A DNA stretch of 32,000 bases from Cupriavidus necator (GCF_016127575.1 NZ_CP066019.1:810001-842000), one strand, 5' to 3'; counted from the first letter of the stretch, positions 1-32,000 are shown. Notes: generated from the letters alone by a model not told the origin. Numbers and translations: made by a program.

Positions 1-126
1 GAAGTCGTCGAAGCGCGTCACGCCATGGAAGACATCGCGCAGGATCAGGATCGTCCACTTTTCGCCGATCAGCGACAGCGTCGCGGCAATCGAGCAGTGG
101 CGGAGGTCGGACGCATTGAGGGTCAT
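1..126 (-). CDS. HxlR-family winged-helix transcriptional regulator, N-terminal 42 codons only (gene runs off the left edge)
   Basis: My own minus-strand translation from the ATG at 126..124 gives MTLNASDLRHCSIAATLSLIGEKWTILILRDVFHGVTRFDDF. The C-x8-IGxKW-x-LIL-x7-RF pattern is the typical HxlR/DUF24 N-terminus. It is absent from the ORF track because the window edge truncates it. Confidence 0.65.
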   Translation of the reverse strand, partial: MTLNASDLRHCSIAATLSLIGEKWTILILRDVFHGVTRFDDF

Positions 127-141
127 GATGCCGGCAAGCAT

Positions 142-170
142 AGCATGCTGACTTCATTTGCAAAAGTCAG
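142..170. promoter_or_regulatory. Inverted repeats in the HxlR/GNAT divergent promoter region (candidate operator)
   Basis: 8-bp palindrome AGCATGCT (142-149) overlaps the inverted repeat CTGACTT-N9-AAGTCAG (148-154 / 164-170). It lies 16-44 bp upstream of the HxlR start, in the 93-bp divergent intergenic region. Confidence 0.3.
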
Positions 171-219
171 GTTATCTCCTATACTCTGACTACGAATTTT
201 GAATCCAGAGGGTGCCGGG

Positions 220-801
220 ATGGATGATCAGAGCGAGGCCCGCACGGGCAAGGCGGAAAGCTGGACGGTGGGACGGGGCGTGCAGGTCACGCTGCGCCAT
301 ACGCGGCCTCAGGATGGCGGGGCGCTGCGCGCGCTGGTGGATGGGCTCTCGCGTGAGAGCCGCTACTTCCGCTTCCTGAGCGGCGGGCGCGTGGTGGACG
401 CGATTGTCGACGGCCTGGCCGCGCCCGGACCTGGCGGGGTGGCGCTGGTGGTGGAGGCGCCCGACGAAGTTGGTGTCTCAGCCATTGTCGCCAGCGCGGA
501 ATACGTGGTGTCCGGGCAGGTCGGGGAATTTGCCGTGGTGGTTGCCGACGGCTGGCAAGGGCAGGGACTGGGGCGGCGCCTGATCGCCAGGCTGTGCGAA
601 CTGGCGCGCGCGGCCGGCCTGCGCACCCTGCGCGGCGACGTGCTCAGCGAGAACCGCCGCATGCTGGCCATCCTGCGCGGCCTCGGCTTTGCCAGCCGCC
701 GCAATCCGCAGGACAGCCACCTGCATGAAGTCACGCTGGCGCTTGGCCAGCCGGCGCGCAGCCCGCAGCGGCTGCCGGCGGACTGGTTCGGCGCGCGCTG
801 A
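220..801 (+). CDS. GNAT-family N-acetyltransferase
   Basis: ORF 199..801. The acetyl-CoA binding motif Q-G-Q-G-L-G-R-R-L (QxxGxG/A type) is followed by ...LRGDVLSENRRMLAILRGLGF. SRESRYFRF resembles Pat-type protein acetyltransferase GNAT domains. The ATG at 220 has AGAGGG 8 nt upstream. The TTG at 199 has no RBS, so the start is uncertain by 7 codons. Confidence 0.8.
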   Translation: MDDQSEARTGKAESWTVGRGVQVTLRHTRPQDGGALRALVDGLSRESRYFRFLSGGRVVDAIVDGLAAPGPGGVALVVEAPDEVGVSAIVASAEYVVSGQVGEFAVVVADGWQGQGLGRRLIARLCELARAAGLRTLRGDVLSENRRMLAILRGLGFASRRNPQDSHLHEVTLALGQPARSPQRLPADWFGAR

Positions 802-1677
802 TTAACTGGCGTCGCGCTTGCCGCGCGAGGTCATGGTGCAACCTGCCGAGGCCGTGATGATGCTGGCGATCGCCAGCCATTGCAGCGCGCTCAGCTGTTC
901 ATGCAGGAACGCCAGCCCGGCCAGCGCGCCCATCGCCGGCTCCATGCTCAGCAGGATGCCGAAGGTGCGCCGGTGCAGGCGCTTGAGCGCCACCATTTCC
1001 AGCGAATAGGGGATCGCGCTCGACAGGATGCCCACCGCCAGCCCGAACAGCAGCAGCGTCGGGCTGAACATCGCGGTGCCCGCATGCGCGAGTCCGAACG
1101 GCAGCACCACCAGCGCCGCCATGGTCAGCCCTAGCGCGGTGGCCTGCCCGCCGTGGGCGTTGCCCGCCATCTGCCCGAACACGATATACAGCGCCCAGCC
1201 CACGCCCGCGGCCAGCGCATAGCCGATGCCCACCGGATCGAGCGTGCCGGCGGCATCGCCGACCGGCAGCAACAGCAGCAGCCCGGCCACGGCAAAGGCG
1301 ATCCACAGGAAATCAATTGCGCGCCGCGACGACAGCACCGCGACCGCCAGCGGCCCGGTGAACTCGATCGCGATCGCCAGCCCCAGCGGGATGGTGCGCA
1401 GCGACATGTAGAACAGCAGGTTGGTCGCGCCCAGCGCCGCGCCGTACAGCGCGATCGCGCGCGCGTTGGTTCGCGTCAGCGGGATGCGCCACGGGCGCCA
1501 GACGCACAGCAGGATCAGCGCGGAGAAGCTCACCCGCAGCGCCGTGGTGCCCTGTGCCCCGAGCGCCGAGAACAGGCTCTTGGCAAAAGAGGTGCCGATG
1601 CACAGCGAGGCCATCGAGCCGGTCAGGGCCAGCACGGCGAGCAGGGTCGAGCGACGGTGGGCGGCGGTTTGCGGCAA
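802..1677 (-). CDS. rhtA: EamA/DMT-family exporter, RhtA-like threonine/homoserine exporter
   Basis: 291 aa and about 10 predicted TM helices. It is colinear with E. coli RhtA as I recall it (SFAKSLF, LRTIPLGLAIAIEFTGPLAVA, ALPYSLEMVALKRL..RTFG.LLSMEPA). Its stop codon directly abuts the stop of the convergent GNAT gene (799-804). Confidence 0.8.
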   Translation of the reverse strand: MPQTAAHRRSTLLAVLALTGSMASLCIGTSFAKSLFSALGAQGTTALRVSFSALILLCVWRPWRIPLTRTNARAIALYGAALGATNLLFYMSLRTIPLGLAIAIEFTGPLAVAVLSSRRAIDFLWIAFAVAGLLLLLPVGDAAGTLDPVGIGYALAAGVGWALYIVFGQMAGNAHGGQATALGLTMAALVVLPFGLAHAGTAMFSPTLLLFGLAVGILSSAIPYSLEMVALKRLHRRTFGILLSMEPAMGALAGLAFLHEQLSALQWLAIASIITASAGCTMTSRGKRDAS

Positions 1678-1808
1678 TTTGGGGATCCTGTTTTATGGCG
1701 TGGCCTGTGCAATGCTGCCGCATCATGCGGCAAGCCCGGCGCGGGCGCCATATACAGGTGCGGGCCAGTGGCTCAGTACAGTTGGCCGTGCCCCGGGCAC
1801 GCCGCTGC

Positions 1809-2231
1809 TCAGTGATCCCGAGCTGCCGCCTTGCGCCGCTTGCCGGGTTTGCTGGCGCAGTCCGGGCAACGCCCCAGTAGCGTCAGCTCGTGGTGCTCCA
1901 CTTCGAAACCCGGTGGCGTGATCTCTTCCAGATGCCCGGGGCACCCTTCCAGCGGGAAGACGCGGTCGCACGACAGGCACTGGAAATAGTGCCGGTGGGT
2001 CGCGGCACCCGGCACTTCCGACAATTCATAGCGGTCCGGCTGGCCCGGCAGTTCGACGGCATGCACCTGCTCGCCTTCCACCAGGGCACGGATGTTGCGG
2101 TAGACCGTAGCCAGTCCCAGTGAGGGCACCTGGTGCTGGGCCGCGGCCAGGATCTCGGCCGGGCTCAGGGGCCGGCCGGCTTCGCGCAGCGCGTCGATGA
2201 CGGCGCCGCGTTGACGGGTCATGCGTTCCAT
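1809..2231 (-). CDS. Fur-family metalloregulator (subfamily not assignable)
   Basis: 140 aa. N-terminal wHTH (TRQRGAVIDALREAGRPLSPAEILAAA...LATVYRNIRALVE). HRHYFQCLSC...GRCPDC gives the two CxxC structural-Zn pairs of Fur proteins. HRHY replaces the canonical HHDH. Confidence 0.85.
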   Translation of the reverse strand: MERMTRQRGAVIDALREAGRPLSPAEILAAAQHQVPSLGLATVYRNIRALVEGEQVHAVELPGQPDRYELSEVPGAATHRHYFQCLSCDRVFPLEGCPGHLEEITPPGFEVEHHELTLLGRCPDCASKPGKRRKAAARDH

Positions 2232-2241
2232 GACTAGAATC

Positions 2242-2266
2242 TTAATGAGAAATTATTATCATTAGT
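2242..2266. promoter_or_regulatory. Fur-box-like AT-rich operator in the fur-like / TonB-receptor divergent promoter
   Basis: TTAATGAGAAATTATTATCATTAGT is the only AT-rich island in an otherwise roughly 67% GC stretch. By hand alignment, 2248-2266 matches the 19-bp Fur consensus GATAATGATAATCATTATC at 12/19, including an exact ATCATTA core. Confidence 0.45.
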
Positions 2267-2330
2267 GAGTCGCTGCGGTTTGCCAGTCGGATGGCCGCCG
2301 CCGCGACTCGTTTTTATTGGGGTGTTCCTT

Positions 2331-4514
2331 ATGCTGCTTGCGCAGCTCAGCCGTGCCCGGCGCCGCGCGCCGTTTTCGTTCCAGCCTGTTGTGCCAGACC
2401 TGCGCCCGGTCCAGGCGCGTTCATTGCGGCCGGTTGCCGCCCTGATGCTGGCGATGTCCGGCCTGGCCGAGGCGGCGGATACCACCGAGGCCTCCGATAT
2501 TACGCTGCCGGCGGTGTCGGTGGTCGGCACGGCCTCCGCATCATACAACCCGCCCGACGCCTCCGGCGCGACCCGCACCGACACGCCGCTGCGCGAAATT
2601 CCACAGTCGGTGCGCGTGGTGCCGCGCGCCATGCTGGACGATATCGCCGCGACCCGTTTCGCCCAGACCTTCGACTATGTCAGCGGCATCGCGCGCCAGA
2701 ACAACTTCGGCGGCCTGTGGGACAACTTCGCCATGCGCGGCTTCACCGGCCATGAGAACACCGGCGCGGGCTACCTGGTCAACGGCTTTGCCGCCAACCG
2801 CGGCTATACCGCGCCGATGGATGCGGCCACGATCGAACGCGTGGAAGTGCTCAAGGGCCCGACGTCATCGCTGTACGGCACCAGCGAGCCGGGCGGCACC
2901 TTCAACGTGGTCACGCGCCAGCCGCAGTTCCGGCCTGCGCAGCGCTATGGCTTCGAGCTTGGCACGCGCGACGGCTATCGTGCCACGGCCGATGTCACCG
3001 GCCCGCTTGGCGAGAACGTGGCCGGCCGGCTGATCGCCGTGGCCGACCACCAGGGCAGCACGCGCGACTACATCAACAGCCAGCGCTACCTGGTGGCGCC
3101 GTCGTTCACCTGGACCCTGGGCAACGACACCGTGCTGCAGTACGCGGCCGAATTCCAGCGCTACACCACGCCGATGGACCGCGGCGTGGTGGCCGTCAAC
3201 GGCCAGCTGGGCCGCATCCCGCGCTCGCGCTTCCTGGGCGAGCCCGGCGACGGCGACATGCGGCTGGACAGCCAGTCGCACCAGCTCAGCGTGGAGCACC
3301 AGTTCAGTCAGAACTGGAAGGGCAGGCTCGGCCTGTCCTACCGCGGCGGCGCACTGACGGGACATAGCAGCGAGGCGACTTCACTGGCCGCCGACGGCCG
3401 CACGCTCTGGCGCCAGCGCCGCTACCGTGACTTCCAGTCGGACGATGTCTCGCTGCAGGCCAGCGTGACCGGCAAGTTCAGCACCGGCCCGGTCGGGCAT
3501 GAACTGCTGATGGGGGTGGATGCCTACCGCTTCGGCAATACCATGGCGATCCTGCGCAAGAACCCCAGCGCCGCGGCGCCGTACGCGATCGACATCTACG
3601 ACCCGGCCTATGGCCAGCCGGCGCCGCCGATGCCGTGGAACATGGACACGTACGAGCGCCAGCGCAATCTCGGCGCCTACGCGCAGGACCAGCTGAGCCT
3701 GGGCGAGCGCTGGCGCGTGCTGGCCGGCGTGCGCTTCGACGCCTTCGACCAGTCGCTGGACAACCACCTGCGCGGCACGCGCACCACGCAGCACCAGAAC
3801 GCAGTGTCGCCGCGCGTGGGCGTGAGCTACCTGGCCAGCCAGAACGTGTCGCTGTTTGCCAATGCCAGCCAGTCATTCCGTCCCAATGCCGGCGCCGACG
3901 CCGCGGGGCTGCCGTTCGACCCCGAGCGCGGCCGCGCGGTGGAGGCCGGCATCAAGTTCGACAGCGAGGACCGCCGCAGCGGCGCCACGCTGGCCATCTT
4001 TGAGATCCGCAAGCGCAATGTGCTGGCCACCGACCCGTCCGATCCCTCCTTCTATATCGCCGCCGGCGAAGCGCGCAGCCGCGGCCTGGAGCTGGATGTG
4101 GCCGGGCAGCTTGGCACCCACTGGCGCGTATCGGGCAGTTTTGCGCTGACCGATGCCGAGATCACGCAGGACACGCGCCTGGCCGCCGGCACGCCGCTGT
4201 CCAACGTGCCGCGCACCAGCGGCAGCGTGCTGGCGGTGTACGAGGATGCCGCGCCGGTGGGCCAGCGCTATGGCGTTGGTGCCGGCCTGCGTTATGTGGG
4301 GCGGCGTCCGGGCGATGTGCAGGACAGCTTCTCGCTGCCGGCCTATGTGCTGGTGGACCTGCATGGCTACTGGCAATACAGCCGCAACGTGCGCGTGTCG
4401 CTCAACGTGGGCAACCTGTTCGACAAGACCTATTACGCCAGTTCGTACAGCAGCCTGTGGATTGCGCCGGGCGCGGGCCGCAGTGTGCGGCTGGGCGTGC
4501 AACTGAGCTATTGA
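2331..4514 (+). CDS. TonB-dependent siderophore receptor (no N-terminal signalling extension)
   Basis: ORF 2265..4514, with a likely start at ATG 2331 (MLLAQL...). Signal peptide ending AEA-AD, TonB-box-like DITLPAVSVVG, plug motifs (REIPQSVRVV, IERVEVLKGPTSSLYG), a long beta-barrel and a C-terminal aromatic ending in ...GVQLSY. Confidence 0.9.
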   Translation: MLLAQLSRARRRAPFSFQPVVPDLRPVQARSLRPVAALMLAMSGLAEAADTTEASDITLPAVSVVGTASASYNPPDASGATRTDTPLREIPQSVRVVPRAMLDDIAATRFAQTFDYVSGIARQNNFGGLWDNFAMRGFTGHENTGAGYLVNGFAANRGYTAPMDAATIERVEVLKGPTSSLYGTSEPGGTFNVVTRQPQFRPAQRYGFELGTRDGYRATADVTGPLGENVAGRLIAVADHQGSTRDYINSQRYLVAPSFTWTLGNDTVLQYAAEFQRYTTPMDRGVVAVNGQLGRIPRSRFLGEPGDGDMRLDSQSHQLSVEHQFSQNWKGRLGLSYRGGALTGHSSEATSLAADGRTLWRQRRYRDFQSDDVSLQASVTGKFSTGPVGHELLMGVDAYRFGNTMAILRKNPSAAAPYAIDIYDPAYGQPAPPMPWNMDTYERQRNLGAYAQDQLSLGERWRVLAGVRFDAFDQSLDNHLRGTRTTQHQNAVSPRVGVSYLASQNVSLFANASQSFRPNAGADAAGLPFDPERGRAVEAGIKFDSEDRRSGATLAIFEIRKRNVLATDPSDPSFYIAAGEARSRGLELDVAGQLGTHWRVSGSFALTDAEITQDTRLAAGTPLSNVPRTSGSVLAVYEDAAPVGQRYGVGAGLRYVGRRPGDVQDSFSLPAYVLVDLHGYWQYSRNVRVSLNVGNLFDKTYYASSYSSLWIAPGAGRSVRLGVQLSY

Positions 4515-4516
4515 CG

Positions 4517-5734
4517 ATGCTGCCAGCCAAGGCGCGCACTGCCGCGCCCCTGTCTTCTCCGACAGATTTCCCTTCTGCCGCGGTCGCGCGGCCGGCCGGC
4601 GGCCGGCTGCTGTCCATCGACGCTCTGCGCGGACTGGTGATCCTGATCATGCTGCTGGACCACGTACGGGACATGTTCTTCCTGCACGTCCAGGTGGCCG
4701 ATCCCATGGATGTCGCCACGACCTCTCCGGCACTTTTCTTCAGCCGGCTCGCCGCGCATCTGTGCGCACCGGTTTTCATCTGGCTGGCCGGCATATCGGT
4801 GTGGCTCTACGGTGCCGCCGGGAACGACCGGCGCGCCGTCAGCGGCTTCCTGCTCAGGCGCGGCGTGTTCCTGGTGCTGCTGGAGGTGACGCTGGTCGGC
4901 TTTGCCTGGACCGGGACCTTGCCGCCGCAGGTGATCTACCTGCAGGTGATCTGGGCCATCGGCCTGAGCATGATGGCGCTGGCGGCACTGGTGTGGCTGC
5001 CGCGGGCGGTGCTGATTGCCGCGGGCATTGCGCTGGTTGCCGGCCACAACCTGCTGAGCCCGCTGCATTTCCCGGTGGACAGCGCCTGGCACGTGCCCTG
5101 GGCCATCCTGCACGACCGCACCTGGATCGAGGTGGCTGATGGTTTCAGGGTGCGTACCTCATACCCGGTGCTGCCGTGGATCGGCGTGATCGCGCTGGGC
5201 TATGCGGCGGGGCCGTGGTTTGCCGTCACGGTGCCTGCCGCGGTACGGCAGCGGCGGCTGGCTGGATGCGGGCTGGCGGCGCTGGCAGGCTTTGCGGTGC
5301 TGCGCGCGCTGAACGGCTACGGGCAGGAGCAGAAATGGCTGGCGGGCAGCGACGCCTTGCATACCGCGATGAGCTTCCTCAACGTCACCAAATACCCGCC
5401 GTCGCTGCTGTTCCTGCTGCTGACACTGGGCGTGGGCTGGTTGCTGCTGGTGTGGCTGGAGCGAGCGCAGGGCAGCTGGATCGCGCGGCGCCTGGCTGTG
5501 TTCGGCGCCGTGCCGATGTTCTTCTACCTGCTGCACCTCTACGTGCTGCAGGGGCTGTACCAGGCTTGCGTGCACCGCTGGGGCCTGAACCAGGGCAAGG
5601 TGTTCGGCCTCGACCACGTCTGGCAGCTGTGGCTGGGCGCGGCCGTGCTCGCCCTGGCGCTGTGGCCGGCGGTGCGCTGGTTCGCGGCGCTGAAAGCAAG
5701 GCGGCGGGACTGGCGCTGGCTGAAGTACTTCTGA
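4517..5734 (+). CDS. DUF1624 / heparan-alpha-glucosaminide N-acetyltransferase-like polytopic membrane protein
   Basis: The ATG at 4517 lies 2 nt after the receptor stop (translational coupling). RLLSIDALRGLVILIMLLDH is the characteristic DUF1624/acyltransferase_3-like N-terminal motif. About 10 hydrophobic segments. Confidence 0.7.
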   Translation: MLPAKARTAAPLSSPTDFPSAAVARPAGGRLLSIDALRGLVILIMLLDHVRDMFFLHVQVADPMDVATTSPALFFSRLAAHLCAPVFIWLAGISVWLYGAAGNDRRAVSGFLLRRGVFLVLLEVTLVGFAWTGTLPPQVIYLQVIWAIGLSMMALAALVWLPRAVLIAAGIALVAGHNLLSPLHFPVDSAWHVPWAILHDRTWIEVADGFRVRTSYPVLPWIGVIALGYAAGPWFAVTVPAAVRQRRLAGCGLAALAGFAVLRALNGYGQEQKWLAGSDALHTAMSFLNVTKYPPSLLFLLLTLGVGWLLLVWLERAQGSWIARRLAVFGAVPMFFYLLHLYVLQGLYQACVHRWGLNQGKVFGLDHVWQLWLGAAVLALALWPAVRWFAALKARRRDWRWLKYF

Positions 5735-5762
5735 CCAGCGCCTGGGTCCCGCACGTCCCGGC

Positions 5763-7622
5763 TCAGCGCGGCGTGGCCGCGACGGGTGCCGGCTGTGCCG
5801 CCGCCGGGGATTGCGCCGGAGCCTGAGGTTGCGCTGCGGCCTGGGGCTGGGCTGCTGCCTGAGCCGGTGCCACGGCTTGAGGCTGTGTGGCGGCTTGGGG
5901 CCGTGCCACGGCCTGAGGTTGCGCCGCGGCTGGAGGTTGCGCCGCGGCTGGAGGTTGCGCCACGGCCTGCGGCTGCGCCACGGCTTGAGGCCGTGCCACC
6001 GCCTGGGGCTGTGCCGCGGCTTGCGGCCGCGCGGCGGGTGCCTGGCGTGCGCCGCCATTGGCCGCCGGGGCGGCCTCGGTCACCTCGCGCCAGCCGCCGC
6101 CGAGCGACTTGTACAGCGATACGCGGCTGGTCAGGCCGGCCAGCTTGTACGTGATCAGCGCCTGCTGCGCGGTGTAGAGCTGGCGCTGCGCGTCGAACAC
6201 GCCGAAGTAGTCGTCCACGCCGTTCTTGAAACGCATTTCCGACAGCCGCCGGGTCTCGCTGCCTTCGCGCACCAGCGCTTCCTGCGCCTGCACCTGGCGC
6301 TCGTAGGTGGCGCGTGCCGCCATGCTGTCGGCCACTTCGCGGAACGCGGTCTGGATGGTCTTCTCGTAGTTGGCGATGTTGATGTCCTTGCGCACGTTGG
6401 CCGCATCCAGCCCGGCCCGGTTGCGGCCGGCGTCGAAGATCGGCACGGTCAGCTGCGGCGCGAACACCCATGCCATGCCGCCGGAGAACAGCCCCGCCAG
6501 GCTGCTGCTGGCCACGCCCAGCGCGCCGGTCAGCGAGATGCGCGGGAAGAACGCCGCGCGTGCCGCGCCGATATTGGCGTTGGCCGCCTTGAGGCGGTGT
6601 TCGGCGTTGAGGATGTCGGGGCGGCGCACCAGCACGCTGGACGGCAGCCCTTCGGGGAACTCGCTCACCAGGGTGCGCGCGTCCAGCGGATCTCGCGCGG
6701 CGGCGTTGGCGTTGGCCGTTGCCGCGCCGGCATCGGTCACGGATTTCGGCAACGGGCCGCCGATCAGCAAGGACAGCGCGTTCTCATCCTGCGCCACCTG
6801 CCGCGTGTATTGCTCAACGCCGACCTGCGAGGTCTGCACCTGGGTTTGCGCGCGATGCTGGTCCAGCTGCGCCATCGCACCAACCTGCCGCCCGCGCCGC
6901 ACCATCTCCGCCGCGTCCTGCTGCGTCTTCAGCGTGTCCTGCGACAGCTTCAGCAGCGCGCGGTCGGCCAGCAGCGTCAGGTAGGCGTTGGCCACCTCGG
7001 ACACCAGGCTGATCTGCGCGCTGCGGCGCGCTTCCTCGGTGGCCATGTATTCCTCGAGCGCGGCATGCTTGAGGCTGCGCACCCGGCCGAAGAAATCAAG
7101 CTCGAACGCCGTAAAGCCGATGCCCGCGTTGTAGGTGGTGATCTGCGGCGACTGGCCCGCCGCGCGCAGCCGTTGCGGCAACCGCTGCGAGACCATGCCG
7201 GCATTGCCTTCCACCGTGGGGAACTGCGCCGCGCGCTCGATCTGGTACAGCGCGCGCGCTTCGTCGATGGCAAGCGTGGCCATGCGCAGGTCGCGGTTGT
7301 TGGCCAGCGCCAGTTCGATCAGCTGGCGCAGTTGCGGGTCGACGAAAACATCGCGCCATCCCAGGTCCGCGGCCGAAGGGCCGGCGGGTTGAGCCGGCTG
7401 GCCCGGCTGCGCCGCACCGGCCTGCGGGGTGCGGTAGGCAGCGCCCTCCGGCCACGCCGACGGGACCGGCGCGTCGGGGCGCTGGTACTGCGGTTCGAGC
7501 GTGCAGGCAGCAAGGGCCAGCACGAGTGCGCCGGGCAGCAGCAGGCGCGGCGGGGGCAGGGTACGGGGGCGTGGCAGGCTTCGCATGGATGGTTCCGGAG
7601 AGTGGGGATTGTTATCTGGCAT
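5763..7622 (-). CDS. NodT/TolC-family outer-membrane efflux lipoprotein (OMF) with a roughly 105-aa Pro/Ala/Gln repeat C-terminal tail
   Basis: Lipobox LALAAC after a basic n-region. Two OEP-type repeats (LIELALANNRDLR..., FFPRISLTGALG, LFDAGRNRAGLDAA, SLYKSLGGGW). The ATG at 7622 lies 3 nt after the GT2 stop. An alternative start is ATG 7586 (MRSLPRPR...). Confidence 0.9.
   Translation of the reverse strand: MPDNNPHSPEPSMRSLPRPRTLPPPRLLLPGALVLALAACTLEPQYQRPDAPVPSAWPEGAAYRTPQAGAAQPGQPAQPAGPSAADLGWRDVFVDPQLRQLIELALANNRDLRMATLAIDEARALYQIERAAQFPTVEGNAGMVSQRLPQRLRAAGQSPQITTYNAGIGFTAFELDFFGRVRSLKHAALEEYMATEEARRSAQISLVSEVANAYLTLLADRALLKLSQDTLKTQQDAAEMVRRGRQVGAMAQLDQHRAQTQVQTSQVGVEQYTRQVAQDENALSLLIGGPLPKSVTDAGAATANANAAARDPLDARTLVSEFPEGLPSSVLVRRPDILNAEHRLKAANANIGAARAAFFPRISLTGALGVASSSLAGLFSGGMAWVFAPQLTVPIFDAGRNRAGLDAANVRKDINIANYEKTIQTAFREVADSMAARATYERQVQAQEALVREGSETRRLSEMRFKNGVDDYFGVFDAQRQLYTAQQALITYKLAGLTSRVSLYKSLGGGWREVTEAAPAANGGARQAPAARPQAAAQPQAVARPQAVAQPQAVAQPPAAAQPPAAAQPQAVARPQAATQPQAVAPAQAAAQPQAAAQPQAPAQSPAAAQPAPVAATPR
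5793..6032 (-). repeat. Degenerate 18-bp (6-codon) in-frame tandem repeat, about 12-13 units, encoding (A/V)A(Q/R)PQA
   Basis: Protein tail: ARPQAAAQPQAVARPQAVAQPQAVAQPPAAAQPPAAAQPQAVARPQAATQPQAVAPAQAAAQPQAAAQPQAPAQSPAAAQ. The DNA has two perfect adjacent 18-mers, GAGGTTGCGCCGCGGCTG, at 5915-5932 and 5933-5950, flanked by diverged copies. Confidence 0.85.
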
Positions 7623-7625
7623 GGT

Positions 7626-9587
7626 TCAGCCCAGCAGCGCGCGCCGCACAAAGCGCGACAGCGCCAGCTTGGGCTGCCCCTGCCGGGCAATGTTGTGTGC
7701 GGGATCGGTGAACAGCAGCCGGATCAGCGCGTGGCGCGCCGCCATGCCGGCGTTCAGGGCGATGCCCAGCAACTGGCCGTCGCGGCGCACCACGCGGCAC
7801 GGGATCCAGCCGGCCTGCGCCAGCCACAGCGCGCCCTCGGTGCCGGCTGGAATGGCCGGCGCCAGCGGCGTGGTGACGGCAACGCCGTTGCAGGAAAGAT
7901 CCCTGGTGGTCACGCGGTATTCCTTGCCATCCACGCGCAGCAGCGCTGCCGCGCGGTGCGGGAAGCGCTCTTCCTTGCGCGGGCGCGGCAGTTCCACGCA
8001 GACCAGCAGCGAGGCCAGGTACAGCATCAGCGCCACCCCGGTCCAGATGGTGTTGAAGGCGAGCCCTTGCGCATCGGGGTCCACCACCAGGGCGCGGCCC
8101 AGTCCCAGCGCGGAGAAGCCCAGCAGCCCCGCGTACAGTGCAGCGAACTTGCCGTGGATCACCAGTTTGGAGCGGTCCAGCCCCTTGTTGGTCACCTTGA
8201 AAGGCCGTCCGAACGGCTTGAACATCGCGCTCACCAGCGATGCGGTGACGGCCAGCGCCGCCACGATCTGCGTGACTTCGGTGAAGATCGGCAGCGCGCG
8301 CTGGCCGGTGATCCAGATGCTGTACGCCCAGTACGCCACCAGCGCCGGCAGGCCGTAGGCGAGAAACTGCAGCGGCTCGCCATACAGGGTGGAGACGCCG
8401 AGGTACCAGTACAGCAGCGGCCCTGCCAGCAGCATCAGCGTGAATGGCCGCGACAGCCAGTGCAACAGGCCGTGCACGTAGTGCAGCCGCTGCATCCCGG
8501 TGTAGCCGCGCCCGCGCAGCGGCCCGTCCGCGGTCAGCGCCACCTGGATCGTGCCCAGCCCCCAGCGGCTGCGCTGGCTGATGTACTCGGGCAGGCCTTC
8601 GGCTGACAGGCCCACGCTCAGGCGCTCATTGAGCCAGCGCGTGATATAGCCGTGCGGCAGCAGCCGGTAGGTCAGGTGGATGTCCTCGGTCACCGTGCCG
8701 GTGGGGAAGCCGCCGATCAGGTCGATCAGGTCGCGCCGCACCACGAACGAGGTGCCGATGCAGAACGCCGCGCCCCAGGCGTCCTTGGCCGGCTGCATCA
8801 CGTCGAAGAAGGCGCGTTGCTCATCGACCCAGCATTCGGTGGCGCGCAGGTTGTACTGGATCGGATCCGCGTTGTAATAGAACTGAGGTGTCTGCACCAC
8901 GCCCACGCGCGCATCGCTGAACAGCCCCACGGTGCGCAGCAGGATATTGCGATGCGGCGCGAAGTCGGCGTCCAGCACCAGGATGTAGGGCGCGCCGCCG
9001 GCCGCGGCGCTGTGGCGCAGGCCGTTGTTGAGATTGCCGGCCTTGGCGTGGGCGTTGTCCGGGCGCGTCACGTAGTGCGCGCCGACCCGTTCGCAGAACT
9101 CGCGCAGCCAGTCGCGGCGGGTGTCGTCCAGCACCCAGACGCGGAAGTCGGGATAGTCGATCGCCAGCGCCGAGACAATGGTCTTCTCCAAAATGTCCAG
9201 GCCTTCGTTGTAGGTGGCGATGAAGATGTCCACCGGCGGCACCTGCTTCGCGCGGCGCAAGGCGGCCTCGCCCGCGTCGGCGTCGGGGGTGTGGTTGCTG
9301 GTGCGCGCCAGCACCACGATCGACAGCAGCGTATAGGCCAGCGTCATGCATTCGAAGGCAAAGAACACATGGGCCCACACGCTGGCGAAGTTCATCTGCC
9401 AGTCGGGCAGCGTTTCGCGGACGCGCCAGGTCAGGTATACCGCCAGCAGCAAGGCGGTGACGCCGCCGAACAGCACGCGGTCCGCCGGCCGGTCTTGCCG
9501 GCACAGCATCGAGAGCAGCACCATCGCCAGCAGCACGCCGCCGTTGATGACCAGCAGCGTCTGGTTTTCCAGAAACAGGGCGAACAT
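7626..9587 (-). CDS. Processive family-2 glycosyltransferase (BcsA/BgsA-class beta-glycan synthase) with a C-terminal PilZ domain
   Basis: Start is ATG 9587, with AAGGAG 7 nt upstream. The rest of the 840-aa ORF is an overlap artefact. 653 aa with 4 N-terminal and about 4 C-terminal TM helices. Motifs: IATYNE, VLDDT, NAHAKAGNLN, LDADF (DxD), QTPQFYYN, FCIGTS, TEDIHLT (TED), QRSRWGLG (QxxRW). Confidence 0.9.
   Translation of the reverse strand: MFALFLENQTLLVINGGVLLAMVLLSMLCRQDRPADRVLFGGVTALLLAVYLTWRVRETLPDWQMNFASVWAHVFFAFECMTLAYTLLSIVVLARTSNHTPDADAGEAALRRAKQVPPVDIFIATYNEGLDILEKTIVSALAIDYPDFRVWVLDDTRRDWLREFCERVGAHYVTRPDNAHAKAGNLNNGLRHSAAAGGAPYILVLDADFAPHRNILLRTVGLFSDARVGVVQTPQFYYNADPIQYNLRATECWVDEQRAFFDVMQPAKDAWGAAFCIGTSFVVRRDLIDLIGGFPTGTVTEDIHLTYRLLPHGYITRWLNERLSVGLSAEGLPEYISQRSRWGLGTIQVALTADGPLRGRGYTGMQRLHYVHGLLHWLSRPFTLMLLAGPLLYWYLGVSTLYGEPLQFLAYGLPALVAYWAYSIWITGQRALPIFTEVTQIVAALAVTASLVSAMFKPFGRPFKVTNKGLDRSKLVIHGKFAALYAGLLGFSALGLGRALVVDPDAQGLAFNTIWTGVALMLYLASLLVCVELPRPRKEERFPHRAAALLRVDGKEYRVTTRDLSCNGVAVTTPLAPAIPAGTEGALWLAQAGWIPCRVVRRDGQLLGIALNAGMAARHALIRLLFTDPAHNIARQGQPKLALSRFVRRALLG
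7629..7979 (-). other. PilZ (c-di-GMP binding) domain of the GT2 synthase
   Basis: The last 117 aa start with RKEER (RxxxR), followed 21 residues later by DLSCNG (D/NxSxxG). This is the canonical PilZ motif pair, placed directly after the last TM helix as in BcsA. Confidence 0.75.
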
Positions 9588-9589
9588 CG

Positions 9590-10942
9590 TCACTCCTTGG
9601 CGGCGGTGTTGATAGGGGCGGTTGCAGGTGCCGCGGCCGCAATGGCCGGCGGCGGGCAGGACGGTTCCAGGCATCCGCCCGGACGGAAGGGGTTCCAGCG
9701 CGCCGCGGCCAGCACGGCCCATGCAGTGGCGCCCAGGTGGGGCAGGTGGAAGTAGTGGAAGTCCTCCGTGGTCGAGGTGGGCCCGATCGACAGCCCGGTG
9801 CTGATGCGCGCCTCGGGCGTGGCGTAGAGCATCCCGGACGGCGCCCGCTGCGACAGCAGCAGCTGCCACAGTGGCTGCGCCTGTTGCGCCTGCCCGGCGG
9901 CCTGCAGCACCAGCGCGGCCTGCCCGGTGCCTTCGGTCCAGATGCCGTCGGGGCCGCCCTTGAAGCCGTAGCCCGCGCCGGCGCGGTGCTTGGCCTCCAC
10001 CCACGCCAGGTTGCGGCGCCAGTCCTGCGGCGGGTCCGGGATCGCGATCAGCGGCCACAGCACCGCATCCAGCGCGGACGGGCCGGCGTTTGGCGCGCGC
10101 CCATCGTCGCGTGTGCCGATGATGAAGCGGCCCTCGCGCGCCTGCCACATGGCGCCGACAAAGCCGCGCGAGCGCGCCGCGCCGTCGCGCCAGCGCGGAT
10201 CGTTGCGCTGGCTGGCGAGCCAGCTGAAGGCGGCATAGGTATCGACGTTGTGCTCGGTTGATTTCCAGCCCTGGCGGGTCTGCTTCGGCTCATGGCCGAA
10301 GAAGCCGCCGATATAGCCGGCGGGCGCGCTCGTGTCGGGCACGGTGGCATGCACCCAGCCCATCAGCGCGGCGGCGCCATCCAGGTAGCGCGCATCGCGG
10401 GTGGCCTCATGCACGGCCAGCAGCAGCAGCGCGGCCCAGGCCACGTTACCGGTGGCAGTGCCGGCCTGGTAGGCATCTTCAAACCAGCGCTTGCTGGGCT
10501 CGTCCCACCAGCCTGGCAGGGGCACCGCGCCGGCCGGCAGCGGGCCGGCGCGATAGGCGTTGCGCAGGCGCGCATCGCGGAAGTGGCGGTCCTGGCGGGT
10601 TGCCTGCAGCACGGCGTCGGCAATGCGGCGCGCTTCGGCGGGACGCTTGCAGGCCACCAGCGCGATGCCGGCCAGCGCGTTGTCGTAGACGAAGGCGGCA
10701 TTGCGCAGCGCCGGGGCCAGCGGCCCGCCGCCCGGCGCCGGCTCATAGCTGGCGAGAAACAAGGGGCCGTTGCCGCTTTCACGGCTGACGCGCTCGGCCA
10801 GGGTCTTGCAGCCGTCGGCCAGCAGGGTCTGCTGGGCAGGCTCGGCAGCGCGCGCCGCGCCTGGCGCCAGCGCGAGCACGGCGGGAAGCAGCGCGCCGGC
10901 AACCAGGCGGGGCAGGCGTGCAGTCGGGATCGGCAGTCGCAT
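9590..10942 (-). CDS. Secreted protein of unknown function, possibly an (alpha/alpha)6-toroid glycan-processing enzyme
   Basis: 450 aa. Sec signal peptide (LLPAVLALAPGAARA-AEP). Recurring helix-hairpin motifs typical of alpha/alpha toroids (YDNALAGIALVA, GNVAWAALLLLA, STEHNVDTYAAF, LDAVLWPL, WTEGTGQAALVL, GATAWAVLAAA). The stop lies 2 nt before the GT2 start. The fold assignment comes from sequence patterns only. Confidence 0.7.
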   Translation of the reverse strand: MRLPIPTARLPRLVAGALLPAVLALAPGAARAAEPAQQTLLADGCKTLAERVSRESGNGPLFLASYEPAPGGGPLAPALRNAAFVYDNALAGIALVACKRPAEARRIADAVLQATRQDRHFRDARLRNAYRAGPLPAGAVPLPGWWDEPSKRWFEDAYQAGTATGNVAWAALLLLAVHEATRDARYLDGAAALMGWVHATVPDTSAPAGYIGGFFGHEPKQTRQGWKSTEHNVDTYAAFSWLASQRNDPRWRDGAARSRGFVGAMWQAREGRFIIGTRDDGRAPNAGPSALDAVLWPLIAIPDPPQDWRRNLAWVEAKHRAGAGYGFKGGPDGIWTEGTGQAALVLQAAGQAQQAQPLWQLLLSQRAPSGMLYATPEARISTGLSIGPTSTTEDFHYFHLPHLGATAWAVLAAARWNPFRPGGCLEPSCPPPAIAAAAPATAPINTAAKE

Positions 10943-10969
10943 CCGGGGCTCCTTTGCCTGCGTCGGCGG

Positions 10970-12352
10970 TTATATCAGCGATGCCCGCAGCTGGCCCAGC
11001 CAGCTCTGGTTCAGCGTCACGCGCGCCCAGCGGCCCATGCCGCAATGGCCGGACTGGGTTGGCCCTGCCGCTGCCCGTGCTGCTGCCCCTGACGCCCCGC
11101 CAGCCTTGCCGGGCACGTTGCCCAGCGGGCGGTCGAGCTTGGCGATCACATAGATCTCGTTCTTCTCGATCGGCGGGAAGGGCACGAAGTAACGCGCCTG
11201 GTCGCCGTCCGGCGCGCGCGGCAGTACCTCTGCCACCGATGCCGGCAACGCCGTGGGCACGCCGTCGACATTCACGTTCAGCCGTGCACCGGGCAGCAGG
11301 TTGTCGCTGAGGCTGCGCGGGAACACCGCAACCACGCGCGTCTGCGCGCAGTTGCTGGCGCGCGCCAGGGTGGCGCCGGCGGCCACGCGCATGCCGGGCT
11401 GCGCGATCAGGTCTTCGATGGTGCCGGGTTCGGCCGAGCGGATCTCCAGGTTCGAAAGCCGGTCGAGGCGTTCCTGTTCCGTGGCGATCATCTCGTCCAC
11501 CGACTTGCCATAGGCCTCCAGTTGTTCCAGCTCTGCCGTCAGCTGTGCCGATTCCGCGCCCAGTACCTGGCGCCGCTGGGCCAGCGTGGCGCTGGGGCCG
11601 TCGGTGGATGAGGCATAGACCTTGTTGCGCGCGGCCTCGCTCACGCTGACTGCGTTATCGAGCTCGGCCTTGGCCGCTGCCTTGGCATTGGAAAGCATCG
11701 ACAGCTGGTAGCGCGAGGCATTGGTGTAGGCCTCGCTGACGGCCCCGGCCCACTGCATGTTCTGGTTGCGGTTGACCACTTCCTGCTGCTGGTCTTCCTG
11801 TGCCCGGGCCGATGCCAGGCGCGCCTCCAGGGCGCGCACGCGCGCACCGTGCTCGCGTTGCGCAGCGCTGTTGTAGCGCTGCAGGTCCTGCTCGGTGGCG
11901 GCCATCAGCCGGCGGTTGCTTTCCAGCCGCGCGCGGGCGGAGTCATGGCGCTGCTGGTTGTCGAGCTTCTTGCCGGTCAGGTCGACCAGCAGCGAACGGT
12001 CGATGTTCGGGTTCTGCACGATCATCAGCGCCTGGTTGGCCGAGAACGACTGGCCCGCGGCCACCATCTGCTTCGTCACGATGCCTTCCACGGGAGAAGT
12101 CACCAGGCTGACCGGACTGTTCACCACGGCCCGCTCCGACGAGCGCGTAAACACATTTGGAAACATGATTGTCAGTACGGCCCAGATGATGAACAGCACC
12201 ACGCCGTAGCCCGCCATGCGCGGCACGATGTGCCAGAGCGGCACGGTAACGGGCTGCGGGCGTTGCACCAGGCCGTCGCCGTGGGGCTGGCGCAGCGGAG
12301 CCGGTGTCAGCGGGTGTTGTCTGGGTGGCGGATTATTGCGCTGGTCGGCCAT
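10970..12352 (-). CDS. HlyD/EmrA-type membrane fusion protein (periplasmic adaptor)
   Basis: The ATG at 12352 has GGAGAA 7 nt upstream. The track start at 12370 is a TTG without an RBS. Pro-rich cytoplasmic N-terminus, one TM (GYGVVLFIIWAVLTIMF), a lipoyl-like half-motif (VTSPVEGIVTKQMVAAGQSF), a roughly 200-aa coiled-coil region, and a beta-barrel part (EIRSAEPGTIEDLIAQPGMRVAAGATLA). Confidence 0.85.
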   Translation of the reverse strand: MADQRNNPPPRQHPLTPAPLRQPHGDGLVQRPQPVTVPLWHIVPRMAGYGVVLFIIWAVLTIMFPNVFTRSSERAVVNSPVSLVTSPVEGIVTKQMVAAGQSFSANQALMIVQNPNIDRSLLVDLTGKKLDNQQRHDSARARLESNRRLMAATEQDLQRYNSAAQREHGARVRALEARLASARAQEDQQQEVVNRNQNMQWAGAVSEAYTNASRYQLSMLSNAKAAAKAELDNAVSVSEAARNKVYASSTDGPSATLAQRRQVLGAESAQLTAELEQLEAYGKSVDEMIATEQERLDRLSNLEIRSAEPGTIEDLIAQPGMRVAAGATLARASNCAQTRVVAVFPRSLSDNLLPGARLNVNVDGVPTALPASVAEVLPRAPDGDQARYFVPFPPIEKNEIYVIAKLDRPLGNVPGKAGGASGAAARAAAGPTQSGHCGMGRWARVTLNQSWLGQLRASLI

Positions 12353-12392
12353 GGTGTTGTTCTCCGGCAAGCAAAGTCAAAAAGCGTCCCCG

Positions 12393-12417
12393 CCGGCATG
12401 CACAGGGTGCATGCCGG
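12393..12417 (-). promoter_or_regulatory. Perfect 11-bp-stem hairpin in the leader, 41-65 nt upstream of the MFP start codon
   Basis: CCGGCATGCAC-AGG-GTGCATGCCGG. On the transcribed (minus) strand it is followed after 9 nt by TTTTT and then the GGAGAA RBS. It could be an attenuator, a processing site or a protein-binding site. Confidence 0.4.
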
Positions 12418-12869
12418 ATGAGCGAAAATTCCACGCAAGCGGGTAGCGTCGCGCAAGGGCTGTCGCGCGGTGCCCGGCTTGCATGTCCCCAATTCAGCTT
12501 GTTGTCTGCAGCACGCTCGATGTGGCCAGGCCGTATCGGCGCGCCTTGCATTCGGGCCGACAAGCGGCCCCTGGATTTGCCCGGCTTCATCCGGGCAGAG
12601 TTGAACAATGGCCAGTCAATGGCCAAGAAGTGGCAGCCCGCTGACGCAAAGATTCATGCACTCAGGCCGCCGTGTGTGAGTTAAAGGCTAGTCAGTTGCC
12701 CCGTCCCTTGCTGTAAAAATGTGTAAGGGGAGGCTGTAGCACTGCTTAACACGGCAGTAACATGACATGCAATGAACGACGAATACAGCACACATTGACG
12801 GGGTTTTGACGCTGGTACGGAGTTGAGTCCGGCAGCGATGGCAGTTGGCGCGCGCTGCGGTGACGCGGG

Positions 12870-14336
12870 CTAATCGTCGGCTGCGAGTGGCGGCGCGATG
12901 TGCTCCAGCGGCCGCCGTTCGGCGTCGATGCCGAAGCGCAATGCCAGCAGCCCGGCGACGATCACCAGCAGCGCGCCGAAGCCGTAGCCTGCCGCCACGG
13001 CTTCGCGGCTGCCGCTTTCAATCAGCGCGCCCAGCAGCACCGGCGCGATAAAGCCGCCGGTGCCGGTGCCCACGGCGTAGAACACCGAGATCGCCAGCGC
13101 GCGCATTTCCAGCGGGAAAACTTCGCTGGCGGTCAGGTAGGCGGAGCTGGCCGCGGCCGAGGCCAGGAAGAACACCGCCGACCAGCACAGCGCCTGGCCG
13201 CGCGCATCGAGCCAGCCTTCAACGAAGGCCCAGCCGGTCAGTGCCAGCCCGATGCCGGACAGCACGTAGGTGGCGGCAATCATGCGCCGGCGCCCGATGT
13301 GGTCGAACAACGGGCCAAGCAGCAGCGGCCCCAGCGCGTTGCCCAACGCAAAGGGAAAGATATACAGCGCCACGCGCGCTTCCGGCACGGCATAGAAGCG
13401 TGTCAGCACCAGCGCATAAGTGAAGAAGATTGCGTTGTAGAAGAAGGCCTGCGCCACCATCAGCGCCAGCGTGATCATGCTGCGGCGGCGGAAGCGCCGC
13501 AACAGCAGGCGCATGACTTCGCCCACGCCCGGCGCGGCGCGCCGGCGCATCGCCACCGCGACGCAATCCGGTGCCACCGGCGGCAGCGGGCCATGGCGGG
13601 CGCGCACCTCGGCCTCGATCGCGGCGATCACGCGCTCGGCCTCTTCCAGCCGGCCATGGGTGGCAAGCCAGCGCGGGCTCTCCGGCACATGCTTGCGCAC
13701 CAGCACGATGGCCACGGCCAGTACCGCGCCCAGCGCGAAGCAGACGCGCCAGCCCCAGACCGGGCCGAACACGCGCGCATCGAGCAGCACCAGGCTCAAC
13801 CCGGCGCCGAGTGCCGCGCCCAGCCAGAAGCTGCCGTTGATGGCCAGGTTGACGCGCCCGCGCACGCGCGCCGGGATCAGTTCGTCGATGGCGGAATTGA
13901 TGGCCGCGTATTCGCCGCCGATGCCAAGGCCGGTAAAAAAGCGGCAGGCCGCAAAGAAGGCAAAGCCGGGAGAGAACGCGGTGGCCAGCGTCGCCACCAT
14001 GTAGACCGCGAGCGTGGCCAGGAACAGCCGCTTGCGCCCGAGCCGGTCGGCCATGCGCCCGAACACCAGCGCCCCCAGCACCGCGCCGGCGATATAGAGC
14101 GAGCCTGACCAGCCGACCTGCGTCGCGGTCAGGCCCAGCGTATCGGGGCGCTCCAGCACGGCGCCGACCGAGCCCACCAGCGTGACTTCGAGGCCATCGA
14201 GGACCCAGGCGACGCCCAGCGCAATCGCCACGCGCCAGTGCCAGCGCGACCATGGCAGGCGGTCCAGCCGCCCCGGAATGTCGGTGCGGAATGCGGTGTC
14301 GACGGGAAGGCTGGCGAGGGCGGTATCGGTTGGCAT
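12870..14336 (-). CDS. MFS transporter, sugar-porter-like (12 TM)
   Basis: Motif A GRMADRLGRKR between TM2 and TM3, PESPRWL after TM6, and a second DHIGRRR. ATG at 14336 (the track start at 14342 is TTG). Confidence 0.85.
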   Translation of the reverse strand: MPTDTALASLPVDTAFRTDIPGRLDRLPWSRWHWRVAIALGVAWVLDGLEVTLVGSVGAVLERPDTLGLTATQVGWSGSLYIAGAVLGALVFGRMADRLGRKRLFLATLAVYMVATLATAFSPGFAFFAACRFFTGLGIGGEYAAINSAIDELIPARVRGRVNLAINGSFWLGAALGAGLSLVLLDARVFGPVWGWRVCFALGAVLAVAIVLVRKHVPESPRWLATHGRLEEAERVIAAIEAEVRARHGPLPPVAPDCVAVAMRRRAAPGVGEVMRLLLRRFRRRSMITLALMVAQAFFYNAIFFTYALVLTRFYAVPEARVALYIFPFALGNALGPLLLGPLFDHIGRRRMIAATYVLSGIGLALTGWAFVEGWLDARGQALCWSAVFFLASAAASSAYLTASEVFPLEMRALAISVFYAVGTGTGGFIAPVLLGALIESGSREAVAAGYGFGALLVIVAGLLALRFGIDAERRPLEHIAPPLAADD

Positions 14337-14380
14337 TGCCAACCAGTATAGGAAACGGGTGCAAACGGGTGCCGCAGCGT

Positions 14381-16300
14381 TCAGCGGTACAGCACCGTGG
14401 GCAGCCAGAGGCCGATGCCGGGGAAGACGTAGAGCAGCACCAGCGCAATCAGCTGGATGCCCATGAACGGCAGCATGCCCAGGAAGATCTGGTTCAGCGT
14501 GACATGCGGCGGCGCCACGCCCTTCAGGTAGAACGCGGCCATTGCCACCGGCGGCGACAGGAAGGCGGTCTGCAGGTTCAGCGCCACCAGCAGCCCGAAG
14601 AACAGCGGGTCGATGCCGAAGTTATCCAGCAGCGGGATAAAGATCGGCATGAAGATGATGATGATCTCGGTCCATTCCAGCGGCCAGCCGAGCAGGAAGA
14701 TGATCAGCTGCGCCAGGATCATGAACTGCACCGGCGACAGGTTCAGCGACAGCACCCACTGCTCGACCAGCGCCTGTCCGCCCAGCAGCGCGAACGCGGC
14801 AGAGAAGATCGACGAGCCCACGAACAGCCAGCACACCATGGCGCTGGTCTTGGCCGTCAGCAGCACCGATTCCTTGACCACGCGGAAGTTCAGCTGCCGG
14901 TACGCTGCCGCCAGCAGCGCGCCGCCGAGCGAGCCCACCGCCGCGGCTTCGGTCGGCGTGGCCAGCCCGAACACGATCGAGCCCAGCACCGCCAGGATCA
15001 GCAGCGCCAGCGGGAAGAACGACGACAGCAGCATCTTGAAGATTTCCAGCCGCGCGAAGCTGAAGCGCCAGTAGAAGTACACCAGCACCGCCGCCACGGC
15101 CGCCAGCGTGATCCAGAACCAGCGGGGTGCGGATACTGCAGCCGCCGCCGGCACTGGCGCTGGCTGCGCCCCGGCTTGCGCTGCGGTCGTCGGTGCAGGG
15201 GTGGTAGCGGCGGGAGCGGCCGGCGCTGCGGGCGCAGCGGATTCTTCCACTGGCGGCGCCTGCAGGTCGTCGAGTGATGCGCTGCTTTCCTCGGCGCCTC
15301 CCATCGACAGCGGTGCCTCCACCGCGACGCTGGCGGCGGGCGCGGTGACCACGCTGTATATCGTTCCCATCACCAATACCACGGCGATCGCCGGCAGCAG
15401 CACGATGCCCAGCTGGCGCGCGAACACTGCCGTCGGCAGGTCGGCATTGCGCGGGCCCTTGAGCGCGCGCATCAGGCCGGCACCGAGCGCAGGCAAGGCA
15501 TGGGTGGCGCCGCGGGCTTCCAGCGTGCGCGCCACCGGCGGCAGCGGCACCACCCGCTCGGCTTCCGGCAGCGGCGGCGCGAGCGCGGGCTTGAGCTTGG
15601 CCAGGATCAGGAGGTAGAGGATATAGAGCCCGGTCAGCATCAGGCCCGGGAAGAACGCGCCCGCATAGAGCTGCACCACCGACACGCCCGCGGTGGCGCC
15701 GTAGACGATCAGCAGCACCGACGGCGGGATCAGGATGCCCAGGCAACCGCCCGCGGTGACCGCGCCGGCCGACAGCGACGTGCTGTAGCCCGCGCGCAGC
15801 ATGGCGGGGAAGGCCAGCAGGCCCATCAGCGTGACCACGGCGCCGACGATGCCGGTGGCGGTCGCGAAGATCGCGCAGGTCACCAGCGTGGCCACCGCGA
15901 GCGAGCCGGGAATCCACGCCAGCGCAAGGTGCAGGCTGCGGAAGAGCTTTTCGATCAGGTTGGAGCGCTCGACCAGGTAGCCCATGAACACGAACAGCGG
16001 GATCGAGATCAGCACGTCGTTGGTCATGACGGCATAGGCCCGCTGCACCATCAGGTCCAGCGTCTGCTGCACCGCGATCGTGGGGTCGGCGTGGCGGTAG
16101 GCCAGCCAGGAGAACAGCACGCCCATGCCCATCAGCGTGAACGCGGTGGGGAAGCCCAGCATGATCGCCACCACGATCAGCGCCAGCATCAACAGGCCGA
16201 GGTGTCCGTTGGTCCAGTCCGCCGGCGCGGGCATGAACCACGCCACGGCGCCGACGATCAGCACCATCAGGGAAATGCCGAACCACAGTTCTTTCCTCAT
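14381..16300 (-). CDS. TRAP transporter large permease (DctM-like) with an internal low-complexity insertion
   Basis: 639 aa and polytopic. DctM-type motifs (IPLFVFMGYLVE, GILIPPSVLLIVYG, IIIFMPIFIPLL). Its start overlaps the DctQ stop (ATGA at 16297-16300). Confidence 0.9.
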   Translation of the reverse strand: MRKELWFGISLMVLIVGAVAWFMPAPADWTNGHLGLLMLALIVVAIMLGFPTAFTLMGMGVLFSWLAYRHADPTIAVQQTLDLMVQRAYAVMTNDVLISIPLFVFMGYLVERSNLIEKLFRSLHLALAWIPGSLAVATLVTCAIFATATGIVGAVVTLMGLLAFPAMLRAGYSTSLSAGAVTAGGCLGILIPPSVLLIVYGATAGVSVVQLYAGAFFPGLMLTGLYILYLLILAKLKPALAPPLPEAERVVPLPPVARTLEARGATHALPALGAGLMRALKGPRNADLPTAVFARQLGIVLLPAIAVVLVMGTIYSVVTAPAASVAVEAPLSMGGAEESSASLDDLQAPPVEESAAPAAPAAPAATTPAPTTAAQAGAQPAPVPAAAAVSAPRWFWITLAAVAAVLVYFYWRFSFARLEIFKMLLSSFFPLALLILAVLGSIVFGLATPTEAAAVGSLGGALLAAAYRQLNFRVVKESVLLTAKTSAMVCWLFVGSSIFSAAFALLGGQALVEQWVLSLNLSPVQFMILAQLIIFLLGWPLEWTEIIIIFMPIFIPLLDNFGIDPLFFGLLVALNLQTAFLSPPVAMAAFYLKGVAPPHVTLNQIFLGMLPFMGIQLIALVLLYVFPGIGLWLPTVLYR

Positions 16301-16926
16301 CGGCCGGCTCCAGGCTGGTCGTCGCGCGGCGGCGGTGACTCGGCCAGCTCAGCGGTAGGGGTGCCTTGCACCATCTCCTTGAGCTGCTCGACATCGACTT
16401 CCTCGACATCGCCTTCGCGCGGCGGCCAGCTGCCGTTCGCCAGGCACAGGATGCAGCGGATGGTCTCGGCCGCGCCCTGCAGCAAAAGCAGCGCGCCGGC
16501 CACGGGAATCACTGCCTTGAACGGATAGATCGGCGGACCGTCGGCGGCGATGGAAGAGTGTTCGTCCTGTGCCAGCGAGACCTCGAAGAAATCGATGCCC
16601 GCCCAGGCCAGCGCGATCACACCGGGGAAGAAGAAGGCCAGGTAGAGCACCAGGTCGATTGACGCCTGCATCCGCGGCGGCAGGAAGCCATAGAGGATGT
16701 CGCCGCGCACGTGGCCGCGCTTGGCCAGGGTATACGCGCCGGCCAGCATGAACATCGTGCCGTACAGCATATTGCTGGCATCGAACACCCAGGCGTGCGG
16801 CGTGCCCAGCGCATAGCGCGAGAACACCTCGTAGCTGATCATCAGCGTGAGCCCGATGATCAGCCACGCGCCGGCCTGGCCGACGAAGGTGCTGATGCGG
16901 TCGATGCCAAGCAGCAGGCGTTGCAC
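16297..16926 (-). CDS. TRAP transporter small permease (DctQ-like)
   Basis: 209 aa, 4 TM helices (IDRISTFVGQAGAWLIIGLTLMISYEVFSRY...). Positioned between the SBP and the large permease. Confidence 0.85.
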   Translation of the reverse strand: MQRLLLGIDRISTFVGQAGAWLIIGLTLMISYEVFSRYALGTPHAWVFDASNMLYGTMFMLAGAYTLAKRGHVRGDILYGFLPPRMQASIDLVLYLAFFFPGVIALAWAGIDFFEVSLAQDEHSSIAADGPPIYPFKAVIPVAGALLLLQGAAETIRCILCLANGSWPPREGDVEEVDVEQLKEMVQGTPTAELAESPPPRDDQPGAGR

Positions 16927-16951
16927 GGTATGGCCCCCGGAGTGGCGCGGC

Positions 16952-18112
16952 TCAGGTGCGTTTGGAGAAGTAGTGGCTCGTTGCCAGCCGGAAATCGACG
17001 TTAGTGTCGTTCTGCCAGCGCGTGGCGCGCTCGGCGAAGGCCTTCATCGAATCATTGACCTTCTTGAACATCGGGTTTTCCTTTTCCTTGCGCGCCACGA
17101 TCTCATCCCATACCTTCAACTGCGCCTGCAGCACCGAGTTGGGGGTCGCGTAGAACTTCACGCCTTGCTTCTGCAGCGCCTGGTAGTCCTTGGAATAGCG
17201 GTCGATCGCCTTGATCGACATATCCGCGGACGCCGCTTCCACCGCGTTGGCGATCAGCGCCTTGAGCTTGGCCGGCAGCGCGTCATAGCGCTTGCGGTTG
17301 AACAGGATCTCGAACTGCTCCGAGGGCTGGTGGAAGCTGCGCAGCATGCAGACCTTGGACACGTCCTGGAAGCCCAGCGCGCGGTCGGAGCTGGCGTTGT
17401 TGAACTCGGCCGCATCGAGCAGCCCGCGGTCCATCGCCGGCACGATCTCCGCGCCCGGCAGCGCGTTCACCGCGGCGCCCAGGCCGGTGAAGATGTCGAT
17501 CGACAGCCCCACCGTGCGGAACTTCAGCCCCTTGAAGTCTTCCGGCTTGGTGATGGGCTTCTTGAACCAGCCCAGCGGCTGGGTCGGCATCGGGCCATAC
17601 AGGAACGACACCACGTCCAGGTTGAGGCTGCGGTAGATCTCCTGCTGCAACTCCTTGCCGCCGCCGTACTTGTGCCAGGCCAGCAGCATGTTCGGGTCCA
17701 TGCCCCAGGCCGGGCCCGAGCCCCACAGCGCCAGCGCCGAGTTCTTGCCATACCAGTACGCGATCACGCCATGGCCGCCGTCCAGCGTGCCCTTGCTGAC
17801 CGCGTCGATCAGGTCGAAGGCCTTGACCACCGCGCCCGCGGGCAGCAGCTCGATCTTCAGGTCGCCGCCCGACATATTGTTCACCTTGGTGACGAAGTCG
17901 CCGGCGAACTCGTGGAAGATGTCCTTGGTGGGCCAGGTGCTCTGCCAGCGCATCGTGACCGGGCCTTGCGCCTTGACGATGGCCGGGAAGCCCATTGCCG
18001 CGGCGCCAGCGGCCGCACCGGCGGCCCCCCCAAGGAAGCCGCGCCGGGAAACGCCTGGCTTGGTTTCCGCTTCAGGTTTTGCTGCGCCTGCTTTCCTTGT
18101 CCTGGATGCCAT
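16952..18112 (-). CDS. TRAP transporter substrate-binding protein (DctP-type, COG4663-like) with a Tat signal
   Basis: Twin-arginine motif SRRGFLGG...AIVKAQ-GP. Typical body (WQSTWP, FAGDFV, YWYGKN, FHQPSEQFE). The ATG at 18112 has GGAGG 6 nt upstream. The ATG at 18124 (track) has no RBS. Confidence 0.9.
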   Translation of the reverse strand: MASRTRKAGAAKPEAETKPGVSRRGFLGGAAGAAAGAAAMGFPAIVKAQGPVTMRWQSTWPTKDIFHEFAGDFVTKVNNMSGGDLKIELLPAGAVVKAFDLIDAVSKGTLDGGHGVIAYWYGKNSALALWGSGPAWGMDPNMLLAWHKYGGGKELQQEIYRSLNLDVVSFLYGPMPTQPLGWFKKPITKPEDFKGLKFRTVGLSIDIFTGLGAAVNALPGAEIVPAMDRGLLDAAEFNNASSDRALGFQDVSKVCMLRSFHQPSEQFEILFNRKRYDALPAKLKALIANAVEAASADMSIKAIDRYSKDYQALQKQGVKFYATPNSVLQAQLKVWDEIVARKEKENPMFKKVNDSMKAFAERATRWQNDTNVDFRLATSHYFSKRT

Positions 18113-18384
18113 GACCGCCTCCATTTGCTATGTGTGGGATTACCCGCGAGCGCCGACCATGGGGGCCGAGACAACTCGCCACTGACGCGAACATCGGAAA
18201 AGTCGGGAAATCTGAAGCATGCCGGGCCAGTGGCCGCGCGGCAGAAGCGGGCGTGCAGGTGGCCCGTGATTCCCTTCATGGTAGGAAAGGGACAGGGAAC
18301 CACAATCTAGGGATTACCCGCGCGGTGTGGGCCCGCGCACTTCGTGGCGGGGCCCGCCGATGCCGCGGATCCGGGGCTGGGCGC

Positions 18385-19080
18385 TCAGGTGCGGGTGATG
18401 CCGACCGTGAACTCGGCCTCCAGCAGCCCCGCTGCATCGGCAGCCTGGCGCACGCGCATCTGGTTCGGGTGGGGTCCCGCGATCGGGTCCTGCGTGGTGG
18501 CGCGCGACGGCACGCCGTGCGCGCGGTAGGCCGGGTGGCTGCCCAGCACCTCGCGGTTCAGGGTATCGCTGAAGTACAGCTGGCTGGTCAGGGCTTCCGA
18601 CCGCCCCAGCAGCACCTTGAAGTGGATATGGATGGCGCGTGGCGCGTACCAGCCGGGATAGATCGACGTGAACGTGGCCACGCCGTCCTGGCTGGTGGGC
18701 TGGACGCCACGCAGGAAACGCGCCTGGCGGTTGCCGCGGCCCTCGCCGCTGTAGCTGCCGTCGGCATCGCAGTGCCAGATGCTGACCAGCGCACCCGGCA
18801 CCGGCGCGCAGCCGCGCCCGGCATCCACCACCCGGATGCACAGCCGCAAGGGTTGGCCAGGGCGGTCGTCGCGGATGTCGGTGCGCACCAGGGCGTCGTC
18901 GAGGTAGAAGGGGCCTTCGGTGGCGGCGGGCGTCAGCAGGCAGGCGGCGGGGGTGGCTGCTGCCGCCGCGGGCGCGATGCCGGCAGCGGCAAGCAGGCCG
19001 CCCAACTCATGCAGGAAGCGGCGGCGCGCCGCGTCGGTGGCTGCCGCGCTGTCGGCGCCAATTGCCGGGCGCACTGTCAT
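18385..19080 (-). CDS. Tat-exported intradiol ring-cleavage dioxygenase-family protein
   Basis: RRRFLHELGG twin-arginine leader. Core TEGPFYLDD, VSIWHCDADGSYSG, YPGWYAPRAIHIHFKV (the RxxHIHF iron-ligand region of protocatechuate/catechol intradiol dioxygenases). Confidence 0.8.
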   Translation of the reverse strand: MTVRPAIGADSAAATDAARRRFLHELGGLLAAAGIAPAAAAATPAACLLTPAATEGPFYLDDALVRTDIRDDRPGQPLRLCIRVVDAGRGCAPVPGALVSIWHCDADGSYSGEGRGNRQARFLRGVQPTSQDGVATFTSIYPGWYAPRAIHIHFKVLLGRSEALTSQLYFSDTLNREVLGSHPAYRAHGVPSRATTQDPIAGPHPNQMRVRQAADAAGLLEAEFTVGITRT

Positions 19081-19146
19081 GGTGGGCTCCGAGGTGATCC
19101 GGGTGCGCCTTGCGGCGCGTGGTGCTGCCGCGCCGGCGCCGAGACG

Positions 19147-19356
19147 TCAGCGTCCCATCGCCTTGAGCATCGAGTAGCCGTGGCTGGTAATGCGCGGCTC
19201 CTGCCGGCGGCCGTGCAGGATCTCAAGTTGTACGAGTTGCTTTTCGACCAGTGCCTTCAGGTCGATGGGGTCGATCTGGCGGGAATCGCTGGAATCGAGA
19301 GAATCGGGGCCGTCGCTCAGCAATAGCAGCGTGGCAAATTCATGCGGGCTCAGCAC
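19147..19356 (-). CDS. Small hypothetical protein (69 aa)
   Basis: GTG start with AAGGAG 6 nt upstream. Its codon usage is less GC3-biased than that of neighbouring genes. No recognisable motif. Sits 66 nt upstream of the dioxygenase-like gene on the same strand. Confidence 0.5.
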   Translation of the reverse strand: MLSPHEFATLLLLSDGPDSLDSSDSRQIDPIDLKALVEKQLVQLEILHGRRQEPRITSHGYSMLKAMGR

Positions 19357-19719
19357 GTTCGTCTCCTTGGCTAGAGGGGGGCGTTTGCTGGGAGTCTGCG
19401 CGGCGCAGCAGCGCCAAACGCGGGAAGATTGTCAGAAGCCCTGGAGACGATGCGGCACATGCCGCCCATGCGTGCTGCGCCGCGGTGAAATGCTGCGGCG
19501 CGGCATCCTGTCTCCGGCGACTAATTGGTTTGACGAGGCCGGCAGCACGCGGTTCCGTGCAACCGCTCGCGGTTACATGTGACCGGGCGTCGCACGCCGT
19601 GATCGTCATCCGCCGCTCATTATCAGCCTGTCACGATGACAATGTGATGGCCATGCCGGTACTGTGGAATTGGGCGGCAGCCTACCGCCCATTGCACCGC
19701 TTGCGCCGCATCGCGGCGT

Positions 19720-20187
19720 CTATCGGTCCTGCTGCTCGCGCCACGCCTCGTACAGGTCGATGCCCTCGTCGCGCGCCGGTACATAGGCCAGCGTCATCTC
19801 CCGTTGCTCCAGCGGCCGGGCCAGCTCGATATAACCGCGCTCCGCGGACAGGTCGTAGGGTTCGCCGTCTTCATTGGAGTAGGCGTAGTAGACCGCCTTC
19901 ACGCCGGCCAGATACATTGCCGACAGGCACATCGAGCAGGGGTAGCCGCTGGCGTACACCGTGCAGCCGCTCAGGTCCGGCTTGCCCAGTGCCCGGCTGG
20001 CGGCGCGCACGGCCTGCATTTCGGCGTGTGCACTCGGGTCGCAGGTGGCGTCTACCTGGTTGACCGCGCGGGCCAGCACCTCGCCGTCCCTGACGACCAC
20101 GGCGCCAAAGGGCCAGGTATTGCGTTCGCGCACGTTCTCCATGGCGAGGCGGATGGAATCAAGCAGATAGGCTTCTGTCGTGGACAC
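19720..20187 (-). CDS. CDA-fold nucleoside/nucleobase deaminase (guanine deaminase / TadA-like size class)
   Basis: 155 aa. Zinc motifs HAEMQAV and PCSMCLSA (H-A-E ... P-C-x-x-C). Confidence 0.85.
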   Translation of the reverse strand: MSTTEAYLLDSIRLAMENVRERNTWPFGAVVVRDGEVLARAVNQVDATCDPSAHAEMQAVRAASRALGKPDLSGCTVYASGYPCSMCLSAMYLAGVKAVYYAYSNEDGEPYDLSAERGYIELARPLEQREMTLAYVPARDEGIDLYEAWREQQDR

Positions 20188-20444
20188 GCGTTGTCTCCCT
20201 TGAGGCCTGGCCCGTGCAGGCGGACGATGGTTCGGGCCTCGGGACTATAGGCCAGCGTGCACGGGCATGGTGGCGTGGGTTGTTATAGGGCATATTTGGG
20301 CCTTGCGCGTGCAGCACCGGTTATTGGCGATGGCACTGGCGTGCATTCGAATCCATAACTTCGCGCGGCGTGGCTGGCATGACAGAATGCACCGGACCGC
20401 ATCGACACCCCTTACACCCGAGGCATCCGCACGGAGGAAAGAAC

Positions 20445-21119
20445 ATGCTGGTGGCGCGCCTGTCCATCTGCCTTGCCCTGGTCATTGCCATGCTGATATC
20501 CACCCCAGCCGCCGCCGCCGGCGGCCCGCCCGAACAACAGTTGCGCGAGGCCGCGGCCAGCGGCAACGCCGCGCAGGTCACCGCACTGCTTGGCCAGGGC
20601 GCCAGCATCGATGACCGCGATGCGCAGGGACGCACGGCGCTGCTGCTGGCCACGCACCACAACCGCGTGCAGGCGGCCAGGGTCCTGGTCGATGCCGGCG
20701 CCGACGTGAACGCGAAAGATGCCATCCACGACAGCCCCTACCTGTACGCCGGCGCGCGCGGCTACAACGAAATCCTGCGCCTGACGCTGGCCCATGGCGC
20801 GGACCTGCGCAGCACCAACCGCTACGGCGGCACCGCGCTGATTCCCGCCGCCGAGCGCGGCCATGTCGAGACCGTGCGCACGCTGATCGCGGCCGGCGTG
20901 GCGGTGAACCATGTCAACAAGCTCAAGTGGACGGCCCTGCTGGAGGCCATCATCCTTGGCAACGGCGGGCAGGCCCATACCGAGATCGTGCGCCTGCTGG
21001 TCAAGGCGGGCGCCGACGTGAACCTGGCCGACGGCGACGGCGTGTCGCCGCTGCAGCATGCGCGCCAGCGCGGCTATACGCAGATCGAACAGATTCTCAG
21101 CGCCGCCGGCGCACGCTGA
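20445..21119 (+). CDS. Secreted ankyrin-repeat protein
   Basis: The ATG at 20445 has GGAGGAAAG upstream. Signal peptide MLVARLSICLALVIAMLISTPAAAA. At least 5 ANK repeats (G.TALL.A....H..VV..LI.AGADVN pattern repeated). Confidence 0.85.
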   Translation: MLVARLSICLALVIAMLISTPAAAAGGPPEQQLREAAASGNAAQVTALLGQGASIDDRDAQGRTALLLATHHNRVQAARVLVDAGADVNAKDAIHDSPYLYAGARGYNEILRLTLAHGADLRSTNRYGGTALIPAAERGHVETVRTLIAAGVAVNHVNKLKWTALLEAIILGNGGQAHTEIVRLLVKAGADVNLADGDGVSPLQHARQRGYTQIEQILSAAGAR

Positions 21120-21182
21120 ACCCTGCGCCGCAAGGCGGCTCGCTCTCGCCTGCCTCATATATACTGTCAGTGTGCATACAAA

Positions 21183-21725
21183 ATGGTGAGAGCGATGTCT
21201 GCGAGAGCAAAACGCAACGCAACGAGTGGCAGTCATGAGGTGGCGGATGCCATGCCGGAAGCCGATCCGGCAAAGGAATTGCTCTGGGCCCGCCCGGGGT
21301 TCCTGGTGCGGCGCTTGCACCAGATCCACGTCGCGATGTTCTTCGAGGAGTGCAAGTCGCCCAATATCACGCCCGTGCAATATGCCATCCTGACGGTGCT
21401 GTCGGTGCTGCCGGGATTGGACCAGACTTCGCTCGGGCAGGAGGTCGGCCTGGACCGGACCACGACCGCCGACGTCGTGCGCCGGCTCGAGGAGCGCGGG
21501 CTGGTAGAGCGCCGCGACAACCCCGCCGACCGGCGCACCCGCCACGTCCACCTGACGCGGGAAGGCAAGAGCGTGGTCACGGCGCTGCGTGGCGACATGG
21601 CGCGTGCGCAGGAGCGCATGCTGGCGCCGCTGAAGCCCGCCCAGCGCGAAGTGTTCATGGACCTGCTGGCGACGCTGGTGGAAGCCAACAACCAGTACAG
21701 CCGCACCGTGCTGCGCAGCATGTGA
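21183..21725 (+). CDS. MarR-family transcriptional regulator
   Basis: ITPVQYAILTVLSVLPGLDQTSLGQEVGLDRTTTADVVRRLEERGLVERRDNPADRRTRHVHLTREG is a canonical MarR wHTH plus wing (DxRxxxxxLT.xG). An alternative start is ATG 21195. Confidence 0.85.
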   Translation: MVRAMSARAKRNATSGSHEVADAMPEADPAKELLWARPGFLVRRLHQIHVAMFFEECKSPNITPVQYAILTVLSVLPGLDQTSLGQEVGLDRTTTADVVRRLEERGLVERRDNPADRRTRHVHLTREGKSVVTALRGDMARAQERMLAPLKPAQREVFMDLLATLVEANNQYSRTVLRSM

Positions 21726-21730
21726 GCCCG

Positions 21731-21753
21731 GCGGCGGGCGCAAGGCCCGCCGC
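21731..21753. terminator. GC-rich hairpin between the convergent MarR and oxygenase beta-subunit genes (candidate bidirectional terminator)
   Basis: GCGGCGGGC-GCAAG-GCCCGCCGC, with a 9-bp stem and 5-nt loop, in a 42-bp convergent gap. There is no clear U-tract. Confidence 0.4.
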
Positions 21754-21767
21754 GCCCCCAACGCGCG

Positions 21768-22292
21768 CTAGACCGGGTAGACCAGGTCGTTGGCGATGAT
21801 GGTGGTGTCGTAGACAACCTGCCGCTCGCGCAGCAGCAGGCTGCCACCCTGGCGGCGGAAGCGGTCGTAGTAGGTCCCCGCCAGGTGGATCGTGGTGGGG
21901 CCCTCCACCAGTGTCTGCAGCAGCATGTAGTTGGCCTGTGCCACGATATCGCCGTCCGCGGTTTCGTCGCTGACCCGCGTGTTGGTCACCAGGTGCAGGT
22001 TGTAGCGCGGCGCGAACATCTGGGTATTGGCAATCGCAGCGGCGCGGTCGCGCATCATGCCCACCCCTTCGGCGTAGACCAGCCCCACCGGCAGGTTGCG
22101 CTCGGCATTCTCGCGCGCGGTGATCCGGTAGAGCGCATCCTCGGTGAAGAAGCGGGGCCATTGCTCCACCAGGCCGGCGTCGAGCACCGCGCAGTATTCC
22201 GCGTGGAAGGCCTCGATCTCCAGTCGCAGTTCAATGGCGCGCGCGGTGCCGAGGGCGCTCTCGCGATAGAGGGAATAGTTCATCGGTTTCAT
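21768..22292 (-). CDS. Rieske-type aromatic ring-hydroxylating oxygenase, small (beta) subunit
   Basis: 174 aa with an NTF2-like beta-subunit pattern (FHAEYCAVLDAG..WPRFFTEDALYRI...YNLHLVTN). Lies directly downstream of the alpha subunit. Confidence 0.85.
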   Translation of the reverse strand: MKPMNYSLYRESALGTARAIELRLEIEAFHAEYCAVLDAGLVEQWPRFFTEDALYRITARENAERNLPVGLVYAEGVGMMRDRAAAIANTQMFAPRYNLHLVTNTRVSDETADGDIVAQANYMLLQTLVEGPTTIHLAGTYYDRFRRQGGSLLLRERQVVYDTTIIANDLVYPV

Positions 22293-22318
22293 ATTCTGGG
22301 AATCCCGTTAGCCGCCGT

Positions 22319-23608
22319 TCAGAACCCCATCACGCCGCGGTAGTACTGGTACATCGCACGGATGGCGGATTCGGAGATCAGGGAGTTGGAGGTGCCGACC
22401 TGGTCCGGGTCCAGCTTGAGCACATTGAGGTCGCTGCTGGAGCGGCGCACGCCTTCCTGCACGAACTTCATCGCCTCGTTGTCTTCCAGCCCCAGGAAGC
22501 CAGCGGGGCCCATCAGGTTGCCTTGGCGCAGGCGGTGCTGCGTCATCTCCTCGGTATCATCCTCGTAGCCGAACATGGTCCACAGCATCAGCATGCTGTC
22601 CGGCCCGTTGGGCACGATCTGGCGCACGCCGAGGGTGTTCATTTCGCGCTGCACGATCAGGTTCGGCCAGATCGTCTGCATCGTCACCGACCAAGGCGAA
22701 TCGAACTCTTTCACATATTCCAGGAAGCGTTCGTCCTCCAGACGCATGCCTTCATGGTATGAGCGCATCTCCTTCTTGTTCTCGTCGCTGACGGCCGCGT
22801 ACTTGTCTTCCTTCTTCGCCGACGCCATGGTGCCGTGCCGCCCGTGCACGGGATCGGCGATCATGGCGCTTTCGTTGCCCGCCACCAGCAGTCCGAACAC
22901 CACCAGGAAGGAGTGCAGCAACGTGGCGTGGTACGGGTCCTTGAGGTTCTCGTGGTACATCTTCCAGTTGCACGGAAGTTCGTTCTTGTAGTACCCGAGC
23001 ACCTTGAGCGGCTTGCCGTTGAAGACGATGTCGAAGTCCTTGAGGATCTCCGGCGTCAGGTAGTCTTCCAGGCTTTCCATGTCCGCCGCGTACGAGGCGA
23101 AGATCACGCCGTTGCGCGTGGCCACGTTCAGCTTGACCAGGCCGTGGTCCTCGTTGCGGAAGTCCCTGGGCATGCCACCCGCGCGATTGACGCCGCGCTT
23201 GAACGGAACGCCCTGCAGGTTGCCCTTGAGGTCGTAGGACCACTGGTGATAGGGGCAGACGAATTCCTTTGCATTGCCCTGGCTGTGGCGGCAGAACTCG
23301 GCGCCGCGGTGCGCGCAGCGATTTTCGAAGACGTTGACCGAGCCGTCTTCGGCGCGCGACACCACCACCGGCGTCGCGCCGACATAGGAGCGCTTGTAGT
23401 CGCCGGCGTTGGGGATCTCCGCTTCGAGCGCGACGTAGTTCCAGGAGCGTCCGCGAAAGATCTTCTGCAGCTCGAGGTCATGCACCTCCTTGCTGGTGTA
23501 GACCCAGTCCGGGATGTAGTGCAGGCTGTCTTCGGGCCAACGGCAGTCGGCCAGGCCGGCGTCTTTCTTGCCCAGCGTGTGCTGGATCACAGCTTGTGTC
23601 TGGTACAT
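22319..23608 (-). CDS. Rieske non-heme-iron oxygenase, large (alpha) subunit, salicylate-5-hydroxylase (NagG) / anthranilate dioxygenase (AndAc)-like clade
   Basis: Rieske motif CAHRGAEFC-x11-CPYH (C-x-H-x17-C-x2-H). Mononuclear iron motif NLKDPYHATLLH. About 429 aa, and GNAKEFVCPYHQWSYDLKGNLQGVPF resembles NagG as I recall it. Confidence 0.9.
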   Translation of the reverse strand: MYQTQAVIQHTLGKKDAGLADCRWPEDSLHYIPDWVYTSKEVHDLELQKIFRGRSWNYVALEAEIPNAGDYKRSYVGATPVVVSRAEDGSVNVFENRCAHRGAEFCRHSQGNAKEFVCPYHQWSYDLKGNLQGVPFKRGVNRAGGMPRDFRNEDHGLVKLNVATRNGVIFASYAADMESLEDYLTPEILKDFDIVFNGKPLKVLGYYKNELPCNWKMYHENLKDPYHATLLHSFLVVFGLLVAGNESAMIADPVHGRHGTMASAKKEDKYAAVSDENKKEMRSYHEGMRLEDERFLEYVKEFDSPWSVTMQTIWPNLIVQREMNTLGVRQIVPNGPDSMLMLWTMFGYEDDTEEMTQHRLRQGNLMGPAGFLGLEDNEAMKFVQEGVRRSSSDLNVLKLDPDQVGTSNSLISESAIRAMYQYYRGVMGF

Positions 23609-23620
23609 GTGGGAGTCCTT

Positions 23621-24901
23621 TCAGAGTGTAGTGGGGCTGGCCGCTGCCGTAGGGAGGTCGCGCACCAGCTGTCGCAGCGGCATGGCGTCATCGCACAGCC
23701 GTGGCAGCAGGTCTTCGACGGCATGGCCGAAGAGCGCGCGCAGCGGCCGCAGGTCGCCGCCGGCATTGATGGCGATGGCGTGGCTGAGCCGGCCGTGCCG
23801 GGTGCCGAGCAGCATGAACCTGGGGCAGGGCGCGTCGCTGGCGGCGATGCCGCGCCAGGCATAGCGGGTATCGGGAGTGGCCGCGCCGAGCATCTGCACG
23901 TTGCAGCCGAACTGGTCGGTCCAGAACCACGGCATCGCCGCGGGTTCGGTCTGCACGCCCAGCATGGCGGCGGCGGCGATGCGCGCCTGCTCGTTGGCGC
24001 TTTGCCAGGACTCCAGCCGCATGTGGGCGCCGAGCCGGGGCTGGTACTGGCTGCAGCAGTCGCCCGCGGCATAGATGCCGGCCGCGCTGGTGCGGCCCTG
24101 CTGGTCGACCTGGATGCCGCCGTTGGCGGGGTCCAGCGCCAGGCCGGCGGCGGCGCCGAGCGCCACCTCGGGCGTCAGCCCGATCGCGACCACCACCAGC
24201 GGCGCCTGCAACGCCGCGCCGTCCGCAAGCCTGACCTGCACGCCATCGGCCTGCGGCACCAGGGCCGCGATGCCGCAGCCGAGCCGCAGCTCGACGCCTT
24301 GCGCAAGCACGCGCTGCGCCAGCCAGCTGCCAAGCTCAGGCGGCAGCGCGCGGCCGAGCAGCCGGTCGGCGCTTTCGATCAGCGTGACCCGGAGGCCGAG
24401 GCCGGCCGCGGTCGAGGCCGTTTCCAGGCCAAGGAAGCCGCCGCCGATCACGATCACTTCGCGCGCGCGCTGCATGGCATCGCGCAGGCGGGCGGCGTCG
24501 TCGAGCGTGCGCAGGTAGTGCACGCGGGGCGTGCCCGGGGGAAGCGTAGGCAGGACGCGCGCATTGCCGCCTGTGGCGAGCAGGCAGGCGGCGTAGCGAA
24601 TGGCCTCGCCATCGGCGCAGTGCGCCACGCTGTGCGCGGGGTCCAGCGCGGTGACCGTGGTGCCAAGCCGCAGCTCGATCTCCTGCCCGGCATAGAAGCC
24701 GGCGGGGTGCACGCCGATCTTGCCGTCCTGCGCGGCATCGGCGAGCACGGACTTGGACAGCGGCGGGCGTTCGTACGGTGCATGGCGTTCGCCGCCGGCC
24801 ATGACGATGCGGCCGCGATGGCCGAGCCTGCGCAGTTCGGCAGCGGCCATCGCGCCTGCCTGGCCGGCGCCGACAATCAGGATGGGCGTGTCTTGTGGCA
24901 T
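23621..24901 (-). CDS. FAD/NAD(P)H ferredoxin reductase (glutathione-reductase-type) of the oxygenase system
   Basis: Start is ATG 24901, with GGAG upstream. The track ORF is extended to 25036 by overlap. Two Rossmann motifs: ILIVGAGQAGAMAA and VIVIGGGFLGLETA. Confidence 0.85.
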   Translation of the reverse strand: MPQDTPILIVGAGQAGAMAAAELRRLGHRGRIVMAGGERHAPYERPPLSKSVLADAAQDGKIGVHPAGFYAGQEIELRLGTTVTALDPAHSVAHCADGEAIRYAACLLATGGNARVLPTLPPGTPRVHYLRTLDDAARLRDAMQRAREVIVIGGGFLGLETASTAAGLGLRVTLIESADRLLGRALPPELGSWLAQRVLAQGVELRLGCGIAALVPQADGVQVRLADGAALQAPLVVVAIGLTPEVALGAAAGLALDPANGGIQVDQQGRTSAAGIYAAGDCCSQYQPRLGAHMRLESWQSANEQARIAAAAMLGVQTEPAAMPWFWTDQFGCNVQMLGAATPDTRYAWRGIAASDAPCPRFMLLGTRHGRLSHAIAINAGGDLRPLRALFGHAVEDLLPRLCDDAMPLRQLVRDLPTAAASPTTL

Positions 24902-24912
24902 GCTCGGCTCCT

Positions 24913-25218
24913 TCAAAGCTCGACCCACACCCGGCTGTCTTCGAACTTGACCGGGTAGGTGCGGATGTCGCTGGTGGCAGGCGCGCACATCGCCTTGCCG
25001 GAGCGGATGTCGAAGCGGGCCTGGTGCAGCGGGCACTCGATGCAGCCGTCTTCCAGGTAGCCGTCGGACAGCAGCGCGTACTGGTGCGTGCAGACGTTGT
25101 CGGTGACGAAGTACTGGTCGTCGCTGCGATAGACGGCGAGCTGGCGGTCCCCCAGCGTGAGCGGCATTACCTCGTCGTTCCGCAGGCCGTGGGCGGCGTC
25201 GATTTCAATCCATGCCAT
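24913..25218 (-). CDS. Rieske [2Fe-2S] ferredoxin component
   Basis: 101 aa. CTHQYALL ... CPLHQARF (C-x-H ... C-x-x-H). Confidence 0.85.
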   Translation of the reverse strand: MAWIEIDAAHGLRNDEVMPLTLGDRQLAVYRSDDQYFVTDNVCTHQYALLSDGYLEDGCIECPLHQARFDIRSGKAMCAPATSDIRTYPVKFEDSRVWVEL

Positions 25219-25242
25219 GGCGATCTCCGTGAATTTGATTTG

Positions 25243-25276
25243 TCAGTATGCTGAATATATAAGATCAGTGTACTGA
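25243..25276. promoter_or_regulatory. Two copies of the 12-bp palindromic operator upstream of the Rieske oxygenase operon
   Basis: TCAGTATGCTGA (25243-25254) and TCAGTGTACTGA (25265-25276), with centres 22 bp apart. A degenerate third copy, GCAGTATTCTGG, is at 25289-25300. They flank a TATATA/TATATT -10-like element 25-60 bp upstream of the ferredoxin ATG. Confidence 0.55.
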
Positions 25277-25300
25277 TGTTTTATGCTCGCAGTATTCTGG

Positions 25301-26350
25301 TTAACCCTGGCCCGGGTTGGCCGCGCCGGATCCGGCTGGCCCCACCGCGGGCGCGCCGGCCTGCAGCGACGGGCGGGCCTGCCAGCGCGCCAGGATCTCG
25401 CCCATGATGCCGCGGCGGAACGTCAGCACGCACACCACGAAGATCAGCCCCGTCACCATGCTGACCGATTCGCCCAGCGTTTCGAACCAGCCGATGCCGG
25501 TCATGGCCGCGAGCGCATTGCCGGCGTCGCCCAGCTTGTTTTCCAGCGCCACGATCACCAGCGCGCCGACCAGCGGGCCCGACAACGTGCCCATGCCGCC
25601 GACCAGCGTCATCAGGATGACCGTGCCCGACATCATCCAGTGCACGTCGGTGAGCGTGGCAAAGCCCAGCACCAGGGTCTTGAGCGCGCCCGCCAGCCCG
25701 GCCAGCGCCGACGACAGCACGAACGCCAGCAGCTTGAAGCGGTCCGCGTCATAGCCCAGCGAGATGGCACGCGGCTCGTTCTCCTTAATCGCACGCAGGA
25801 TCTGCCCGAACGGCGAGTTGACGATGCGCATGATGCCGAGGAAGGCCGCGGCGGTGATCAGCAGCACGACGTAGTACATGGTGTGGTCCGACGCCAGCGG
25901 CAGCACGCCGAACAGGTCGCCCCGCGGCACCGCCTGGAGGCCGTCTTCGCCACCGGTCGCGGGCGCCTGCAGGCAGAAGAAATAGAACATCTGCGCCAGC
26001 GCTAGCGTGATCATGGCGAAGTAAATGCCCTGCCTGCGTATTGCCAGTGCACCAAACACCAGGCCGAGCAGGGCACCGAACGCGGTGCCTGCGAGCAGGC
26101 CAAGCTCCGGCGTCAGCTGCAGGAACTTCATCGCATAGCCGCAGGCATAGGCGGCGCCGCCGAAGAAGGCCGCATGGCCGAACGACACCAGCCCGGTGTA
26201 GCCCAGCAGCAGGTTGAAGGCGCAGGCAAAGAGCGCGAAGCACAGCAGCTTCATCACCAGCACCGGGTAGGCGCCCAGCCAGGGCGCGAGCAGCAGGACC
26301 GCCAGCAGCAGTCCGTAGGCGAAGGTCGCACGCTTTCCGCTTGCCATCAT
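25301..26350 (-). CDS. Branched-chain-amino-acid-type (LivM-like) ABC permease
   Basis: Start is ATG 26350, overlapping the LivH-like stop (ATGA). 349 aa and polytopic. The track ORF (to 26782) is an overlap extension. Confidence 0.85.
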   Translation of the reverse strand: MMASGKRATFAYGLLLAVLLLAPWLGAYPVLVMKLLCFALFACAFNLLLGYTGLVSFGHAAFFGGAAYACGYAMKFLQLTPELGLLAGTAFGALLGLVFGALAIRRQGIYFAMITLALAQMFYFFCLQAPATGGEDGLQAVPRGDLFGVLPLASDHTMYYVVLLITAAAFLGIMRIVNSPFGQILRAIKENEPRAISLGYDADRFKLLAFVLSSALAGLAGALKTLVLGFATLTDVHWMMSGTVILMTLVGGMGTLSGPLVGALVIVALENKLGDAGNALAAMTGIGWFETLGESVSMVTGLIFVVCVLTFRRGIMGEILARWQARPSLQAGAPAVGPAGSGAANPGQG

Positions 26351-27231
26351 TTTTCCTTTCCAAAGAGCCCGGCGGGGCGCACCAGCAGCACGCACACCAT
26401 GGCGACGAAGACCACCGTCGCGGAGGCTTCGGGGTAGTAGACCTTGGTAATACCCTCGAAGACACCCAGGCCAAGTCCGGTGAAGATCGAGCCCAGGATC
26501 GACCCCATGCCGCCGATCACCACCACGGCGAAGACCGTGATGATCAGATTCTGGCCCATCAGCGGCGAGACCTGCATCACCGGCGCGGCCAGCACGCCCG
26601 CCAGCGCGGCCAGGCCCACGCCGAACGCGTAGGTCAGCGTCACCAGCAGCGGCACGTTGACGCCGAAGGCCTCGACCATGCGCGGATTCTCGGTGCCGGC
26701 GCGCAGGTAGGCGCCCAGCCGCGTCTTCTCGATCATGAACCAGGTGGCAAAGCACACCGCCAGCGACGCCAGCACCACCCATGCGCGGTAGTTGGGAAGC
26801 ACCATGAAGCCCAGCTGGCTCACGCCAGACAAGCCTTCAGGCGTGGGATAGGGCAGGCCTGAGACGCCATAGATCGAGCGCAGCGCGCCTTCGATCAGCA
26901 GGCAGATGCCCAGCGTCAGCAGCAGCCCGTACAGGTGGTCGAAGCGGTAGAGGTGGCGCAGCATGGTGCGCTCCAGCACCACGCCGAGCGCCCCGGCCAG
27001 CACCGGTGCCAGCACCAGCATCAGCCAGTAGTTGAGCCCGAGATAGTTCAGGCCCATCCAGGCCAGCACCGCGCCGAGCATGAACAGCGCGCCGTGCGCA
27101 AAGTTGATCACGTTGAGCAGACCGAAGATCACGGCCAGGCCCAGGCTCAGGATCGCGTAGAACGAGCCGTTGACCAGCCCCAGCAGTAACTGGCTCAGCA
27201 GCGCGGGCAGGGGCACTCCAAACAATTCCAT
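26347..27231 (-). CDS. Branched-chain-amino-acid-type (LivH-like) ABC permease
   Basis: Start is ATG 27231, with AAGGAG upstream. LLLGLVNGSFYAILSLGLAVIFGLLNVINFAHGALFMLGA is the typical LivH N-terminus. Confidence 0.85.
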   Translation of the reverse strand: MELFGVPLPALLSQLLLGLVNGSFYAILSLGLAVIFGLLNVINFAHGALFMLGAVLAWMGLNYLGLNYWLMLVLAPVLAGALGVVLERTMLRHLYRFDHLYGLLLTLGICLLIEGALRSIYGVSGLPYPTPEGLSGVSQLGFMVLPNYRAWVVLASLAVCFATWFMIEKTRLGAYLRAGTENPRMVEAFGVNVPLLVTLTYAFGVGLAALAGVLAAPVMQVSPLMGQNLIITVFAVVVIGGMGSILGSIFTGLGLGVFEGITKVYYPEASATVVFVAMVCVLLVRPAGLFGKEK

Positions 27232-27241
27232 GAAAGTCTCC

Positions 27242-27975
<734 letters not shown>

Positions 27976-27979
<4 letters not shown>

Positions 27980-28782
27980 GATGCCTCCGCGTTCAGCGCC
28001 GCCGCGGCTGCGTGGCGGTCTTCGGGTTCGTCGGTGGTTCCCATATAGGCTTCCCTTACCTGCGGATTGCGTGAGATCTCGTCATAGGTCCCTTCTGCCA
28101 GCACCGCGCCGCGCTGCAGCACCGTGATGCGGTCCACGATGGACGACACCACGCTCATGTTGTGTTCCACCATCAGCACCGTCCGCCCCGCCGAAACGCG
28201 CTTGATCAGGGTGGTGACGGTCTCCACGTCTTCATGCCCCATGCCTTGCGTCGGTTCGTCCAGCAGCATCAGCTCCGGGTCGGTCGCGAGCGTGGTGGCG
28301 AGTTCCAGCGCGCGCTTGCGCCCGTAGGCCAGCTCCGCCGTGCCCAGGTGCGCGAAGCCGGCCAGGCCGACCGCATCCAGCAGTTCCATGGCGCGGCCGT
28401 CCAGCCGCGACAGGGAGCGCCTGCCACGCCAGAAATGCCAGGAGGTCCCGAGCCGGCGCTGCAGCGCGATGCGCACGTTCTCCAGCACCGTCAGTTGCGG
28501 AAACACCGCCGAGATCTGGAACGAGCGGATCACCCCCATGCGGGCGATCTGGGCCGGCCGCAGCGCGGTGATGTCGGTGCCGTTGAAGTGGATCGAGCCT
28601 GACGAGGGCGCATGGAACTTCGTCAGCAGGTTGAAGCAGGTGGTCTTGCCGGCGCCGTTGGGGCCGATCAGCGCGTGGATCGAGCCCCGCCGCACGGACA
28701 GGCTGACATCGCTGACTGCGGTAAAGCCCTTGAACGCCTTGGTCAGTCCCTGCGTCTGCAGGATTACATCAGTGTCAGGCAT
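27976..28782 (-). CDS. ABC transporter ATP-binding protein (LivG-like)
   Basis: Walker A GPNGAGKTT, LAYGRKRALELA signature-region variant typical of LivG, Walker B LMLLDEP. Confidence 0.9.
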
Positions 28783-28789
28783 GGCGCGC

Positions 28790-30007
28790 TCACTTCTTCA
28801 CCAGGGGACATTCGCTGGCGGACAGCGGCCGGAAGGCTTCGTCGCCGGGGATCGTGCCGATGTACCTGACCAGGTCCCACGGGCCCTTGGACTCGGCCGG
28901 GGTCTTGGCCTGGGCCAGGTACATGTCATGCACCATGCGGCCGTCGACACGCACCTTGCCATTGCGCACGAAGGCATCGTTGACGGGCAGCGCGCGCATC
29001 TTCTCCGCCACGGCCGGGCCTTCCACGGTCTTGGCGGCTTCCACCGCCTTCAGGTAATGCAGCACGCCTGAATAGACGCCGATCTGGCCATGCGTGGGAT
29101 AGGCCTTGTGGCGCTTGTAGTAGCGCTCGACGAAGTCCTTCGACTTGCCATCCAGGTCGAGCTTGAACGGGTCGACATAGGTCAGCCCTTGCGCAGCGTT
29201 CAGGCCCAGGCTCTTGATATCGGTGATGAAGGTGGAGGGCGTGATCACCGTCTGGCCCGCCTTGATCAGGCCGAACTCGCCGGCTGCCTTGACCCCGTTG
29301 ATCATGTCGTTGCCGGCGTTGGCCAGCACCACCACCTTGGCCTTGGAAGCCGAGGCGGCCACCACCGGGCTGCTGAAATCGCTGGCGTTGAGCGGATGCC
29401 GGGTGGCGCCCACGTTCTTGCCGCCGCCTGCGTCCACGGCCTTGCGGAAATCTGCCTCCAGCGACTGGCCGAAGGCGTAGTCCACGGTGATGTAGTACCA
29501 GCTGTTGCGGCCCTGTTCGATCATGCGCCGCACCAGCGGGTAAGACACCGAATACGTGTCCCAGGCCCAATGGAAGCCGGTGGGCGAGCAGTTCTGGTTG
29601 GTCAGCGCCATGGCGCCGCCGGTCGAGACGATGTCGATCTTCTGCTTCTGCCGCGCCACCTCCTGCACCGCCAGCGCGGTCGACGAGTTGGGAAAGTCGA
29701 TCACCATGTCGACGCCATCGGTATCGAACCAGCGGCGCGCCAGCGACGAGGCGATATCGGCCTTGTTCTGGTGATCGGCGGAAAGCACCGTCACAGGTTT
29801 GCCGAGGGCCTTGCCGCCGAACTCTTCCACGGCCATCTGCGCGGCAAGCACGGAGCCCTTGCCGGAGAGGTCGGCATAGGAGCCGGACATGTCGGTGATG
29901 ACGCCGATCTTCACGCCATTGGCGTCGGCCAGTGCGGGCGTGGCGGCGGCCAGGCCCAGCAGGGCGGAGGACGCAGCGAGGGTGCGGAGGATGCGAGAGG
30001 TGGACAT
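28790..30007 (-). CDS. LivK/Peripla_BP_6-type periplasmic substrate-binding protein
   Basis: Start is ATG 30007, with GGAG upstream. Signal peptide ...AATPALA-DANG. VKIGVITDMSGSYADLSG is typical of the family. The track ORF is extended to 30160. Confidence 0.85.
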   Translation of the reverse strand: MSTSRILRTLAASSALLGLAAATPALADANGVKIGVITDMSGSYADLSGKGSVLAAQMAVEEFGGKALGKPVTVLSADHQNKADIASSLARRWFDTDGVDMVIDFPNSSTALAVQEVARQKQKIDIVSTGGAMALTNQNCSPTGFHWAWDTYSVSYPLVRRMIEQGRNSWYYITVDYAFGQSLEADFRKAVDAGGGKNVGATRHPLNASDFSSPVVAASASKAKVVVLANAGNDMINGVKAAGEFGLIKAGQTVITPSTFITDIKSLGLNAAQGLTYVDPFKLDLDGKSKDFVERYYKRHKAYPTHGQIGVYSGVLHYLKAVEAAKTVEGPAVAEKMRALPVNDAFVRNGKVRVDGRMVHDMYLAQAKTPAESKGPWDLVRYIGTIPGDEAFRPLSASECPLVKK

Positions 30008-30101
30008 CAGGGGCTCCAGGTTGTCTACGCGAAAGATTGGAATGGTTGCTGCGTCGGCAGACCGCGGCGCCATCGCTGCGCCGCGGGTAGCGCGGATAAA
30101 C

Positions 30102-30113
30102 TCAGTATACTGA
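30102..30113. promoter_or_regulatory. Perfect copy of the 12-bp palindromic operator upstream of the ABC importer operon
   Basis: TCAGTATACTGA (self-complementary), 95 bp upstream of the SBP ATG and immediately downstream of the MFS terminator hairpin. Confidence 0.5.
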
Positions 30114-30123
30114 ATAGTTTGCC

Positions 30124-30149
30124 GGAAGAAAGGGCGGAGAGATCCGCCC
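30124..30149 (-). terminator. Intrinsic terminator of the MHS-type MFS gene
   Basis: On the minus strand, GGGCGGA-TCTC-TCCGCCC (7-bp stem) is followed by TTTCTTCC. It starts 24 nt after the MFS stop codon. Confidence 0.65.
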
Positions 30150-30172
30150 TTCAGCTTCACCCGTAGTGCCGC

Positions 30173-31777
30173 TCAGGTGGCCAGATCGCGGCCGCGCGTC
30201 TCCGGCACGAACAGCATGCCGATGACAAAGGCCAGACCGGCGATGATCACCGGGTACCACAGGCCGAAGTAGACGTCGCCGCTGGCCACGTTCATGGCCG
30301 TGACCACGAAGGACAGCATGCCGCCGACCCAGCCCGCGCCGAGGTGGAAGGGCAGCGACAGCGAGGTGTAGCGCACCCGGGCCGGGAACAGCTCCACCAT
30401 GAAGGCCGCCATCGGCCCGTACACCATGGCCAGGAACAGGATCGGGACCAGCAGCAGCACGAATACCATCGGCGTGTTGATCTTGGCGGGGTCCGCGCGC
30501 TCGGGCCAGCCGGCCGCCACCAGCGCGCTCTTGATGGCGTCGCGGTCAAAGCCCTGCAGCGTGCGATCCGCGATGCGTACTTCAGCCTGCGCCGGATTGC
30601 TGGCCGGCACGAAGGTGTAGCCCACGCCCAGGTCGGTCAGGTAGCCGCGGATCTTGTCGCAGGCGGACACCGGCTCGCCGAACAGGCGCGCCTTGCAGTC
30701 GCCGGCCGTCACCTGCACGGCGCCCTGCTGCTGGAACTGTTCCAGCGCCGGATTGGCATAGTGCGTCAGGCCCTTGAACACCGGCTGGATGCACACCGCC
30801 GCCAGCAGGCAGGCGGCCATCATGATGTACTTGCGGCCGATGCGGTCGGACAGCCAGCCGAACAGCAGGTAGCAGGGGGTGGCCACCACCAGCGCGATCC
30901 CGATCAGCATGTGGACCGTTTCGAGCGGCACGTGCAGCGTCTTGTTGAGGAAGAACATCGAATAGAAGTGGCCGGTGCCGAAGATGGCGCCCAGGCCCGC
31001 CGCCACCACGAACAGCAGCAGCACCGACCTGAGGTTCTTCCAGTTGGTGAAACTCTCGCGGATCGGCGCCCTCGAGGTGGTGTTGGCAGCCTTCATCCGG
31101 GCAAAGACCGGCGATTCATGCAGCTTGCCGCGGATGTAGACCGAGATCACCAGCATCACAAGCGACACGATGAAGGGAATGCGCCAGCCCCAGTCACGGA
31201 ACTCGGCCTCGGTCAGGAAGGTCTTGAGCAGGTAGACGACCAGCAACGAGGACAGCAGGCCCAGCGTTGCCGTGGTCTGCAGCGAACTGGTGTACAGCCC
31301 GCGCTTGTGCACGGGGGAGTGCTCGGCCACGTAGGTGACCGCGCCGCCGACCTCGCCGCCCAGCGCCAGGCCTTGCAGCAGCCGCAGCAACACCAGCAGC
31401 ACGGTGGCGGTGATGCCGATCTGCTCATACGTGGGCAGCACGCCGACGCCGACGGTGGCAACACCCATCAGCAGGATGGTGACCAGGAAGGTGTACTTGC
31501 GCCCGATCAGGTCGCCCAGGCGGCCGAACAGCAGCGCGCCCACCGGCCGTATCAGGAAGCCTGCGCCGAAGGTGGCCAGGCTGGCCAGGAAGGCGGCAGT
31601 CTCATTGCCCTTGGGGAAGAACAGTGCGCCGAAATACACCGCCAGTGCGGCGTAGATGTAAAAGTCGTACCACTCCATCAGGGCGCCGAAGGAAGAGGCA
31701 AGGATGACCTTGCGCTCCTCGGCTGTCATGCCGGATGCGGGGGCGCGTGTCTCGCTGCGAGTCAGGCTGATCGTCAT
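30173..31777 (-). CDS. MFS transporter, metabolite:H+ symporter (MHS) family, with a roughly 100-aa extra loop domain
   Basis: MEWYDFYIY, GRLGDLIGRK (motif A), LQGLALGGEVGGA, a second SDRIGRKY, and 12 TM. A roughly 102-aa insertion lies between TM9 and TM10. Confidence 0.9.
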   Translation of the reverse strand: MTISLTRSETRAPASGMTAEERKVILASSFGALMEWYDFYIYAALAVYFGALFFPKGNETAAFLASLATFGAGFLIRPVGALLFGRLGDLIGRKYTFLVTILLMGVATVGVGVLPTYEQIGITATVLLVLLRLLQGLALGGEVGGAVTYVAEHSPVHKRGLYTSSLQTTATLGLLSSLLVVYLLKTFLTEAEFRDWGWRIPFIVSLVMLVISVYIRGKLHESPVFARMKAANTTSRAPIRESFTNWKNLRSVLLLFVVAAGLGAIFGTGHFYSMFFLNKTLHVPLETVHMLIGIALVVATPCYLLFGWLSDRIGRKYIMMAACLLAAVCIQPVFKGLTHYANPALEQFQQQGAVQVTAGDCKARLFGEPVSACDKIRGYLTDLGVGYTFVPASNPAQAEVRIADRTLQGFDRDAIKSALVAAGWPERADPAKINTPMVFVLLLVPILFLAMVYGPMAAFMVELFPARVRYTSLSLPFHLGAGWVGGMLSFVVTAMNVASGDVYFGLWYPVIIAGLAFVIGMLFVPETRGRDLAT

Positions 31778-31901
31778 GGCGGGGGTCCTTTGGTCTAGCT
31801 ATTGTCTCTATATGTCTGCTCGTCCCGGCGGTGCCGGCGCCGCTGGCCAGGGCCTGTCGGTCCCTCGCGCAGTGCAGCGCCGCATCCTTCCGGTGCATCA
31901 G

Positions 31902-31933
31902 TCAGTATGCTGATGAGAAACGCAGTATGCTGA
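31902..31933. promoter_or_regulatory. Two copies of the 12-bp palindromic operator upstream of the MHS-type MFS gene
   Basis: TCAGTATGCTGA (31902-31913) and GCAGTATGCTGA (31922-31933), with centres 20 bp apart, 125-155 bp upstream of the MFS ATG. Confidence 0.5.
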
Positions 31934-32000
31934 GCAAAATGCGGGCCAGTCCACAATGTGCCGGAATGCCCGAAATCGCCTATTTAAATGGCCTTTTAAT

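What the first reader, a model, noticed from the sequence alone, without database searches (positions are those of the whole stretch)
5763..12352. PilZ-gated processive glycan synthase embedded in an efflux-pump-like scaffold (HlyD-type MFP + secreted alpha/alpha protein + GT2-PilZ + TolC/NodT-family OMF): candidate new exopolysaccharide secretion architecture
Seen in sequence:
- Four minus-strand CDS have gaps of only 27, 2 and 3 nt (12352->10970, 10942->9590, 9587->7626, 7622->5763).
- A 517-bp non-coding leader precedes them and a convergent gene bounds them, so this looks like one self-contained operon.
- The GT2 has every hallmark of BcsA-class processive beta-glycan synthases (4+4 TM, DxD, TED, QRSRW).
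- It also has a canonical PilZ motif pair (RKEER ... DLSCNG).

Established knowledge:
- Synthase-dependent systems (cellulose, alginate, Pel, PNAG) export through a TPR/beta-barrel porin (BcsC, AlgK/AlgE, PelB/PelC, PgaA).
- Cellulose synthase also needs BcsB. None of these is encoded here.
- The partners found here are the conduit parts of type I secretion / drug efflux systems: an EmrA/HlyD-type adaptor with a long coiled coil, and a lipoprotein OMF.
- The nearest described relatives I can name are S. meliloti BgsB(MFP)/BgsA(c-di-GMP-activated GT2, mixed-linkage beta-glucan) and Alg44 (PilZ fused to an MFP-like domain). To my knowledge neither has a dedicated TolC-like duct or this third gene.

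Inference:
- A c-di-GMP-activated polymer is made and moved across the inner membrane by the GT2.
- It is then threaded through an MFP-OMF channel.
- The secreted 450-aa protein would play the periplasmic glycan-processing role (compare BcsZ, AlgL, PelA).
Basis: partly seen in the sequence, partly recalled or inferred. Interest (0 to 1): 0.85.

Follow-up and report, generated by a model that had tools for sequence, protein, structure and literature searches.

The report
Glucan synthase operon with own efflux-type duct
A Cupriavidus operon couples a c-di-GMP-gated cellulose-synthase-like enzyme to an efflux-pump-type adaptor, its own outer-membrane duct and a new sugar-processing protein; the design is already proposed for cyanobacterial cellulose and rhizobial mixed-linkage glucan, but this self-contained four-gene form is widespread and unstudied.

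Summary
Four minus-strand genes, with gaps of 27, 2 and 3 nt, encode:
- an EmrA/HlyD-type membrane fusion protein (MFP);
- a secreted 450-aa protein with no family ("X");
- a GT2 synthase with every catalytic and PilZ motif;
- a NodT-family outer-membrane factor (OMF) lipoprotein.

The order MFP-X-GT2-OMF is kept in 61 of the 62 X-GT2 loci with enough flanking DNA. These span Cupriavidus, Burkholderia, Pandoraea, Pseudomonas, Dyella/Rhodanobacter and Variovorax. In Variovorax the synthase and the OMF form one reading frame that still carries the lipoprotein signal.

X models confidently as an (alpha/alpha)6 barrel resembling glycosidases and epimerases. The same domain recurs in large surface proteins.

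The synthase belongs with MFP-partnered synthases such as S. meliloti BgsA (40% identity), not with BcsAB-type cellulose synthases (about 28%).

The claim of a new architecture is overstated. A synthase/HlyD/TolC tripartite route with an endoglucanase was proposed for cyanobacteria in 2018, and TolC was shown to be required for BgsBA glucan in 2026.

What I could not find described is the operon-encoded dedicated OMF, the X family and the natural fusion.

Verdict: a real, coherent system and a new variant of a known kind. The polymer is unknown.

The parts
12353..12869 (-). 517-nt leader before the MFP gene. About 400 nt (12353 to about 12755) are conserved and probably form a structured 5' UTR or regulatory region, ending in a hairpin plus T-run (12388-12407) about 35 nt before the ATG.
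   Evidence: - Coordinates.
- 77-94% nucleotide identity in 15 Cupriavidus loci although the upstream neighbour differs.
- Hairpins with insertions and deletions at their tips; 5 pairs show compensatory change.
- No Rfam match and no sigma-70 consensus.
10970..12352 (-). Membrane fusion protein (periplasmic adaptor), EmrA/HlyD type. Model elements: one N-terminal membrane helix (aa 45-63), a lipoyl domain, a hairpin of about 80-residue helices (aa 120-201 and 207-300) and a beta-barrel.
   Evidence: - Pfam HlyD_D23 and HlyD_3 above cutoff.
- AF2 model pLDDT 76.
- Best fold matches are EmrA in EmrAB-TolC (8zal, 8zar) and EmrA alone (4tko), E about 1e-16.
- 20% identical and colinear with S. meliloti BgsB, E 2e-7.
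9590..10942 (-). Secreted periplasmic protein X: Sec signal peptide (..ARA|AE), an (alpha/alpha)6 barrel, no assigned family. Candidate glycan-processing enzyme.
   Evidence: - No Pfam or NCBIfam hit.
- AF2 pLDDT 89, pTM 0.88.
- Foldseek matches to GH76, cellobiose 2-epimerases, MmpH and a GH8 endoglucanase: TM 0.6-0.69, 10-15% identity.
- No sequence homology to GH8 BcsZ.
- 2068 representative clusters carry the domain, many inside large proteins with SLH, PA14, Ig or fn3 domains.
7626..9587 (-). Processive GT2 synthase of the BcsA/BgsA superfamily with a C-terminal PilZ domain.
   Evidence: - Domain hits and motifs.
- 234 bits to E. coli BcsA structures, including the PilZ region.
- 40% identity to BgsA over 536 aa.
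- Groups with MFP-partnered synthases in 200 of 200 NJ bootstraps.
7710..7979 (-). PilZ domain (aa 537-626) with RKEER and DLSCNG, the inferred c-di-GMP gate.
   Evidence: - Pfam PF07238 47 bits, cutoff 22.5.
- The motif pair is kept in 61 of 69 family members. It is invariant in Burkholderiaceae and degenerate in Pseudomonas, Variovorax and Agrobacterium.
5763..7622 (-). NodT-family outer-membrane factor lipoprotein (lipobox LAAC, Cys40) with a Pro/Ala/Gln-rich C-terminal tail.
   Evidence: - TIGR01845 394 bits, cutoff 210; Pfam OEP 165 bits.
- N-terminal sequence.
- Directly follows the GT2 in all 61 complete loci.
- Fused in frame to the GT2 in Variovorax.
5812..6037 (-). 18-bp tandem repeat, 12.6 copies, encoding the hexapeptide-repeat tail of the OMF.
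   Evidence: Tandem Repeats Finder. Tail length varies among homologues.

Best explanation
This is a self-contained, synthase-dependent exopolysaccharide system of the tripartite (efflux-pump-like) type, probably making a beta-glucan.

Proposed steps:
1. The inner-membrane GT2 polymerises a UDP-sugar, most likely UDP-glucose. It pushes the chain through its own channel when c-di-GMP binds the PilZ domain and frees the gating loop.
2. The single-pass EmrA-like adaptor takes the place that BcsB holds in cellulose synthases. It assembles into a periplasmic tube whose long hairpins dock on a dedicated NodT-family OMF trimer, so the chain leaves through a TolC-type duct instead of a BcsC/AlgE-type porin.
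3. The periplasmic (alpha/alpha)6 protein X trims, releases or modifies the chain, in the role of BcsZ or XcsC.

Shown here: gene content, motifs, folds, co-inheritance of the four genes, the gene fusion, and relatedness to BgsBA.

Inferred: c-di-GMP binding, the sugar and its linkage, passage of the chain through the MFP-OMF tunnel, and any catalytic activity of X.
For: - Tight operon with all domains and motifs present.
- Of 80 X-anchored loci from different species, 68 have a GT2 next to X. Of those, 61 have MFP-X-GT2-OMF in that order, 6 are cut by contig ends, and 1 lacks the OMF.
- The same block appears when anchored on the GT2 in Pseudomonas, Dyella, Burkholderia and Variovorax.
- The identities of all four proteins fall together from about 90% to 30-55% across taxa, which indicates inheritance as a unit.
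- Variovorax genomes have GT2-PilZ and OMF as one ORF with the signal peptide and lipobox retained at the junction.
- MFP fold: best matches are EmrA within EmrAB-TolC, with a hairpin of about 80 residues per helix.
- The GT2 clusters with MFP-paired synthases, BgsA included, and apart from BcsAB-type enzymes. X-containing and OMF-containing subclades are nested inside that group.
- X is a confident six-hairpin barrel. Its domain recurs in surface proteins carrying carbohydrate-binding or cell-wall-anchoring modules.
- Experimental precedent exists: TolC is required for BgsBA glucan (PMC13438883), and XcsA/XcsB/TolC/XcsC act in cyanobacterial cellulose.
Against: - There is no experimental data for this operon.
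- The TIGR03030 cellulose-synthase equivalog is not reached, so the polymer is unknown.
- A sealed MFP-OMF tunnel would hide the chain from periplasmic X, so the roles of X and of the tunnel are not obviously compatible.
- Even the authors of the BgsBA-TolC work cannot exclude an indirect role for TolC.
- Alphaproteobacterial relatives lack an adjacent OMF.
- PilZ motifs are degenerate in some clades.
- X gives no family-level match and no identified catalytic residues.
Confidence: 0.68

Rival explanations
1. The MFP is only an inner-membrane partner or activator of the synthase (a BcsB or Alg44 analogue). The OMF does not carry the glycan. Instead it serves indirectly, for example by exporting another factor or by pairing with other pumps, and the polymer crosses the outer membrane by another route.
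For: - The authors of PMC13438883 state that an indirect TolC role cannot be ruled out.
- Alphaproteobacterial relatives work with no adjacent OMF.
- Periplasmic X needs access to the chain, which a sealed tunnel would deny.
Against: - 61 of 62 testable loci keep the OMF directly after the GT2.
- GT2::OMF is a single reading frame in Variovorax.
- The long EmrA-like hairpin is the element that contacts TolC-type ducts.
- No porin or TPR gene is found among the window ORFs scanned.
Confidence: 0.17
2. The product is not a long extracellular polymer. It is a short or periplasmic oligosaccharide, cut to size by X and expelled like a small molecule through the MFP-OMF pump. This would parallel NodC chito-oligosaccharide synthesis with NodT-family export.
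For: - The OMF is of the NodT family.
- NodC is a weak GT2 relative at 32 bits.
- X looks like a hydrolase and sits between the MFP and the GT2.
Against: - The full BcsA-type channel and gating loop FxVTxK plus the PilZ gate are hallmarks of processive polymer synthases.
- The closest characterised relative, BgsA, makes a high-molecular-weight glucan.
Confidence: 0.1
3. The adjacency is incidental: an ordinary drug-efflux adaptor and OMF happen to lie beside a cellulose synthase gene.
For: Public annotations call the MFP a 'multidrug transporter' or 'HlyD family secretion protein'.
Against: - The operon has no inner-membrane pump gene.
- The order is conserved across two proteobacterial classes.
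- The fusion exists.
- The flanking genes differ between genera.
Confidence: 0.02

Closest known systems
BgsBA mixed-linkage beta-glucan system of Sinorhizobium meliloti, plus housekeeping TolC
   Same: - An HlyD-type MFP gene lies directly upstream of a c-di-GMP-activated BcsA-like GT2, and there is no BcsB or BcsC.
- The GT2 is 40% identical over 536 aa, with the same 3+4 membrane layout.
- The MFP is colinear with BgsB.
- The GT2s share a clade apart from BcsAB-type enzymes.
- A TolC-type duct is required in S. meliloti.
   Different: - BgsA binds c-di-GMP through a non-PilZ C-terminal domain; this GT2 has a canonical PilZ.
- bgsBA has two genes and uses the unlinked general TolC; this operon adds a dedicated NodT-family OMF and protein X.
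- The MFPs are only 20% identical.
- The linkage type of the product here is unknown.
Cyanobacterial Xcs system (XcsA PilZ-cellulose synthase, XcsB HlyD-like, XcsC endoglucanase, TolC; Maeda et al. 2018)
   Same: It has the same four functional parts and the same proposed tripartite route replacing BcsB and BcsC.
   Different: - In cyanobacteria TolC is never in the operon, and in T. vulcanus all the genes are scattered. The 2025 review names this as a weakness of the model.
- XcsC is described as a BcsZ-type endoglucanase, whereas X has no detectable homology to GH8.
- Sequence relatedness to the Xcs proteins could not be tested here.
BcsABZC cellulose secretion system
   Same: - GT2 with D,D,D,QxxRW, an FxVTxK gating loop and a PilZ gate.
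- A periplasmic alpha/alpha-barrel accessory protein, as BcsZ is.
   Different: - The operon and the rest of the window have no BcsB and no BcsC or TPR porin.
- About 28% identity to the BcsA of BcsAB-type loci.
- TIGR03030 is below its cutoff.
Alg8/Alg44/AlgK/AlgE alginate system
   Same: A c-di-GMP (PilZ) gated synthase works with an MFP-like periplasmic partner.
   Different: - In alginate the PilZ sits on the MFP-like Alg44, not on the synthase.
- Alginate leaves through the AlgE porin with the TPR protein AlgK, not through an OMF.
EmrAB-TolC and other tripartite efflux or type I secretion assemblies
   Same: The MFP fold and long hairpin match EmrA best. The OMF is a bona fide NodT/TolC-superfamily member.
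   Different: The inner-membrane partner is a glycosyltransferase-translocase, not an MFS, ABC or RND transporter. The energy would come from polymerisation.

Membership tests
Processive BcsA/BgsA-superfamily GT2 synthases | GT2 fold with D, DxD, (T)ED and Q(R/Q)xRW motifs and an FxVTxK gating loop, flanked by membrane helices | tested here: met
   - Pfam GT2 81 bits.
- DAD206, TED300, QRSRW338, FKVTNK463, HAKAGN180.
- 3+4 hydrophobic segments.
- Aligns to E. coli BcsA residues 270-774.
Bona fide cellulose synthase BcsA (TIGR03030 / NF008558 equivalogs) | Score above the curated equivalog cutoff | tested here: not met
   TIGR03030 scores 384 bits against a 699 cutoff. NF008558 scores 288 bits against a 992 cutoff.
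Bona fide cellulose synthase BcsA (TIGR03030 / NF008558 equivalogs) | Obligate BcsB partner encoded next to bcsA | tested here: not met
   No BcsB in the operon or elsewhere among the window ORFs scanned. True BcsAB loci are shown for contrast.
PilZ c-di-GMP receptor domain (PF07238) | Pfam hit above cutoff, with RxxxR and (D/N)x(S/A)xxG motifs 20-30 residues apart | tested here: met
   47 bits against a 22.5 cutoff. RKEER537 and DLSCNG563 are present and conserved in 61 of 69 relatives.
PilZ c-di-GMP receptor domain (PF07238) | Binds c-di-GMP and activates the enzyme | not testable with these tools
   Needs binding and activity assays.
BgsBA-type MFP-dependent glucan synthase systems | HlyD-type MFP gene immediately upstream of a BcsA-like GT2, with no BcsB, and the GT2 in the BgsA clade | tested here: met
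   - Gene order.
- 40% identity to BgsA.
- MFP to BgsB E 2e-7.
- MFP-type clade in 200 of 200 bootstraps.
BgsBA-type MFP-dependent glucan synthase systems | Non-PilZ C-terminal c-di-GMP domain of BgsA; product is an alternating beta-1,3/1,4 glucan | tested here: not met
   The C-terminus here is a canonical PilZ and does not align with that of BgsA. The product cannot be tested.
Tripartite synthase-MFP-TolC secretion (Xcs model) | PilZ synthase, HlyD-like adaptor, TolC-type OMF and an accessory glycanase act together | tested here: inconclusive
   All four component types are present and co-inherited. Physical assembly and homology to the Xcs proteins were not testable.
HlyD/EmrA-type membrane fusion proteins | N-terminal membrane anchor, lipoyl domain, long alpha-hairpin, beta-barrel, no membrane-proximal domain | tested here: met
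   Pfam hits above cutoff. The model has these elements. EmrA is the top fold match.
NodT-family OMF lipoproteins (TIGR01845) | Score above cutoff, two OEP repeats, lipoprotein signal with lipobox Cys | tested here: met
   394 bits against a 210 cutoff, with two OEP stretches. LALAAC with Cys40.
Known glycoside hydrolase families for X (GH8, GH76, GH127 and others) | Family-level sequence match and the family's catalytic residues | tested here: not met
   - No Pfam or NCBIfam hit.
- Profile against PDB sequences: only a 40-residue GH76 stretch, E 4e-4.
- hhalign against GH8 BcsZ: probability 0.4%.
- Only a generic (alpha/alpha)6 fold match.

The most novel reading that the evidence does not exclude
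The MFP-X-GT2-OMF block defines a distinct, widespread class of synthase-dependent exopolysaccharide machines in beta- and gammaproteobacteria, Burkholderia pseudomallei-group species and Cupriavidus metallidurans included. In this class a nascent glycan is threaded directly through a dedicated TolC-type duct. X would found a new carbohydrate-active enzyme family, and the product would be a glucan not yet described. The Variovorax GT2::OMF reading frame, with its internal lipoprotein signal, would then be a natural inner-membrane/outer-membrane fusion precursor.
Probability: 0.4. Interest if true: 0.72.

Novelty: new variant of a known kind. Interest (0 to 1): 0.55.

Why it matters
- **It bears on an open question.** Whether a polysaccharide can leave the cell through a TolC-type duct is unsettled. 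The cyanobacterial model is criticised because TolC is not encoded with the synthase. The rhizobial work cannot exclude an indirect TolC role. An operon with its own OMF, kept in 61 of 62 testable loci and fused to the synthase in one genus, is the strongest genomic argument so far for direct coupling.
- **It offers compact, tractable test systems.** The four genes occur in Cupriavidus, Burkholderia and Pseudomonas.
- **It flags further candidates.** These are an unassigned (alpha/alpha)6 domain present in about 2000 protein clusters, and a probable unknown biofilm polymer in Burkholderia pseudomallei-group species.

Tried and rejected
- **Riboswitch in the leader.** Rfam at a permissive threshold found nothing. 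There is no sigma-70 consensus and no sigma-54 consensus above chance.
- **Palindrome before the ATG.** The exact palindrome is not conserved as sequence in any locus. The hairpin is kept through compensatory changes instead.
- **X as a divergent BcsZ/GH8.** Rejected by hhalign, probability 0.4%.
- **Pseudomonad 'Orphan' BcsA-like proteins as the same family.** Rejected: those are NdvB-type GH17+GT2 proteins without PilZ.
- **An earlier operon survey (Bundalovic-Torma 2020).** It does not mention efflux, TolC or MFP partners.
- **Published work on this operon.** Searches for it in Burkholderia and other Betaproteobacteria found none.
- **A false negative in my first count.** My first tblastn tally wrongly showed the OMF missing in L022, L044 and L055. 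Pfam scans (L022, L044) and phmmer on ORFs (all three) showed it is present.
- **Neighbouring genes as parts of the system.** The TonB receptor, HGSNAT-like protein, MFS and TRAP transporters are not conserved next to the block in other genera.
- **Nearby c-di-GMP enzymes.** None of the window ORFs scanned carries a GGDEF or EAL domain.

Full report
**1. The observation**

The window is from a Cupriavidus genome. Protein X is 100% identical to a hypothetical protein of Cupriavidus sp. GA3-3, and the GT2 is 98% identical to that of Cupriavidus sp. UYPR2.512.

Four minus-strand ORFs lie at 10970-12352, 9590-10942, 7626-9587 and 5763-7622, separated by 27, 2 and 3 nt. A 517-nt intergenic stretch precedes them and a convergent gene follows.

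- an HlyD-type adaptor;
- a protein with no family;
- a GT2 with a PilZ domain (47 bits, cutoff 22.5);
- a NodT-family outer-membrane factor (394 bits, cutoff 210).

All quoted motifs are present in the GT2: HAKAGN, DAD, TED, QRSRW, the gating-loop FKVTNK, RKEER and DLSCNG.

- Hydropathy shows three N-terminal and four C-terminal membrane segments plus an interface-helix-like segment. This matches BgsA, whose catalytic domain lies between helices 3 and 4, rather than the 4+4 layout of BcsA.
- The curated cellulose-synthase equivalog is not reached: 384 bits against a 699 cutoff.

Neighbouring genes are unrelated: a TonB-dependent receptor, an HGSNAT-like membrane protein, and MFS and TRAP transporters. 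None of the window ORFs scanned encodes BcsB, a BcsC-like protein or a GGDEF/EAL protein.

**2. Is the block real?**

A profile of X homologues found 279 species-level genomes with a relative, of which the best 80 loci were kept. I scored all four window proteins against ORFs of those loci (first pass). The 80 loci split as follows:

| Pattern | Loci |
|---|---|
| MFP-X-GT2-OMF, same order and strand | 61 |
| Consistent with the block but cut by a contig end | 6 |
| Has downstream sequence but no OMF (a Hyphomicrobiaceae MAG) | 1 |
| Separate X paralogue in Rhodanobacteraceae-like genomes | 12 |

- The 12 paralogues sit between ybeY and corC, away from any synthase.
- Look-ups anchored on the GT2 instead gave the same four genes in Pseudomonas, Dyella, Burkholderia oklahomensis and Variovorax, each with different flanking genes.
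- The identities of the four proteins decline together across taxa.
- Carriers include C. metallidurans, C. taiwanensis, B. pseudomallei, B. multivorans and B. ubonensis.

**3. A natural fusion**

In Variovorax and about twenty metagenomic clusters, the GT2 homologue is about 1,135 aa and carries the OEP domain on the same polypeptide. Four Variovorax genomes show no stop codon between the two parts. The junction keeps an internal Met, a hydrophobic signal segment and the lipobox L-S-G-C.

In the window, the GT2 stop codon and the OMF ATG are 3 nt apart and in the same frame. Two readings are possible: the fused frame is cleaved by the lipoprotein pathway, or the OMF is translated internally. 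Either way, this is a gene-fusion argument for functional coupling of the synthase and the duct.

**4. The parts**

*MFP.* The model (pLDDT 76) has these elements:
- a membrane helix (aa 45-63);
- a split lipoyl domain;
- a hairpin of helices 120-201 and 207-300;
- a beta-barrel.

Its best fold matches are EmrA inside the EmrAB-TolC pump and isolated EmrA, at E about 1e-16.

*X.* It has a Sec signal peptide and two invariant cysteines. It models at pLDDT 89 and pTM 0.88 as an (alpha/alpha)6 barrel.
- It resembles GH76 mannanases, cellobiose 2-epimerases, the MmpH hydrolase and a Pseudomonas putida endo-1,4-glucanase (PDB 4q2b). The match is only at the fold level: TM 0.6-0.69, 10-15% identity.
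- Sequence profiles give only a 40-residue GH76 match and no relation to GH8 BcsZ.
- An exhaustive profile search found 2,068 representative clusters (653 at E ≤ 1e-30). Many are proteins of 600-1,700 aa.
- In a sample of eight of these, the X domain is combined with SLH, PA14, Ig-like, fn3, Kelch or Listeria-Bacteroides repeat modules. Some also give sub-threshold hits to GH127 or GlcNAc 2-epimerase.

That is the usual make-up of secreted carbohydrate-active enzymes. X is therefore best read as an unclassified glycan-processing domain. Hydrolase is the leading guess and epimerase is not excluded.

*OMF.* It has a lipobox (Cys40) and a variable Pro/Ala/Gln tail encoded by an 18-bp repeat.

**5. 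Relationship to known synthases**

Against solved structures, the GT2 aligns best with E. coli BcsA (234 bits, PilZ region included) and with Rhodobacter BcsA (188 bits).

Against plasmid and chromid records, hits fall into two groups:

| Identity to window GT2 (tblastn) | Partner gene | Examples |
|---|---|---|
| 35-46% | HlyD-type MFP | Agrobacterium pAt1 (MFP-GT2-X; X 48% identical); S. meliloti BgsBA; Bradyrhizobium; A. fabrum pAt; Jannaschia |
| about 29-31% | BcsB (with BcsZ or BcsC) | Cereibacter, Klebsiella |

A 12-taxon neighbour-joining tree on 591 ungapped columns separates MFP-type from BcsAB-type synthases in 200 of 200 bootstraps. It nests the X-containing clade, and within it the OMF-containing clade, also in 200 of 200. 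The taxon sample is small, so the tree is indicative only.

Specific comparisons:
- The window GT2 is 40% identical to BgsA over 536 aa, but the C-terminal domains do not align. BgsA uses a non-PilZ c-di-GMP domain.
- The MFP is 20% identical to BgsB and colinear with it.
- The PilZ motif pair is invariant in Burkholderiaceae, kept in Rhodanobacteraceae, and partly degenerate in Pseudomonas, Variovorax and Agrobacterium.
- The catalytic ED of TED is always kept, as TED, CED or SED.

**6. Prior knowledge**

- The cyanobacterial tripartite model (Maeda et al. 2018) is summarised in two reviews. It combines the PilZ cellulose synthase XcsA, the HlyD-like XcsB, TolC and the endoglucanase XcsC.
- A paper of August 2026 shows that tolC disruption abolishes BgsBA mixed-linkage glucan. 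It proposes a BgsA-BgsB-TolC complex but admits that an indirect role is possible.
- The 2025 review notes that TolC is not in the same operon as xcsA and xcsB, and that this weakens the model.

I found no description of the proteobacterial four-gene operon. The library lacks most subscription journals, so absence is not proof.

**7. Mechanism and rivals**

Most likely (about 0.68):
- A c-di-GMP-gated processive synthase feeds its chain into an MFP tube docked on a dedicated OMF.
- X acts in the periplasm as a trimming, release or modifying enzyme.

The unresolved tension is how periplasmic X reaches a chain enclosed in a tunnel. X may act only on stalled or mis-routed chains, as is argued for BcsZ.

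Rivals:
- The OMF has an indirect role (about 0.17).
- The product is an oligosaccharide handled like a pump substrate (about 0.10).
- The adjacency is chance (about 0.02).

**8. Leader**

About 400 nt upstream of the MFP gene are 77-94% identical in 15 Cupriavidus loci, although the gene upstream of them differs. A 49-nt core persists in more distant species.

RNAalifold predicts several hairpins. Insertions fall at hairpin tips, and five pairs change on both sides, a count reached by only 4 of 500 shuffles. A hairpin plus T-run lies 35 nt before the start codon. There is no Rfam match.

This suggests a structured regulatory leader. The sequences are closely related, so the support is modest.

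**9. Verdict**

The finding is real and coherent. The novelty claim must be reduced: this is a new, more complete and self-contained variant of the already proposed synthase-MFP-TolC route. It adds an unassigned accessory enzyme family and a natural synthase-OMF fusion.

Noticed in passing
L002 8001-11411; L079, L082, L085 (Variovorax); proteins P0092-P0119: GT2-PilZ and the OMF form one reading frame of about 1,135 aa with no stop codon. The junction keeps an internal Met, a signal-peptide-like segment and the lipobox LSGC. This would be an inner-membrane enzyme fused to an outer-membrane lipoprotein precursor.
   Followed up: partly
window 12353-12755 (minus strand); alignments A3, A4: The leader of about 400 nt is conserved at 77-94% nucleotide identity in 15 Cupriavidus loci. 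It has predicted hairpins, insertions and deletions at hairpin tips, five compensatory pairs, and a terminator-like hairpin plus T-run at 12388-12407. It has no Rfam family. It is a candidate cis-regulatory RNA.
   Followed up: partly
window 5812-6037: An 18-bp tandem repeat of 12.6 copies encodes a Pro/Ala/Gln-rich hexapeptide-repeat tail at the C-terminus of the OMF. Tail length varies between homologues and its function is unknown.
   Followed up: partly
L056, L059, L061-L063, L068, L069, L072, L075, L076, L078, L080; L087: Rhodanobacteraceae-like genomes carry a stand-alone paralogue of X between ybeY and corC, with no synthase or MFP nearby. In L075 it is followed by an OEP-family gene.
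   Followed up: partly
proteins P0330-P0462: The X domain occurs in about 2,000 representative clusters. Many are proteins of 600-1,700 aa that combine it with SLH, PA14, Ig-like, fn3, Kelch or Listeria-Bacteroides repeat modules. It looks like an unclassified carbohydrate-active domain.
   Followed up: partly
L088 5381-10314 (Agrobacterium tumefaciens pAt1): This alphaproteobacterial variant has the order MFP-GT2-X, no adjacent OMF and degenerate PilZ motifs. On the GT2 tree it lies between BgsBA-type pairs and the four-gene block.
   Followed up: partly
names attached to P0126, P0145, P0149, P0181 and others: Several UniRef entries name X homologues 'Methylaspartate ammonia-lyase'. Neither fold nor sequence supports this name, and it looks like a propagated mis-annotation.
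   Followed up: no
window 4457-5734 (+): A convergent gene for an HGSNAT-like (PF07786) membrane protein ends 28 nt from the OMF stop. It is not found next to the block in other genera, so it is probably unrelated.
   Followed up: partly
GT2 residue 298-300 and homologues: The TED catalytic motif reads CED in Pseudomonas, Dyella and Variovorax, and SED in Agrobacterium. Only the ED is invariant.
   Followed up: yes
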